Position numbers and translations under genes: made by a program. The notes under the pieces were generated by a model. It saw only the letters and a list, made by a program, of their open reading frames with translations. It was not told where the DNA came from and did not search any database. 64,000 nucleotides of DNA from Gammaproteobacteria bacterium (GTDB lineage: Bacteria; Pseudomonadota; Gammaproteobacteria; SpSt-1174): contig JARRKE010000014.1 of NCBI GenBank assembly GCA_037388465.1, positions 19,848 to 83,847 on the forward strand, read 5' to 3'. Shown one piece after another: positions 1 through 64,000 of the stretch; the first letter of the stretch is position 1; each line of letters begins with the position of its first letter.

Positions 1-35
1 CGCAGACCCTGTCGCATAACGGCACCCTGACGCTG

Positions 36-1457
36 TTGAGCGGCGACACCGGCAATTACCAGGGCACTGCCGTGCAGGACTTTCAATCCACGCAGGGACA
101 ACTGACCGAGGCGGGATACGAACACCGTTTCGGCTCCCGTTGGCGGGCGGCGGCGCGCATCGTTTCGCTGCATGGGCATGAGGATGTCGCGAACCACGAA
201 ACCGCCGTCGGGGCGGTGGAATACAACAATCGCGATAACAGCCAGGATTACCAGCTGCATGTCATGCAGGACAGCCTCGGACACAACGGCAGCTGGCTGG
301 ACACGAGATTCACCGGCCGGCGCTGGACGAACCGCTTCGGGCTGTACCGCATGGACCCCGGACTGCTGTGGACCGACGCCCCCATCATCAACGACACCCA
401 GGGCGTCTACGCACGCGCCGACCTGAGCCGCTCGTTATACAACGTCAACCTGGGCGGTGACTGGTCGCAAACCAACCTCAACGACGATCCCACGCTTGCC
501 GGCATCGATTACACCAACCTGTACGCCAACGGCAATTACCGGCTCAACTATAAGCTGACGATCGGCGGCAGCCTGACCTACCAGAATGCCGCCGCGCGCT
601 CGGGAACAGCGACCCAGGACTCGGATAGCACCTCGCTCTCCGGGCGCCTGAGCCAGCAGAGCTCGCTCGGCACCACGCGCTACCAGCTGACCTGGAACGA
701 AAACCACATGGGGAATTTCAGGGGACAGGGCAACAAACTCAGCATCGATCACGACTGGTATCCCAACAGTGCGCTGCAACTGACCACCTCGCTCAGCGGT
801 GAACGGGCGGACACCTCCGACGGCTCGACCGAGCGCCTGGATACCGGCGTCGTCTGGCGGCAGTCCGTGACGGGGAATTTCAACTGGTCAGGCGGCGTGG
901 GCTATACGCAGGTCACAGGTACCGGCGCGACGAATAATTTCAATGCCACGGTCCAGGGTGATTGGCAGATCAGCGACGAGTGGGCGGTCAGCCTGCGCGG
1001 CGGCTGGAACCAATTGAAATACCAGGACATCGTGTCGATCCCCGGCTACACCCCCACCGACCGGCAAACCGAAAGCAGCGTCTACCTCAGCGTGCGTTAT
1101 ACCCGCACCGAGGGCACTCCGCTGATCGCCTTCGGCCGCCGCTATGGCGCAACTGCCGGTTACGGCCGCGTCTCGGGCCAGGTCTTCCTGGACGAAAACC
1201 GCGACGGCATTCGTGAAGCAAACGAAAAGGTGCTCCCCGGCCTGACCGTCATTCTCGACGGCCAGTACCCGACCCAGACCGACAGTCAGGGACGGTTCAG
1301 CTTCGAGCCGGTACCGACCGGGCCGCACATGGTGCAGATTGCCATTCAGGACGTACCCCTGCCCTGGGGGCTGGAAAAGAACGACCGGTTCAAGGTTTCG
1401 GTGCCGGTCCGCGGCACGGCTGAACTGCCGATTCCGCTGGTGAAGTTGAATAACTGA
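36..1457 (+). CDS. Outer-membrane beta-barrel-like protein ending in an SdrD-B/Cna-B (carboxypeptidase-regulatory-like) domain; the 5' end runs off the window
   Basis: The ORF reaches position 1 with no start codon in the window. Its composition is rich in N/T/S/G/Y/W/Q with alternating hydrophobic residues, typical of beta-barrel OMPs. The C-terminal approximately 90 aa (SGQVFLDENRDGIREANEKVLPGLTVILDG...TQTDSQGRFSFEPVPTGPHMV) matches the SdrD-B / Cna-B-type fold signature. Whether it is an usher for the adjacent pilin genes cannot be decided by eye; it is convergent to them. Confidence 0.45.
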   Translation: MSGDTGNYQGTAVQDFQSTQGQLTEAGYEHRFGSRWRAAARIVSLHGHEDVANHETAVGAVEYNNRDNSQDYQLHVMQDSLGHNGSWLDTRFTGRRWTNRFGLYRMDPGLLWTDAPIINDTQGVYARADLSRSLYNVNLGGDWSQTNLNDDPTLAGIDYTNLYANGNYRLNYKLTIGGSLTYQNAAARSGTATQDSDSTSLSGRLSQQSSLGTTRYQLTWNENHMGNFRGQGNKLSIDHDWYPNSALQLTTSLSGERADTSDGSTERLDTGVVWRQSVTGNFNWSGGVGYTQVTGTGATNNFNATVQGDWQISDEWAVSLRGGWNQLKYQDIVSIPGYTPTDRQTESSVYLSVRYTRTEGTPLIAFGRRYGATAGYGRVSGQVFLDENRDGIREANEKVLPGLTVILDGQYPTQTDSQGRFSFEPVPTGPHMVQIAIQDVPLPWGLEKNDRFKVSVPVRGTAELPIPLVKLNN

Positions 1458-1730
1458 TTGCCGTGAGGAGTAAGGGGACAAACGTGAGGTGATAGGGGTA
1501 AGGAGTGAGGAGGTGGCAGTGTCTTTTCGCCTTACCCTTCACGTTTCACCACTCCCCCTCCCGTCTTGCCGAGCAGCCGATGGGTAGCTCGGTGAGAGGA
1601 AGACTGATGGCGATTTGTTAGGTTATTGGAATTGTTTCTGCATGCTTGGGGCCCAGTTAGACAGGTGATTGGTATTGTTTCGCACGCTATTGAGCTGGGA
1701 TTTCCCTATCTAACACCCATTGAAGCGTGC

Positions 1731-1975
1731 GAGTCTCTTTCTTTACTTGCCCAAAGAAAGAGACGAAAGAAAGGCGCCCCCACCGCCTTGGCCCTACGGG
1801 CTATCCTCGCATCCGCCTACTTGCGACGGGTCGGTTCGACACGACGTCCTCGGCAATTGCTCCTGCATTGCCCTACCTCCTGCATCCATGCAGTCGTGTC
1901 GTGACGAACCTCAGCCCGGCGTCCTTGCCGGGCTGACCCTGCAATCCAGCAGCTGCTCGGCAAGGCGGAACGGGG
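1731..1975 (+). ncRNA. Candidate structured ncRNA core (copy A) of the repeated element
   Basis: There is a perfect 12-bp hairpin at 1733-1764 (gtctctttcttt / aaagaaagagac). The homologous position in copy B is a perfect 13-bp hairpin of different sequence (ggtactttctctt / aagagaaagtacc), i.e. multiple compensatory changes. Additional conserved stems are cagcccggc..gccgggctg, ccttgccg..cggcaagg, and the near-palindrome ctgcatccatgcag. In a second stem a G/A difference between copies still leaves pairing possible as G-U only if the + strand is the RNA. Confidence 0.35.
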
Positions 1976-2026
1976 ATATTGGTAAGGCGTGAAACGTGAG
2001 GGGTAAGGCGAAAAGACACTGCCATC

Positions 2027-2082
2027 GCCTTACCCCTTACGCCTTACGCCTTACGCCTTACGCCTTACGCCTTACGCCTTAC
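2027..2082. repeat. Tandem heptanucleotide repeat (GCCTTAC)x8, one unit degenerate (CCCTTAC). It ends 2 nt before the stop codon of the convergent minus-strand chaperone-like gene
   Basis: Read directly: gccttac cccttac gccttac x6. It is the 3' terminal part of repeat copy A. Confidence 0.9.
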
Positions 2083-2084
2083 GA

Positions 2085-2894
2085 TTATTTCAATCGCGCA
2101 TCAACATCCTTCTGCCCACCATCCCAAAGGATGCGGCCCTTGAGATGCAGGGGCACGTGGATCTTGATCTTGGTATCCACCCCTTCGGCATTCATCGGCC
2201 AGATCGGCACCATGCGCGTCTGACCAGGCAGGATCGGCAAGGGCGCCACACTGAAATCCACCTGCTGGTTGGATGAATCCTGCCCCGACAGCATGCCCTG
2301 CGGCCGTCCGTGTGCGTTACCTTTGTTGGTGATTATCGCAACGGGGGTCAGATGCCCGTTGACCCGGTGCAGTTCCAGGCGATCCACCTTGAGCCGTGGA
2401 TGGGCGTCCCCGACGCGGACATAGACGATAACCGCGATCCGGCCCTCGACCGGAAACTCGATGTCGCCCGCCTTGGCCATGACGCTCTGATCGGCCGGAG
2501 AAAGCAACAAGGCCACCCGGCATTCCCCGGCCTTGGCATCCTTGGGCACATGCACCTCGAAGCGGTACAGGTGATCCGCCTTGGGCGCCAGACTCAAGTT
2601 ACGCCGCTCGATACGCACCCAGGGACGGCAACTGCCGGGCTGAAGTTCGGGCGGAAAGATCCTCACGCCACCATTGGGCTGCAGAGCCCAGTCGGCGGTG
2701 CGTACCCGCAATTTGGTCTCGTAAACGTCCGGGTTGGTGAGCCGCACCACCTGGCGCACGACCTGCCCGGGTTTGGCCTGCAATTCGAACCGTCCCGGCG
2801 CCACCATGAGCGTAAAGGTCTTGGCCGACAATGCCGGCGGCATCAGGCTCAACAGGGCCAGGCTGAACCATCCAATGGTTTTAAGGAGTTTCAC
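2085..2894 (-). CDS. Putative periplasmic pilus/fimbrial chaperone-like protein (signal peptide, approximately 269 aa), last gene of the pilin cluster
   Basis: It has an N-terminal signal peptide (MKLLKTIGWFSLALLSLMPPALSA) and the size typical of PapD/CsuC-like chaperones. It sits immediately downstream of three small secreted pilin-like genes with 4-bp overlaps. The fold assignment is an inference; it was not verified by motif. Confidence 0.4.
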   Translation of the reverse strand: MKLLKTIGWFSLALLSLMPPALSAKTFTLMVAPGRFELQAKPGQVVRQVVRLTNPDVYETKLRVRTADWALQPNGGVRIFPPELQPGSCRPWVRIERRNLSLAPKADHLYRFEVHVPKDAKAGECRVALLLSPADQSVMAKAGDIEFPVEGRIAVIVYVRVGDAHPRLKVDRLELHRVNGHLTPVAIITNKGNAHGRPQGMLSGQDSSNQQVDFSVAPLPILPGQTRMVPIWPMNAEGVDTKIKIHVPLHLKGRILWDGGQKDVDARLK

Positions 2895-3376
2895 GGTTGA
2901 ATCTGGATCTCGAATTCGGGTTTCAGGGTGATGGTGCCGGTCACGTAGCGTGCGTCCAGATGAAATGTCATGTCGAACAGGTCGCGCATGACGGCCTCGG
3001 TGATGGGGCCATTGTAAATGGGGACGGCTTCACCGGGAACTGCCGTCCCCGAAGCGAAGGTTCCGAGCTCGGTGGTCCAGTTGACGCGCAGACCGCCCGG
3101 CCGACTCAACCCCTGGGGGGAAAGCGGCATGCGCAGAAAGATCTGCGCATGCTTGCCGATATAGTCCTGGGTACGCAGGCGGATGTCGATCTTGACGTGG
3201 CCGACGATCGCATTGAGCTGTTCCGCGCTCAGTCGCCGACCCGGCGTCGGCACATAAGCCCATTGCAGTTGCGGGACAACGTTCTGTTGCGGGGAAAGGG
3301 AATCGTCCAGGCGCTCCATGGCGCCCGCCGCCGGCATCCAGAGCATTAACGCAAGCAGGAAGGACCAGGTCTTCAT
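2891..3376 (-). CDS. Small secreted protein (161 aa), a possible minor pilin-like subunit
   Basis: It has a signal peptide (MKTWSFLLALMLWMPAAGA). It is translationally coupled to the flanking genes (4-bp overlaps at both ends). Its C-terminal YVTGTITLKPEF resembles the Y-x-G-T-V-T motif of the neighbouring pilin-like proteins. Confidence 0.4.
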   Translation of the reverse strand: MKTWSFLLALMLWMPAAGAMERLDDSLSPQQNVVPQLQWAYVPTPGRRLSAEQLNAIVGHVKIDIRLRTQDYIGKHAQIFLRMPLSPQGLSRPGGLRVNWTTELGTFASGTAVPGEAVPIYNGPITEAVMRDLFDMTFHLDARYVTGTITLKPEFEIQIQP

Positions 3377-3936
3377 TGCATGGTCGCCGTGTAAGTGACC
3401 GTACCGGTATAGGTACCGGGCGCGACGACCTGGCTGTTGGCGTAATAGAAGGTCTGATCCACGTAAACCTGTTTTGAGCCGGTAAAGGTCAGCAAAACCT
3501 GGTTCGCCGATCCGTCGAAACGCCCCGAAGGAATATCACTGTCCGAAGAGGTCCAGCCAATCTCGGTAAAAGGAATGGTATACGTGTTGTTGCTGAGGGG
3601 CGTGCTCGAATTGGCCGTCAAGGTCACCGTCACGCCGCCGAGAAACTCGGCCCACAGGGAGGATTGCGCGGCGACCGACACCCGGACCGGCTGCGACGTG
3701 GCCTGCAGAGGCGTGTTGTCGCCCACCTGGCCGGCGGGCACCTGAAAACTGACCGTATCGACGGAACCGGTCGGGCTGCCCACCTGAAGCACCAAACGCC
3801 CCGTAAAGAACTTGTAGACACCGAGCGTCACCGTTACCGCGTGGGCCGGACTGGAAAACAAAAACAGGCAACCCAGCATCAGCCAGGTTGCCTTTTTCAA
3901 TCCTGAAGGTATGAAGCGCATTTTAGTTATGACCAC
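3373..3936 (-). CDS. Secreted pilin-like protein, resembling the spore-coat-U (SCPU) / Csu-type archaic chaperone-usher subunits
   Basis: It has a signal peptide ending ...SSPAHA. Its C-terminal motif YANSQVVAPGTYTGTVTYTATMQ is shared with the upstream gene product (YANNSVVPAGTYTGQVTYTAATP). The likely start is GTG at 3936, with AAGG about 7 nt upstream. The next in-frame ATG (MRFIPS...) would give a start at 3921. Confidence 0.5.
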   Translation of the reverse strand: MVITKMRFIPSGLKKATWLMLGCLFLFSSPAHAVTVTLGVYKFFTGRLVLQVGSPTGSVDTVSFQVPAGQVGDNTPLQATSQPVRVSVAAQSSLWAEFLGGVTVTLTANSSTPLSNNTYTIPFTEIGWTSSDSDIPSGRFDGSANQVLLTFTGSKQVYVDQTFYYANSQVVAPGTYTGTVTYTATMQ

Positions 3937-3967
3937 TCGCCTTTACCTGTCCTGCTGATAGTGTAGC

Positions 3968-3991
3968 AAGCCCCTTGCGGGGCTTGCTGAC
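3968..3991 (-). terminator. Strong stem-loop (agcaagcccc ttgc ggggcttgct) between the first (major-subunit-like) pilin gene and the following genes; a candidate attenuator or partial terminator
   Basis: A 10-bp GC-rich perfect stem with a 4-nt loop, immediately downstream of the stop of the 4007-4588 gene on the minus strand. This arrangement is classic in fimbrial operons for setting major versus minor subunit stoichiometry. Confidence 0.4.
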
Positions 3992-4006
3992 ACTCTAACC
4001 GGCGCC

Positions 4007-4588
4007 TTACGGCGTGGCCGCGGTGTAGGTCACCTGGCCGGTGTAGGTACCCGCCGGCACCACACTGTTGTTGGCGTAGCTGTAGGTCCAGGTCGCCGTA
4101 CGCGTGGTCACCGAGCTCGCCCCATTCAGGGTCGGCTGCACCGCGGTACCGCCCGCATTGCTCAAGGTCGGGGTGGGCAGGTTGCTGTCGCTCGACGTGG
4201 CGGTAATATCGCTCCAGCTGATATTGTTGCCGGCGCCGTCGCTCAGCCCCGAAGCGCTGTTGTTGGTCGGGGTGATGGTGACCTGGCCGGCATTGCTGCG
4301 CAGCACGACGTTCACCGCGCCACCGCCCGCGTCACCGCCGGTACCGGCCACCGCGGTGCCGTCGCCGACATTGGCGCCCGGTACGTTGAAGCCGATCTGG
4401 TCGATGGTGGCACCCGCCGTACCGACCCGGAAGTAGAGGAAGGCTGGCACCACGACCTGGAAGTCCAGCTTGGCCGAGGCATTCAGCGCGCCGCCGCCAG
4501 TCGCCGAGGTGGATTGCGCGGCGGCGATGCCGGGAACGGTCGCCATAGCCAGCGCAGCCGAAAGGATGATTGTCTTCATGGTGTTCAT
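4007..4588 (-). CDS. Secreted Gly/Ala/Thr-rich pilin-like protein (putative major subunit), first gene of the cluster
   Basis: The start ATG at 4588 has GAGGAG 7 nt upstream. The signal peptide is MNTMKTIILSAALAMATVPGIAAAQS. The C-terminal motif AGTYTGQVTYTA is shared with the next gene. The sequence is low-complexity G/A/T/S/N-rich, typical of fimbrial major subunits. Confidence 0.5.
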   Translation of the reverse strand: MNTMKTIILSAALAMATVPGIAAAQSTSATGGGALNASAKLDFQVVVPAFLYFRVGTAGATIDQIGFNVPGANVGDGTAVAGTGGDAGGGAVNVVLRSNAGQVTITPTNNSASGLSDGAGNNISWSDITATSSDSNLPTPTLSNAGGTAVQPTLNGASSVTTRTATWTYSYANNSVVPAGTYTGQVTYTAATP

Positions 4589-4893
4589 TTTTGCTCTCCT
4601 CGGGGTCTTTGCCTCACGGCAGTTGCCCCATGTATAAATCGCTCGTTGTGGGCCAAACCTCATTCAGTACATTAAGTTTCTTTCCTTGGTTGTAATCCTA
4701 GCCAAGCGACCGTCGCCAAACCTTGAAGGGCGTCACATTTCTGACGTCCCTACCTGTGGATAAGCGTGATTTCCGTCACAACCCGCTCAACACGCCCCTA
4801 GAGAGCCGGATTCGGAAGGGTCCTGCAGGCTTGTTTGCGCCATCGCGATGGACGGCGTGGTAGAATTCCGCTCTTTTCTAATGCACCGGCCGC

Positions 4894-6789
4894 ATGACAC
4901 AGCCTGACTATCCGTTGCTCGAGGGCATCGACAGCCCCGCCGACTTGCGCGCCCTGCCGCAAAAGTCGCTACGGGCTGTGTGCGACGAACTGCGCCGATT
5001 CCTGCTGCAGTCGGTATCGAGTTCGGGGGGGCATCTCGCCGCGAATCTCGGCGTGGTGGAGCTGACCGTCGCCCTGCACTATGTCTTCCAGACACCTGAT
5101 GACCGCCTGGTCTGGGATGTGGGACACCAGACTTATCCCCATAAGGTATTGACCGGACGCCGCGACCGCCTGCACACCATTCGCCAGAAGGACGGCCTGT
5201 CCGGCTTCCCGAGCCGTAGCGAAAGCCCGTACGACGCCTTCGGCGTGGGACATTCCAGCACCTCCATCAGCGCGGCGCTGGGCATGGCGCTGGCCGCGGA
5301 ACGCGCCGGCGAAGACCGGCAGAGCGTGGCCATCATCGGCGACGGCGCGATGACGGCTGGCATGGCCTACGAGGCCCTGAATCACGCCGGCGACCTCAAG
5401 GCCAATCTGCTGGTCATCCTCAACGACAACGAAATGTCCATCTCCCCCAACGTCGGGGCGCTTAACAAATACTTCGCGCGCGTGCTGTCCGGGCGCATTT
5501 ACTCGACCATGCGCGAGGGCGGCAAGCAGGTGCTCAAGAACATGCCACCTATGTGGGAACTGGCGCGCCGCGCCGAAGAGCACATGAAGGGCATGATCAT
5601 CCCCGGCACCCTGTTCGAGGAGATGGGATTCCAGTACTTCGGCCCCATCGACGGCCACGACGTCGACGGCCTGGTAAAGATGCTGCACAACCTGCACGGA
5701 CTGCAGGGCCCCCGCCTGCTCCACATCAGCACCCGCAAGGGCAAGGGGTACGCCCCGGCCGAGGCCGACCCGGTCGCCTACCACGGCGTGGGACGCTTCG
5801 ACCCCGATACCGGCCTGACCGCCGGCAAGACCGGCGGCGCCCCCACCTATACCGAGGTCTTCGGTTCCTGGCTCTGCGACATGGCCGAACAAGACGAGCG
5901 CCTGCTCGCCATCACCCCGGCCATGCGCGAAGGCTCGGGGCTGGTCGAATTCTCCGAGCGCTTCCCGGAACGCTATTTCGACGTGGGCATTGCCGAACAG
6001 CACGCGGTGACCCTGGCCGCGGGCATGGCCTGCGAGAATGCCAAACCCGTGGTCGCCATTTATTCCACCTTTTTGCAGCGCGGCTACGACCAGCTGATTC
6101 ACGACGTGGCGCTGCAGAACCTGCCGGTATTGTTCGCCCTCGACCGCGCCGGCCTGGTCGGCCCGGACGGCGCCACCCACGCCGGCAGCTTCGACCTCTC
6201 CTATCTGCGCTGCATCCCGAATCTGGTGGTGATGGCGCCCGCCGACGAAAACGAGTGCCGGCAGATGCTGTATACCGGCTACCGACATGCAGGCCCGGCA
6301 GCCGTACGCTACCCGCGTGGCAAGGGCCCGGGCGCGGCGGTTCAGGCCGAGATGCAGGCCATTCCGCTGGGCAAGGCCCAGCAACTGCGCAAGGGCAAGC
6401 GCATCGCCCTGCTTTCCTTCGGGGGGCTGCTGCAAGAGGCGCGGGCCGCCGCGGAGGCACTCGATGCCACCCTTATCAACATGCGCTTCGTCAAACCGCT
6501 GGACACCGAGATGATCCTGCGCCTGGCCAACAGCCACGAACTCCTGGTGACCGTGGAGGACAACGTCATCGGCGGGGGCGCCGGCAGCGCCGTCAACGAA
6601 TGCCTGGCCGAGCACGACCACCGCGCCTGCCTGCTCAACCTAGGCCTGCCCGACCGCTTTATCGAACACGGCGCACGCGAGGCGCTGCTGGCCGAGTGCG
6701 GCCTGGACGCCGCCGGCATCCGCCATGCCGTGGAGGCCTGGATCAACAATGGGGATTGCGAGGGACGCCGCCCTCAGTTAATATCCTAG
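4894..6789 (+). CDS. dxs: 1-deoxy-D-xylulose-5-phosphate synthase
   Basis: 631 aa with full-length similarity to Dxs, including the TPP-binding GDGAxT(A/G)G motif and typical N-terminal and C-terminal blocks. Confidence 0.95.
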
Positions 6790-6809
6790 CGTCTTAGTAG
6801 GTTTTAACC

Positions 6810-7190
6810 ATGCCCGGCCGCTTCACGCTCAAGATTCTCACCGACTTCGCTTCGGCGCATACCCTGCGGGATTACCCCGGGGACTGTGCGCGCATGCATG
6901 GCCACAACTGGAAGGTCGAAGCGGAGGTCGAGGCGGAGACCCTGAATGAAACCGGCATGGCCATCGACTTCAAGGACATCAAACAGGCTGCGCGCGAGAT
7001 CGCCGGACGGCTGGATCATCGTTATCTCAACGAACTGGAGCCGTTCACCGAACTCAATCCCACCGCGGAGCACATCGCCCAATACTTCTTCCGCGAACTC
7101 GGCAAGCAATTGGACCGGCCCGGGTTGCGCGTCTCGTCGGTTACCCTGTGGGAAACCGACCGCGCCTGTGTGCGCTATAGTGAGGACTGA
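6810..7190 (+). CDS. queD: 6-carboxy-5,6,7,8-tetrahydropterin synthase (6-pyruvoyl-tetrahydropterin synthase family)
   Basis: 126 aa with the CxxxHGH zinc/catalytic motif ([10 protein letters not shown]) and typical QueD size. Confidence 0.85.
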
Positions 7191-7195
7191 ACATT

Positions 7196-8011
7196 ATGAG
7201 CAGGACCGCCCCGCAAGTGATCGATTCCATCCCTGATGTGCAGGCCACGGCGGATACCCGTCAGATCGCCATCAACAAGGTCGGCATCAAGGACATCCGC
7301 CACCCCATCCGGGTCGCGGACCGCAGCGGCGGTGAACAACACACCATCGCCACCTTCAGCATGTACGTGAACCTGCCCAAGCATTTCAAGGGCACTCACA
7401 TGTCCCGTTTCGTGGAAATCCTCAACCGCCACGAACGTGAGATCACCGTAAAGTCCTTCCGCGATATGCTGGGGGAAATGACCGGGCGGCTGGAGGCTGA
7501 ATCCGGCCACATCGAAATGCATTTCCCCTACTTCGTCATGAAGTCCGCGCCGGTATCCGGCGTGCAGAGCCTGATGGACTACGAAGTGAGCTTTATCGGC
7601 GAGATACACAAAAACAAGCCGCAGATGAACGTCAAGGTCAGCGTGCCGGTGACCAGCCTGTGCCCCTGCTCGAAGAAGATCTCCGACTACGGCGCGCACA
7701 ACCAGCGCTCCCACGTGACCGTCAGCGTGCGCACCAACAAATTCATCTGGGTGGAAGACCTCATCGACCTGGTCGAACAGGAGGCCTCCTGCGAACTCTT
7801 CGGCCTGCTCAAACGCCCGGACGAGAAATACGTCACCGAAAAGGCCTACGACAACCCCAAGTTCGTAGAAGATATGGTGCGGGATATCGCCGTGCGCCTG
7901 AATGCCGACGACCGCGTCCTGGGTTACGTGGTGGAATCCGAAAACTTCGAATCCATCCACAACCACTCCGCTTACGCCATGATCGAGTACGACAAGGAAA
8001 GCGAAGAATAA
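7196..8011 (+). CDS. folE2: GTP cyclohydrolase FolE2 (type IB)
   Basis: 271 aa with the CPCSK motif and a FolE2/MptA-like sequence. It lies adjacent to queD. Confidence 0.85.
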
Positions 8012-8051
8012 AGGCTAAGACGTCAGGGGCACTTAAAAGCGCCTTACGCGA

Positions 8052-8816
8052 TCACCGCAATTCCCGCCAACCGAACCCGCCTTCCTGGTCGGCCACCTCC
8101 AGCCACTCGGGCTCGCAGCCGACGCCGCTACATAAAGCATCGCGTGCCAGATCGGGTGTGTTGTTCTGCTCGGACAGATGCATCCCGACCAGATGCCTGA
8201 GCCGGCCGGTATCCATACTCTTCAGCAACGCCTCCGCCTGCGTGTTGGCCAGGTGTCCGTAAGGACCGCCGACGCGCGCCTTGAGGGACGGCGGATATGG
8301 ACCGGCGGCCAGCATGTCCGCATCGTGATTACATTCCAGCAACAGGCCCTCACAACCTGAAAGCACTTCCGTCACATGCGGCGTGATCCCGCCCGCGTCG
8401 GTCAGGATGCCCAGACGCCACTGCCCGTCGCTGAACACGAATTGGCAGGGCTCGCGGGCGTCGTGAGGCACGGGATACGGCTGGATCTCGAGCCCGTGGA
8501 TCTCGAAAGGCTCGTGGGGATGGAACAGCTCGCAGTGTTCGGCGGGCAGGTCGCGACCCATGACCATGGTACCGCTGGTCATCCAGATCGGCAGGCCGTA
8601 GCGACGGGACAGCGGCGCGGCTCCGCGGATATGATCGGTATGCTCGTGACTGATAACCAGCGCGGTAAGCTGGCTCGCCTCCATGCCCAGCACGGCCAGA
8701 CGCCGTTCGACTTCTCGCACCGAGAAGCCGCAGTCGACGAGCACGCGGGTGCCGCCCGACTCGACCAGGGTGGCGTTTCCCTTGCTGCCACTGCCGAGCG
8801 AGGCGAACCGCAACAT
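8052..8816 (-). CDS. MBL-fold metallo-hydrolase
   Basis: It carries the HxHxDH motif (SHEHTDH) and downstream His/Asp ligands; 254 aa. Confidence 0.8.
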   Translation of the reverse strand: MLRFASLGSGSKGNATLVESGGTRVLVDCGFSVREVERRLAVLGMEASQLTALVISHEHTDHIRGAAPLSRRYGLPIWMTSGTMVMGRDLPAEHCELFHPHEPFEIHGLEIQPYPVPHDAREPCQFVFSDGQWRLGILTDAGGITPHVTEVLSGCEGLLLECNHDADMLAAGPYPPSLKARVGGPYGHLANTQAEALLKSMDTGRLRHLVGMHLSEQNNTPDLARDALCSGVGCEPEWLEVADQEGGFGWRELR

Positions 8817-8824
8817 AAACGCGG

Positions 8825-9955
8825 TTACTTCAGGGCGGTTTGAATCCGCTTCAGGAGGATGCTCGACGCCCCGGCCGGAAGAGGGTGGTCTTTGGCGTCG
8901 ACGATGCGGATCGCGACCTGATCGCCCTGCGCCTCGGCATAGACCTTCAGCGGCGCGCCCGTGTCCAGATCAACGCCCTGCTTGGACTTGTCGCCACCGA
9001 GCAGGCGCGCGAAAAATCCTGGCTTATCGCCGGGCTCGGACTGATAGGAGACGTAATAGACGCCCTTGTCCTGATCGCTGTCCTGCACCGGCAGCCCGGC
9101 ACGGTCCAGGGCGATGCCGAGGCGGCGCCAGACCCGCGGGTAATCCGCAGCCACCATCAGCGTCGGACGGTCGCCGCTCGTCAGATTGGTCTTCAGAGCA
9201 CCCTGATCCTGTGCGGAGGCGACGGCCTGTTTGGCCTCATCCTCGCTGGAGCCTAGGAACACCATCAGGCGTGTGAGCATTTCGGCCTGGCGTTCGGGAT
9301 TGGGCGGCGTAAGCTGCCATTTGGTCACGTCCTGGTCGAGCACGACCTGGTGGGCGCCCTCATGAGTGAGAAAGATATCCGTGCCGCCGCTGGTGGTCCG
9401 TTCCAGGCGCAGGCGGTACTTGTCCCGCTCCCCGGCATCGTACAGGTTGCCGAAATACTTCATGATGCCGGTGGGAACGCCTGCCTTGCTCTCGGCCCAG
9501 TCGGTAACCATCAGGCCGGTCTTGGGGTCGGCCTTCTTGATCTCCAGGCCCTGCTTGCGCCAGAAGGCCAGCAGTCGGGGCCAGAGCTGATCCGGCGTGC
9601 TCTGGCTTTCGAGCCAGTACATATCACCGTCGCGCCGCACCTGCAGACCGGCATACTGGGGCAGCACGCCGTGCGCAGCGGCTGGCGCAGCACCGCCTGC
9701 GGCGGTACCGGGCGCGGGCTGTGCCTGCTGTTGCTGTTTTTCCAGCGCCAGTGCGCTGACCGTACCCTGCTGCGCCTCGGGGATCTCGTATTGACCGGAG
9801 AGCTCCGGCTTGGTCAGGTCCGGCGGTACGTCCAGCGGGGGCAGCGGCTGGGTCTGGGAATATTTGAGTGAGCCGTCGGGATTGGTGTCGCTGGCACAAC
9901 CGGCCAACAGCAGGCTCGCCGCAAACAACAGCGTCAGGATACGCACAAAACTCAT
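8825..9955 (-). CDS. bamC: Outer membrane protein assembly factor BamC (lipoprotein NlpB)
   Basis: It has a lipoprotein signal with a lipobox (LLLAGC) starting at the ATG at 9955. It sits immediately downstream of dapA, the conserved dapA-nlpB arrangement, and has a BamC-like length and composition. Confidence 0.8.
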   Translation of the reverse strand: MSFVRILTLLFAASLLLAGCASDTNPDGSLKYSQTQPLPPLDVPPDLTKPELSGQYEIPEAQQGTVSALALEKQQQQAQPAPGTAAGGAAPAAAHGVLPQYAGLQVRRDGDMYWLESQSTPDQLWPRLLAFWRKQGLEIKKADPKTGLMVTDWAESKAGVPTGIMKYFGNLYDAGERDKYRLRLERTTSGGTDIFLTHEGAHQVVLDQDVTKWQLTPPNPERQAEMLTRLMVFLGSSEDEAKQAVASAQDQGALKTNLTSGDRPTLMVAADYPRVWRRLGIALDRAGLPVQDSDQDKGVYYVSYQSEPGDKPGFFARLLGGDKSKQGVDLDTGAPLKVYAEAQGDQVAIRIVDAKDHPLPAGASSILLKRIQTALK

Positions 9956-9969
9956 TATGTAATCAGGCC

Positions 9970-10854
9970 TCAGGACTTGAGAGCGATGCCGGTCGCGCGC
10001 AGTGCCTCGCACAAGGCGGGGCGCGCATTCTCGGACAGCGGCGTCAACGGCAAACGGATGCCCGGGCCGATCAGGCCCATTTCATGCAACGCCCACTTCA
10101 CCGGAATCGGGTTGGATTCGATAAACAATTTGCTGTGCAGTTCGGCAATCCGGGTATTCAGACGTTCCGCCTCGGCCCGGTCGCCGCGCAATGCCGCTTC
10201 GCACACGGCGTGCATCTCTGCCGGCACAACGTTTGCGGTCACGGAGACATCACCCTTGCCGCCCGCCAGGATCAGTTCCATGGCGGTAGCATCGTCGCCG
10301 CTGTACACATCCATACGGCCACGCACGCGCTCGATCAGGTCACGCCCCCGCTCCAGGTCGCCGGTGGCATCCTTGATGCCGACCACATTGGAGATATCAG
10401 CGAGACGCTCGACCGTCTCGTTACGCATGTCGACGGCGGTGCGCCCCGGCACATTGTAGAGTATTTGCGGGATGGGCACGGCCTCCGCCACAGCGCGGAA
10501 GTGGCGGTACAGACCCTCCTGGGTCGGTTTGTTGTAATAAGGCGTCACCAGCAGGGCCGCGTCTGCGCCGCCCTGCATGGCGCAGCGGGTCAGCTCGATG
10601 GCCTCGGCGGTGGAATTCGAGCCGGTACCGGCAATCACGGGAATGCGCCCGGCGGCCAGTTCAACCACCCGCTGGATGACCCTGCAATGCTCGTCGAAAT
10701 CCAGGGTGGCGGACTCGCCGGTCGTGCCGACCGCCACGATGGCATCGGTACCGTTGGAGACGTGGAACTCGATGAGATTGGCCAGGGCCGCGTCGTCGAC
10801 CCCGCCCTCCTCGTCCATGGGCGTGACGAGGGCTACCAGACTGCCGTGAAACAT
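9970..10854 (-). CDS. dapA: 4-hydroxy-tetrahydrodipicolinate synthase
   Basis: 294 aa with canonical DapA sequence blocks (GTTGES, the active-site Lys region, YNVPGRT). Confidence 0.95.
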   Translation of the reverse strand: MFHGSLVALVTPMDEEGGVDDAALANLIEFHVSNGTDAIVAVGTTGESATLDFDEHCRVIQRVVELAAGRIPVIAGTGSNSTAEAIELTRCAMQGGADAALLVTPYYNKPTQEGLYRHFRAVAEAVPIPQILYNVPGRTAVDMRNETVERLADISNVVGIKDATGDLERGRDLIERVRGRMDVYSGDDATAMELILAGGKGDVSVTANVVPAEMHAVCEAALRGDRAEAERLNTRIAELHSKLFIESNPIPVKWALHEMGLIGPGIRLPLTPLSENARPALCEALRATGIALKS

Positions 10855-11004
10855 GCTGATCTCCAGAAAATCAAGCCAGCCATACTACTGACGGGGCAAG
10901 GTCAAGACAAGCAGGCGCGCCCGAGTTCCCAAGCCGAAACCGAGCTGATAACCTTGGCCCCATGAAGTCACTTCCCCAGCCGGCCAGATAACCATACCCA
11001 GACC

Positions 11005-11538
11005 ATGGCCAAAACACAGTTGGTGATCTCCGTACTCAGCAAGGACCGCCCGGGGCTGGTCCAGGACATCACCGCCATCATCGGCGAAACGGGATGCAAC
11101 CTCGAGGACAGCCGCGCCGCCGTCCTGGGCGGTGGCTTTGCGATCATCCTCCTCGCCACCGGCAACTGGAGCGCCGTCGCCAAGCTCGAGACCGCCCTGA
11201 ACAAACTGGCCGGCGAGCAGGACCTCACACTGTCCATGCGGCGCACGGAACTGACACCGGTTTCCGCCCCCATGCTGCCTTATATGGTGGACGTCGTTTC
11301 CCTCGATCACCCGGGCATCGTCAACCAGCTGGCCACTTTTCTCTCCCAGCGGGGCATCAATATCCTGAACCTGACCACCCATGCCTACAGTGCCGCCCAT
11401 ACGGCGACGCCGATGTTCGCGGTGCACATGGATATCGAGGTGCCGGCTCAACTGCACGTCGCCGCCCTGCGTGAAGACTTTCTCGATCTGTGCGACGATC
11501 TGAACCTGGATGGCGTCATCGAACCGGCCAAAGCATAA
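11005..11538 (+). CDS. gcvR: Glycine cleavage system transcriptional repressor (tandem ACT domains)
   Basis: 177 aa with two ACT-like halves. The gcvR-bcp pair next to dapA matches the arrangement seen in enterobacterial genomes. Confidence 0.8.
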   Translation: MAKTQLVISVLSKDRPGLVQDITAIIGETGCNLEDSRAAVLGGGFAIILLATGNWSAVAKLETALNKLAGEQDLTLSMRRTELTPVSAPMLPYMVDVVSLDHPGIVNQLATFLSQRGINILNLTTHAYSAAHTATPMFAVHMDIEVPAQLHVAALREDFLDLCDDLNLDGVIEPAKA

Positions 11539-11547
11539 TTTCGACTC

Positions 11548-12021
11548 ATGAGCGCACCCAAGATCGGCAACAAGGCCCCTGACTTCAGCCTGCCGGCCAC
11601 CGGCGGCAAAACCATCAAGCTGTCCGACTACCGCGGCCAAAAACACGTCGTCCTGTATTTTTACCCCAAGGACAGCACCCCCGGCTGCACCCAGGAAGGC
11701 CAGGACTTCCGGGATCACTACCGCAAATTCACCGCCCGTGACTGCGTGATCCTCGGCGTCTCCCGGGACAGCCTCAAGCGTCACGAAAACTTCAAGGAAA
11801 AACACGGGTTCCCGTTTCAGCTGCTGTCGGACGAAAACGAAAAGGCATGCAAGCTGTACGATGTCATCAAACCAAAAAAACTTTATGGCAAAGAGTTCAT
11901 AGGCATCGAACGCAGCACCTTCCTGATCGACAAATCAGGTGTACTGCGCAACGAATGGCGCAAGGTAAAAGTCAAAGGGCACATTGAAGAAGTACTGGAT
12001 GCCGTCAAGGCACTTTCATAA
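11548..12021 (+). CDS. bcp: Thioredoxin-dependent thiol peroxidase (peroxiredoxin Q / Bcp)
   Basis: It has the [11 protein letters not shown] peroxidatic-Cys motif; 157 aa. Confidence 0.9.
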
Positions 12022-12141
12022 ATTCGGCGGGGCACTCACGCCCGGCCCGTCTCCCCGCCAGCCGGCGGACAGCCCCCTACTCCCCAGCATTTCCGCCCGC
12101 TACGGGCACCGCCATCCCTTTCCATTACGCGAGGCACCCGC

Positions 12142-13557
12142 ATGGTCCTGAAAGAGATCAATGGCAAACGTCTGTTCGTTCTCGACACCAACGTCCTGAT
12201 GCACGACCCCACGGCCCTGTTCAGGTTTCAGGAGCACGACATCTTTTTACCCATGGTCGTCCTGGAGGAACTCGACCGCGGCAAGAAGGGGGTTTCCGAG
12301 GTCGCGCGCAACGTACGCCAGGTCAGCCGCTTCCTCGACGAGGTCATGACCCAGGCAAGCATGAAGGACATCGACCGCGGCCTGCCTATCAATCCCGGCC
12401 GGCTGGCGGAATCGAGCTTCTCGCCGACCGGGCGCCTGTTCTTCCAGACCGAGGCCATGCACACCGAGCTGCCCAAGTCCCTGCCCGTGCATTCGGCGGA
12501 CAACACCATCCTCGCCACCACCCTGGCCCTGAAGCAGCAATTCGCCAAGACCAAGATCACGCTGGTCTCGAAAGACATCAACCTGCGCATCAAGGCCGCC
12601 GTGCTCGGCATTCACGCGGAGGATTACTACAACGACCAGGTGCTGGACGACGTCAGCCTGCTGTACAGCGGCACCGGCGAGCTGCCCGCCGACTTCTGGG
12701 AAAGCCACAGCAAGGACATGGAGTCGTGGCAGGAAAGCGGCCACACCTATTACCGGATCCGCGGTCCGCTCACCAAGGACTGGTTTCCCAACCAATGCCT
12801 CTACCTGGAGGATACGGACTCGCCTTTCGACGCCGTCGTACGCTCCGTGGAGGAGGATCACGCCATTATCGAGATCGTCCGCGATTACGCCACCCCGAGA
12901 CAGACGGTGTGGGGCATCAACGCCCGCAACCGGGAACAGAATTTCGCCCTCAACCTGCTCATGGACCCGCACATCGACTTCGTCACCCTGGTGGGTGCCG
13001 CCGGCACCGGCAAGACCCTGCTGACCCTGGCCGCCGGGCTGGCGCAGACCCTGGAGGAAAATCTCTACAAGGAGATCATCATGACCCGCGTCACCGTGCC
13101 GGTCGGCGAGGACATCGGTTTCCTGCCCGGCACGGAAGAGGAAAAGATGACGCCCTGGATGGGCGCCCTGATGGACAACCTTGAGGTGCTCACCAAGTCC
13201 GAGATCGGTGGCGACTGGGGACGCGAGGCCACCAACGACCTGCTGCGCTCGCGCATCAAGATCCGCTCGCTGAACTTCATGCGCGGACGCACATTCCTGA
13301 ACCGCTACATCATCCTGGACGAGGCCCAGAACCTCACCTCCAAGCAGATGAAGACCCTGATCACCCGCGCGGGGCCCGGCACCAAGGTGGTCTGCCTGGG
13401 CAACGTGGCGCAGATCGACACCCCCTATCTCACCGAAACCACCTCCGGCCTCACCTACGTGGTGGACCGCTTCCGCAACTGGGAACACAGCGGCCACATC
13501 ACCCTGCGCCGCGGTGAACGTTCGCGCCTCGCCGACTACGCCTCGGACACCCTCTAA
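12142..13557 (+). CDS. PhoH-like ATPase with N-terminal PIN domain (PhoH2/YlaK family)
   Basis: The N-terminal PIN-like region is LFVLDTNVLMHDP. Walker A is GAAGTGKT and Walker B is YIILDEAQN; 471 aa. Confidence 0.85.
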   Translation: MVLKEINGKRLFVLDTNVLMHDPTALFRFQEHDIFLPMVVLEELDRGKKGVSEVARNVRQVSRFLDEVMTQASMKDIDRGLPINPGRLAESSFSPTGRLFFQTEAMHTELPKSLPVHSADNTILATTLALKQQFAKTKITLVSKDINLRIKAAVLGIHAEDYYNDQVLDDVSLLYSGTGELPADFWESHSKDMESWQESGHTYYRIRGPLTKDWFPNQCLYLEDTDSPFDAVVRSVEEDHAIIEIVRDYATPRQTVWGINARNREQNFALNLLMDPHIDFVTLVGAAGTGKTLLTLAAGLAQTLEENLYKEIIMTRVTVPVGEDIGFLPGTEEEKMTPWMGALMDNLEVLTKSEIGGDWGREATNDLLRSRIKIRSLNFMRGRTFLNRYIILDEAQNLTSKQMKTLITRAGPGTKVVCLGNVAQIDTPYLTETTSGLTYVVDRFRNWEHSGHITLRRGERSRLADYASDTL

Positions 13558-13567
13558 GAAAACCTCT

Positions 13568-13612
13568 CCCCCTTCCCGGCCGCGGTCGAATCACCGTGGC
13601 CGGGAGGGGGAC
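13568..13612 (+). terminator. GC-rich stem-loop downstream of phoH2 (cccccttcccggcc ... ggccgggaggggg)
   Basis: A near-perfect 13-bp stem lying 10 nt after the phoH2 stop, with no clear U-tract. Confidence 0.4.
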
Positions 13613-13843
13613 TCATTGCCATTCCCGCATTCGTTGAGAATGCTGGTTGGTTTTGTCCCTTCCCGCCACTGCGACTATTAATAAACCTAAGAACATGTCG
13701 CCGGACGCGACCGGCAGGAACCCGGCGTTGCGGTTCGGCTCATAACAAGCTGCAACCCTCAAGCGCGGGAGAAGGACAAACTGAAACCGTGGGACGAACA
13801 AGCAGGAGCTGCCGATCGGGCAGCCCGGCAGCGGGACCGCACC

Positions 13844-14980
13844 GTGCACCGCCGCGGTCTCTTCCTGTGCCTGCTATTTGCGCTGCCCGCCGGTCTCGCG
13901 CCTGTCCCGGCCACTGCCCAGACCAGTGGCACACCGGCGCGCCCCTCCGCTCAATACCTTCCCTTTAAACGCCTGCGGGAAGGCATCAAGGGCGGGTTTC
14001 ACTGGGACAATGAGTGGGTGAACAACCTGAGCGGCGGCGTCCAAAACGGCAGCGCATTCGACAGCGTATTCCAGGGTGGACTCGCGGTGCAGACCGGTGC
14101 GCTAGGACTGTGGCGGAGCGGGCAGATTCAGGCCAGCGTGCTCGGTATCCGCAGCGGACAACCGAGCACCAAATACGTCGGCGACGTACAAGGGATCAGC
14201 AATCTCGAGGCATCGCCCGATTCCATGCGGCTTTACGACCTCTTCCTGCATCAGCCACTCGGCCGAACCACTGCCATGAACGCGGGGATATTCGATCTCA
14301 ATGCCTATTTCAACGTAACGAACGCAGCCGGGGCGTTATTGAACGCCTCTTTCGGCATCAATCCCGCCCTGACCCTGAACGTCCCGGTCTCGACCTACCC
14401 TCAAACCGGCTATGGCGCGATGCTCGCACACCGGATCGGTCACTGGACCCTTAAAACCGGCCTGTTCCAGGGCGACCCGGCGGCACGCGGCAGCCCGTTC
14501 ACCAACGGTTATCTGGCCATCGGCGAAGTCGGATACCACAAACCCGGCAATTACCCGGGCCGTTATCATTTCGGTCTGTGGTCCTATAACCAGCCCCGCA
14601 ACGGACTCGGACCGCATAACGACTGGGGTGGCTATGCCGTCGTCGAGCAGGTGATCACGCGCGGCCCGCACCCCCGCACCACCCTGTTCCTGCAGTTGGG
14701 TCATGCCCCCGACCGGGTGAACCTGGCCACCGACTATGTGGCCGGCGGCGTCGATGTGCACGCACCGGTGGCGAGCCGTCCCAAGGACCGCTTCACCCTG
14801 GGCTTCGCTCGTGTCGAGTTGCGGAATCTGAAACCGGAGACCAGCATCGAGGCGGCCTATATCGTGTTCGTCAGTCGCCACTTTTTTCTGGAGCCCGACA
14901 TCCAGCATGTCGTTCATCCCGGCGGTGACCTGCCGGATGCAACCGTGATCACCCTGCGCGCGCACCTGGAGTTTTATTAA
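13844..14980 (+). CDS. Putative carbohydrate-selective porin (OprB-like outer membrane protein)
   Basis: It has a signal peptide ending ATAQ, a beta-barrel-type composition, and an aromatic C-terminal residue (EFY). The family assignment is by resemblance only. The GTG start at 13844 is as annotated by the ORF track. Confidence 0.5.
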   Translation: MHRRGLFLCLLFALPAGLAPVPATAQTSGTPARPSAQYLPFKRLREGIKGGFHWDNEWVNNLSGGVQNGSAFDSVFQGGLAVQTGALGLWRSGQIQASVLGIRSGQPSTKYVGDVQGISNLEASPDSMRLYDLFLHQPLGRTTAMNAGIFDLNAYFNVTNAAGALLNASFGINPALTLNVPVSTYPQTGYGAMLAHRIGHWTLKTGLFQGDPAARGSPFTNGYLAIGEVGYHKPGNYPGRYHFGLWSYNQPRNGLGPHNDWGGYAVVEQVITRGPHPRTTLFLQLGHAPDRVNLATDYVAGGVDVHAPVASRPKDRFTLGFARVELRNLKPETSIEAAYIVFVSRHFFLEPDIQHVVHPGGDLPDATVITLRAHLEFY

Positions 14981-15004
14981 TGCCGGGCGGTTCCCTGGAG
15001 CACG

Positions 15005-15523
15005 TCAGCACTGCAAGGCGGATTCATAGGCACCAAGACAGGAGGTGTCGAAGCAGACGAAAATCACCCGCTTCAGGTCGGGGTCCCGGCCCAGCCCTTC
15101 ACGGACCTCGCGTACCGCAATCATGGCCGCCTGGTCGGCCGGATAGCCGTAGACGCCGCAGCTGATACACGGAAAGGCCAACGACGCCAACGCATGTTCC
15201 CGCGCCAGATCCAACACATTGCGGTAGCAGGCGGCCAGCAGTTCCGGCTCGCCGTGATGACCGCCATGCCAGACGGGGCCGACGGTATGAATGACATGCC
15301 TGGCCGGAAGATCGTAGCCGAGGGTGATACGCGCCTCGCCGGTCGGACACCCCCCGAGGGTGCGGCATTCGCCGACCAGGCCGGGCCCGGCCGCGCGATG
15401 AATCGCACCGTCGACCCCGCCGCCGCCGAGCAGGGAGTTGTTTGCGGCATTGACAATAGCGTCCACTGCAAGCCGGGTGATATCGCCCTGCAGCAGCTCG
15501 ATACGATCTGCCGCGTCGGCCAA
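15005..15523 (-). CDS. Macro-domain protein (O-acetyl-ADP-ribose deacetylase, YmdB-like)
   Basis: It carries the macro-domain motifs [23 protein letters not shown] and GEARIT; 172 aa. Confidence 0.85.
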
Positions 15524-15526
15524 CCC

Positions 15527-16603
15527 TTACTCCACTGATTCGTCGAGCTGCTGATCCAGCGGTGCGGGCCAGGCGTTGAGTACCGCCTGAATCAGGGTGG
15601 CCAGCGGAATGGCGAAAAAGACGCCCCACACACCCCACAGCCCGCCGAACACGATCACGGAAACGATAATGGCAACGGGGTGCAGATTGACGACCTCGGA
15701 AAACAGCAACGGCACCAGCAGATTACCGTCCAGAAACTGGATGATGCCGTAGGCCAGCATCGCGTACGCGAAGTGCACATTCACACCCCATTGAAAGTAA
15801 GCGACCAGCGCCACAGGAAAGGTGATGATGGTGGCACCGACATAGGGAATGATCACGGACAGGCCGATCAGAAACGACAGCAACATCGCATAGTTCATCC
15901 CCAGGATCATGAAGGCGATATAACTGGCAACCCACACAAAGGCGACCTCGATGAACTTGCCGCGCACGTAGCTCGCGATCTTGTCGTTCACCTCGGCCCA
16001 CACCCTGGAACTCAGGGAGCGCTCCTCGGGCAGGAAACCGGTCACCCAGGTCATGATCTTGTATTTGTCCTTGAGAAAGAAAAAGACCAGCAAAGGCACG
16101 AGGATCACGTAGACCAGGATCGTGATCAAGCCGACTACCGAGGACAGCGATACGCTCAGAACGTGCTGACCGAGCGTAGTGATCTCGGTACGCAGGGTAT
16201 TAATGAGCTCGATCACCTGCGGTTCGCTGATGAGATGGGGATAGCGCTCCGGCAGCAGCATGAGCTGCTCCTGCCCCTTGGCGACCATATTCGGCAATTC
16301 GGAGAAGAACTGGGCCACCTGCTGGGTGATCAGGGGGATCGGCCCGAGCAGGATCGCAAGTATGAGCACGATGAACAGTACGAAAACGAAAACCACCGCC
16401 ACCATGCGCGGCACGCGCCAGCGCAGCAGTTTATCGACGGCCCCGTCCAGCAAATAGGCGATGACGATCGATGCCAGCAGAGGCGCCAGCAGGCGGCCGG
16501 CAAAGACCACCACCAGCAGACCCGTGATCAGCAGCAGCGCGAGAATGACGGCCTGCGGGTCCGAGAAATGACGTCGGTACCACTCAAGCAGGAGTCTGAT
16601 CAT
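15527..16603 (-). CDS. AI-2E family transporter (PerM/YhhT-like permease)
   Basis: 358 aa, multi-TM, with typical AI-2E N-terminal and C-terminal blocks. Confidence 0.85.
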   Translation of the reverse strand: MIRLLLEWYRRHFSDPQAVILALLLITGLLVVVFAGRLLAPLLASIVIAYLLDGAVDKLLRWRVPRMVAVVFVFVLFIVLILAILLGPIPLITQQVAQFFSELPNMVAKGQEQLMLLPERYPHLISEPQVIELINTLRTEITTLGQHVLSVSLSSVVGLITILVYVILVPLLVFFFLKDKYKIMTWVTGFLPEERSLSSRVWAEVNDKIASYVRGKFIEVAFVWVASYIAFMILGMNYAMLLSFLIGLSVIIPYVGATIITFPVALVAYFQWGVNVHFAYAMLAYGIIQFLDGNLLVPLLFSEVVNLHPVAIIVSVIVFGGLWGVWGVFFAIPLATLIQAVLNAWPAPLDQQLDESVE

Positions 16604-16974
16604 TCGTTCTCGTCGCGAAGTTTTCGATAATGCGTTTCGAACAGGATCTCGAGTTCGTCGATGACTTCCACGGCCGGGCGACCCTGCATGACATGCTGCG
16701 CCATCAGGGTGGAGGTCTCGTTGAGCATCTTACCCTTGTCGAGCATGTAATAACTGGCCGAGAGCCGCTTCATCGCCTTGATCACGCTCTCGCCTTCCTG
16801 GCGTGGAATCTCCTTGGGCGCGGGAATTTCCGCAGGCTGCGCTTCACCGCGTCCGCTGAGGAACTCGGCGAATTCCAGCAGCATGACACGCTGCTCGGGT
16901 TGCAGCGCCTTGAACAGACGGACCAGCCGTTTTTCGTCCGAACCACGATTGAGATTAGTGGTCAGCGGATTCAT
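16600..16974 (-). CDS. Small hypothetical protein (124 aa), translationally coupled on both sides
   Basis: It overlaps 4 bp with the downstream AI-2E gene and 20 bp with the upstream GATase-like gene. No motif was recognised. Confidence 0.5.
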   Translation of the reverse strand: MNPLTTNLNRGSDEKRLVRLFKALQPEQRVMLLEFAEFLSGRGEAQPAEIPAPKEIPRQEGESVIKAMKRLSASYYMLDKGKMLNETSTLMAQHVMQGRPAVEVIDELEILFETHYRKLRDENE

Positions 16975-17713
16975 CCATCTCCACCTTCAGATTGAACACC
17001 GGCATCTTGTGCCGCTCCTGCATCAATTCGCAGGCCTTGACCAGGCCTACCAGGGCGATATCCGTGGATTCCTGCATGTTGCCCCACTCCATATGCGCCT
17101 CGCCCAGCAGGTCGCCGATATTCGGTGGCGGGTTGTGCCCTTCCTCCATGAGTATGTCTTCCAGCATGCCGGGCTTCATTTCGGGACGGAACAACATGCC
17201 ATAGCTTTGCCCGGCGGTACGGATCAGCAGCCAGTGACCCTCGTCATCAACCAGCAAGGGTTCGACACCCTCGGGCAGCTCCACGTCGCCGTGATACAGC
17301 ACCAGCAGTCGGCGCCCGTCGAGGCTCGCTGCAAATTCGTCATCACGGCCGGCTTCCGTCAAATGCGCCGTGGTGAATTTAGCCGTATAGGCCGGCTCCA
17401 ACAGCGGCTTACCGCCGGCCGCCTCGGCCATCAACAGAGCCCCCATACCGATGCCGATAACCGGGCGATTCGCCTTTTGAAACATGCGAATCACGTTGAT
17501 CTCTTCATCCGCGTGCGGAACCTTGTCCCGATCGGCCGTGGGCCAGGCACCGCCCAGCAGAAACACACCGTCGTACTGACTGGCACTGCTCGGTAACGGA
17601 TCACCGATAAACGGGCGCACATAACCGTAAGCGATATTGCGGTGTTGCAGCTGGGCCTCGATCAGGCCCAAAAATTCAGCGTAGGTGTGCTGAAGGACCA
17701 GATAGTTCTTCAT
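16955..17713 (-). CDS. Class-I glutamine-amidotransferase-like protein lacking the catalytic Cys (predicted non-catalytic), with a C-terminal extension
   Basis: The nucleophile-elbow region reads PVIGIGMGALLMAEAAG, whereas the canonical GATase1 sequence is PILGICLGHQLLA. Cys is replaced by Gly and His by Ala. The start codon overlaps the LysR stop by 4 bp. Confidence 0.55.
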   Translation of the reverse strand: MKNYLVLQHTYAEFLGLIEAQLQHRNIAYGYVRPFIGDPLPSSASQYDGVFLLGGAWPTADRDKVPHADEEINVIRMFQKANRPVIGIGMGALLMAEAAGGKPLLEPAYTAKFTTAHLTEAGRDDEFAASLDGRRLLVLYHGDVELPEGVEPLLVDDEGHWLLIRTAGQSYGMLFRPEMKPGMLEDILMEEGHNPPPNIGDLLGEAHMEWGNMQESTDIALVGLVKACELMQERHKMPVFNLKVEMDESADH

Positions 17714-18654
17714 CGAACCGTATACTCCTTCCCGGTCGGCCGCATGGGCCAATCCGAGTTGTGTACCTCACAATAGCTGCGCGCGAAGTTGAGCAGTTCC
17801 TCCATGGCACGCAGGCGGAATTTCTGCCGCTGGCGAACGAACGAAAACGGCCGTTCCAGCGGCGGATCCAACGGCACGCAGGTCAGGATACCGAGCTCGA
17901 GCTCCTTCTCGATCGTCGCCCGCGACAGGATCGACACGCCCATGCCGGCCTGCACCGCACCCTTGATCGCCTCCGAACTGCCGAGTTCCAGGCAGACGTG
18001 CAGAGCGTTGCGATCGCCGCCTTCATCGATAAGGCGTTCCAGAATAACCTCGCGGGTGCCGGAACCCTCTTCACGGCAGATGAAGGGATAGGTCGCCACC
18101 TCCTGCACCGTGACCTGCTGCTTGTCCGCCAGCGGATGATCCGGCGGCATGATCGCCACCAGCTGGTCGACGCGGCAGACCTCCACCAGCAGATGCTTGT
18201 TGGTGACCGGCGCCTCCACCACACCCAGATCGATGATGTTGTTTTCGACCATGGACACGATGCCTTCGGTGTTCGACACCTTGAGACGCAGGTTCACATC
18301 CGGGTAACGCGCCTTGAAATCGCCGAGCAGCGAGGGAAGCATGTATTCCGCGATGGTGGTGCTCGCCCCCATCGTCAAGGCACCGCTGATATCGCCGGTC
18401 ATCTCCCGCACCGAATTCTCCATCTCCGCATACAGCTCGAAGATGCGCTCGGCATGCTCGAACACGCTGCGCCCCGCGTCCGTGAGACTGACCCGGTTGT
18501 GGGTGCGGTCGAACAGCCGAGTGTTGAAGTGCTCCTCAAGCTGGCGGACCTGGAAGGTCACGGCCGGCTGGGTCATGTGCAAGGCTTCGGCCGCCTTGGT
18601 AAAGCTCAACAGGCGAGCAACGGTATAAAAGACCTGAAGGCGGCGGTCGGCCAT
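17710..18654 (-). CDS. LysR-family transcriptional regulator
   Basis: It has an N-terminal HTH (FTKAAEALHMTQPAVTFQVRQLE) and a LysR substrate-binding domain; 314 aa. Confidence 0.9.
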   Translation of the reverse strand: MADRRLQVFYTVARLLSFTKAAEALHMTQPAVTFQVRQLEEHFNTRLFDRTHNRVSLTDAGRSVFEHAERIFELYAEMENSVREMTGDISGALTMGASTTIAEYMLPSLLGDFKARYPDVNLRLKVSNTEGIVSMVENNIIDLGVVEAPVTNKHLLVEVCRVDQLVAIMPPDHPLADKQQVTVQEVATYPFICREEGSGTREVILERLIDEGGDRNALHVCLELGSSEAIKGAVQAGMGVSILSRATIEKELELGILTCVPLDPPLERPFSFVRQRQKFRLRAMEELLNFARSYCEVHNSDWPMRPTGKEYTVR

Positions 18655-18787
18655 ATAGGGAGTTCTGCTGGCGGATAAATTCAGTTGATGCGCAGTCTAG
18701 CAGCAAGCCCCGGGATACAAAACCACAGCGATACTGATAGTAAGCGCCGGTCGCGCCCGCATGGCGATTGCGCGACAATATCGAGTC

Positions 18788-19360
18788 ATGAGCGAAGCAT
18801 GGAAAAAACTCGACCTGGGCGGCGCCGGCCTGCAGACCCTGAACGCGGAGCTGACACGTCGCATGAAGCACAGCAAGGCGGCCTACGGGCTGGCAGTGCT
18901 GTTCCCGCTCGGCATTCACCGGTTTTATCTCGGCTCCGTGTTGGGCGGCCTGCTTTATCTGCTGCTGAGCACCGCCACCCTGATCTTCTGGTTCGGGACG
19001 CACAGCCCGTATGCCTGGCTGCCCTTCGGGGCGGAGGTCCTGTTGCTGATCTTCGACCTGTTCTGGATCGACCGGTACGTGGTGAAGTACAACAAGGCGC
19101 TGCGGGTCCACCAGTTCCTGCGTTCCGGCACGGAACCGCCAAAAGACTACCGGGGCCGTTACACGGACGACAACAGCGAGCTGGACGCATACATCCGCCA
19201 GAAGGAACGTGAGCGCGGCGGACATCAACCCGTGGGCGCCGACAGTGGGCCCGGTGAATCCGGAGACCGGCCGCCCTCCTTCAACGAACAGGAAGCGATG
19301 CTGCGCGAACTGATCCGCAGCAACAAAGGGCGCAAGCCCGGCGGCAAGGAAGACGACTAG
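18788..19360 (+). CDS. TM2-domain membrane protein with a charged C-terminal extension
   Basis: It carries the TM2 signature GIHRFYLG within two TM helices. The ATG at 18788 is the chosen start. Confidence 0.7.
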   Translation: MSEAWKKLDLGGAGLQTLNAELTRRMKHSKAAYGLAVLFPLGIHRFYLGSVLGGLLYLLLSTATLIFWFGTHSPYAWLPFGAEVLLLIFDLFWIDRYVVKYNKALRVHQFLRSGTEPPKDYRGRYTDDNSELDAYIRQKERERGGHQPVGADSGPGESGDRPPSFNEQEAMLRELIRSNKGRKPGGKEDD

Positions 19361-19440
19361 GCAATATTCCCCGCTTACGCACGGGGAACTCGGCTGTATC
19401 ATGCGTATCTGATATCCAGATACCGAATCACCGAAACATC

Positions 19441-21255
19441 ATGCAGCCCGGATCCGAACCGCAGTATTCCTCCCCCAAGCAAAAGGCCCGTTTCGACCGC
19501 GCCTTTTTTCGCGATGCCTGGCACCTGGCCAAGCCCTACTTCACCCATTCGGAGGAGCGCTGGGGCGCCAGGGGGCTGTTGCTGGTGATCATGGTTTTCA
19601 CCGTCGCCCAGGTCTACGTCGGACTGCGCATCACCAACTGGTACAACGCGTTCTGGAACGCCATGCAGCAGTACGACAAGGGCGCGTTCTGGCACCTGAT
19701 CGGCGTATTCACCATCCTGGCCCTGGTCAGCATCGTCCTTGGTGTGTACCAGACCTATATCACCCAGCTGCTGGACCTGCGCTGGCGCCGCTGGCTGACC
19801 CAGGAATATCTCACCCGCTACCTGCACGGGCGCGCCTACTATCACATGGAGGTCTTCAAGCGCGGCCAGGACAACCCGGACCAGCGTATCGCCGACGATC
19901 TGTCGTCGTTTTCCGCCATGACCACCAGCCTGTTCACCGGCATGCTGAACGCCGCCGCCAACCTGGTGGCCTTCATCGGCCTGCTGTGGGTGCTGTCCGA
20001 AAAGCTCATCATCCCCATCGGCGGCCACGACCAGAACTTCCCGGGGATCCTGGTGTGGGTCGCCCTGCTCTACTCGGTCGCGGGCACCTGGCTGGCCGCC
20101 AAGATCGGCAACCCGCTCATCGGCCTGAACTACCACCAAGAGCGGCTGCAGGCGGACTTTCGTTTTTCCCTGGTACGCCTGCGCGAGAACAGCGAAGCCG
20201 TGGCCTTCTACGGCGGCGAGGCACGCGAAAAGGCGAACTTCATGGACCGGTTCAACGCCGTGTTCGGCAACTACAAGCGGCTGATCCTGCGGCAAAAGGC
20301 CTTCAACTGGATGAACAGCTACTTCGGCCAGATCGCCATCATCCTGCCCATCCTGTTTCCGGCCATCGCCTATTTCGCCAAAAAGGTGAGCCTCGGCTAC
20401 ATCATGCAGGTCGGCGCCGCCTTCGCCCAGGTGCAGAATTCGTTCTCCTACCTGGCCAACAGCTACGACAGCCTGGCCAACTGGCACGCCGTGGTCGACC
20501 GGTTGCGCGGGTTCATGAACCTCATGGAGGAAGTGGAATCGCTGCAGTCCACGGAACACCAGTTGCGGCACCGGGAGGACGGCGGCATCGCGACCCGCGG
20601 CCTGACGCTTTACCTGCCCAAGGGGCAACCGATCATCCAGCGCCTGGATCTCGATGTCCAGGCGGGGGAACGGCTGCTGATCACCGGCCGTTCGGGCATC
20701 GGCAAAAGCACCCTGTTACGCGCGCTGGCCGGCCTGTGGCCCTTCGGTGACGGGGAAGTCGCACTGCCGCCGCGGGACGAAATGCTGTTCCTGCCGCAGA
20801 AACCCTATCTGCCGCTGGGCAGCCTGCGCACGGCGCTGCTTTACCCCCGTTCCGACCTCGCCACGGACGATCACACGATTCAACAGGCCCTGGAGGCGGT
20901 CGGAATGGGCGGCTTCGCCGAACTGCTCGGGGAGGTCCAGCCCTGGTCGCACGTGCTTTCCCTGGGGGAACAGCAACGTCTGGCCATGGCGCGGGTCCTG
21001 ATCACACGGCCGCGCTGGCTGTTCATGGACGAGGCCAGCTCCGCGCTGGACGAACCGACCGAGGCGCAGCTGTACCGGTTGATCGTCGAGGCCCTGCCAG
21101 AGGTCGCGATCGTGAGCGTGGGGCATCGCAGCACCCTGCTCGCCTATCACACCCGCCGCCTGCATCTGCTGGAAGGCGGGACGTGGGAAGCGGAAACGCT
21201 GGCCGAATCGGCGTCTATTCCCGGGTCGGCAAGCCCAGCCGTCGCAACGCCCTGA
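19441..21255 (+). CDS. Fused ABC transporter permease/ATP-binding protein of the SbmA/BacA-like (YddA-type) family
   Basis: The N-terminal SbmA/BacA-type TMD is followed by an NBD with Walker A (GRSGIGKST), the ABC signature (LSLGEQQRL) and Walker B (LFMDEASSALD); 604 aa. Confidence 0.8.
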   Translation: MQPGSEPQYSSPKQKARFDRAFFRDAWHLAKPYFTHSEERWGARGLLLVIMVFTVAQVYVGLRITNWYNAFWNAMQQYDKGAFWHLIGVFTILALVSIVLGVYQTYITQLLDLRWRRWLTQEYLTRYLHGRAYYHMEVFKRGQDNPDQRIADDLSSFSAMTTSLFTGMLNAAANLVAFIGLLWVLSEKLIIPIGGHDQNFPGILVWVALLYSVAGTWLAAKIGNPLIGLNYHQERLQADFRFSLVRLRENSEAVAFYGGEAREKANFMDRFNAVFGNYKRLILRQKAFNWMNSYFGQIAIILPILFPAIAYFAKKVSLGYIMQVGAAFAQVQNSFSYLANSYDSLANWHAVVDRLRGFMNLMEEVESLQSTEHQLRHREDGGIATRGLTLYLPKGQPIIQRLDLDVQAGERLLITGRSGIGKSTLLRALAGLWPFGDGEVALPPRDEMLFLPQKPYLPLGSLRTALLYPRSDLATDDHTIQQALEAVGMGGFAELLGEVQPWSHVLSLGEQQRLAMARVLITRPRWLFMDEASSALDEPTEAQLYRLIVEALPEVAIVSVGHRSTLLAYHTRRLHLLEGGTWEAETLAESASIPGSASPAVATP

Positions 21256-21769
21256 CCACGTCGGGCCGGTGGTCACTGCCGTAGGCCACGTTCAGGGCAC
21301 AGCGGCGGCGCGCCTCCGGCCAATACTGCAGCGACAGGCTCCAATCCAGACAGGCCTTCATGCCGTCATATACAGCTTGATAACCCGCACCGTCCTGAAG
21401 ATGGCGCTGGACAGTCGCCAGCAACTGGGCGTTCTTGCGGTTGTTGTAGTGAATCGGCGACCAGATCGAAAAGGCGACCGGCAGCATGGCCAATATCAGC
21501 ATCAGGCTCAGCAGTCGGCCACGACTGCCGCAGTATTGCAGGTACAGGTTCAGCCCCAGGGAAATGGCCGCCAAGCCGCCGGCAGTCAGTACCAGGGTCA
21601 CGGTCGGCGCGCTGGCTCCATCGGCGACCATCAAAAAGGCGTCCAGAGAACCATGTCCGATCACCAGCAATGCCACCAGCAGTGCCAACGAGATCAGCGC
21701 CAACACGGTGATCATCACCCGGGCCATGGACAGGCCGCCCCCCGTTTCCGCGACTCCTATGCTGGACAT
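21215..21769 (-). CDS. Hypothetical integral membrane protein
   Basis: It has four predicted hydrophobic helices and a GAGGAGG sequence 4-5 nt upstream of the ATG at 21769. Its 3' end overlaps the convergent ABC gene by 41 bp. Confidence 0.45.
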   Translation of the reverse strand: MSSIGVAETGGGLSMARVMITVLALISLALLVALLVIGHGSLDAFLMVADGASAPTVTLVLTAGGLAAISLGLNLYLQYCGSRGRLLSLMLILAMLPVAFSIWSPIHYNNRKNAQLLATVQRHLQDGAGYQAVYDGMKACLDWSLSLQYWPEARRRCALNVAYGSDHRPDVVRALRRLGLPTRE

Positions 21770-21904
21770 TAGCCCTCCTCGTCAATTCTCTTTGTCCTAG
21801 CGGCAAAGACCATTCACAGCGGTCTTAGTTCATTCCAGGGGCGGGAGAGGGCCGACAGGCGGTTGCCTGTATAATCCCCGGAAATAGTCGTCGGATCACA
21901 CCGG

Positions 21905-22237
21905 ATGGTCGCCAAACGTATTTATCGGGTCATCTTTCAGAACCAGGGCGAGGTCTATGAGCTCTATGCCCGCAAGGTGGATCAGGCAGGCATGTATGCC
22001 TTCGTGGAAGTCGAGGAGCTGATATTCGGGGAACGCTCACAGGTGCTCGTCGACCCCGCGGAAGAGCGCCTGAAAAGCGAGTTCGAGAACGTCAAACGCA
22101 CCTACATCCCCCTGCAGGCGGTCATCCGCATTGACGAGGTCGCCAAGGAAGGCCAGAACCGTATTCACAAGGCGAGTGGCGACGGGAAAATCGCCAACTT
22201 CCCGCCACCGCCCAAACCGCCGGGACGTTCCGAATAA
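21905..22237 (+). CDS. Small conserved cytoplasmic protein (DUF1820-like)
   Basis: 110 aa with an N-terminal KRIYRVIFQNQGEVYELYA. It resembles a conserved gammaproteobacterial small-protein family. The family name is from memory and is not verified. Confidence 0.5.
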   Translation: MVAKRIYRVIFQNQGEVYELYARKVDQAGMYAFVEVEELIFGERSQVLVDPAEERLKSEFENVKRTYIPLQAVIRIDEVAKEGQNRIHKASGDGKIANFPPPPKPPGRSE

Positions 22238-22293
22238 GCCGGAAAGTCGGATTCATTTGGGGCTTGCACGAAAAAACGGCAAGCCCGGGACAA

Positions 22294-22344
22294 TAAAAAA
22301 AGCCCGCTGTCGTATTCCACGAACAGCGGGCTTTTTTGTTTTCC
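22294..22344. terminator. Bidirectional rho-independent terminator (A-tract, agcccgctg-loop-cagcgggct, T-tract)
   Basis: A 9-bp GC stem flanked by an aaaaaaa tract upstream and a ttttttgtttt tract downstream. It lies between the convergent genes at 21905-22237 (+) and 22397-25684 (-). Confidence 0.75.
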
Positions 22345-22396
22345 TGCCGGATCGACGGCCGGACCCCGCCTCACGACGGCGCCCGGTGTTGCCTGC

Positions 22397-25300
22397 TCAG
22401 CCCCGTTCCAGCAGGGCGCGCTGCCACAGATAGTACAGCAGCGGGATCACCACCAGCGTCAGCAGGGTCGAGGCGAATGTGCCGAAGATCAGCGACACCG
22501 CCAGCCCACCGAACACCGGGTCGCCGACCATGACCGCCGAGCCGAACATGATAGCCAGGGCGGTCAGCAGGATCGGGCGGAAACGCACCGCCCCGGCCTC
22601 GATCACCGACTCCTTGAGGTCATAACCCTGCCTGCGGTAATCGAGGATGAAGTCGATCAACAGCAGGGAGTTGCGCACCACGATCCCCGCCAGGGCGATA
22701 AACCCGATCATCGACGTGGCGTTGAACGGCATATTGAACAGCCAGTGTCCCGGGAAGATACCGACCAGGGTCAGCGGAATGGCGCCCATCACGATCACCG
22801 GCAGCATGAAGGACTGGTAATAGGCCACCAGCAGCAGGTAGATGAACACCAGCGCCACGATAAAGGCCGCACCCAGGTCGCGGAACACGTCCAGCGTCAG
22901 ACGCATATCGCCGCCCCACAGCACCTGGTAGTGGGTGATGTCTTTCGGCTGCGCATCCTTGAAGCCCAGATTCGCCGTGGTGACATGCACCCCGTTGGGC
23001 AGGGTCTGGTTGTCCAGCATCTTGTTCAGGGCCAGCACCGCGTAGACCGGGCTCTGGTTGAGCATGTCGCCGGTTACGTACACCACCGGATGCTGGTCGC
23101 GATCCATGATCGGCTTGGCCTGATTGGAGGGAATGACCCGGATGATGCTGCCGAGCGGCACCTCCTTGCCCTGCGCATTGGTGATGGTCAGGTCACGGAT
23201 CTGCTGAATCCAGGCCCGATCCTTGCGCGCCAGACGCACGACGATGTCCACCGGCTCGGGGGCCCGCGCGGTGTGCAGGGTGCCGATCTTGGTCCCCACC
23301 ACGTAGTCGTGAATAATCTTCGCGACCTGGGCGGGCGCCACGCCGGACAGGATCGCCTTTTGCTGATTCACCTGAATCAGGTACTGGGGCACCGTCGCGG
23401 TCACGGAATCGTCGATGTTGATCATCCCGTAGACCTTTTCGAAATCCTGGCGGATCAGCGCTGCTGTCTCGCGCAGCTTGTCATAGTCGGGCCCGTAGAT
23501 CTCGGCCAGCACCTGCGACTGCACCGGCGGTCCCGGCGGGGTCTGGAACAGCTTGATGCGCGCCGTGGGGAACTCGGCCATCACCGGCTTGAGACTGTCG
23601 TACACCGCCGTGGCGACGTTATTGGTCTTGGGCCGATCGTGGCGGCTGACCAGGTTCACCCGGATCTGCGCCAGGTTGCTGCCCTGGCGGATGTTGTCGC
23701 CGCGCACCATGCCCGCAAAGGTCAGTGGTCCGGTGATGCCTACGAAGGTCTGATAGTCGGTGATGTACGGATTCCTGGACAGCACCTTGCCCACGGCGTC
23801 GGCGACGCGCGCGGTTTCGTTCAGCGCCGTGCCGGCCGGGGTGTCGACCTCGACCAGGAAGGTGTTGACGTTACCCATGGGGAGCATCTGCAGCGGCACG
23901 CCGAGCAGACTCACCGGACCGTTCACGCCGCCGGGGCGGATGAACTGCCAGGCCGGCTGCACCATGGACAGCAGCAGCAACCCGACCACCACACCGAAGA
24001 AGATGTTGCGTTTCTTGGCATCGCCCAGCAACGGCGTGATGACCTTCACGTAGCTGCGGTGCAGGATATCCTTCGGCTCGGCGTCCTTTTCTTCAAGCGT
24101 CGGCGTGGCCTGCGCCTCGTGCAGCATCGCCTTGCTCTTCAGCCAGCGATAGGCCGTCCACGGCACCACGATATAGGCCAGCACCAGCGACGCGATCATG
24201 GCCACCGGCACATTGATCGGAATCGGGCGCATGAACGGCCCCATCATGCCGGTCACGAAGGCCATGGGAACGAAGGCCAGGATCACCGCGATGGTGGCGA
24301 TATTGGTGGGATTGCCGATTTCGTTGGTCGCCGTGATCAGCAGGCTGCGGAAATCGGTGGTCCGGCTGTGATGCAGATGGCGATGGATGTTCTCGATCAC
24401 CACGATCGCCGCATCGACCAAAAGCCCCAGCGACAGAATCAACGCGAACAGCGAGATCCGGTTGATCGTCTGACCGATGATCCACCCCACGCCCAGCACC
24501 ACGAACAGGGTCAGAGGCACCGTGAGGGTGACGATGACCGCCTCGCGCCAGCCCAGGAAGAACAGCAGAATGAACATGACCACCGCGATGGCCACCACCA
24601 GGTGTTCCATCAGGGTGTTCACCGCATCGTCGGCACGCACCCCATAGTTGCGTGTTACGGTCACATTTACGCCTTCAGGCACCACCTCGCGCTCGAGGCG
24701 CTTCAGCTTGCCCAGCACCTCGTCGGCGACCACCACGGCATTGGTGCCGGCACGCTTGCCGATGGCCAGGGTCACCGCAGGCACCTGGTCACCCACGCGC
24801 TTGCCCTCCTTCGCCATGGCATGGCCGAAGGCAAAGGTCGAGAAACTGTCCTGATGAGCGGGACCTTCCTCGATGTGTGCGACGTTTTTCAGGTAAACGG
24901 GCCGTCCCTGCGGCGCCCCGATCACGATATTGCCCAGTTCCTCGACGTTACCGAACGCCGCGGTGACCCGCAGCGGCACCTCGCGGTTGGAATGGACCAG
25001 TTTGCCGGCGGGCAACACGACATTGGAGCCCTCCAGCATCTTGGTGACCTGATCCAGGCTGATGCCCACCGCCGCCAGCTTCTGCGGGTCGATCCAGACA
25101 TTGACCGCCTTGGGCTGGCCGCCGATCACCTTGCTGTCGCCGACGTTGGGGATGTTGCGCAGCTGGGCCAGCATGCGTTCGGCGATCTCGCGCAAGGCCA
25201 CGTTGCCGACCTGATGCGAGGACAGCGTCAGGGTCACGATCGGCACATCGGTGATGCCGATGCTCTTGACGATGGGCTGCATGGTGCCGGGCGGCAGCCG

Positions 25301-25684
25301 GTCCATGTTGCGCATGATCTGGTTGTAGAGGGTGACCAGGCTTTTCTCCTCGTCCGCCCCCACCTCGAACTGCACCGTGACCACGCCCATGTCGTTCAAG
25401 GCGTAGCCGAAGGTGTGCTTCACGCCCTTCAGGCTGGCCATCAAAGCCTCGAGCGGCTTGACCACCTGATTGCGGACCTCCAGCGGGCTGCTGCCCGGCC
25501 GCACGACGATAATCTGCGCCGCCGGCACCACGATCTCGGGGTTGTACAGGCGGGGCGTGACGGAAATGGCGAGCAGACCCCAGAGGGTCAGCGCCAGCAT
25601 GATCAATGCGGTGATCTTGGACTCGATAAAAGCGCGGGCGAGCTTACCCGCGCTGTTGAGCTTTTGATCTTCGCCGGCACTCAT
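22397..25684 (-). CDS. RND-family efflux transporter permease (AcrB/CzcA superfamily, 12-TM)
   Basis: 1095 aa with the characteristic two large periplasmic loops and TM clusters. It is the third gene of an outer-membrane-factor / periplasmic-adaptor / RND operon. The subfamily (heavy-metal versus multidrug) cannot be decided by eye. Confidence 0.9.
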   Translation of the reverse strand: MSAGEDQKLNSAGKLARAFIESKITALIMLALTLWGLLAISVTPRLYNPEIVVPAAQIIVVRPGSSPLEVRNQVVKPLEALMASLKGVKHTFGYALNDMGVVTVQFEVGADEEKSLVTLYNQIMRNMDRLPPGTMQPIVKSIGITDVPIVTLTLSSHQVGNVALREIAERMLAQLRNIPNVGDSKVIGGQPKAVNVWIDPQKLAAVGISLDQVTKMLEGSNVVLPAGKLVHSNREVPLRVTAAFGNVEELGNIVIGAPQGRPVYLKNVAHIEEGPAHQDSFSTFAFGHAMAKEGKRVGDQVPAVTLAIGKRAGTNAVVVADEVLGKLKRLEREVVPEGVNVTVTRNYGVRADDAVNTLMEHLVVAIAVVMFILLFFLGWREAVIVTLTVPLTLFVVLGVGWIIGQTINRISLFALILSLGLLVDAAIVVIENIHRHLHHSRTTDFRSLLITATNEIGNPTNIATIAVILAFVPMAFVTGMMGPFMRPIPINVPVAMIASLVLAYIVVPWTAYRWLKSKAMLHEAQATPTLEEKDAEPKDILHRSYVKVITPLLGDAKKRNIFFGVVVGLLLLSMVQPAWQFIRPGGVNGPVSLLGVPLQMLPMGNVNTFLVEVDTPAGTALNETARVADAVGKVLSRNPYITDYQTFVGITGPLTFAGMVRGDNIRQGSNLAQIRVNLVSRHDRPKTNNVATAVYDSLKPVMAEFPTARIKLFQTPPGPPVQSQVLAEIYGPDYDKLRETAALIRQDFEKVYGMINIDDSVTATVPQYLIQVNQQKAILSGVAPAQVAKIIHDYVVGTKIGTLHTARAPEPVDIVVRLARKDRAWIQQIRDLTITNAQGKEVPLGSIIRVIPSNQAKPIMDRDQHPVVYVTGDMLNQSPVYAVLALNKMLDNQTLPNGVHVTTANLGFKDAQPKDITHYQVLWGGDMRLTLDVFRDLGAAFIVALVFIYLLLVAYYQSFMLPVIVMGAIPLTLVGIFPGHWLFNMPFNATSMIGFIALAGIVVRNSLLLIDFILDYRRQGYDLKESVIEAGAVRFRPILLTALAIMFGSAVMVGDPVFGGLAVSLIFGTFASTLLTLVVIPLLYYLWQRALLERG

Positions 25685-26880
25685 GCGTTGCCTCCGTTGT
25701 TGTCATTCTTTTTTTCCGGGGACTGATCCTGCGGTTCGGCCGGCGGCGTCTGATCCTCGCCGGCGGGCGCCTGTTCCTGCGGCACGGTCTCGGTCTTGAC
25801 CGGCGTGCCGTTATCGAGCGGCGACGCGGACTTCAGCACCACCTGTTCGCCGGGCTGCAGGCCGGACAGTATCACCACGCCCTGCGGCAGCTGCTCGCCG
25901 AGACGCACCATGCGGAAGTAGCTGCGGTTGTCCTTGTCGACCACGAATACGCCCTGGATGCCGGCGCGCACGTGAATCGCGGACGCGGGCACGGTCACGC
26001 CCGACTCTTCGCCGACCTGCACATGCACGCGGGCGAATCCGCCGCTCGCCACCTGGGCGTTTTCGGGCAGGCCGATCTTGACCAGGTGCGTATGGGTCAC
26101 CGGATCGGCGGCGGTCACCATGCGCTCAACCGAACCCTCGATGCGCTGGATCTGCATATCGGGGCCATCGACCTCCACATCGAGCTTCTGGCCCAGCCAC
26201 ATGTGCTGGAAGACCTGACCATCCACCTGGACCTGAACCTGCAGGTGCTTGGGATTTTCCAGGGTCAACAGCGGGTGGCCCGGGGCGGCCAGCGTGCCGT
26301 CCTGCACCATCTTGCTCACCACGATACCGCTGAACGGCGCCCGGACCTCGGCATACTTGAGCTGCGACTGGGCCGTCTTCAACGCGGACATGGCCACCTC
26401 GTACTGGCTCTTGGCCACCTGATAACCGGTCTGGACCTTTTCGAACTCCTGTTTCGGAATCGCCTTCTGCTCGTACAGGTCCTTGAAGCGCCGATAGTTC
26501 GACTCGGCCTCGTCCAGGGCGGCCTTGGCCTGCGCAACCTGGGCGCGCGCCTGATTGATGCCGCCCTTGATGTCGGTGGGATCGATGTTCAGCAACACCT
26601 GGCCGGCCTCGACCGCCTGGCCTTCATGCACCTTCAGATCGCGCACGTAGCCCATCAGCCGGGAGGAAATCTGGACCTGGTCGGCCGGTACCACCGTGCC
26701 GGGCAACGAGGCGTAGATCGGCAGTTTCTGCGCATCGAGCGTCATGAGCTGGACCGCAACCGCCGGCCGGCCGGCCTCGGTCGCCTCCTTGTCGGACCCG
26801 CCGCAGGCGCTGAGCAGAACGGCGGTCATGGCGAATACAGCCACCGTCAGATATCGGATGGGGGAAATCTTGATGCTCAT
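25681..26880 (-). CDS. RND efflux periplasmic adaptor (membrane fusion protein, HlyD family) lipoprotein
   Basis: It has a lipobox (LLSACGG), a coiled-coil and a beta-barrel MFP architecture. It overlaps the RND gene by 4 bp. Confidence 0.9.
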   Translation of the reverse strand: MSIKISPIRYLTVAVFAMTAVLLSACGGSDKEATEAGRPAVAVQLMTLDAQKLPIYASLPGTVVPADQVQISSRLMGYVRDLKVHEGQAVEAGQVLLNIDPTDIKGGINQARAQVAQAKAALDEAESNYRRFKDLYEQKAIPKQEFEKVQTGYQVAKSQYEVAMSALKTAQSQLKYAEVRAPFSGIVVSKMVQDGTLAAPGHPLLTLENPKHLQVQVQVDGQVFQHMWLGQKLDVEVDGPDMQIQRIEGSVERMVTAADPVTHTHLVKIGLPENAQVASGGFARVHVQVGEESGVTVPASAIHVRAGIQGVFVVDKDNRSYFRMVRLGEQLPQGVVILSGLQPGEQVVLKSASPLDNGTPVKTETVPQEQAPAGEDQTPPAEPQDQSPEKKNDNNGGNA

Positions 26881-26917
26881 GGATTGTTACTCCTGGAGTT
26901 CTTTTCCTTGATAGGGG

Positions 26918-28339
26918 TCACTGGGCGAACAGCTTCAGGTCGAGCGAGCCCATCGCCATCTGCAGGCCGGCGCGCTGCATGATCTGCTGATAGTGGGCGG
27001 CGATCAGGTCGGCCCGCGCCTTGTCGAGCTGCGCCTGGGCCGACAGCAGGTTCGTCAGCGTGGAAATGCCTTTTTCGTAACGCAGGCGTTCGAGGCGCTC
27101 GGCCTCTTCGGCCTGCTCGACCGCCAGGGACTTCACCTGCACGCGTTCATCCGCCAGTTGCGCGTCACGCCAGGCCTTGTCCACCTGCAGCGTCAGCTTG
27201 TTCCGCATTTCGTGGAGCCTGGCCTCGGCTTGGATGCGCCGGGCCTGAGCCTGGTCGTAAGCGCCGCCGCGGCTGCCGAGGTCCAGCAGCTTCCAGGACA
27301 GCACCCCGGCCACCGTGTTGGACTGGTTATGGAAACCGCCGCCCAGCGTTTCCTGGTTCCACTCGCGGCTGAGCTGCATATTGAAGTGCGGCATGTAATC
27401 GGCGCGCGCGACCGTCACCCCGGCCTGCGCGGCCCGCAACTGCGCCTGAAGCGCGGCAATGCCGGGGTTGTTGGTCAGTGCCGTTTTGATCACGCCGTCC
27501 AGCGACCCCTGGGGCATGGGCGGCGGCATCACCGCTTCGACCGAAATGGGCCGATCCGACGACAGGCCGGTGAGGATGCGCAGCTGGGTCAGGGTGTTGC
27601 CCAGTTGGATCTGCGCCTGACGCGCCTTGAGCTGGGTATCGCCCAGGTTGAGTTGCGCGGTCAGTTGCTCGCTCTTGGACACGACCCCGCGATTGAACAG
27701 GTTGTTGGTGGTCTTGACGTAGGATTGCGCCGCCTGTTCCGCCTTCTGGGATACGCCCACGAAGGCCTGCGCGGCACGCACCCCCTCGTAGGCCTTGAGC
27801 ACCTCGAGGATGACCTGCTGGTGCGCCATTTCGTCTCCCTTGCGGGCGGCGCGCACATAGGCCTCGGCCTGCTGCACGTAGCCCAGGATCTTGCCGCCGT
27901 TGAAGATCGGCACGTCCAGCTGCAGCTTGGTCTGGTAGTTACGGTAATACCCCGGGTAGTTGAGATTGTCCGGGGCGACGAACAGGCTGGCCGGGCCGGT
28001 GAACTGCCCCGCCCCGAAATCGTTGAAGGTGGCCTGACGCTGGTTCAGCTTCATGCCGAAAACGTTCAGGGCATTGTCGCTCCCCATCCCGGCCTCGGAC
28101 AGGGTCAGGCTCGGCAGGCCGTGGCCGCGGGCCTCCTTGAGGCCGCCACGTGCCTCCGTCAGCTTGGCGCGCGCCAACATCATCTCCGGTGTCTGCTGCA
28201 GGGCCATCTGAACGGCCTCGGTAAATCCCAGCTGGCGTGCGGCCGGCTCCGCAAAGGCTGCCGGCATGGCCAACCCCAGCAGCAAAGGGGTTAACCCGGC
28301 CCGCATCAGTGGCCAAAATCGTCTACACATGGGTCGCAT
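26918..28339 (-). CDS. TolC-family outer membrane efflux factor
   Basis: 473 aa with a signal peptide, a duplicated OEP-type helical repeat architecture, and many Q/A/L-rich coiled segments. Confidence 0.85.
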   Translation of the reverse strand: MRPMCRRFWPLMRAGLTPLLLGLAMPAAFAEPAARQLGFTEAVQMALQQTPEMMLARAKLTEARGGLKEARGHGLPSLTLSEAGMGSDNALNVFGMKLNQRQATFNDFGAGQFTGPASLFVAPDNLNYPGYYRNYQTKLQLDVPIFNGGKILGYVQQAEAYVRAARKGDEMAHQQVILEVLKAYEGVRAAQAFVGVSQKAEQAAQSYVKTTNNLFNRGVVSKSEQLTAQLNLGDTQLKARQAQIQLGNTLTQLRILTGLSSDRPISVEAVMPPPMPQGSLDGVIKTALTNNPGIAALQAQLRAAQAGVTVARADYMPHFNMQLSREWNQETLGGGFHNQSNTVAGVLSWKLLDLGSRGGAYDQAQARRIQAEARLHEMRNKLTLQVDKAWRDAQLADERVQVKSLAVEQAEEAERLERLRYEKGISTLTNLLSAQAQLDKARADLIAAHYQQIMQRAGLQMAMGSLDLKLFAQ

Positions 28340-28588
28340 CAGCTCTTTTCCCGATTTTTTGAGTTATTCGAAGCAACTCTCAAAACCATGCCGCCGGTCT
28401 GACGGCCGGAAACATGGTTGAGTGAACAGGTTGGTATATTAGTAATTTCTTATATTCTTTTTTGCAACCCCTGGCGGGTGACAAATATCAAAATAAGCAT
28501 AGACGATGCCTGTTGCCGCTGACCGATACACGGCGCGTGTCACCTACGTTAAACTAGGTGCGGTTTCACCTCTGTGTCAGGAGTCGGA

Positions 28589-29089
28589 ATGCCCAACACG
28601 CTACGCATTGCCCGCCTGGGGCTACTCGGTCTCACGCTGGTCGCCACGCCCGCGCTGGCCGTCGTGTTCAAATGGATAGACGCCAACGGCAACGTCCACT
28701 ACAGCCAGCAGCCGCCCGAGCACGTCAAGAACTATCAGGAGCTTGACATCAACATCGCGCCCGGCGCCGCGACCACGACCCGGGCTGCGCCCGGCGATAC
28801 CGGCAATGCCGGCGAAGGCACAGACCAGAACGCTGATAAGACCAAGTCCAAGGAAGGCGGTAAACCCGCCCAGAATCAGCCAAGCGCGGAGCAGGCCGCC
28901 GCCCAGAAAAAGGCGGAGGCCGATCAGAAAAAGCGCAACTGCGAAATCGCCCAGCAGAACCTCAAGGCCCTGCAGGGCGGCCGCCGCGTGATGATGCGTG
29001 ACGGCGACCAGCAGCGCTACGTATCCGACGCGGAACGCAGCGACATGGTCAAGAAGGCCCAGGAAGACATCCAGAAATACTGCAACTAA
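28589..29089 (+). CDS. DUF4124-domain secreted protein
   Basis: It has a signal peptide, then VVFKWIDANGNVHYSQQPP (the DUF4124 signature), then a Lys/Ala/Gln-rich tail. AGGAG lies 6 nt upstream of the ATG at 28589. Confidence 0.7.
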   Translation: MPNTLRIARLGLLGLTLVATPALAVVFKWIDANGNVHYSQQPPEHVKNYQELDINIAPGAATTTRAAPGDTGNAGEGTDQNADKTKSKEGGKPAQNQPSAEQAAAQKKAEADQKKRNCEIAQQNLKALQGGRRVMMRDGDQQRYVSDAERSDMVKKAQEDIQKYCN

Positions 29090-29104
29090 GGCAACGACAC
29101 GGTC

Positions 29105-29449
29105 ATGCCCCTGATTTCCATCGAAAGCAATGTGCTGCAAAGCGATGCCGACTACAGCGAACTGCTCGACGAACTCTCGGCCCACGTCGCCCAGGCGCTG
29201 GGCAAACCCGAGTCCTACGTCATGGTGCGCCTGGTACCGAACGAACGCATGCTGTTCGCCGGCAGCCCGGAACCGCTGGCCTTCGTGGAGCTCAAGAGCA
29301 TCGGCCTGCCCGAATCGGCCACGGCCGGGCTGTCCAAGGGTCTCAGCGAGCTGATCGAGACCCGGCTGGGCGTGCCGGCCGACCGCACCTATATCGAATT
29401 CGCCGATGCTCCCCGTCGCTACTGGGGCTGGAACGGCTCAACCTTCTAG
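29105..29449 (+). CDS. MIF/phenylpyruvate-tautomerase-family protein
   Basis: The N-terminal MPLISIESN has the catalytic Pro-1 context; 114 aa. Confidence 0.75.
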   Translation: MPLISIESNVLQSDADYSELLDELSAHVAQALGKPESYVMVRLVPNERMLFAGSPEPLAFVELKSIGLPESATAGLSKGLSELIETRLGVPADRTYIEFADAPRRYWGWNGSTF

Positions 29450-29664
29450 CAGACCTTTGTTGTCTACGCATACGGCACGATAGGGCGTCAAAATCAGGCT
29501 CAAAATGCTCATTTACACTCAAGTAAACTGCGCTTCCTCGCCCGATTTTTCCTTCTCTCGTACTCGCCTGAGCGACAACAACGGCCTGCTATTGCACTAG
29601 AACCCTAAACCGACCGCACCGGGCCGGCGGCGCCCCCGCCTGCCCGTCTCACGGAAACCAACCC

Positions 29665-31383
29665 ATGCTCGTATCCCGCTACCCCCTTGCCACGCTCAAA
29701 GAAACCCCGGCCGACGCCGAGATCGTCAGCCATCAGCTCATGTTGCGTGCCGGTCTGATCCGCCGCCTGGCCTCCGGCCTGTATACCTGGATGCCCTACG
29801 GGCTGCGGGTGCTGCGCAAGGTGGAACGCATCGTGCGCGAGGAGATGGACCGCGCCGGGGCGCTTGAGGTACTGATGCCCTCGGTACAGCCTGCCGAGCT
29901 GTGGCAGGAATCCGGCCGCTGGGATCAGTACGGACCCGAACTGCTGCGCCTCAAGGACCGCCACGACCGCGAGTTCTGCTATGGCCCGACGCACGAGGAG
30001 ATCATCACCGATCTGGCCCGGCGCGAGCTCAAGAGCTACAAGCAGCTGCCGGTGAACTTCTACCAGATACAGACCAAGTTCCGCGACGAGATCCGCCCGC
30101 GTTTCGGGGTCATGCGAGCCCGCGAATTCCTGATGAAGGATGCCTATTCCTTTCATCTCGACGAGGCCTCACTGAACGAAACCTACCAGGTGATGTACGA
30201 GACCTACACCCGGATCTTCACTCGCCTGGGTCTCGATTTCCGCGCCGTGCATGCGGATACCGGCAGCATCGGCGGCAGTCTTTCCCATGAATTCCACGTC
30301 CTCGCCGCTTCAGGCGAGGACGCCATCGCCTTCTCGGACAGCGGCGGCTATGCGGCCAACGTCGAGCTCGCCGAAGCCGTGGCGCCGCAGCACGCCCAGC
30401 CCGAAGCCGGCGAAGAACTGCGTCTGGTCGATACCCCCGACGCCCGCACCATCGATGATCTGGTCACCCGGTTCGACGTGCCCGTCGAACGCACGGTGAA
30501 AACCCTGATCGTGCATGCCGCCGAAGAGAGCGACGCGGACCTGGTCGCCCTGCTGGTGCGCGGCGATCACGAGCTTAACGCCATCAAGGCGGAAAAACTG
30601 CCCGAGGTTGCCGCGCCGTTGTGTTTCGCCAGCGAGGCGGAGATTCGTACCGCGATCGGCGCGGGACCGGGCTCGCTCGGTCCGGTCAACCTGCCCATTC
30701 CCTGCATCGTGGACCGCAGCGTCGCGGGGCTGGCCGACTTTACGGCCGGCGCCAACACCGACGGCAAGCATTACTTCGGCATCAACTGGGGGCGCGACGT
30801 GGCGCTGCCGCAGGTGGCCGACCTGCGCAACGTGGTGGCCGGCGATCCCAGCCCCGATGGCAACGGCACGCTATCCATCGTGCGCGGCATTGAGGTGGGA
30901 CACATCTTCCAGCTCGGCCGCAAGTACAGCGAGACCCTGCAGGCCAGCGTCCTGGACGAGGAGGGCAAGCCGGTGATCACCACCATGGGCTGCTACGGCA
31001 TCGGCGTCTCGCGCGTGGTGGCGGCCGCCATCGAGCAGAATCACGACGAGCAGGGCATCATCTGGCCCGCAGCCATCGCCCCCTTCCAGGTCGTGCTCGT
31101 CCCGATCAACATGCACAAGTCGCAGCGCCTGCGCGAGGCCGTCATGCAACTGCACGACACCCTGCTGGATGCCGGCATCGAAGTGCTGCTGGACGACCGT
31201 GACGCGCGGCCCGGCGTCATGTTCGCCGACATGGAACTGATCGGCATTCCGCATCGGGTGGTGCTCGGGGAACGCGGCCTGGACGCCGGTGAGGTGGAAT
31301 ACAAGGGCCGCCGCGACACGGACAGCATGCAGGTCCCGATGGCGGAACTGATCGGCTTTTTGAAAGACCGGCTGAAGAACTGA
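29665..31383 (+). CDS. proS: Proline--tRNA ligase
   Basis: 572 aa with class II aaRS motifs and an N-terminal block [27 protein letters not shown], typical of bacterial ProS with an editing domain. Confidence 0.95.
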
Positions 31384-31426
31384 AGCCGCGCGCATCGGCA
31401 AGCGGCGCCCGCTTCAGAGACGGGCG

Positions 31427-33217
31427 CTAGTGCTGGTGTTCCAGTGCGGCGACCTTCATCACCTCGCTGATGGTGGTCAGGCCGGCCGCCACCTTCTGGG
31501 CGCCGTTGATGCGCAGCGGCTTCATGCCGTCCTTGAGACAGATGCGGCCCAGTTCGTCGAGATCGGTATCCGGTTTGATATGAGCCCGGATCGTCTTGCT
31601 GACCGGCAACAGCTCGTAGACCGCCACCCGCCCCATGTAACCCGTCTGCCGGCATTCCAGACATCCGACCGGTTCGTAGGCCGTCTTGGGCGGCGCCACC
31701 TTCCACGGATTGACCAGCTCCTGCCAGGCCGCGACATCCACTTCGCCGGGACGCTTGCAGTGCGGGCACAGGGTGCGCACCAGACGCTGTGCCAGCACGC
31801 CCAACAGGGTGGCATTGAGCAGATAGGGCGGCACGCCCAGATCCAGCATGCGGGTGATGGCGGAAGGCGCGTCGTTGGTGTGCAGGGTGGAAAACACCAG
31901 ATGGCCGGTCAACGCGGCCTGGATGCTCATTTCGGCGGTCTCCAGGTCGCGGATCTCGCCGACCATGATGATGTCCGGATCCTGGCGCAGCAGGGTGCGC
32001 ATGCCGCTGGCGAAATCCAGGCCGATGTTGTGCTGCACCTGCATCTGATTGAAGCTCGCATCGAGCAGCTCGATCGGATCCTCCACCGTGCACACGTTGA
32101 CCTCAGGGCGGGCCAGCTCCTTGAGCGTCGAATACAGGGTCGTGGTCTTGCCCGAGCCGGTCGGCCCCGTCACCAGCAGAATCCCGTTCGGCTCATGGAT
32201 AAGCGAGCGCCAGGTTTCGACGTCGGCGTTGCTGAATCCCAGGGCATGCGGATCCTTGACCAGCACCTCGGGATCGAAAATACGCATCACCAGCTTTTCG
32301 CCGAAGGCGGTCGGCATGGTCGAGAGTCGCAGCTCCACCTCGCGCCCGTCCGGCGAACGGGTCTTGATGCGGCCGTCCTGGGGCCGGCGTTTTTCGGCCA
32401 CGTCCATGCGCCCGAGGATCTTGATACGGCTGGTCACCGCGGCCATGACGGCGCTGGGGATCTGATAGACCTGATGCAGCACACCGTCGATACGAAAGCG
32501 GACGTTGGCATGTTCGCGGCGCGGTTCCAGATGAATATCGCTGGCGCGCTGATCGAAGGCGTACTGCAGCAGCCAGTCGACGATACTGACCACGTGCTGG
32601 TCGTTGGCGTCCAGCTGGCCGCGCCGGCCCAGCTCCATGAGCTGCTCGAGGTTCTGGATACCGGCGCCGGGCGCGCCCCTGCTGTCCTCCTGGGTGGCGC
32701 CGATGACGGAGCGCGACAGGGTGTAGAACTCCAGCAGATAGCGCTTGATGTCCTCGGGATTGGCGATCACCCGTTTGATCTGCTTGCCGAGCAACTGCGA
32801 CAGCTCCTCGACCCACTCGCCCTGATAGGGCGTGGTGCAGGCGATCGTCACGCTCTCGTCTTCCACCTTGACGGCCAGAATGTTGAAACGCGCCGCATAG
32901 GCATAGGACATGACGCCGGTGATGGCGCGCACGTCCAGGCGCAGCGGATCGATGCGCAGATACGGCAGATCGCTGCGTTCGGCCAGCCACTGACTCAGGA
33001 ATTCCAGCGACAGGGTGGTTTTCGGATCGCGCAGATTCGGCCAGCCGCGTTCCGCAACCACCGACAGGGGGTGTTTCTCCCGGCGTTCCTGCGGCAGCAC
33101 CACGCGCTTCAGCATGGCCGCCTTTTCGTTCTCCAGCATCCCGTCGCCGACCAGGTCGTCGAGGACCTCGTCGAGCCCGAGGTGTTTGCCATTCGCCAGG
33201 GTGGAAGGTTGCAACAT
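31427..33217 (-). CDS. GspE/PilB/MshE-family secretion ATPase (orphan; no GspF/pilin partner genes in the window)
   Basis: Walker A is GPTGSGKTTT and Walker B is DIIMVGEIRD. His-box and Asp-box motifs are present. There is a C-terminal tetracysteine (CPHC...CLEC) and an N-terminal T2SSE_N-like domain. The start ATG at 33217 overlaps the acylphosphatase stop (ATGA). The ORF-track N-terminal extension was rejected. Confidence 0.85.
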   Translation of the reverse strand: MLQPSTLANGKHLGLDEVLDDLVGDGMLENEKAAMLKRVVLPQERREKHPLSVVAERGWPNLRDPKTTLSLEFLSQWLAERSDLPYLRIDPLRLDVRAITGVMSYAYAARFNILAVKVEDESVTIACTTPYQGEWVEELSQLLGKQIKRVIANPEDIKRYLLEFYTLSRSVIGATQEDSRGAPGAGIQNLEQLMELGRRGQLDANDQHVVSIVDWLLQYAFDQRASDIHLEPRREHANVRFRIDGVLHQVYQIPSAVMAAVTSRIKILGRMDVAEKRRPQDGRIKTRSPDGREVELRLSTMPTAFGEKLVMRIFDPEVLVKDPHALGFSNADVETWRSLIHEPNGILLVTGPTGSGKTTTLYSTLKELARPEVNVCTVEDPIELLDASFNQMQVQHNIGLDFASGMRTLLRQDPDIIMVGEIRDLETAEMSIQAALTGHLVFSTLHTNDAPSAITRMLDLGVPPYLLNATLLGVLAQRLVRTLCPHCKRPGEVDVAAWQELVNPWKVAPPKTAYEPVGCLECRQTGYMGRVAVYELLPVSKTIRAHIKPDTDLDELGRICLKDGMKPLRINGAQKVAAGLTTISEVMKVAALEHQH

Positions 33218-33513
33218 CAGATTAGTGTCCTTTTGATCTCGAAGTCCGAGGTCGCGATCGACGCGGTTTCCTCGGGATGCGCTACACGAGTCTGCACAAG
33301 ATCCACCACGGCGTGAGGCGGTCCCTGCGCCAGCCAGCGTTCGAAGGCCTCGAGCTGAGGCTCGGCGCCGCAGGCCACTGCCTCCACATCGCCATCGGGC
33401 AGGTTGCGCACCCAGCCGGAGAGACCGAGCGCCTGCCCCTGCGCCTGAGCGGAGGCGCGATAAAACACGCCCTGCACCCGACCCGAAACCCGATACCGCC
33501 GGCAGTCGCTCAT
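33217..33513 (-). CDS. acyP: Acylphosphatase
   Basis: 98 aa with the VSGRVQGVFYR signature. Confidence 0.8.
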   Translation of the reverse strand: MSDCRRYRVSGRVQGVFYRASAQAQGQALGLSGWVRNLPDGDVEAVACGAEPQLEAFERWLAQGPPHAVVDLVQTRVAHPEETASIATSDFEIKRTLI

Positions 33514-34784
33514 GAAGATTCAGGCTCTTCGTCGGCAGAGGAGGCAGGCGTCGGCTGTTCGGGGAGATACATGTCCGCCAAACGGACGTCGAGGGCGCGG
33601 GAAAGTTCATCCGAGATGCTATCCAGACGCTCCGCCAGACGCCGGTTCCAGACATCGCGCTCCCGCCAGGGACCGTGCAGCGTCGGCAGCATAAACCCGC
33701 CATGCTCGTAGAGTTCGTGCAGGCTGACCGCATGCAGGTCGCGGCTCAATACCCACCTGCCCGCCTGGGAACGAATGACGTACTGTAGCAATTGCAGCCG
33801 TTCGAGGACCCGGCGCGTCGCATCCTGGGTTAGCTGAGGCTCGCGCGTCGACAACTGGGAAACCGCAAGCGCTTCGCCTTTTTGCTGCGCCTCCCACAAC
33901 AATCCCACCACCCGGTAGGCATCGACCAGGGTCATGGCCGACTCGCTGCGCTGAATGTGATGGGACAGGCAATCATGGCTCAGGCAGAACACAACCTGTG
34001 CGCCCAGCAGGATAATCGCCCAGGAGATGTAAACCCATAACAAAAAGATCGGGATGGCGGAAAATGCGCCGTAGATCGCTTCGTAGCCGGGGAAATGCGT
34101 TACATAAAGCACGAATCCCTTTTTGGCGAGTTCGAACAGGACCGCTGCCAGCACACCCCCGACCAGGGCATGCTTGAACTGGACCCGTGCCCGTGGCACC
34201 GCCAGATACAACATGGTGAATGCAGCGGTCTCCAGCAAACCGGGCAGAATGCGAATCAGCATGGTGTTCAGCCAGCCCGGGCTGTAACTGCTGAAATAGC
34301 CATGCGACAGGGTGGTGAGGTAGGAGGTGATCACGAACCCGCCGCCGATCAGGAACGGGCCCAGGGTCAGAATCGCCCAGTAGACCAGGAATCCCGTCAA
34401 CACGTTGCGATGGCGGGTCGAGCGCCAGATCGTGTTCAAGGCCATATCGATCGTGAACAACGTCATCAAGGCCGTTACCAGCAGCCCGAAAATACCCGGC
34501 AGGGTCAGTTTGGAGGCCTTGGAGGTAAATCCCAGCAGATAATCGTGAATCACCTGGCCGGAGGTCGGCATCAGATGTTCAAGCGCCAGGTCGATGATCC
34601 GATTGCCGATGCTTTCGAATTCCGGGCGTGTGGATAAAAACAACAGCACCACGGTCACCAGCGGCACGAGCGACAACAGCGCGGTGTACGAGAGGGCCGC
34701 GGACATGCGCAGACAACCATCGTCATTGAAGCGCCGCACTACCGCAGTCACGAATTGGAGCAGACGTTTGAAATCCAGCCTCAT
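33510..34784 (-). CDS. YihY/BrkB-family inner membrane protein with a C-terminal cytoplasmic extension
   Basis: It has a 6-TM YihY core (LSYTALLSLVPL...) plus an approximately 130-aa C-terminal domain; 424 aa. Confidence 0.85.
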   Translation of the reverse strand: MRLDFKRLLQFVTAVVRRFNDDGCLRMSAALSYTALLSLVPLVTVVLLFLSTRPEFESIGNRIIDLALEHLMPTSGQVIHDYLLGFTSKASKLTLPGIFGLLVTALMTLFTIDMALNTIWRSTRHRNVLTGFLVYWAILTLGPFLIGGGFVITSYLTTLSHGYFSSYSPGWLNTMLIRILPGLLETAAFTMLYLAVPRARVQFKHALVGGVLAAVLFELAKKGFVLYVTHFPGYEAIYGAFSAIPIFLLWVYISWAIILLGAQVVFCLSHDCLSHHIQRSESAMTLVDAYRVVGLLWEAQQKGEALAVSQLSTREPQLTQDATRRVLERLQLLQYVIRSQAGRWVLSRDLHAVSLHELYEHGGFMLPTLHGPWRERDVWNRRLAERLDSISDELSRALDVRLADMYLPEQPTPASSADEEPESS

Positions 34785-35509
34785 GTGTCGGAAGCGGTCG
34801 GCTCGCCGAGCTTCCAGGCGCCGCGATGCTTGGCGTGATCGACCGCCTTGTCGACCTCGGCCTGAGTCGGGCTCTGGTTGATGGCGAACACCTGACCGGG
34901 GTAGATCAGGTCGGGATCATGAATCTTGCCGGCGTTGGCCTTGTAGATCAGCGGCCACTCGTAAGGGTTGCCGTAAGTGGACGGCATCTTGGCGATGTTC
35001 CAGAGGTTGTCACCGTGCATCACGGTGTAGCTCATCATCTTCGCCGCGGACATGGCACCGATCTTCATGACCAGATCGTAGGCCTTCTTGCCTTCGCTGT
35101 TTGCGTAGGCTTCCTCGGCCTGCTTCAGGAGATCCTGCTGCTCGGCGCTCAGGTTGTTCATTTTCTTGTATTCATCGATCTTGAACTTGGCCTGATTCAG
35201 GTAATACTGGTTCACGCCGCCGTCACCCATCTTCTTGGCCTTGTTGGCGAGTTCTTCGGCCTTGGCATAATCGCCTGCGTCATAAGCCTTCTGGGCGTCC
35301 TTCAGGAGATTCACGCCGGTGGTCCACTCGAAACCCAGCTTCTTGGCTTCAGCGAGGGATGCCTTGGCGGCGTTGATGGCCTGTTCGGCCGCAGCCTGGC
35401 TGCCCGCAGGAGCCGCTTCGGTAGCTTGCTCGCTGGTGGTTGCGCAACCTACTGCCAAGCCCATGGCCAGCATACTCACGGCCAAGAGTTTCAGGAGGGT
35501 TGATTTCAT
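34781..35509 (-). CDS. LysM-domain lipoprotein
   Basis: It has a lipobox (LAVGC) and a C-terminal LysM motif (YTVMHGDNLWNIAK...IYPGQVF). Confidence 0.75.
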   Translation of the reverse strand: MKSTLLKLLAVSMLAMGLAVGCATTSEQATEAAPAGSQAAAEQAINAAKASLAEAKKLGFEWTTGVNLLKDAQKAYDAGDYAKAEELANKAKKMGDGGVNQYYLNQAKFKIDEYKKMNNLSAEQQDLLKQAEEAYANSEGKKAYDLVMKIGAMSAAKMMSYTVMHGDNLWNIAKMPSTYGNPYEWPLIYKANAGKIHDPDLIYPGQVFAINQSPTQAEVDKAVDHAKHRGAWKLGEPTASDT

Positions 35510-35603
35510 AAAATCGCTCCTATTCTTTTCGGGTGGTAATTAGAGTTCGAGAACGGCTGTCGGAAAGCTAACACCCCCTCAAAACCCCTGTCAAGAAATG
35601 GAA

Positions 35604-35957
35604 TCAGGGGCTACCGCGGGCACGCAACGCGGCAACGCGCGCTTCTATGTACAGGTCCTTGGCGCGCGCCGCCTGCTCATGCGCGGTGTCGTAATCCTGG
35701 ATATGCAATGCCTCTTCGGCATGATGCAGCGCCGTTTCGGCCTGTTCGAAAACCGCTGCGGCATGTTGCGGCGCCCCTGCGGCCACGGCGGCCTGGCGCG
35801 CCTGACGCGCATCCGACATCTCTTGCACCGGCGCACCGGCACATCCCGCCACGATCAACGTCAGCAGGAACAGGAGTGCTATTTGACGTACGGGCAACTT
35901 CTGTTGCACAGGTATGATTAGGGTGGTTCGAGTCAACGCCGCGTCTTTATAATGCAT
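35604..35957 (-). CDS. Small lipoprotein (DUF4398-like)
   Basis: It has a lipobox (IVAGCAG) and an Ala/Gln-rich helical body. The start is uncertain; the ATG at 35957 was chosen. Confidence 0.45.
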   Translation of the reverse strand: MHYKDAALTRTTLIIPVQQKLPVRQIALLFLLTLIVAGCAGAPVQEMSDARQARQAAVAAGAPQHAAAVFEQAETALHHAEEALHIQDYDTAHEQAARAKDLYIEARVAALRARGSP

Positions 35958-36017
35958 CGGCCGTTCGTATATTTGAAAAAACGCTAGCACCAGGCACACA
36001 GAGCGTCAAGGAGAGTA

Positions 36018-36975
<958 letters not shown>

Positions 36976-36976
<1 letters not shown>

Positions 36977-37335
36977 TGTTGGCATTGACCCGTTGGATGA
37001 CGCTTGCCGGCGTCGCGGGCGTGACCCTCAGCCTGGCGCTGCAGATCCTGCTGCCGGTCACGGGGCCCCACCTCGGTCTGCGCAGCTTCCTGCTGCTGCT
37101 CCTGCTCACCCCGCTGGTCGCGGGGCTGCCGGGACTGGTCGCCGCCAGACCCTATACCCATGCCTGGATCAGCATGGCGGCATTGTTCTATTTCACCATC
37201 GGGGTATGGAACGCAGCCGGCAGCGCGTCGCGCCCCTGGGGCATTGCGGAGATCATCGCCAGCCTGCTGCTGTTCATCGGCGCCGTCCTGTTCACCCGGC
37301 TCAAGGCCCGCAGCCTGCGCGACAGCGCCCAATGA
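36976..37335 (+). CDS. DUF2069-like small membrane protein
   Basis: The ATG overlaps the wrbA stop (ATGA). It has 3-4 TM helices. A conserved wrbA-DUF2069 pairing is known in pseudomonads. Confidence 0.6.
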
Positions 37336-37614
37336 GGCCTCTCTACACCCCGTCTTTTGGTTTGGCTCTTCACACCTGACGCTTCACCGATTAATCCCCG
37401 TTGGCCGCGCCCGGAACGCCCCGCAATGGACTGACCAGGAGCCGTCAGGGCGCGTGACGGATCACGCGCGTCTTTCGTCAGGCCAGGGATGGCCTGTCGA
37501 AAGACCTCCGGTCAGACCGCGGGGTGTGAAGGTGATGTGCAGGAATGCACGAATGCCGACGCACCAAGGAGGCAGCGCGTTGGTACAGCGCGGCCGTGGG
37601 GCGCCCTTTCTTCC

Positions 37615-37646
37615 GCCGGGTTCTTTGGGCGAGCAAAGAACCCGGC
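37615..37646. other. Perfect 13-bp stem-loop (gccgggttctttg ggcgag caaagaacccggc) in a 390-bp non-coding region
   Basis: Read directly. There is no adjacent U-tract on either strand. Confidence 0.4.
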
Positions 37647-37726
37647 TCGCGCATTGAGATAAAAGTCTATTAGAAACGCACGCCCATAAATGCGCGAAAC
37701 AATCCCACTAAGCTAACTAAGAGCGT

Positions 37727-38428
37727 TCAGAGATCCCCGCCCAACACCTGCTTGATGAAGGGAACGGTCAACCGGCGCTGAGCCGCCAGGCTCGCCGCAT
37801 CCAGCCGGTCCAGCACCCCCAGCAGCGTACCCAGATCACGCGGATAACGGTGCAGCAGATAGCGTCCCGCCTCGACGGGCAGGGCCAGACCGCGCGCCTG
37901 GGCACGCTGGCTCAGGGCCTCCAGCTTGGCCTCGTCGTCCAGGGGATGCAGCTGGAAAACCGCCCCCCACTGCAATCGTGACGCCAGATCGGGCAGGCCG
38001 GCACGCAAGTGGACCGGGCTCAGCGCCGCGCTCATCAGCAGCGGCTGCTCGTGCAGACGCAGATCGTTGATGAGATTGAACAGGCCCCGCTCCCACTGCG
38101 GATCGCCCAGCACCGCATCCACATCGTCCAGGCAGATCACGCCGCGCCCGAGCATGCCGTCCAGGATGTCCGGTCCATGCACCCCCAGCGTCCGCAGGGG
38201 CAGGAATACCGCACCCGGCCCCTCGCCGGCCGCCAGATGGCAGACGGCCTGCAGCAGGTGGCTCTTGCCCGCGCCGGCACCGCCCCATAAAAAGATCTGC
38301 AGCTCGCCCCGCCCCAGCCCCAGGGCCTGCAGCGCGCCGACGACCGGCCGGTTGGGCCCCGCGTAATAGGTTTCGAACACCGCGCTGTCGCGCAGGCCGA
38401 CGTTGAGCGCCAACTGTTCGGCCATCAC
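37727..38428 (-). CDS. hda: DnaA regulatory inactivator Hda
   Basis: A DnaA-like AAA+ core with Walker A degenerate to GGAGAGKSHL; 233 aa. It is in synteny with perM/purMN. Confidence 0.8.
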   Translation of the reverse strand: MMAEQLALNVGLRDSAVFETYYAGPNRPVVGALQALGLGRGELQIFLWGGAGAGKSHLLQAVCHLAAGEGPGAVFLPLRTLGVHGPDILDGMLGRGVICLDDVDAVLGDPQWERGLFNLINDLRLHEQPLLMSAALSPVHLRAGLPDLASRLQWGAVFQLHPLDDEAKLEALSQRAQARGLALPVEAGRYLLHRYPRDLGTLLGVLDRLDAASLAAQRRLTVPFIKQVLGGDL

Positions 38429-39504
38429 TCCTCCGACTTCGAGGGCGAGGCGCTGCCGTACAAACCGCTGTGCTTATAGGTCCGGTGCAGGTAACGCAGC
38501 AGAACGGCGATCACGGCGGCAACCGGCAGGGCCAGCAGCACGCCGAAGAAACCGAACAACTGGCCGCCGGCCAGGACGGCGAAAATCACCGCCACCGGAT
38601 GCAGCCCGATGCGATCTCCCACCAGCAGCGGGGTCAGCACGGTGCCCTCCAGGGCCTGCCCGATGCCGAACACCAGCAGCACCTTCCACAGCTCCAGCCA
38701 TTCCTGGGTCTGCAGGAACATGGCGAGCCCGGCCACCACGATGCCGACGATAAAGCCCATGTAGGGCACGAAACTGACCAGGCCGGCCAGCATGCCGATC
38801 AACAGGGCGAACTGCAGGCCTGCCAGCCACAGGCCGATGGAATAAATCGCCCCCAGGGCGAGCATGACCAGGAACTGCCCGCGCAAAAAGGCCGCCAGCA
38901 CCTCGTCCGACTCCCGTGCCAGGGCGGTGACGATCGGCTCGGCCCGCCGCGGCAGCAACTCGCGCAAGTGAGCCATGAGCCGGTCCCAGTCGCGCAGCAG
39001 GTAGAAGGTCACCACCGGGATCAGAAACAGGTTCGCCAGCCAGCTGAACAGCAGCGCCCCGGAGCGCCCCAGCGTATCCAGCGCCACCTTGGCCAGGCTG
39101 CCCGCCCCGGCCAGGTGGCTCTGCAACATGGATTTAAGTTCTGTCGGGTCCGGCAGCACCGCCTTGATGCCCAGATGCGACTCCAGCCAGGGCTTGAGCT
39201 GTGCGTTCAGCCAGCCGAGCCATTCCGGCATCTTGCGGATCAGATCGAGGAGCTGGGACTCCAACACCGGCACGATCAGCACCAGCAGCGCCAGCACGCC
39301 GCCCAGCAGCAGCACGAAGACCACGATGACGGAAGCGGTGCGCGACAGCTTGCGGGCCTCCAGGCGGTCGGCCAGCGGATCGCCGAGATAGGCCAGCAGC
39401 GCCCCGGCGATGAACGGCGTCAGGATGGGCGCCAGCAGGTATACCAGCACCGCCCCGACCAGCGCCAGGACGAACCAGAACATCAGACGGCTGTTGTCGA
39501 TCAT
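38425..39504 (-). CDS. AI-2E family transporter (PerM-like)
   Basis: Multi-TM with AI-2E blocks. The start at MIDNSRLMFWF overlaps the upstream gene by 4 bp. Confidence 0.8.
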   Translation of the reverse strand: MIDNSRLMFWFVLALVGAVLVYLLAPILTPFIAGALLAYLGDPLADRLEARKLSRTASVIVVFVLLLGGVLALLVLIVPVLESQLLDLIRKMPEWLGWLNAQLKPWLESHLGIKAVLPDPTELKSMLQSHLAGAGSLAKVALDTLGRSGALLFSWLANLFLIPVVTFYLLRDWDRLMAHLRELLPRRAEPIVTALARESDEVLAAFLRGQFLVMLALGAIYSIGLWLAGLQFALLIGMLAGLVSFVPYMGFIVGIVVAGLAMFLQTQEWLELWKVLLVFGIGQALEGTVLTPLLVGDRIGLHPVAVIFAVLAGGQLFGFFGVLLALPVAAVIAVLLRYLHRTYKHSGLYGSASPSKSEE

Positions 39505-40052
39505 GCCCCCTCCTCTTCCTGCGCGGCACGGCGGCTCCATACCCGGACATACTGCACGCCGCTGGCCAGGGTGGTCAGCGCCACGATCCAGATCAGCCCC
39601 TGCACCACCGGTTCGATCGCCGGCCAGAACACCCCGGCCAGCACCAGGATGACCAGCAGCACCTGCAGCGCGGTATTGATCTTGCTGATGCGCATCGGCG
39701 CCATCTCGAGGCGATGGGTCTTGAAATGGTAAGCGACCGCCCCGCCCATGATCACCACATCACGCAGCACGATCAGCCCCACCAGCCACAACGGCAGCAT
39801 TTCGCGCCAGCCGAGGGCCAGATAGGTGCCCAGCATGAGCAGTTTGTCCGCCAGCGGGTCGAGGAAGGCGCCGAGCCGCGACCCCCAGTCGAAACGCCGG
39901 GCGAGGAAACCGTCCAGGCCGTCGGACAGGCCGGCGACGGCGAACAACACCAGCGCCCGGCCGAAATCCCCCAGAAACAGGAAAGCGACCGTAGGGGGAA
40001 CGAGAGCCAGACGCAGGAAGGTGATCAGATTCGGTATGTCGCGTGGGCTCAC
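39501..40052 (-). CDS. CDP-alcohol phosphatidyltransferase family protein (PgsA-like)
   Basis: It carries the DGxxAR...G...DxxxD motif (DGLDGFLARRFDWGSRLGAFLDPLADK). The GTG start is at 40052. Confidence 0.8.
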   Translation of the reverse strand: MSPRDIPNLITFLRLALVPPTVAFLFLGDFGRALVLFAVAGLSDGLDGFLARRFDWGSRLGAFLDPLADKLLMLGTYLALGWREMLPLWLVGLIVLRDVVIMGGAVAYHFKTHRLEMAPMRISKINTALQVLLVILVLAGVFWPAIEPVVQGLIWIVALTTLASGVQYVRVWSRRAAQEEEGA

Positions 40053-41224
40053 TATTGCAGCATGAAGTGCAGGATGACCGGCTGCATCGGGGCCTGCTGC
40101 GCCGCCGGGGCTGCAGGCTGCGTGCCCGGCGCGTTATTCGCCGATGGCGTGGGCGACGGCATCGCTGGCGCGAAGCTCTCGGGAGCGGGAGTCGGCGCCT
40201 TCTGCAGGGTGTCCCCGAGCAGCAATACCCGCTCCAGGTCCTTGGGGGTTCCGCGCGACCTGACCAGATAGACCACCTCGTCGGGTTTCACGATAACGGC
40301 GCGCACCAGGGTAATCAGGCCGACCTGCTTGAGGTAATCGCGTACCTTCACGTATTGGCTCAGGGTGTCGATACCCTTGACGGAAACCTCCAGGGCAGAG
40401 GCCTGGTCCGTCGTCCCGGACGAGGCCATGCGCGCCGCCAGGCGGTCGGACAACTGGTTGATGCCGTCCTGCACCACGGCCTGCAGAGTCGCTCCGCTGT
40501 CCTGCCAGTCGTCGGTCCGGCCGTTGATGGACAGATGCCAGCGGCCGACCCAGCCGCCGGCCTGGTTTTGCACCCGCGCGACCAGCACGTCGTCCGCCTT
40601 GTAGCGCTGCGAGGCCTTCAGCACGTCGTCGTAGAAACCGCCGGCGATATCCGAATAGGAAACCTGCGCCTTGTCCTGCAGATCCATCAGCGGCAGCAGA
40701 ATCGGCACACCGCGCGCCTGGGCCGCCTGTTGCGCGGCCTGGGCCGCCGTCGAACTGCTGGAACCGCTCACTATGGACCGCTGCCCCTGGTTTTCGACCC
40801 CCAGCCACAGCAGGGTCGCGGGCCGTTCCGCCGGCCAGACCGGCAGGCCCAGGTCGACCAGATCGCGGGTCAGCGCCTTGCCGTCGAAGGTGATGGTCAG
40901 GTTGTAGCCCTGCCCGCCGGGCGCTTCCTGATAAACGTACTGCTGCACGTAACGCGTGGCGGTGTCGAGCAGATTGGCCACGTTCGGCTGGGCCGACACC
41001 TGACCGTCCCCGGTCATCTTGACCAGCACCTGGGCGAGCGCCTGCTTGAAGGCGTCGAGGCGTTCATCCCGGTCGCGGGTGGCCACCGCGACGCTGTCCT
41101 TATAGAGGTTGTTCACCAGCACTGCATGCGCGGGACGGGGCAGCAGCGTCAGTGCGAAACAAAGCCCGGCGAAGACGAGGCCGAGCCGATGGAAAAGGGA
41201 AAAACCGCGGGCGTCCTGGATCAT
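40052..41224 (-). CDS. DUF2066-like secreted protein
   Basis: It has a signal peptide (start MIQDARGF...), is approximately 390 aa, and occupies the conserved position between pgsA-like and the divergent purM, as in pseudomonads. Confidence 0.5.
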   Translation of the reverse strand: MIQDARGFSLFHRLGLVFAGLCFALTLLPRPAHAVLVNNLYKDSVAVATRDRDERLDAFKQALAQVLVKMTGDGQVSAQPNVANLLDTATRYVQQYVYQEAPGGQGYNLTITFDGKALTRDLVDLGLPVWPAERPATLLWLGVENQGQRSIVSGSSSSTAAQAAQQAAQARGVPILLPLMDLQDKAQVSYSDIAGGFYDDVLKASQRYKADDVLVARVQNQAGGWVGRWHLSINGRTDDWQDSGATLQAVVQDGINQLSDRLAARMASSGTTDQASALEVSVKGIDTLSQYVKVRDYLKQVGLITLVRAVIVKPDEVVYLVRSRGTPKDLERVLLLGDTLQKAPTPAPESFAPAMPSPTPSANNAPGTQPAAPAAQQAPMQPVILHFMLQ

Positions 41225-41350
41225 GTTCAACACGGGCCGTGAGCTTGGGCTTGCAAGCGGGGTACGATAGCATATCCCGTATTCACGGTTTACAGTCCCG
41301 GAACGCGGGGCTACCATCCACAGCCTTCTTTTCCCTTGCCCCGCCGCCCG

Positions 41351-42406
41351 ATGAGCCAGGAATCCCAGCGCCCGCCCCTGAGTTATCGTGACGCCGGTGT
41401 CGATATCGATGCCGGTGCCGAACTGGTCGAACGCATCAAATCCCATACCGAGCGCACCCGCCGTCCCGGCGTGCTGGGCAGCCTGGGCGGCTTCGGCGCC
41501 CTGTTCGAACTCCCGACCGACCGCTATCGCCGGCCCGTGCTGGTCTCCGGCACCGACGGCGTGGGCACCAAGCTCAAGCTGGCCATGATGCTGAACCGCC
41601 ACGACACCATCGGCATCGACCTGGTCGCCATGTGCGTCAACGACATCGTCGTCACCGGCGCCGAGCCCCTGTTCTTCCTCGATTATTACGCGACAGGCCA
41701 TCTCGACGTCGAAGTGGCCGCCCAGGTCGTCAAAGGCATCGCCGACGGCTGCGAACTGGCGGGCTGCGCCCTGACCGGCGGCGAGACCGCCGAAATGCCC
41801 GGCATGTACGAAGCAGGGGATTACGACCTGGCCGGTTTCGCCGTGGGCATCGTCGAAAAGGACCGCATCCTCGACGGACAGGGCGTACAGGCGGGCGACG
41901 TCCTGCTCGGCCTGGCCTCCAGCGGCCCGCACTCCAACGGCTATTCGCTGATCCGCAAGCTGGTCGAGGTCAGCCACGCCGACCTCGACCAGCCCTGCGG
42001 CACCACCAGCCTGGGCGAGGCCCTGCTGGCGCCGACCCGCATCTACGTCAAACCCCTGCTGCACCTGCTCGAACAACTGCCGATCCACGCCCTGGCCCAT
42101 ATCACCGGCGGCGGCCTGACCGAGAACCTGCCGCGGGTGCTGCCGGAGGGCACCGGTGCCGTCGTCGATCCCCGGGCCTGGGTGCGCCCCCCGGTGTTCG
42201 ACTGGCTGCAGCAAGCCGGTAACGTGGAAGCACAGGAAATGCTGCGCACCTTCAACTGCGGCATCGGCATGATGGTCGTGCTGCCCGAAGAACATGCCGC
42301 GACGGCCAGCGAATATTGCCGAGAGCAAGGTATCGAGGCCTGGACGATCGGCCGCATCGAAGCCACGCCGGGCCAGACACCCGGAGTGCGCTACCAGGGC
42401 GCATGA
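41351..42406 (+). CDS. purM: Phosphoribosylformylglycinamidine cyclo-ligase
   Basis: AIR synthase motifs are present (DAGVDID, GGFGALF, VGTK). Confidence 0.95.
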
Positions 42407-43062
42407 GCCCTTCCTCCTGCAAGATCGTGGTGCTCATCTCGGGCACCGGCACCAATCTGCAGGCCCTGATCGACGCCTGCGGCGCCGGGGAGATCCCCGG
42501 GCAAATCGTGGCGGTGATCGGCAACCGCCCCGGCGCCGGCGGACTGGAACGCGCCCGCCGGGCCGGCATCCCGGCCGAATGCCTGGACCATCGCGACTAT
42601 GCCACCCGCGAGGCATTCGACCAGGCGCTGATGCAGGTCATCGACCGCTACGCCCCTGACCTGGTCTGCCTCGCCGGTTTCATGCGCATCCTCACCCCCG
42701 CCTTCACCACCCACTACCTAGGGCGCATGCTGAACATCCACCCCTCCCTGCTCCCGGACTATCGCGGGCTGCACACCCATGCCCGCGCCCTGGCGGACGG
42801 CGTCCGGGAACACGGTGCCAGCGTGCATTTCGTAACGCCCGACCTGGACGGCGGCCCGGTCGTCGTGCGGGTACGGGTGCCGGTGCACGCCGACGACACC
42901 CCCGAGACGCTGGCCGCCCGCGTGCTGGAACAGGAACACCGGCTTTATCCCGCCGCCACGACCTGGTTTTGCGCCGGGCGGCTGAAACTGAATGCCGGCC
43001 GGGTGATACTGGACGGCGCACCGCTTGATCACCCCCTCGAACTCACGGAGGTGCCAGCATGA
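42403..43062 (+). CDS. purN: Phosphoribosylglycinamide formyltransferase
   Basis: It carries the [12 protein letters not shown] and NIHPSLLP motifs. It overlaps the purM stop (ATGA). Confidence 0.9.
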
Positions 43063-43778
43063 AACGTCTGATCACGGGGATTGTGCTGTTCCTGCTCACG
43101 GCACCGGCCATGGCGGCCAGCCTGCCGGCGCCCCTGCGCCCCTACGAGGCCAAGTACATCCTGCGCATCGACGAAGTACCCGTCGCCAAGTCGTGGATGT
43201 CCCTGCGCCCCCAGAAGGCAAACGAATATCTGTTCAGGACCGTCACCAAGCCGATGGGCATCGTGGCCATATTCCGCGATGACGTCATCACCGAAGAGAC
43301 CACGCTCGGGATGGTGGACGGCACCCTGCGCCCGCTGAGCATCCGTTATTCTCACCAGGGCATCAAACATCCTCAAACCGGCACCGCCCGCTTCGACTGG
43401 TCCACCCGCACGCTCACGGGCAAGCTGGGCAACGAACAGTTCAGCTACCAGGACATCAAACCCGACACAGACGACAGCTTCTCCCTGCAACTGAAGATCA
43501 TGCAGGCCGTGGCGCGCGGCGAAAAGCAGGTCGAATTCGACGCCCTGGAGAAGACCAAGCTCAAACATTACGCATTCCAGATCGTCGGCCGGGAAAAGCT
43601 GGACACCCGCCTGGGCGAGATCGAGACCGTTCACGTCAGGCGCATCAAGGACAAGCCGTCCTACAAGACCGACGCCTGGTACGCACCGAAATACGGCTAT
43701 CTGCCGGTGCGCATACGCCAGCAGCACAAGGACGAATCGCCGCTGGTACTGACCATCGATTCATACCAACCGCTGTAA
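43059..43778 (+). CDS. DUF3108-like secreted protein
   Basis: It has a signal peptide and occupies the conserved position after purN. Confidence 0.55.
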   Translation: MKRLITGIVLFLLTAPAMAASLPAPLRPYEAKYILRIDEVPVAKSWMSLRPQKANEYLFRTVTKPMGIVAIFRDDVITEETTLGMVDGTLRPLSIRYSHQGIKHPQTGTARFDWSTRTLTGKLGNEQFSYQDIKPDTDDSFSLQLKIMQAVARGEKQVEFDALEKTKLKHYAFQIVGREKLDTRLGEIETVHVRRIKDKPSYKTDAWYAPKYGYLPVRIRQQHKDESPLVLTIDSYQPL

Positions 43779-43788
43779 ACAGAAAATC

Positions 43789-45195
43789 ATGTCCGACCGT
43801 TTCGACCTCGCCATTATCGGCTCCGGTCCCGGTGGTTACCGGGCCGCCATTCTCGCCGCCTTGCGCGGCCTGTCCGTCGCCATTATCGAAAAGAACGACT
43901 GGGGCGGCTGCTGCCTGAACCGCGGCTGCGTGCCCAAAAAGGCCTGGCATCACACGGCCCAACTGATCGCCGGCCAGCGTGCCTTCGCCGAACGCGGCAT
44001 CAGCGGCACGCTGCAGGGCGACATGATGCAGGCCTGGGAACACCAGGAAACGGTGGTCAAGACGGTACAGGACAGCTACGTCGACTACATGAAGCGCCTC
44101 AAGGTCACCCCCATCGAGGGCGCGGCCCGTTTCCAGGATCGCGAGACCCTGACCGTCACTGCCAGCGACGGCAGCGAGCGCACGCTGCACGCCAAGCACA
44201 CCATCATCGCCACCGGCGGCAGCCCCCACATACCCGAACCCTTCGCGGAGGTGGACGGCAAGGTGCTCACCTCCGACATGCTGTTCGACAGCCCGCCACC
44301 GGCCGGTAAACGGGTCGCCGTCATCGGCAGCGGCGTAATCGCCACCGAATTCGCCTTTATCTTCAGCATGCTGGGCAAGGAGGTTGTCTGGCTGGCCCGC
44401 TCGCCCATGCTGCGCAAGATCCCCTTCAGCCCGCAGGCCGTCGGCACCTTGCGCGAAGCCCTGAAGCGCCACGACATCGAGCTGCAAAACGGCGTGCATT
44501 TCGAGCGCGTCGATACCGACGGCGACGGCGTGCGCATTCATCTCGCCGAGGGTGAGACCGTGGAGGTCGACTGGGTCTGCCTCGGCACCGGTCGCGTCCC
44601 CTACACCGAAGGGCTGGGCCTGGAGGCCGCAGGCGTCAAGACCGATGCGAACGGTTTCGTGCAACGCAACACCCATCTGCAGACGGATGCCGACAACATC
44701 TACGCCATCGGCGACGTCGCCTGCGAGATGATGACCGCGAATCACGCCATCTCGGACGCCACCGTGGCCGTGGACAACATCATCGAGGGCAACACCCGCA
44801 GCCAGGACAGTCTGTGGGTGCCGATCGTGGTCTACAGCGCCGTCGAACTGGCGCGCCTGGGCATGGACGAGGACATGGCCGAGGACGAGGAACTGGAACC
44901 GGCAATCGGTTTCGCCGCCTTCGAGACCTCGCCGCGCGCCCTGGGCCAGGACGATACGGACGGATTCGTGCGCCTGCTCAGCGACATGGACAGCGGCCGC
45001 CTGCTGGGAGGCGAGATCGTGGGCGCCGAGGCCGGGGAGCTGATCACCATCCTGTCACTGGCGCCGGACCACGAAACCGCACTGCGCTGGCTCGCCTCGG
45101 GCACCTACAACCACCCTGCGCGGGCCGAGGAGATCATCAACGCCACCGAGACCCTGGCCAGCAAGTGGGGCCTGCAGGGAGAAATCTTCGGTTGA
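43789..45195 (+). CDS. FAD-dependent pyridine nucleotide-disulfide oxidoreductase (class I; dihydrolipoamide-dehydrogenase/glutathione-reductase-like)
   Basis: It carries the GSGPGG FAD motif, the redox-active GGCCLNRGCVPKK motif, and the C-terminal dimerisation-domain HPA motif. Confidence 0.8.
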   Translation: MSDRFDLAIIGSGPGGYRAAILAALRGLSVAIIEKNDWGGCCLNRGCVPKKAWHHTAQLIAGQRAFAERGISGTLQGDMMQAWEHQETVVKTVQDSYVDYMKRLKVTPIEGAARFQDRETLTVTASDGSERTLHAKHTIIATGGSPHIPEPFAEVDGKVLTSDMLFDSPPPAGKRVAVIGSGVIATEFAFIFSMLGKEVVWLARSPMLRKIPFSPQAVGTLREALKRHDIELQNGVHFERVDTDGDGVRIHLAEGETVEVDWVCLGTGRVPYTEGLGLEAAGVKTDANGFVQRNTHLQTDADNIYAIGDVACEMMTANHAISDATVAVDNIIEGNTRSQDSLWVPIVVYSAVELARLGMDEDMAEDEELEPAIGFAAFETSPRALGQDDTDGFVRLLSDMDSGRLLGGEIVGAEAGELITILSLAPDHETALRWLASGTYNHPARAEEIINATETLASKWGLQGEIFG

Positions 45196-45268
45196 ACGGG
45201 TAGCCGCCGCGGTAACGGCGGCAGACTGACAAGCACGGATCGGCCCGGATTACAGCGGGCCGGCCTGC

Positions 45269-45640
45269 TTATCCCATATCGCGGACTTCCGCTTCCAGCA
45301 GTTCGATGGCCTGCAACAGGGTCTTGGACATTTCGACGAGATCGCTAAGCCGCTCGTGCGCCTTGTCGAGCTTGCCGCTCGCGGCGGCCTCGTGCACCTG
45401 GGCATAGATGGCGTGCAGGAGCTCGTGCGGCGTCTCGATATCCTGGAATACCGACAAATGCCCCAGCGCACTTTGCCCTTCACCGTAATACCATTTCCCA
45501 AACGCGCATTGGGTGTGGGCCAGCGGGGCCTGATCCTCCTGGACGGGCACTCCGGCCGCCAGGGCCTGGGCATAGGCGCGCCAGCGCAGATGGGATGACT
45601 TCGCTCGCCGAATGACTTCGAGATGCGACTGGACGTTCAT
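45269..45640 (-). CDS. Chemoreceptor zinc-binding (CZB) domain protein
   Basis: It carries the HTQCAFGKWYY motif typical of CZB. GGAGA lies upstream of the ATG at 45640. Confidence 0.65.
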   Translation of the reverse strand: MNVQSHLEVIRRAKSSHLRWRAYAQALAAGVPVQEDQAPLAHTQCAFGKWYYGEGQSALGHLSVFQDIETPHELLHAIYAQVHEAAASGKLDKAHERLSDLVEMSKTLLQAIELLEAEVRDMG

Positions 45641-45829
45641 TGCGATTCTCCTCGATGAGCAGCCGACCTGCAGACCACCCAGCTTAAGTTTCATCCAATG
45701 ACTGTTACATTTTGATTAAAAAAATTAACACACTGGATCGCAAAAACCATTGTTGAAAATCAAATCGTTACAAAATCGTAACCTTGCATACGCGCCGCTT
45801 CGGTCAGATGGATAGCACCCCGGGCGAGT

Positions 45830-47176
45830 TCACTCGCCCGCAATGGTCATTTCGTTGAGCAGCCAGGAGCCGGTGCGAATGTTGCCGCGCAGGTCCGTGT
45901 CCGTGCCCACCGCCGCCAGCCCCATGAACATGTCCTTGAGACTGCCGGCGACGGTGATTTCCTCGACCGCATACTGAAGCTCGCCGTTTTCCACCCAGAA
46001 ACCGGCCGCGCCGCGCGAATAATCGCCCGTCACCATGTTGATGCCATGCCCGATGAGCTCGGTCACCAGCAGTCCGGTACCCATCTCGCCCAGCAAGCCG
46101 GCGAGATCGTGCCGTTGCCCCGCATCGATGCCGAGGTTGTGCACGCCTCCCGCATTGCCGGTGGTCTGCATGCCCAGGCGGCAGGCGGAATAGCTGTCCA
46201 GCACGTAGCCTTCGAGCCGGCCGTCGTGGACCAGGTCGCGGGCCTGCGTGGCCACGCCTTCCGAATCGAAGGGGGCGCTGCCCAAGGCGCCCGGCAGATG
46301 CGGCTCCTCGTAGACGCGGATGCCGTCGGGGAAGACCGGACGGCCCAGGTGATCGAGCAGGAAGCTCGCCTTGCGGTACAGCGCCGCACCACGCACCGCC
46401 GAAACCAGATGCCCCAGCAGACCGCGCGCCAGGTCCGCCGTGAATACGACCGGGGCCTTGCGCGTCCCCAGGCGGCGCCCACCGAGCCGCGCCACCGTCC
46501 GGCGGGCGGCCTCCGCACCCACGGCCTCGGCCGATTCCAGCAGGTCGGCGTTGCGGGCCACGCTGTACCAGTAATCGCGTTGCATGGCGCCGTCCTGCTC
46601 GCCGATGACCGAGCAACTCAGGCTGTGGCGGGTTCCCGAATAACCGCCGATGAATCCGTTGGTGTTGCCGTACACGCTGGTGCCGCGATAGCTGTCGACG
46701 CCGGCACCCTCGGAATTGACGATGCGCTGATCCGCACGGCGCGCCGCTTCCTCACAGCTGCGGGCCAGATCGATGGCCTGTTCGCCGGTCAGCTGCCAGG
46801 GATGGTCCAGGTCGAGGTCGGGGTAATTCATGGCCATGCGCGCGGGATCCGCCAGCCCGTGGCAATCGTCTTCCGCGGTCTGGCGGGCGATGCGGCAGGC
46901 GGCCTTGGCCGCTTCCCGGATGGCCTCCGGCTTGAGATCGGAGGTGCTGGCCGAACCTTTCTGCTTGCCGATGTAGACGGTAACCGCCACGCCCTGATCC
47001 TTGTGGTACTCGAGCGTCTCCACCTCGCCCAGACGGACGTTCACCGACAGGCCCTGCCCGGCGCTGGCGCTGGCTTCGGCACCCGTGGCGCCGGCGGCGC
47101 GGGCGGCATCCAATGCATCCTGGACCGACTGCTCCAGCCGTTCGAACTGGATTTCGGCACGCTGCAGTTCACTCAT
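45830..47176 (-). CDS. pmbA: Metalloprotease PmbA (TldE)
   Basis: 448 aa with TldD/PmbA-family blocks. It is divergent to yjgA, as in E. coli. Confidence 0.9.
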   Translation of the reverse strand: MSELQRAEIQFERLEQSVQDALDAARAAGATGAEASASAGQGLSVNVRLGEVETLEYHKDQGVAVTVYIGKQKGSASTSDLKPEAIREAAKAACRIARQTAEDDCHGLADPARMAMNYPDLDLDHPWQLTGEQAIDLARSCEEAARRADQRIVNSEGAGVDSYRGTSVYGNTNGFIGGYSGTRHSLSCSVIGEQDGAMQRDYWYSVARNADLLESAEAVGAEAARRTVARLGGRRLGTRKAPVVFTADLARGLLGHLVSAVRGAALYRKASFLLDHLGRPVFPDGIRVYEEPHLPGALGSAPFDSEGVATQARDLVHDGRLEGYVLDSYSACRLGMQTTGNAGGVHNLGIDAGQRHDLAGLLGEMGTGLLVTELIGHGINMVTGDYSRGAAGFWVENGELQYAVEEITVAGSLKDMFMGLAAVGTDTDLRGNIRTGSWLLNEMTIAGE

Positions 47177-47231
47177 GTTTCACTCCGTCTGAAAAGCAAA
47201 AAAATCCGCCTGCACGGTGTAAACTCGCGCC

Positions 47232-47510
47232 ATGCAGGATGAATCGAGTTACGAAAGAAAAAGCAAATCCCAGCTCAAGCGCGAGGCCCATGCGCTGCAG
47301 GAACTGGGTGAGCGCCTGCTCACCCTCAATGAAGAGACGCTGGCAGCCCTACCCCTCCCCGACGAACTGCGCCAGGCGCTCGCCGAGGGGCGCCAGATCC
47401 GCGCCCGCGGCGCGCTGCGCCGTCAACGCCAGTACATCGGCAAGCTGATGCGCGGTATCGATCCCGAACCGATACGCGCCGCCCTGGCCAAACGCCGCCA
47501 CGGGGACTGA
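47232..47510 (+). CDS. yjgA: YjgA (DUF615) ribosome-associated protein, N-terminal half only (92 aa versus the approximately 180 aa typical length)
   Basis: The segment KSKSQLKREAHALQELGERLLTL...RQRQYIGKLMRGIDPEPIRAAL aligns with the E. coli YjgA N-terminus. The ORF stops at the position where the E. coli protein continues. Confidence 0.6.
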   Translation: MQDESSYERKSKSQLKREAHALQELGERLLTLNEETLAALPLPDELRQALAEGRQIRARGALRRQRQYIGKLMRGIDPEPIRAALAKRRHGD

Positions 47511-47523
47511 CGGGTCGCGCCGA

Positions 47524-47787
47524 CTACGGACTCGCGCCGTGCTTGTTCACCGCGGTGCGGTTGCCCCATTGATCCACATTGCTGACCTGGACACCCAACC
47601 ACCAGATCTTGCCCAGGCTGTCACGCGTATAGCCGCCGACCAGCTGCTGGCTGTCGGTAAGCTTGATGCACGGGAGAAACTGCTCGGCCTGATCTCTGTC
47701 CCGGAAGATGTGCCAATGCACGACGCCGTCCCTGCCGTGCCCCTCGGGAAGCGAGAGTTCGTGACTGAGAATGTCTTCATCGACCAT
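47524..47787 (-). CDS. Small hypothetical protein (87 aa)
   Basis: It has a strong AGGAGG 7 nt upstream of the ATG at 47787. It is convergent with yjgA. Confidence 0.45.
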   Translation of the reverse strand: MVDEDILSHELSLPEGHGRDGVVHWHIFRDRDQAEQFLPCIKLTDSQQLVGGYTRDSLGKIWWLGVQVSNVDQWGNRTAVNKHGASP

Positions 47788-47881
47788 TGCCTGACTCCTC
47801 CTTTGCGGTTCACCACTCAATATCGAACACACCTATTGAGTTTAGATGCGAAAACCGGCGAGGACATGGCGCCCGTCGGCC

Positions 47882-49330
47882 TCAGCCGTGCTGCGTCCCG
47901 CCCACCGTGAGCCCGTCGATACGCAGGGTGGGCTGTCCCACCCCGACCGGCACGCTCTGGCCTTCCTTGCCGCAGGTGCCAACGCCCTCGTCCAGCTTGA
48001 GGTCGTTGCCGACCATGCTGACCCGGGTGAGCACATCCGGCCCGTTGCCGATCAGAGTCGCGCCTTTGACGGGGCGGGTCACCTTGCCGTTTTCGATCAG
48101 GTAGGCCTCGCTGGCCGAAAACACGAACTTGCCCGAGGTGATGTCCACCTGACCGCCGCCGAAATTGACGGCATACAGGCCGTGGTCCACCGAGGCGATG
48201 ATCTCCTCGGGCACGTAGTCGCCGGCCAGCATGTAGGTATTGGTCATGCGCGGCATGGGCAGATGCGCATAGGACTCACGCCGCCCGTTGCCGGTGGGCT
48301 GCATGTTCATGAGGCGCGCATTCATCTTGTCCTGCATGTACCCGCGCAGGATGCCGTCCTCGATCAGCGTGGTGCACTGGGTCTGGACGCCCTCGTCGTC
48401 CACGTTGAGCGAGCCGCGGCGGTTCGGCAGCGTGCCGTCGTCCACCACCGTGACGCCCTTGGCCGCGACCCGCTCGCCCAACCGTCCGCTGAAGGCGGAG
48501 GTACCCTTGCGGTTGAAGTCGCCTTCCAGGCCGTGGCCGATCGCTTCGTGCAGCAACACGCCCGGCCAGCCAGGCCCCAGCACCACCTTCATGGTGCCGG
48601 CCGGCGCGGCAACCGACTCCAGGTTGACCAGGGCCAGGCGCACCGCTTCCTCGGCATAGCCGAAGGCGCGCTCGGATTCCAGGAAATAATCGTAGCCGTA
48701 GCGGCCGCCACCGCCGGTACCGCCCTGCTCGCGGCGACCGTTCTGCTCGACGATCACGCTGACATTCATGCGCACCAGGGGACGCACGTCCGCGGCCAGC
48801 GTCCCGTCGCTGGCGGCCACCAGGATCATCTCGTGGACGCCGGACAGGCTGACGATGACCTCCTGGACGCGTGGATCCTGCTTGCGCGCATGCGCATCCA
48901 CCCGTCGCAGCAGATCGATCTTGTCGCTTTCGGCCAGACTGGCCAGGGGATCGTCCGGCAGGTACAGGTCATGCCCGGCATGCGCCTGCCAGGCCTGCAT
49001 CTGTCCCGAGACGTTGCCCCGCGCAATGGCGCGGGCGGCCTGAGCGGCCTCCAGCAATGCCGGCAGCACGATCTCGTCCGAATAGGCGAAACCGGTCTTG
49101 TCGCCGGCGATGGCGCGCACACCGACGCCCTGCTCGATGTTGTAGCTGCCTTCCTTGACCCGCCCGTCTTCGAGCACCCAGGATTCGTGCCGGCTGACCT
49201 GGAAATACAGGTCGCCGTTGTCCACGGATGCCCCGAGCAGGCCGTTCAGTACCCGGTTGAGGTCGTTTTCGCCCAGCCCCGCCGGTGACAGGATCTGGTT
49301 TTGCGCAATCTGTAAGCTGGTATCGGTCAT
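47882..49330 (-). CDS. tldD: Metalloprotease TldD
   Basis: It shows extensive identity to E. coli TldD blocks ([27 protein letters not shown]). The start at MTDTSLQ overlaps the upstream gene by 4 bp. Confidence 0.9.
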
Positions 49331-50160
49331 GTCGTGGAGGTAATTCTGCAAGTCAGGCGGCGGTGCTGAATGGTCGGGAAGGTACGTCGGGTGCTCTTGA
49401 GTCGCTCACAGTCGATATCGGCCAGCACCACGCCGGAACCCCGCGGCAGACGGTCCAACACATTGCCCCAGGGATCGACGATCATGCTGTCGCCGTGCGT
49501 TTCGCGGCCGTTGACGTGATAGCCGCCCTGAGCCGCGGCGATCAGGAAAGTCAGGTTTTCGATGGCGCGCGCCCGGATCAGGCTTTCCCAATGGGCCCGC
49601 CCGGTAATGGCGGTGAACGCCGACGGCAGCGCGACGATCTCTACACCTTGGTCGAGCATGCCGCGGAAAAGTTCAGGAAAACGCAGGTCATAACAGACGG
49701 CCAGGCCGAGCCGGCCGAACGGGGTATCGACCACGATGATATCCTTGCCGTGCTCCGTGGTCGCGGATTCGTTGTAGCTCTCCGCACTCTCCACCAGCTC
49801 GACGTCGAACAAGTGGATCTTGTCGTAGCGCGCCACGAGTTTCCCATGGTCGTCGAACAGCAGGCAGGCGGCGTAAACCTTATTGGAACTGGTGCTGCAC
49901 AACGGGATGGTCCCGCCCACCAGCCAGATGCCGTGACGCCGCGCCTGATCCGACAGGAATTCCTGCAGCGGCCCCGAACCCTCCTGTTCGCACACGCCGA
50001 GCTTGTCGCTCTCCTTCATGCCCATGAACGCAAAGTTCTCGGGCAGCACCACGAGCTCGGCACCGGCCTCGACCGCCTGGGCGATCAAACGGTCCGCTTC
50101 GTGCAGGTTGGCCTGTACATTGGGCCCGGAGGCCATCTGGATGGCGGCTGCCTTGTTCAA
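49327..50160 (-). CDS. Carbon-nitrogen hydrolase family protein (nitrilase superfamily)
   Basis: The Glu-Lys-Cys triad context is present (VVLPENF.., ..YDKIHLFD.., [11 protein letters not shown]). Confidence 0.85.
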
Positions 50161-50516
50161 GTTTGACTTCCTTTTGTATCGACGATCAGGGTAACGGTAT
50201 CCGAGCGGGAAACCTGCGGGACCAGCTGCAGGCGCTCCGAAGACACACCCAGGGTCACAAGCCAGTCGTGGAGCTCACGTCCCCACAACGTCCCTGCCTC
50301 ACCGTTGGGATAAAGGATTCGCAATCGGGCTTCAGGATGCGCGTTCAATAACTTCATGGCCGCCTGGACAGCGGGCAATCGGGCAACTTCACGCGCGGAA
50401 CGGGGCAAGGCCCATTGATCTGCACTGATCGTGAACCCGACCGGCTGCGGCTGCGCCAATACCCAGGATGGGCTCAGGGCCAGGAACAACCCAAGCAAAA
50501 GACTCGGCTTAAACAT
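50157..50516 (-). CDS. Small secreted hypothetical protein
   Basis: It has a signal peptide (LALSPSWVLAQP). It overlaps the nitrilase start by 4 bp. Confidence 0.45.
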   Translation of the reverse strand: MFKPSLLLGLFLALSPSWVLAQPQPVGFTISADQWALPRSAREVARLPAVQAAMKLLNAHPEARLRILYPNGEAGTLWGRELHDWLVTLGVSSERLQLVPQVSRSDTVTLIVDTKGSQT

Positions 50517-50582
50517 CTACAGCTAAATATAACCTGCGCGCCGCATCCGAAGCGAGCAATGCCCGGACGGATACAGCGGGAA

Positions 50583-53500
50583 TCACAAAAAACCGCCGGG
50601 CGCAGGCACCGCTGATTGTGTGTTCTTGGGCGGCGTCTCGTTGAGGGGGGTGACCTTGGGGTTGTTCCAAGGCCCCATCACCGTATAGCGCACGATGGCG
50701 CTCTCATCGATCCGTTTGCCGATCCCCAGCGTGTTTTCCAGGATCATCAGTGCGGCACCGACGCCCAGACCACCGAACAGAGCCCCGGCGATGGGCAGTG
50801 TCGAGGTCAGCTGCGGCGTGACGGCAACCTTGGCGTCGTAATCCTGGGCCTGCAGACCAATCCTCCCCTGGATGGCGATATCCGCCCCCGAACCTTCGAA
50901 CAGCGTGTTGTGGGTAAACACATCGCCATCCACGAGCCGGAAGTTCCCGCTCGCCTTATTGAAACTGTAGCCCTGCGAAAACACATCAGAGAAATTGAGC
51001 GTCAGACGCTTGGGCAGTGCCGACAGGTTGATGAGACTCAGCAGACGCCCGACCCCCGGCTCGATCTTCTCGATGCGCCCGTCGCGGATCTCGAAACTTC
51101 CTTCCCCGCGCAGACCCTTCCAGCCCAACTGCCAGGGCGCCCCGGGCCAGGACAGATTTCCGGTCAAGGTGGTCTTGCCGTCGCGCAGGCCGAGGTGCAG
51201 GTTCAGGTTCTCCGTGGTCCTCGCCAGGTTGTCGGTTTTGATATCGACGTGCAGGCTGGTTTTTTGCCGCCCGTCGGAAAGTGTGGACCAGCTACCGCTG
51301 GCCTTGGCATGCAAATACTCGCCGCCGAGCTGCAGTAAATGGATCTGCATGCCCTGCGCATCCGAGGTGGTGCTCAGATGCAGATCGCGGAACGCATAGG
51401 AACCCAGCTTGAATTGTTTGGCCCGGACTTCCAATGGCGGCAGCTTGGCGGGACGTACCGATTTAAGCACATGCATTTCCTCTCCCTGCGCTTCCTTCTC
51501 GCCCTTGGGCAAGGGAATCGACAACTTCTGCAAATCCATTTTCAACGGCTGGGCGGTATGCAGGTTGTACGGAACGGTGACATGACCGCTCACCAGCGAG
51601 GACTGAACGTCGGCCTCCCATGCGTTGCTGCCCCGGCGCACCTTGAGATTGACGTTCTTGAAATTCTGACCGTAGGCCCGCAGGCCGTCGAGGCTGACAT
51701 CGAGTTCCTTCAGTTGCGGCAGTTTCGCGCCTTCACCCAAGGCACTCTTGCCTTCCGCCAGCCCCAGCCAGGGCTGGAGCGAGAAATCGGTCAGCCGGCC
51801 GGTGATACGGACCCCCTGCTTGGGTAACGCAGGCACCCCGTCATTGAAACTCAGGCCGGCGGCAACCACATGGCGTCGCCCGTTCGAATCCGCCAAGCCG
51901 AGCACCGCCTGCAGGCTCCGCCCATAGCGCACGCTTACCGGCACCACCGTCTGATCGGGCGCCAGGGGAATGGATACGATCACGCTGCGTGACGCGCCCA
52001 CCGGTTTGTGCAGCGGCGCCGGCAGATTCACCGCCGTGCCGCGCAGATCGGAAGCCAGGGTCAGCACCGCTCCCCCGCCCTGCTTCTCCTCCTGGAGCGG
52101 GATGGTCAGCCGTCCCTCCCAGTCACTGTCGCCATCGAGATAATCCGCCGTTCCCTTGGGTGCGTTCTGCAACAACTGCGCGGCGGTCAAATGCGCACGC
52201 ATACCCACCTGAAGCACGCCCTTGGCCGTGGTATGCGCGTCGAGCACGATCGGCGCCCCCCTGAACTGGCCGCTGAGTTTTGAAAACGCCAGCCGGCCGC
52301 GGCCGAAATCGACCTCACCCTGCAGCTGAGTCAGCTTGACCGGCTCCGATGCCAGACCGAGGTCGGCGCCTTTCAATTGCAGCTTGCCGTCCACCTGGGA
52401 GGATTCGGCCAGGGTGTGGTTCAGCGGCAGAGTCAAACGCAACTTGAGATCACTCGTACCCTGGGCGCGCACGTCGGCCAGGAGCTTTTCCCTCCCCCGC
52501 GAAAGCGGGCTGGCGGCGAGATAGCGAAACACATCCTGCAGTGGACCATGCGCCGTTCCCTGTATATCGAGCACCGGGGCGGCCAGCTTGGGTATCGCCA
52601 CGTGCACGTTACTGAGCTCGGTGTCGAACACCTTGGCGCGGGTCGCGTCGATGTGCATCGCCGCGTTGCGGAACACGACCTCCGCGTCGATACCCTGCAA
52701 GGCAGGCCAGCCCCGCTCGACGTTGAGCACGGCGTTCTCGACGTGAAACCGCGTCTCGAACACACCTTCATTGCCGTGATAGGGAAAGTCCTTCAGACGA
52801 CCGTGAAACACCAGCGCCCCGTCCGTTACATGTCCGGCGACAAATGCCTGCTTCAACCATTTCATCGCATCGGCGGGGATGACGTGGTCGGGCAGATACT
52901 GGCGCGCCTTCGCGGCATCGCCGTCACGATACTTCAGTTGCAGATCGAGTTCGGGCGAGGCCGTGCCATGACTGACGAGAGTGAACTGCCCCTGGCTTTT
53001 GATATCCTGATTGCCGAACGCCAGATCATGTCCGTAGACGTTCCATCCGTCCTTCTCCCTATGCCAGCCGATCTCACCTTCGAGATGATCCAGGCTCACG
53101 CGGTGCGAGAAGATCATCGGATAATCGACATCTATGTGTTTGGATCGAAGCAGTACCGAACCGCCCTGCTGGGTCAGCGAGAATTGGCCGTCGAGGCTGT
53201 CGATACCCGGCGTATGTTTCAGCGACTTGACCGATATACCCTGAAAAACGCCGCTGGCCCGGTAAGTCGGCGCGCCTTCGGCGGGAATGTGTGCGGCCGC
53301 CACCACTTTCTGAATCGCACCTTGCGGCGCGAGCTTTTCCAGCGGCAGGCTCTTCGGCAGCCGGTCCTTTACATAAGGCAGCACCGCTGCCAACGTATCG
53401 CCGATATTCACATCCGCCGCACTGAGTTGATAGGAACGGCCGGTATCGTCCAGATGCGAAACCAGCAACAGCGCGGCGGGGCGCGTCTTCTGCCCGTCGC

Positions 53501-54464
53501 GCTGCAGCTGGAAGTCGTCAAGGGAGAGACGCCAGCCCTGTGCCTCGCTCGACCAGAGGAACTTGCCGCTCACGCCGGTCAACCCGTTGGCAGGCCTGTT
53601 TCTCGACGTGAGTGCCAGATCCGTCACCGCGCCATCCCCGCTCAAGGACACGAGTTGGCCTTGACTCCAGTTGGCCCAGAATCGGGCGTCCACCACGCCC
53701 TGCTTGATGCCGGCCCGTTTGATCAACGCCTGTTCGGGGATGCCCTGCAGGCGTATCCCATCCCCCTTGGCATAGATGCGTGCATCCCACCCCTTCGGCT
53801 GATCGAGCTTGCCGTCGATGCGCGCGACCAGGTCGAGGCGTCGACCCAGCGTTTTCGGCAGCCCCACCACGCCGCTCACGCCGAAGCCGTCGCTGTCGAC
53901 CCTCACAGACAGATCGACCGGATCAAAAATGTAATCGGCGCCGGTCTGCCGGTCCTGCCAATGAATACGGCTTTCCAGCAGACTGAAATTGATATTGTTG
54001 ATCGCGGCGAACGGGTCCTCGTTGGCGATAGCCTGTTGTTCGCTTTCGCTGAGGTTCAGCCCCGTGACACGGATACGGTTGTCCTTGAGGCGTTGGATGT
54101 CGAAATTCGCCCCGTAGATGGTCAGCCCGGTCGGCTTGAGCTCCAGGTGCAACAGCATGGCGAACAGGTTGAAATCGAGTATGGCCCTGCGAAATGCCAA
54201 TACCCGGTGTTGACCGCTTTGGTCGTAGAGACGCACGTTACGCAGCACCAGCCGTGGCCCCAGCAAATGCCAACTGGCATCCAGACGCCGGATCTTGACC
54301 GGCTGGCCCATCAGCGCGCCGAACTGCCGCTCCACATCGTGACGGTATTGAGGCAACTGGGGAAGAAGCGCGTGCGCGACGCTGAACAGCACCGCCAGCA
54401 GTATCACCGAAACCGCAGCCGTGTAGAGCACGGTCCGGTAAATACGATGCAGCCAGACGATCAT
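50583..54464 (-). CDS. yhdP: YhdP-family (AsmA-like, TIGR02099) inner-membrane-anchored periplasm-spanning protein
   Basis: 1293 aa with an N-terminal TM anchor. It sits between tldD and rng, as in E. coli. Confidence 0.85.
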   Translation of the reverse strand: MIVWLHRIYRTVLYTAAVSVILLAVLFSVAHALLPQLPQYRHDVERQFGALMGQPVKIRRLDASWHLLGPRLVLRNVRLYDQSGQHRVLAFRRAILDFNLFAMLLHLELKPTGLTIYGANFDIQRLKDNRIRVTGLNLSESEQQAIANEDPFAAINNINFSLLESRIHWQDRQTGADYIFDPVDLSVRVDSDGFGVSGVVGLPKTLGRRLDLVARIDGKLDQPKGWDARIYAKGDGIRLQGIPEQALIKRAGIKQGVVDARFWANWSQGQLVSLSGDGAVTDLALTSRNRPANGLTGVSGKFLWSSEAQGWRLSLDDFQLQRDGQKTRPAALLLVSHLDDTGRSYQLSAADVNIGDTLAAVLPYVKDRLPKSLPLEKLAPQGAIQKVVAAAHIPAEGAPTYRASGVFQGISVKSLKHTPGIDSLDGQFSLTQQGGSVLLRSKHIDVDYPMIFSHRVSLDHLEGEIGWHREKDGWNVYGHDLAFGNQDIKSQGQFTLVSHGTASPELDLQLKYRDGDAAKARQYLPDHVIPADAMKWLKQAFVAGHVTDGALVFHGRLKDFPYHGNEGVFETRFHVENAVLNVERGWPALQGIDAEVVFRNAAMHIDATRAKVFDTELSNVHVAIPKLAAPVLDIQGTAHGPLQDVFRYLAASPLSRGREKLLADVRAQGTSDLKLRLTLPLNHTLAESSQVDGKLQLKGADLGLASEPVKLTQLQGEVDFGRGRLAFSKLSGQFRGAPIVLDAHTTAKGVLQVGMRAHLTAAQLLQNAPKGTADYLDGDSDWEGRLTIPLQEEKQGGGAVLTLASDLRGTAVNLPAPLHKPVGASRSVIVSIPLAPDQTVVPVSVRYGRSLQAVLGLADSNGRRHVVAAGLSFNDGVPALPKQGVRITGRLTDFSLQPWLGLAEGKSALGEGAKLPQLKELDVSLDGLRAYGQNFKNVNLKVRRGSNAWEADVQSSLVSGHVTVPYNLHTAQPLKMDLQKLSIPLPKGEKEAQGEEMHVLKSVRPAKLPPLEVRAKQFKLGSYAFRDLHLSTTSDAQGMQIHLLQLGGEYLHAKASGSWSTLSDGRQKTSLHVDIKTDNLARTTENLNLHLGLRDGKTTLTGNLSWPGAPWQLGWKGLRGEGSFEIRDGRIEKIEPGVGRLLSLINLSALPKRLTLNFSDVFSQGYSFNKASGNFRLVDGDVFTHNTLFEGSGADIAIQGRIGLQAQDYDAKVAVTPQLTSTLPIAGALFGGLGVGAALMILENTLGIGKRIDESAIVRYTVMGPWNNPKVTPLNETPPKNTQSAVPAPGGFL

Positions 54465-54477
54465 TCCGTGTTTCCGG

Positions 54478-55950
54478 TCAGAGCAGCACGACGTCGAACT
54501 GCTCCTGAGTGTAGAGCGTCTCTACCTGGAGTTTGATGGGAATGTTTATAAACGCCTCCAACTCCGCCAGGCTGGCGGACTCCTCGTCCACCAGCAGATC
54601 GACTACCTCCTGTGAGGCAAGCACCAGCAGTTCGCGCGCCTCGAACTGCCGCGCCTCGCGCAGAATCTCACGGAAGATCTCGTAGCAGACGGTTTCCGCC
54701 GTCTTCACATAACCGCGACCCTGACAGGTCGGACAGGCCTCGCACAGAATATGTTCCAGGGATTCGCGAGTACGCTTGCGCGTCATCTCCACCAGACCCA
54801 GCGGCGAGACATCGCATACGTGCGAGCGCGCGTGATCCTTTTCCAGCGCCTTGTGCAAGGACTGCATGACCTGGCGCTTGTGTTCCTCCTGGGTCATGTC
54901 GATGAAATCGATGATGATGATGCCGCCCAGATTGCGCAGCCGCAGCTGGCGCACGATGGACTGGGTCGCCTCGAGATTGGTCTTGAAGATCGTCTCTTCG
55001 AGATTGCGGTGCCCGACAAAGGCACCGGTGTTGACGTCGATGGTGGTCATGGCCTCGGTCTGATCGAAGATCAGGTAACCGCCGGACTTGAGTTCGACCT
55101 TGCGTTCCAGGGCCTTTTGCAGTTCATCCTCAATGCCGTACAGATCGAAGATGGGCCGTTCGCCGGGGTAATGTTCGATGCGTCCGGTAAGGCCGGGGAT
55201 ATAGGCCTGGGCGAAATCGATCACCTTCTGCACCGTCTCACGCGAGTCGATGCGTATCTTCTCCACTTCCGGGTCGGCCAGATCGCGCAGCGTACGGATC
55301 ACCAACGGCAGATCGGCATACAGTTCCGAACCGGGGCCCACGTCCTGTGCGCACTTCTGGATGTTTTCCCACAACTTGTGCAGGTAGCGCATGTCGCGTC
55401 GCAGAGCGTCTTCGCTGGCTCCTTCGGCAACCGTGCGCACAATATAGCTGTCGTGGAAATCGAGTTCCTCGCGCAAAGCCGCCACCTGCTCGCGCAGGCG
55501 CTTGCGCTCGACCTCGTCTTCGATGCGCGTCGAAATGCCGATGCTGTCGCCCTCGGGCATCAGCACCAGGAACCGGGACGGCACCGTGATATGCGTGGTC
55601 AGGCGGGCACCCTTGGTGCCTATGGGGTCCTTGATCACCTGCACCAGCAGTTGCTGCCCGGGCTGCAACAGGGCGGTGATCTCGGCAGGCGGCTTGTCGC
55701 CGTTGGGCATTTCCTCCCGCGCCACCGGCGCCACGTCCGAGACGTGCAAAAAGGCGGCGCGTTCCAGGCCGACATCGATAAAGGCGGCCTCCATGCCCGG
55801 CAGCACCCGCGTCACACGCCCCTTGTAGATATTGCCCACCAGTCCTCGCTTGCGGGCGCGCTCGATGAACAGCTCCTGCAGGACGCCGTTTTCCACCACG
55901 GCGGCGCGGGTCTCCTGCGGGGTCACATTGACCAGTATCTCCGTACTCAT
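54478..55950 (-). CDS. rng: Ribonuclease G
   Basis: It shows high similarity to E. coli Rng throughout (VNVTP.ETR..., NIYKGRV.RVLPGM.AAF.D.GL..AAFLH.SD, C.ECPTC.GRG). Confidence 0.9.
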   Translation of the reverse strand: MSTEILVNVTPQETRAAVVENGVLQELFIERARKRGLVGNIYKGRVTRVLPGMEAAFIDVGLERAAFLHVSDVAPVAREEMPNGDKPPAEITALLQPGQQLLVQVIKDPIGTKGARLTTHITVPSRFLVLMPEGDSIGISTRIEDEVERKRLREQVAALREELDFHDSYIVRTVAEGASEDALRRDMRYLHKLWENIQKCAQDVGPGSELYADLPLVIRTLRDLADPEVEKIRIDSRETVQKVIDFAQAYIPGLTGRIEHYPGERPIFDLYGIEDELQKALERKVELKSGGYLIFDQTEAMTTIDVNTGAFVGHRNLEETIFKTNLEATQSIVRQLRLRNLGGIIIIDFIDMTQEEHKRQVMQSLHKALEKDHARSHVCDVSPLGLVEMTRKRTRESLEHILCEACPTCQGRGYVKTAETVCYEIFREILREARQFEARELLVLASQEVVDLLVDEESASLAELEAFINIPIKLQVETLYTQEQFDVVLL

Positions 55951-56008
55951 CGTGACAGTGTATCAAGCCGATTGTGTAACGGGGACATTACACCACCGGC
56001 GGGTCTTC

Positions 56009-56593
56009 TCATATGACCGGGATGCCTGCAGCGGCCAGCAACTGTGCCGTTTCGAACAGCGGCAGGCCCATGACGCCGCTGTAGCTGCCCTCCAAACGGT
56101 CGATGAAGGCGGCGGCCAGCCCCTGGATGGCATAGGCACCGGCCTTGTCCATTGGCTCGCCGGTAGCCACATAGGCCTCGAGCTCGGCCTGATTCAGGAT
56201 CCGGAACCCCACCCGGCTGTCACTCAGCCGCAGCGCCACATCATGCCCGGCGGCCAGCGCCACAGCGGTATAAACATCGTGCGTCCGACCGCTCAGCATC
56301 CCCAGCATGCGCACCGCATCGGCCCGGTCGCGCGGCTTGCCCAACACCTCGTCGCCGACCACCACCACGGTATCCGCCCCCAGCGCAGGCAATCCCTCGC
56401 TTACGGCCAGTCCGGCCTGCGCCTTTTCCAATGCCATGCGCTGCACGAAATCCAGTGGCGACTCGCCGCGCCGGCGGGTCTCGTCGACATCCACCGGTTG
56501 GCGGCGAAAATTCAGACCGAGCTGATCCAGCAACTCCCGGCGGCGGGGAGAAGCGGAGGCCAGTAGAAAAGTAGATTGTGGTGATTGTTTCAC
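56009..56593 (-). CDS. maf: Maf-like nucleoside triphosphate pyrophosphatase
   Basis: It carries the LLASASPRRRELL motif; 194 aa. It is adjacent to rng. Confidence 0.85.
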   Translation of the reverse strand: MKQSPQSTFLLASASPRRRELLDQLGLNFRRQPVDVDETRRRGESPLDFVQRMALEKAQAGLAVSEGLPALGADTVVVVGDEVLGKPRDRADAVRMLGMLSGRTHDVYTAVALAAGHDVALRLSDSRVGFRILNQAELEAYVATGEPMDKAGAYAIQGLAAAFIDRLEGSYSGVMGLPLFETAQLLAAAGIPVI

Positions 56594-56599
56594 TTTGGT

Positions 56600-57121
56600 C
56601 GGTACTTTAGAGGTTGGTGGTTTTGTTTTATATGTTTTGAGTTTTCGTTTTCGGTTGGAAAGGCGCGGGGTTTTGTTGTGCGGCCTTGTCTACAGTTTCG
56701 CATTAGAAATGGAAGTATTTGAATTTCGCGCTCTTGAGGCCGGGATTTTTTGTCTGATGCGTTCGCACAGCGCGAGGTACTTTCTCTTGCGTGCCCAAGA
56801 GAAAGTACCCAAAGAGAAGGGCACCCCCACCGTCTTGGCCTTCGGCTTCCCTCACAACCGCTGACTTGCGACGGGCACGGTCCGACGCGACGTCCTCGGC
56901 AACTGCTCCTGCGTTGCTCTACCTCCTGCATCCATGCAGTCGTGTCGCGGCGAACCTCAGCCCGGCGTCCCTGCCGGGCTGACCCTGCAAGCCACCGGTT
57001 GCTCGGCAAGGCGGGACGGGGTTTACGGTGAAGGGTGAGACGTAAGGCGTGAGGAGCAATTCGGCGCTTCGTTTGTCACCGCACCTCTCATCTCCTTACT
57101 CCTCCCCCTTCACACCTTACC
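56600..57121 (+). repeat. Copy B of the two-copy structured repeat element: a G+T-rich leader, a conserved core at 56774-57020, and heptamer-rich inverted 3' flanks ending 3 nt before the rlmH stop
   Basis: The core aligns with 1731-1975. The 3' flank carries GTGAAGG/GTGAGAC/GTAAGGC/GTGAGGA units followed by CTCCTTA/CTCCTCC/CCCTTCA/CACCTTAC units, i.e. inverted CCTTAC-type heptamers. Confidence 0.6.
56774..57020 (+). ncRNA. Candidate structured ncRNA core (copy B)
   Basis: There is a perfect 13-bp hairpin at 56776-56809, with a conserved loop end (tgccc) and a stem that compensates relative to copy A. Conserved downstream stems and palindromes are identical or near-identical to copy A. Confidence 0.35.
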
Positions 57122-57123
57122 GA

Positions 57124-57594
57124 TCAGTCCCGATGATACGGATGCCCCTGCAACACGCTCCACGCCCGATACATCTGTTCGGCGAGAATCACGCGCACCA
57201 GGGGATGGGGAAAGGTCAGCGGCGACAGCGACCAGACGAAGTCCGCCGCATCCCGGCAGGCCGGGCTGAGGCCGTCCGGACCACCGACCAGCAGCGCCAG
57301 TTCGCGGCCGTCCACGGACCAGTCGTTCAGGCGGTCGGCGAGCTGCCGGGTGCTGAGGCTGCGGCCGTGTTCGTCCAGGGTCACGATGCGCGCGCCGGTC
57401 GGCACGGCGGCCAGCAGGCGCTCGCCTTCCCGATCGCGCAGGCGGGCGATATCGGCGTTGCGGACGCGCTTTTCCATCGGCACTTCGTGCAATTCCATGC
57501 GCCAGCCGGCGGCGAGACGGCCGGCGTATTCCGTGTACGCCTCGCCCACCCAGGCGGGCATACGCGTGCCGACCGCGATCAGGTGAACGCGCAT
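57124..57594 (-). CDS. rlmH: 23S rRNA (pseudouridine1915-N3)-methyltransferase
   Basis: 156 aa with a SPOUT-fold RlmH sequence (MRVHLIAVG...LLVGGPDGL). Confidence 0.9.
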   Translation of the reverse strand: MRVHLIAVGTRMPAWVGEAYTEYAGRLAAGWRMELHEVPMEKRVRNADIARLRDREGERLLAAVPTGARIVTLDEHGRSLSTRQLADRLNDWSVDGRELALLVGGPDGLSPACRDAADFVWSLSPLTFPHPLVRVILAEQMYRAWSVLQGHPYHRD

Positions 57595-57944
57595 CAGGCC
57601 TGGCCTGGTTTCGCGGCCTGGCCTTCGGTTTCCCAGAGTTTTTCGAGGTTATAGAAATCGCGCACGGTGGGCAGCATGACGTGCACCACCACATCGTTGA
57701 GGTCGACCAGCACCCATTCGGCCACCTGGGTTCCCTCCACGCCGATCGGCTGGACCCCTGCCTCCTTGGCCTTGAGCACGACGTTGTCCGCCAGCGACTT
57801 GACGTGCCGCGTGGAGGTGCCCGAGGCGATCACCATCACGTCCGTGATCGCCGTCTTGCCGCGCACGTCCAGGATGCGCACATCCACGCCCTTGAGGTCT
57901 TCGAGGGCGTGGCATACCAATTCAACCAACTGATCTGTCTGCAT
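57594..57944 (-). CDS. rsfS: Ribosome silencing factor RsfS (Iojap)
   Basis: 116 aa with DVMVIASG and HVKSLADN motifs. Confidence 0.85.
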
Positions 57945-57998
57945 GCGTTTTGAGTGAGATTTCTATATCGGTGTGTGTCTGAAAGTGTCCCGCCCGGC

Positions 57999-58658
57999 CT
58001 ATCGGGCCTGTGCCTCCGGCGCCGCACCGCCCGCATACAGCCCTTCGGCACGGATGTAATCCCACACCCGGGACGGCAGCAGATAACGCGGACTCTCGCC
58101 GCGCGCGATCAGTTCGCGCACGGCCGTGGCGGAAATGTCGAGCTGGGTCACCGGCGTGAACAACACCCGGCCAGCCGGGACGCGGCGCAGGTCCTCGACG
58201 GCGGTGGTCCGCGCGGATTCCAGCCAGGCGCTTTCCCACAGATCGCCAGGCACCACCGCACCCGGGCGATGGGTCACCACCAGATGCGCCAGACGCGGAA
58301 TGGTTTCCCATTCATGCCAGCTGCGCAGGCCGGCGAATGCATCCATGCCCATGATCAGGCACAGGGGCCGGGTTTCGCCGAGTTCCTGCCGCAACCCGCG
58401 CAGTGTATCGACCGTATATGAAGGTCCCGTACGGTCCAGCTCGCGCCGGTCCACTTTCAACCCGGCCTCTCCGTCGACCGCCAGCTCCAGCATATGCAGG
58501 CGCTGATCCGCGCTCGCCTGGGGCAGGCGCCGGTGCGGCGGCACGCAGGCGGGAATCAGGCGCAGCCCATCGAGTTGCAGGTGCTGCAGGACTTCCAGCG
58601 CCGGCCTCAGGTGACCGAAGTGCACCGGGTCGAAGGTACCGCCGAAGACGCCGATCAT
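57999..58658 (-). CDS. nadD: Nicotinate-nucleotide adenylyltransferase
   Basis: It carries the GGTFDPVHFGH motif. Confidence 0.9.
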   Translation of the reverse strand: MIGVFGGTFDPVHFGHLRPALEVLQHLQLDGLRLIPACVPPHRRLPQASADQRLHMLELAVDGEAGLKVDRRELDRTGPSYTVDTLRGLRQELGETRPLCLIMGMDAFAGLRSWHEWETIPRLAHLVVTHRPGAVVPGDLWESAWLESARTTAVEDLRRVPAGRVLFTPVTQLDISATAVRELIARGESPRYLLPSRVWDYIRAEGLYAGGAAPEAQAR

Positions 58659-58721
58659 GGATACGTCGGCCGCAGGCGGATCGGGCGAATTGGATGAGAC
58701 AGGAAGAATCGCAAAACGGGT

Positions 58722-60005
58722 TTATCCGCGCAGGTTGCCGTCGCCCAGTACCACGTACTTCTGCGTCGTCAGCCCTTCCAGCCCCACCGGGCCGCGCGCA
58801 TGCAGCTTGTCGGTGGAGATGCCGATCTCGGCGCCGAGACCGTATTCGAAGCCGTCGGCGAAACGGGTGGAGGCATTGACCATGACGGAACTCGAATCGA
58901 CCTCGCGCAGGAAACGCCGCGCGTGGCCGTAATCCGCGGTGATGATGGCGTCGGTGTGATGCGAACCGTAGGTCTCGATATGATCAATGGCCGTGTCGAG
59001 GTCGGGTACCACGCGGATGGCCAGAATCGGTGCGAGATATTCCTCGTACCAGTCGTCCTCGGTCGCCGTCCGGATATCGGCCAGAATCGCACGGGTCTTT
59101 TCGCAGCCTCGCAGTTCCACGTTGTGCCGGTCGAATTCGGCCTTCAGCCGCGGCAGCGCCTGCGCCGCCACGCCTTCGGCGACCAGCAGCGTCTCCATGG
59201 TATTGCAGGTGCCGTAGCGCTGGGTCTTGGCGTTCACCGCCACCTTGACGGCCATGTCCAGATCGGCGTGATCGTCGATATAGACGTGGCACACGCCGTC
59301 CAGGTGCTTGATGACCGGCACCAGGGATTCTTCGCTGACGCGCTCGATCAGGCCCTTGCCGCCGCGCGGAATGATGACGTCCACGAACGCCTTCATGCGC
59401 AGCAGTTCGCCCACGGCGGCGCGGTCCGTGGTATCCACCACCTGCACCGCGGCGGCCGGCAGTCCGGCCTGTTCCAGCCCCTCGTGAATGCACTGCGCAA
59501 TGGCCCGGTTGGAATGGATGGCCTCGGAGCCGCCGCGCAGGATGGCGGCGTTGCCAGCCTTGAGGCACAGTCCCGCCGCGTCCGCCGTCACGTTCGGGCG
59601 CGATTCGTAAATGATGCCGATCACCCCCAGCGGCACGCGCATGCGCCCCACCTGAATACCGGAGGGACGATAATCGAGATGGCTCATCGCGCCGACCGGA
59701 TCGGGCAGCGTGGCGATCTGGCGCAGGCCTTCGGCCATGGAGCGGATGCGCGCCTCGTCCAGGGCCAGACGGTCCAGCAGGGCCTCGTCGAGGCCGTTGG
59801 CCCGGCCTGCCTCCAGGTCCTTGGCATTCTCGGCCATGAGCTCGGCGCTGCGCGCCTCGATAAGCCCGGCCATCGCCACCAGGGCATTATTCTTGGCCTC
59901 GGTGCCGGCACGGGCGACCAGGCGCGCAGCCGCCCGGGCCTGGCGGCCCAGCGTCTGCATGTAACCCTGTACGTCCAGGGTCTCGATTTCAGGTCTTGCG
60001 CTCAT
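58722..60005 (-). CDS. proA: Glutamate-5-semialdehyde dehydrogenase
   Basis: 427 aa with ProA blocks ([16 protein letters not shown], catalytic Cys region). Confidence 0.95.
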
Positions 60006-60077
60006 TCAATCGTTATCGTTGCGTTGGTATTGAATCCCCCGGCCGGCACGCAATCGCCGGCCAACGGCGATGGTTCC

Positions 60078-61109
60078 TCATGCGGCACGGCCCGAAGCCG
60101 CACCGTCCAGCAGCGGGCGCCCGCTCAGCGCCATCACTAATTGTAACAATTCATCCCACGGCCTGCCCTCTGCGCGGCCCTTGATCACCCGATCCACATG
60201 GGCGCAGCGGGCCAGCAGCCTCAACCACGCCCCCACGGGGCGGCTGCGCAGGGCGGCGCCCAGCAGGCGACGCCTGGCCTCCGGCCAGATGCGCTGCATC
60301 TGCAGGGGTTCGCCCCGAGCCTGTGCCTCGGCCAGCCCCGCCAGGGTACGGATCTGCTCGCTCAGCGACCACAACACCAGCGGCGGGGCGACGTCCTCGC
60401 CGCGCAACCCTTCCAGAATACGCACTGCCCGGCGCAGATCGCCCGCCAGGGCCGCGCCGTACAGGTCGAAAACCTCGAAACGTGCGGAATCGGCCACCGC
60501 AGCCAGCACCGCCTCGGTATCCAGCGGACCCGCGGGATGCAGCAGCGACAGCTTGTCGATCTCCTGGGCCGCAGCCAGCAGGTTGCCCTCCACACGCTCG
60601 GTCAGCAACGCGGCCGCCTCGGGAGTCGGCTCCAGTCCCTTGACGCGCATGCGTGCGGCGACCCACTGGCGGGTCTGCCCGACATCCAGCGGCCACACCT
60701 GAAGAAACACCCCCGCCTTGTCCAGCGCCTTGACCCACTTGCTGCTCACCGATGCGCGCTCCAGCTTGCCGCACTGAACCAGCAAAATGGTGTCCTCGGG
60801 CGGCCTCTCGGCGTAGGCAGCCAACGCCTCACCGCCTTCCCGGCCCGGCTTGCCGGTCGGCAGCCGCAGGTCGATGATGCGTTGGGACGCAAACAGGGAG
60901 AGCTCCTGCCCGGCCGCGGCCAGCCGCCCCCAGTCGAAGCCCGGCTCGTGGTTCAGCACCTCCCGTTCGAGGTAACCCTGCTCCCGCGCCGCGGCGCGAA
61001 TGGCGTCCGCCGCCTCCATCAGGAACAGCGGCTCGTCGCCGGCCAGGAGATAGATCGGCGCCAGTCCCCGGGCGAGCCGGCCCTGAAGTTGTTCGTATCT
61101 GACTTTCAT
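60078..61109 (-). CDS. holA: DNA polymerase III subunit delta
   Basis: 343 aa. HolA-like N-terminal motifs are present (IYLLAGDEPLFL). Confidence 0.85.
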   Translation of the reverse strand: MKVRYEQLQGRLARGLAPIYLLAGDEPLFLMEAADAIRAAAREQGYLEREVLNHEPGFDWGRLAAAGQELSLFASQRIIDLRLPTGKPGREGGEALAAYAERPPEDTILLVQCGKLERASVSSKWVKALDKAGVFLQVWPLDVGQTRQWVAARMRVKGLEPTPEAAALLTERVEGNLLAAAQEIDKLSLLHPAGPLDTEAVLAAVADSARFEVFDLYGAALAGDLRRAVRILEGLRGEDVAPPLVLWSLSEQIRTLAGLAEAQARGEPLQMQRIWPEARRRLLGAALRSRPVGAWLRLLARCAHVDRVIKGRAEGRPWDELLQLVMALSGRPLLDGAASGRAA

Positions 61110-61451
61110 GACGGCAAATTAACCGCCCCGCGGACTTGTCACAAGCATCCATCCCGAATGTGGCCCCGCCAGATGCGGATGTCTTCCATTGCGCGCATCC
61201 ACGAGAGAAGATGCAGCGAGCGGGAAAAGGCCGCCACGCAGGGCGCAACAGGCCTCTCACGCGGCCGGGGCTTGCCCCATGACCAGATTTCGACACCCTA
61301 AAGCCGAAGAGCGGTCGTTTATTCCCGACGAACGGTCATATAAAGTATCGCTGTCGAAACATGAACAGAAAAGAATTATCCTAATCTCTTCTTATAGGGA
61401 GGCCGCATAATTGAACGACCCTGCGGCCAGACTTGGAGACGTGATCAACCC

Positions 61452-63725
61452 ATGAACGCACCGGCGCCCAGCCCCAAGCGTGTCGAGGCCACCCTGCAGG
61501 GTGCCACGCAGAACCTGCTTAAGACCTGCTTCGAGGGACTGCTGAAAAAGGCACAGGATCCGGGGTTCCGTATGGACCCGGAGGCCAGCAACCTATTTTT
61601 GCGAGGCGATGCGCTGGATGCCCTGCTGCACGACAAGAATCACGTCCTCGCCATCACCCTCAACACCTTCACCGACAGCTGCATCAAAAAGGGTGAGACC
61701 AAGTTCGACATCGATGACGACCTGAGCCAGCTGGCCCTGCTGGACGACGACCTGCTGGACCTCACCATCGCCATCTCCCGGCACGCCCAACGCGCAACCG
61801 ACCGCAACAAGGAACCCCTGCTGCACCTGGAACTGCGCCTCGAAGAGCTCGACCTGTACCTGCCCAACGGCATCGACCCGCACTGCATGCACCCCGACGC
61901 CCTGTACAACAGCCTGCAGCAGGGCATGGACGTGCTCGACCTGCAGGTCAGCGGCAAGGTCCTGCTGTACGACCTCTTCGCTGCCGAGTTGCTGCCACGG
62001 CTGGCCGATTTTTACGCCAAACTGAACGAGCACCTCGCGCAGGCGGGCTACCTGCCCGACAACCGTTCCCTGCAGGAGGCCATCCGGGCCCGCGAACTGG
62101 CCAATCGGCAAAAGGACAGCGAGGTCCAGAACGGCCTGGTCATGCCCTCCGGCCCGGACGATACCAGTGCCGGCATCCAGGTCGACTGGGCCAAGAGCAT
62201 TCCGGTCCCCCCCGGCGTCGACGCCGTACCGACCCAGGCACCGGATCTCTACAGCAATGTCCAACCCGTCCGCAGCGGTCCGACCGTCGAAATCGATGCC
62301 GAGACCCTGAAACTGCTCAAGCAGCAGCTGCAGCCGATGCAGTTCGGTGCCGCAACGCCTGCCGATCTGGCACGCGCCGAGGCGCGTCAGAAGATGATGG
62401 TCCGCGCCCTGACCCGGGCGCAGACCATGATCGTTCCCGAAATCCCCGAGGACACACCGCTCGACGCCACCAGGATCAAGGCCGCCTTTTCCGAGGCCGT
62501 CGAGGAATCGGGAGATGCCGAAGCCGCCAAGGACTTCAAGGAGGTCGAGGACAAGGTCATCGACTTCGTCAACGACATCTTCCTGGGCATTCTCGAAAAC
62601 GACGCCCTGTCCGACGCGGTCAAGGCCCTGCTGTCCCGACTGCAGATCCCCGTCATCAAGCTGGCGCTGACCGATTTCGGCTTTTTCCAGAATCCCCAGC
62701 ATCCCGCGCGCCGGGTACTGAACGAACTCGTCGCCCTCGGCATCGGCGTCCAGGGACGCGACGACCCCCTGTTCGAAAAACTGCAGGGCATGGTCAACAA
62801 CCTGCTGCGCGGCAACGAGGCCGACACCCACAGCTTCGAACAGGTGCTGGCACGCCTGCGCAAGATCGAGCGCATCGAGCAGGAGCAGGCCAGCCAGGAA
62901 GAGACCCTGGCGCGTCAGGAGGCCCAGGTCCGGGCGCGACGCAGCGCCGCCAAGCGCGTGGTGGTGCGCACCATGAACCGGCATCTGCGCGACAAGCGCA
63001 TGGCGGACGAGGCCCTGCAGTTCATCCTCAAGTGCTGGGCGCCGCACATGGCCCTGATCTATCTGCGCGACGGGCTCGAATCCGAGGCCTGGCAGCATGC
63101 GGTGCAGGCCCTGCGCCAGATCATCGAGGCCTCGCAGCCAGACCGCAGCATCGGCGAGATCGAAGGCATCATCGGCTCCGTGGAAGGCTTTTTCGACCAG
63201 GTCGAAGGCGAGCTACAGGCCAACGCCACCCTCAAGGCAAGCGGCAAGTCCCTGCTCGGCAACGTGCGCAACTGGTTCTTCAGCTTTTTCGCCGAAAAGA
63301 TCGAACGCGAGGAACAGGCCGGGCTGGGAGAACTGGACGAAATCGCCAGCGGCGAACCCGAGGTGGAGATCGACATTTCGCCCCAGCCCGAGGACCAGGT
63401 CGACGAGCAGCGTGACGTCTTCAAGGCGCTCATGGAGGCCATTCCGGCCGAAGTGCGCCCCGGCGCATGGTTCGAGATCTACCGGGGGCCCGAGCATTCC
63501 AAACGCACGCTCAAGCTCTCGGTGATCCTGGAAGACAGCGGCCAGGTGCTGTTCGCGGACCGCGCCGGCCGGGCCGCCCTGGAGATCGAGCTGGCGACCT
63601 TCATCGAAGACCTGCGCGAGGGCCGCAGCCGCTGCGTCGAGGACAACAACCTGTTCGATGCCGCGCTGAGCGCCGTCATCAGCAACATCCAGCAAAACCA
63701 GTCCCGCCAGAACCTGGTTCACTAA
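61452..63725 (+). CDS. Large conserved hypothetical protein (DUF1631-like), 757 aa
   Basis: An acidic, helical, repeat-poor protein. The family name is from memory and not verified. It is preceded by a 340-bp leader. Confidence 0.5.
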   Translation: MNAPAPSPKRVEATLQGATQNLLKTCFEGLLKKAQDPGFRMDPEASNLFLRGDALDALLHDKNHVLAITLNTFTDSCIKKGETKFDIDDDLSQLALLDDDLLDLTIAISRHAQRATDRNKEPLLHLELRLEELDLYLPNGIDPHCMHPDALYNSLQQGMDVLDLQVSGKVLLYDLFAAELLPRLADFYAKLNEHLAQAGYLPDNRSLQEAIRARELANRQKDSEVQNGLVMPSGPDDTSAGIQVDWAKSIPVPPGVDAVPTQAPDLYSNVQPVRSGPTVEIDAETLKLLKQQLQPMQFGAATPADLARAEARQKMMVRALTRAQTMIVPEIPEDTPLDATRIKAAFSEAVEESGDAEAAKDFKEVEDKVIDFVNDIFLGILENDALSDAVKALLSRLQIPVIKLALTDFGFFQNPQHPARRVLNELVALGIGVQGRDDPLFEKLQGMVNNLLRGNEADTHSFEQVLARLRKIERIEQEQASQEETLARQEAQVRARRSAAKRVVVRTMNRHLRDKRMADEALQFILKCWAPHMALIYLRDGLESEAWQHAVQALRQIIEASQPDRSIGEIEGIIGSVEGFFDQVEGELQANATLKASGKSLLGNVRNWFFSFFAEKIEREEQAGLGELDEIASGEPEVEIDISPQPEDQVDEQRDVFKALMEAIPAEVRPGAWFEIYRGPEHSKRTLKLSVILEDSGQVLFADRAGRAALEIELATFIEDLREGRSRCVEDNNLFDAALSAVISNIQQNQSRQNLVH

Positions 63726-63738
63726 GAGACTCCTGCAT

Positions 63739-63761
63739 CCGGCAGGCATTCTGCCTGCCGG
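63739..63761. terminator. Perfect 10-bp stem-loop (ccggcaggca ttc tgcctgccgg) between convergent genes
   Basis: Read directly. It lies 14 nt after the stop at 63725 and 7 nt before the convergent gene end at 63768. Confidence 0.5.
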
Positions 63762-63767
63762 GGAACC

Positions 63768-63998
63768 TCAGCCAGCCTTGGTTTCCGCCTGCAAGCGGTA
63801 AAGGATCAGCTGCACGGCGTCCCGCTGCATATCATTGTACAGAATGCGCTCCTGGTCGCTCCGGCCCAGCACATTGGTCGGATTGAACAGGTATTCGCGC
63901 GTCAGCCGGATTCGTTGCTCCGGCACATCGATGTCCTTGCCTTTCACCTTGAAGACCACGATGTACACGAGCTCGTACTGCTGCGCCTTGTTGGTCAC
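63768..63998 (-). CDS. C-terminal fragment of a hypothetical protein; the 5' end runs off the window
   Basis: The ORF is open to the window end. No motif was recognised. Confidence 0.3.
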   Translation of the reverse strand: MTNKAQQYELVYIVVFKVKGKDIDVPEQRIRLTREYLFNPTNVLGRSDQERILYNDMQRDAVQLILYRLQAETKAG

Positions 63999-64000
63999 AT

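Follow-up and report, generated by a model that had tools for sequence, protein, structure and literature searches.

The rlmH-maf spacer and a second copy of its repeat

We analyzed a 64,000-nucleotide stretch of gammaproteobacterial DNA, hereafter the window, in which rlmH and maf lie in the conserved gene order nadD-rsfS-rlmH-maf-rng; rlmH, maf, and rng are tightly linked in all relatives examined. The spacer between rlmH and maf measures 530 nt (56594-57123) and is wholly filled by a repeat that we call copy B, while a second copy, copy A, sits between convergent genes (Table 1). Both copies have an identical orientation relative to the upstream gene, and their heptamer arrays lie 2, 3, and 5 nt from three stop codons. 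The two spacings reported in the first-pass annotation proved exact: copy B closes with ...cacaccttac at 57120 and is followed by cga (57121-57123) and the rlmH stop, and the last CCTTAC of copy A ends at 2082, 2 nt before the stop at 2085-2087. RlmH itself ends in ...HPYHRD, at the same position as in its relatives. On the other side, copy B reaches without a gap to the GTG predicted as the start of maf. No SD-like sequence was found upstream of this start on the minus strand, nor was a sigma-70-like site, and we therefore no longer refer to this sequence as a maf promoter region, as the first-pass annotation did. Its description of ORF 2085-2894 as chaperone-like could not be confirmed either, this ORF having no Pfam match.

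Table 1. Features of the two repeat copies and their neighboring genes (window coordinates; kcal/mol values are predicted folding energies).
Feature	Position	Strand	Description
maf	56009-56593	-	Pfam Maf, 1.6e-59
Predicted maf start	56591-56593	-	GTG
Copy B A/C-rich, G-poor tail	56594-56724	-	Weakly structured; its plus strand had been called a G+T-rich leader
Copy B small conserved hairpin	56777-56810	-	UGGGCA/TGCCCA-type loop; compensatory stem changes relative to copy A
Copy B TwoAYGGAY-like core	56847-57009	-	Outer stem around hairpin 1 and interrupted hairpin 2
Copy B 47-nt nested module	56898-56944	-	CACGACUGC-AUGGAU-GCAG GAGGUAGA GCAAC-GCAGGAGCA-GUUGCC; hairpins P2 and P3, then GAG
Copy B core hairpin 1	56958-56981	-	CAGCCCGGC-AGGGAC-GCCGGGCUG; GGA loop
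Copy B heptamer hairpin	57026-57120	-	Fold (-42.1 kcal/mol) and heptamer matches
rlmH	57124-57594	-	Pfam SPOUT_MTase, 1.6e-48
rlmH stop	57124-57126	-	TGA (tca on the plus strand)
Plus-strand neighbor of copy A	36-1457	+	ORF; stop 1455-1457
Copy A heptamer hairpin H1	1463-1562	+	Starts 5 nt after the stop of ORF 36-1457; inverted copy of H2, both with loop GGCAGTGTCTTTTCGCC
Copy A A/C-rich, G-poor stretch	1565-1685	-	Counterpart of the copy B tail
Copy A small conserved hairpin	1733-1764	-	
Copy A TwoAYGGAY-like core	1825-1941	-	Partial match; 47-nt module at 1852-1898
Copy A heptamer hairpin H2	1981-2082	-	Ends 2 nt before the stop of ORF 2085-2894
ORF adjoining copy A on its other side	2085-2894	-	Stop 2085-2087
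Module copies in general			CACGACTGCATGGATGCAGGAG type; plus-strand ends CTC^GGCAAC...GCAGTCGTG^

Read on the minus strand, both copies present the same collinear order: a GTRAGGN heptamer hairpin, a TwoAYGGAY-like core, a small covarying hairpin, and an A/C-rich, G-poor tail. They align without gaps over 182 nt at 86% and a further 32 nt at 81% identity, and an alignment of the two gave ~240 nt at roughly 90%. A 26-mer of the core occurs twice in the window (0.00 expected), and CCTTACNCCTTAC, with at most one mismatch, occurs 11 times (0.05 expected), always within the two elements. No ORF in the element has a Pfam match. Loops are kept between the copies while stems covary, several of them being preserved by compensatory changes.

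The copies differ at their ends. In copy B, which has a heptamer terminus on the rlmH side only, a purine-rich GTRAGGN arm (~57077-57120) pairs with an NCCTYAC arm (~57027-57066), so that its direct and inverted heptamer blocks do fold back on each other as had been proposed; the inner arm is ~70% identical to copy A without gaps and is continuous with the 90% core. Copy A carries hairpins at both ends, and the earlier statement that a G+T-rich leader faces the other neighbor thus holds for copy B and not for copy A. The inverted termini of copy A, H1 and H2, match over 101 nt at 77% (inverted repeat I1), a further inverted repeat (I2) spans 44 nt at 77%, and the array (CGCCTTA)8.3 at 2026-2083 has 96% matches. 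The whole of copy A folds into one giant hairpin, with z about -13 on both strands. Copy B folds better on the minus than on the plus strand (core -96 vs -82, hairpin -42 vs -35 kcal/mol), copy A equally well on either, and folding energies did not decide the functional strand. The same is true of the balance of G:U and A:C mismatches, 15 vs 10 in 26 hairpins.

Relatives of the core, the heptamer hairpins, and the spacer

The TwoAYGGAY RNA motif was described in 2010 (Weinberg et al., Rfam RF01731; PMC2864571), and its P1 stem is, according to the depositors, 'often very large, e.g. 24 base pairs' (PMC2864571). Against a gathering score of 43 bits, copy B matched the full RF01731 model (positions 1-168) with 44.4 bits and an E-value of 6.7e-4, its outer stem corresponding to model positions 1-42 and 117-168 and thus to the enclosing P1; in copy A this stem is represented by the inverted repeat I2. 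Copy A scored 37.5 bits over positions 43-116 only, below the gathering score. Both matches are on the minus strand and so in the sense of the upstream gene. The likeness lies in two adjacent hairpins with GGA-centered loops inside a long P1, and in the gammaproteobacterial host. Unlike the family consensus, the loop of hairpin 1 is ARGGAC (AGGGAC in copy B, AAGGAC in copy A), with a purine at position 2 in place of AYGGAY, and hairpin 2 has no simple loop: the alignment of copy B places a 48-nt insertion exactly there, and it is this 47-48-nt module that supplies an AUGGAU. The heptamer hairpins and the A/C-rich tail are outside the family definition. The module alone gave no match to Rfam even at E-values up to 10, nor did module-bearing repeats from 18 other loci match TwoAYGGAY at the gathering score. 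No function has been assigned to TwoAYGGAY since 2010; the case in the window, together with the large P1, suggests that its gammaproteobacterial relatives, at least, are repeats rather than dedicated RNAs.

Heptameric simple sequence repeats (SSRs; Mrazek 2007; Rehm 2015) have been described with the units GGGAATC in Xanthomonas and GGGGA(C/T)T in Nostoc (PMC4692102) and TAACTGA in Beggiatoaceae (PMC4679880), and as the cyanobacterial STRR. The published repeats are intergenic, with the purine- or G-rich strand as the coding strand, and lie 0-50 bp from a stop codon or overlap it; placement just after stop codons is on record for the Xanthomonas GGGAATC repeats (PMC4692102). These classes have no established function. 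The window arrays fit the class in being intergenic tandem 7-nt units of variable copy number, 0-50 bp after a stop, with the G-rich strand coding. They differ from it in that their GTRAGGN units form long hairpins with complementary arrays and are attached to a structured core.

Heptamer hairpins starting 0-8 nt after a stop codon were also found at other genes, with other units. Another organism has the GTGAGGA/GTAAGGC type itself at a locus that is unrelated (L025, z 8.2), which shows that the family is dispersed. Abutment to stop codons is thus a general property of this repeat class, and in part a trivial one, because a hairpin with its purine arm first reads alike from either side; the purine-arm-first description derives from 11 hand-checked hairpins, strict automatic detectors of arrays and hairpins having recovered few cases. 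Such hairpins at stop codons may be a general class in these bacteria that lacks a mechanistic explanation.

For the spacer itself we compared seven relatives with nadD-rsfS-rlmH-maf-rng synteny, all at 68% RlmH identity or less; the source MAG has none that is closer. Their rlmH-maf spacers measure 6, 56, 61, 69, 97, 120, and 229 nt, against 530 nt for copy B, and the core and tail occur in none of the seven. Three of them (L139, L140, L144) have a heptamer hairpin of other units 0-8 nt after the rlmH stop, the one in L140 containing GGGAATT units. No heptamers occur in the three relatives closest by RlmH (68% identity), whose spacers are 6-69 nt long. Compared with the orthologous hairpin of Thioalkalivibrio (L139), the copy B hairpin scores z 6.0 (0/300 shuffles), as high as against its own paralogues A1/A2 (z 5.1), so it may be ancestral to the spacer and not a mobile end. 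Apart from the source MAG, the only record of the window RlmH is a Logan contig of 1.7 kb, which breaks off at the rlmH stop and therefore does not include a second copy of the spacer. A metagenome scan with TGCCGGGCTGACCCTGCAA for further composites of the window type returned 14 contigs, all of them chance coding matches.

The 47-nt module in other genomes

Of the whole window element, only the module is common to other genomes. It is 47-48 nt long, forms two hairpins (CACGACUGCAUGGAUGCAGGAGGUAGAGCAAYGCAGGAGCARUUGCC), and at least 120 gammaproteobacterial contigs contain an exact match to a 22-mer from it. A phage origin was rejected, the 22-mer being present in only 2 IMG/VR contigs. Elsewhere the module lies inside ~200-230-nt repeats that have different inverted termini flanked by TA or CTAG. 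Its P3 stem is formed by GCAAC/GTTGC (42 copies), GCAAT/ATTGC (9), GTAAC/GTTAC (6), or GCATC/GATGC (1), and only 2/61 are mismatched; GTAGA or GTAGG stands next to one hairpin in 53/74 copies. Among 59 distinct copies, the base before the module is G in 39, and those after it are G (59/59), A (48/59), and G (52/59). Pairing of the module flanks into a P1 stem at or below -15 kcal/mol was seen in 34% of copies vs 13% of controls, a moderate enrichment only. At L025, six AUGGAU hairpins stand in tandem.

The clearest case of insertion is in nifN, where filled (L088, L148) and empty (L147) alleles differ by 48 nt inserted at AAACG^GAAACG with no target duplication, and where 3/11 aligned NifN proteins carry a 16-aa module insert. 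The module is open in 5/6 reading frames and occurs in frame inside genes. Two further candidates were set aside: the Pseudoalteromonas chromids do not provide a clean empty site, the orthologous spacer being hypervariable and without crisp boundaries, and pglX is not a simple insertion, a variable segment there having been exchanged for one that is 18 nt longer. The module is a tiny insertion element present in many Gammaproteobacteria, which inserts at (C)G^GAG and leaves the target unduplicated. Between co-directional genes it shows no strand preference (15 vs 16, 14 vs 16, 10 vs 12), and convergent spacers are commoner than divergent ones (16 vs 10, 13 vs 7, 12 vs 5). No protein gene recurs within 8 kb of it: an all-against-all BLAST of 2,640 ORFs from 120 loci returned only unrelated housekeeping clusters.

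REP/BIME elements, which are associated with RAYT, and IS200/IS605-derived palindrome-associated elements offer the nearest comparison; REPs are normally species-specific. The module shares with REP/RAYT and IS200/IS605 elements two short hairpins, a conserved GTAG, insertion without target duplication beside a fixed CTC^ (plus strand), and the want of a linked gene. Unlike REPs, it is near-identical across families, and a strand-specific chemistry is for the module a matter of inference only. Rickettsia palindromic elements, of ~100-150 nt, can likewise sit in frame inside protein-coding genes, as the module does in adding 16 aa to NifN; the module differs from them in its length of 47-48 nt and its host range and has no sequence relation to them. 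Its mover would act in trans; the most plausible candidate is a transposase of the single-strand HUH/Y1 type, such as those of RAYT or IS200/IS605. We tentatively raise the possibility, with rather less than even confidence, that the module is an undescribed ultra-small site-specific mobile element spread across gammaproteobacterial families, inserted at G^GAG sites that include GGA hairpin loops and the in-frame nifN site by a trans-acting single-strand transposase, and that the window composite is a repeatedly colonized scaffold. The exact sequence, the target consensus, and the filled/empty pair provide a handle for finding the mover, and could also serve to test the tolerance of NifN to 16 additional residues.

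Reading of the nested repeat and its alternatives

The account that we favor, and to which we would give about an even chance, is that copy B is a one-ended copy of a non-coding, non-autonomous composite repeat of 530-630 bp, which entered the rlmH-maf spacer or was copied into it at the DNA level and is now passively carried in the nadD-rsfS-rlmH-maf-rng transcription unit. Its outermost layer would be the degenerate GTRAGGN heptamer hairpins (at both ends and inverted in copy A, on the rlmH side only in copy B), its middle layer the TwoAYGGAY-like multi-hairpin core, and its innermost layer the module, lodged in the loop of the second core hairpin. We infer that the composite moved in one piece and that copy B lost its second end. 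The upstream protein would stay intact if a repeat landed at its stop codon or immediately behind it. Behind each of the three gene ends, all three reading frames meet a stop codon within a short distance, namely 33, 17, and 32 nt (33 nt for the copy B hairpin behind the rlmH stop), and the purine-rich outer arm, with TAA/TGA in three frames within 17-33 nt, would account for tolerance at these positions. Such tolerance explains the abutment to stops better than an active role as a terminator does. The 530-nt spacer most probably consists of parasitic repeats carried along in a conserved operon for ribosome maturation. Three layers of small repeats are nested in it (heptamer hairpins, TwoAYGGAY scaffold, and 47-nt module), two of them without a known mechanism, and it should not be annotated as a terminator, promoter region, or sRNA gene without transcript data. 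The element resembles MITEs (Correia/ERIC-type or TA-flanked IS630-type) in size, several copies, intergenic position, convergent preference, lack of coding capacity, and the long inverted termini of copy A, and the module-bearing repeats of other genomes resemble TA-flanked MITEs in their inverted termini with TA/CTAG flanks. It departs from MITEs in having tandem-heptamer hairpins as termini, one copy that is one-ended, and no visible target duplication.

The first-pass annotation had proposed either a mobile element that selects its target through the CCTTAC end or a convergent-transcription terminator or antisense module. Mobility is supported in broad terms: none of the seven relatives has the core and tail, a second copy occupies an unrelated locus, copy A has ~100-nt inverted termini, and nifN offers a filled/empty pair. 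Target-site selection finds no such support, given the one-ended copy B and the similar hairpins after stops in three relatives and at other genes. The comparison of orthologous maf-rlmH spacers, which had been suggested as a check, answered in two ways, with the core and tail lacking in 7/7 relatives, all of them distant, and no target-site duplication to be seen. No direct repeat flanks copy A or copy B; the two share a junction, TRA-TCG-(G)TAAGG, and heptamer slippage blurs the boundaries. Against the passive-repeat reading we count that crisp ends cannot be defined from two copies, that copy B lacks a second terminus, that the metagenome scan gave no further composite of the window type, and that the copy B hairpin may be ancestral; moreover, the equal orientation of both copies to the upstream gene and the compensatory stem changes fit selection on an RNA too.

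As an intrinsic terminator the element found no support: candidates numbered 1 and 2 vs 1.4 and 0.9 expected from shuffles, none was common to both copies, and no stem with a U-tract exceeded chance. Moreover, maf and rng follow directly downstream and have no separate promoter, an arrangement in favor of read-through. A Rho-dependent terminator, attenuator, or insulator, in which the hairpins precede ~120-130 nt of untranslated, C-rich, G-poor, rut-like RNA that blocks read-through at copy A and attenuates maf-rng at copy B, is in our view improbable. The minus-sense tail does have a suitable composition in both copies (A 36-54%, C 30-35%, G 4-14%, against a genomic G of 30%) and folds weakly (-22 vs -45 kcal/mol for the complement), copy A does sit between convergent genes, and it has one terminator-like stem with a U-rich run on the minus strand (1789-1771). 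However, this site is not conserved in copy B, terminator-like sites are no commoner than in shuffles, strong termination would silence the promoterless maf and rng, and the composition is weak and unspecific evidence, an A/C-rich leader being equally an S1 or Hfq site. We see a slim chance that the hairpin at the rlmH stop is ancestral and evolves in concert by slippage, that the core and tail were inserted later, and that copy A was copied from a segment including the hairpin. The hairpins that follow rlmH in L139, L140, and L144 and the score of copy B against L139 favor this history; the heptamer-free spacers of the three closest relatives, the dispersed family indicated by L025, and the inner arm, which is collinear with copy A and contiguous with the core, argue against it.

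It seems highly improbable that the spacer houses an independent sRNA gene, akin to the Rsm/Csr sponges or sRNA-Xcc1 and equipped with a promoter and a terminator. The sponge RNAs CsrB, RsmY, and RsmZ have multiple hairpins with GGA in the loop, and TwoAYGGAY belongs to an Rfam clan together with sRNA-Xcc1, an integron-borne sRNA; the several GGA hairpin loops and the borderline TwoAYGGAY match of the window element are in keeping with both. Unlike the sponge RNAs, the element is multi-copy and its module is strand-neutral in other genomes. Against an independent gene, the element begins 2-3 nt after a stop codon. Sigma-70 promoter candidates in the element were not above chance, with no sigma-70-like promoter on the minus strand, and no terminator was conserved. 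A search by eye for a GacA box (TGTAAG-N6-CTTACA) showed GTAAG/CTTAC half-sites and not the canonical 6-nt spacing.

Selection at the RNA level could also act in cis: a minus-strand 3' UTR or intercistronic RNA with GGA loops (CAGGGACG, CAUGGAUG, GCAGGAGCA) and SD-like heptamers would bind CsrA/RsmA or the 30S, and thereby titrate the protein or control maf-rng translation or mRNA stability. We consider this unlikely, although several observations agree with it. Both TwoAYGGAY matches are in the sense of the upstream gene, the loops are conserved and the stems covary, maf has no SD of its own, and the core and hairpin of copy B fold better on the minus strand. Both the consensus of CsrA/RsmE, CANGGANG, and the repeat unit of CsrB, CAGGA(U/A/C)G, would fit the loops. 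Copy B has 10 GGA on the minus vs 5 on the plus strand (4 vs 1 for A.GGA); three GGA motifs lie in hairpin loops, and an AGGAGG lies in the junction. By contrast, at 120 other loci the module favors neither orientation with respect to its neighboring genes, and it also lies in frame inside genes, copy A folds equally on both strands, and the mismatch balance does not decide. The six tandem hairpins at L025 have a CsrB-like layout. If GGA loops of this kind do bind CsrA, spreading repeats would be a route to the rewiring of post-transcriptional control.

Layout of the two copies

Copies A and B, the two occurrences of a structured repeat in the window, share an ungapped stretch of 182 nt at 86% identity, and ~240 nt at roughly 90% in alignment. 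All 11 matches to the heptamer pattern in the window fall within them (0.05 expected). Copy B separates rlmH from maf, a pair with rsfS upstream and RNase G downstream, and copy A lies between convergent genes. Read in rlmH sense (minus strand), the two copies run through identical parts in identical order: a heptamer hairpin in which degenerate GTRAGGN units pair with NCCTYAC units, a multi-hairpin core, a small hairpin, and an A/C-rich tail. The suggestion in the first-pass annotation that the inverted and direct heptamer blocks of copy B fold back on each other was borne out by structure prediction. The core is a borderline member of the Rfam family TwoAYGGAY (RF01731; gathering score 43), scoring 44.4 bits against the full model on the minus strand of copy B and 37.5 bits against a partial model in copy A.

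Coordinates of the genes and repeat parts discussed here (L-numbered loci from other genomes are in their own coordinates)
Feature	Position	Strand or sense	Remarks
rlmH	57124-57594	minus	Pfam SPOUT_MTase, 1.6e-48
maf	56009-56593	minus	Pfam Maf, 1.6e-59
Copy B	56594-57123		entire rlmH-maf spacer, between two minus-strand genes
Copy B heptamer hairpin	57026-57120	minus	predicted fold, -42 kcal/mol
Module (47 nt, within core)	copy B 56898-56944; copy A 1852-1898	minus	sole ~50 nt in common with other genomes (BLAST)
Small hairpin	copy B 56777-56810; copy A 1733-1764		same loop; stems differ by compensatory changes
A/C-rich tail	copy B 56594-56724; copy A 1565-1685	minus	G 4-15%
Copy A second heptamer hairpin	1463-1562		starts 5 nt past stop of plus-strand ORF 36-1457
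proA-nadD heptamer hairpins	L139 1847-1938; L140 1842-1909; L144 21-56		units AGAGGCA, AGGTACA, CTTGCCA

The tail, ~120-130 nt long in a window of 30% G and 63% G+C, is almost without structure on the minus-sense strand; its composition, not its sequence, is conserved between the copies. It looks like a rut site, or perhaps an S1/Hfq-type A/C-rich leader. In copy B it reaches the predicted GTG start of maf directly, with no SD-like sequence upstream of that start. What had been labelled the maf promoter region contains no promoter-like site on the minus strand of copy B.

Copy B has a single heptamer end, whereas copy A has two. The second hairpin of copy A is an inverted copy of the first with an identical loop (101-nt arms, 77% complementarity), hence copy A forms a giant hairpin on either strand (z ~-13). 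Inverted similarity at its ends reaches past the heptamers into the final codons of both convergent genes (1444-1453 and 2085-2093; TTGAATAA vs TTATTTCAA), which could be chance, or copy A may supply both C-termini.

Heptamer hairpins at gene ends

The final cacaccttac of copy B stops at 57120, 3 nt short of the rlmH stop codon (57124-57126). This stop codon is intact, and RlmH ends in HPYHRD at the same point as its relatives. In copy A, the array (CGCCTTA)8.3 (2026-2083, Tandem Repeats Finder) has its final CCTTAC stopping at 2082, 2 nt short of the stop codon (2085-2087) of the minus-strand ORF 2085-2894. The repeated stop-codon geometry to which the first-pass annotation drew attention is thus real in both copies.

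The source is an uncultured gammaproteobacterial MAG whose nearest RlmH relatives are only 68% identical, so comparison with relatives was necessarily above strain level. Seven more distant relatives sharing the order nadD-rsfS-rlmH-maf-rng-yhdP have rlmH-maf spacers of 6, 56, 61, 69, 97, 120 and 229 nt, as against 530 nt in the source genome. At this distance, the proposed check for presence or absence at orthologous spacers showed core, small hairpin and tail in none of the seven. A long hairpin of 7-nt repeats starting 0-8 nt past the rlmH stop is nevertheless found in three of the seven, a Thioalkalivibrio genome and two metagenome lineages, with units GAAGTGN, GAATTGG and GAAGGAT. Only 6 nt separate rlmH from maf in one of the closest relatives (L152 583-590, TGATCGATCATG), and the first three bases of that spacer, TCG, are those separating the rlmH stop from the first heptamer in the window.

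Heptamer hairpins also lie directly 3' of the proA (aldehyde dehydrogenase) stop, before nadD, in the same relatives; in Marinobacterium, a (GCCTTAT)n array overlaps the ureG stop; and a GTGAGGA/GTAAGGC-type hairpin stands at an unrelated locus of another organism (L025, z 8.2). Heptameric repeats are over-represented in bacteria according to published work. The geometry therefore belongs to a known repeat class of unexplained function that shares this placement, and is not special to the present element. Moreover, the purine-rich arm comes first in all 11 heptamer hairpins inspected, and since such a hairpin reads the same from both strands, the impression that the heptamer end faces the gene is partly automatic. 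Purine arms hold TAA/TGA and the unit length of 7 does not divide by 3, so that no frame stays open beyond 33, 17 and 32 nt from the three gene ends; this closure is a simple contributing reason for the placement.

The stop of ORF 36-1457 sits within a single TAACTGA (1451-1457), a heptamer abundant as direct repeats in Beggiatoaceae and cyanobacteria (PMC4679880). At locus L058 (3193-3216), a CCTACCT heptamer inside the module has expanded to 3.4 copies (GGAGGTAGGAGGTAGGAGGTAGG on the opposite strand), which suggests that 7-nt slippage acts generally on these repeats.

A widespread 47-nt module

Nested in the core of both copies is a two-hairpin module, in minus sense CACGA-CUGC-AUGGAU-GCAG-GAGGUAGA-GCAAC-GCAGGAGCA-GUUGCC. 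A 22-mer from this part of the core, CTCCTGCATCCATGCAGTCGTG, is matched exactly by at least 120 GTDB species-genome contigs, often in several copies per genome, among them Endozoicomonas, Methylobacter, Marinobacterium, Sedimenticola, Thiohalomonas and Pseudomonas; six Pseudoalteromonas chromids carry the 22-mer as well, but just two IMG/VR contigs do. The second stem covaries (GCAAC/GTTGC 42, GCAAT/ATTGC 9, GTAAC/GTTAC 6, GCATC/GATGC 1; 2 of 61 mismatched), while conservation of the first stem cannot be read from this set because the search pattern fixed it. The 59 distinct copies compared measure 47 or 48 nt, with G before the module in 39 and G (59), A (48) and G (52) after it. As the target in nifN already contains GA(A), GAG is best explained by a target preference. 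Elsewhere, the module sits in ~200-230-nt repeats with various inverted termini and TA or CTAG flanks. By crude ORF calls, its orientation between co-directional genes is balanced (15 v 16, 14 v 16 and 10 v 12 at three ORF cut-offs), and convergent spacers are favoured over divergent ones. It is stop-free in five of six frames, in contrast to the heptamer arms, which are rich in stops. Searched alone, the module gave no Rfam match at any E value up to 10, and TwoAYGGAY had no match in 18 module-bearing loci.

The module is a demonstrable insertion. In NifN, three diverged Methylococcales lineages have 16 extra residues (TTAWMQEVEQRREQLP and variants), which are missing from the eight other homologues in the alignment. 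The filled nifN sites (L088 4520-4700 minus; L148 660-840) exceed the empty site (L147 545-680) by exactly 48 nt, in frame, at GGTAAACG^GAAACG and with no target duplication. In copy B, the Rfam alignment likewise puts a 48-nt insertion precisely in the loop of TwoAYGGAY hairpin 2; without the module, the core forms a CGCGA-GAGGACG-TCGCG hairpin whose loop is like that of hairpin 1. Because the module occupies the same place in both window copies, their common ancestor already had it.

The first 37 nt of the module are in frame in the BREX methyltransferase gene pglX of E. coli ZF34 (L122 6001-6037, DDCMDAGGRATQ), and also occur there in Salmonella and Moellerella plasmids; pglX was rejected as a clean insertion, as another allele shows a variable segment replaced. 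By eye, from the flanks, the module appears to split a putative ORF for a group II intron reverse transcriptase, with KGTP on one side and GGVISPLLAN on the other (L097 ~5150-5205, L046 ~720-780), shifting the frame since the insertion is 47 nt. More copies lie in long open frames, usually in GGA sense (L032 ~830, a bioF-like ORF; L027, L055, L045). In Pseudoalteromonas chromids (L123 2860-3275, L145, L146), an iron ABC-transporter operon and a TonB-dependent receptor are separated by a spacer that retains the terminator hairpins on both flanks, but its middle differs wholly among three strains; only one of these has the module, with a 7-bp closing stem.

Proposed arrival in the rlmH-maf spacer and possible roles

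Our preferred reading, held with roughly even confidence, is that a nested, non-autonomous repeat entered the rlmH-maf spacer at the DNA level, where it is now tolerated. The earlier suggestion of a mobile element is supported in a general sense, in that core, small hairpin and tail are absent from seven relatives' spacers and the module is an insertion elsewhere. The module would be moved by a Y1/HUH enzyme of RAYT or IS200/IS605 type, acting in trans on single strands, as we infer from the two hairpins, adjacent GTAG, lack of target duplication and fixed flank; no recurrent protein family was found near the module at loci from the contigs searched. We think it quite doubtful that the rlmH hairpin is ancestral and the core alone was inserted, although the copy B hairpin is about as similar to the Thioalkalivibrio hairpin (z 6.0 against shuffles) as to its copy A paralogues (z 5.1).

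The repeat is probably transcribed within the rlmH-maf-rng operon mRNA, given that neither maf nor rng has its own promoter and that both are operon-linked everywhere. A cis-acting RNA element on the minus strand is an unlikely but credible alternative, suggested by the loops CAGGGACG, CAUGGAUG and GCAGGAGCA, which we take to match CsrA/RsmE sites, by SD-like purine heptamers, by ten GGA on the minus versus five on the plus strand of copy B, and by both window copies lying in the sense of the upstream gene; a general RNA function is at odds with a module that is strand-neutral in other genomes and present inside genes. The terminator proposal fails in its intrinsic form, as terminator-like sites are no commoner than in shuffles and none is common to both copies, and survives only as a Rho-dependent terminator or attenuator acting through the C-rich, G-poor, unstructured tail. 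This form is improbable; at copy B it would be at odds with expression of maf-rng. An independent sRNA gene, for which neither promoter nor terminator was found, is very improbable.

The layers resemble known things, namely TwoAYGGAY, MITE/REP-like repeats and heptameric SSRs. Their combination appears to be new, as does the module, with its wide occurrence, its target consensus and its insertion in frame in nifN: the module is absent from Rfam 15, and we could not find either described in the literature searched. Separately, immediately upstream of an ABC-transporter gene, locus L025 (4500-4745) carries in minus sense six tandem CGA-stem-AUGGAU-stem-GGUA hairpins whose stems covary, in a layout similar to that of CsrB.
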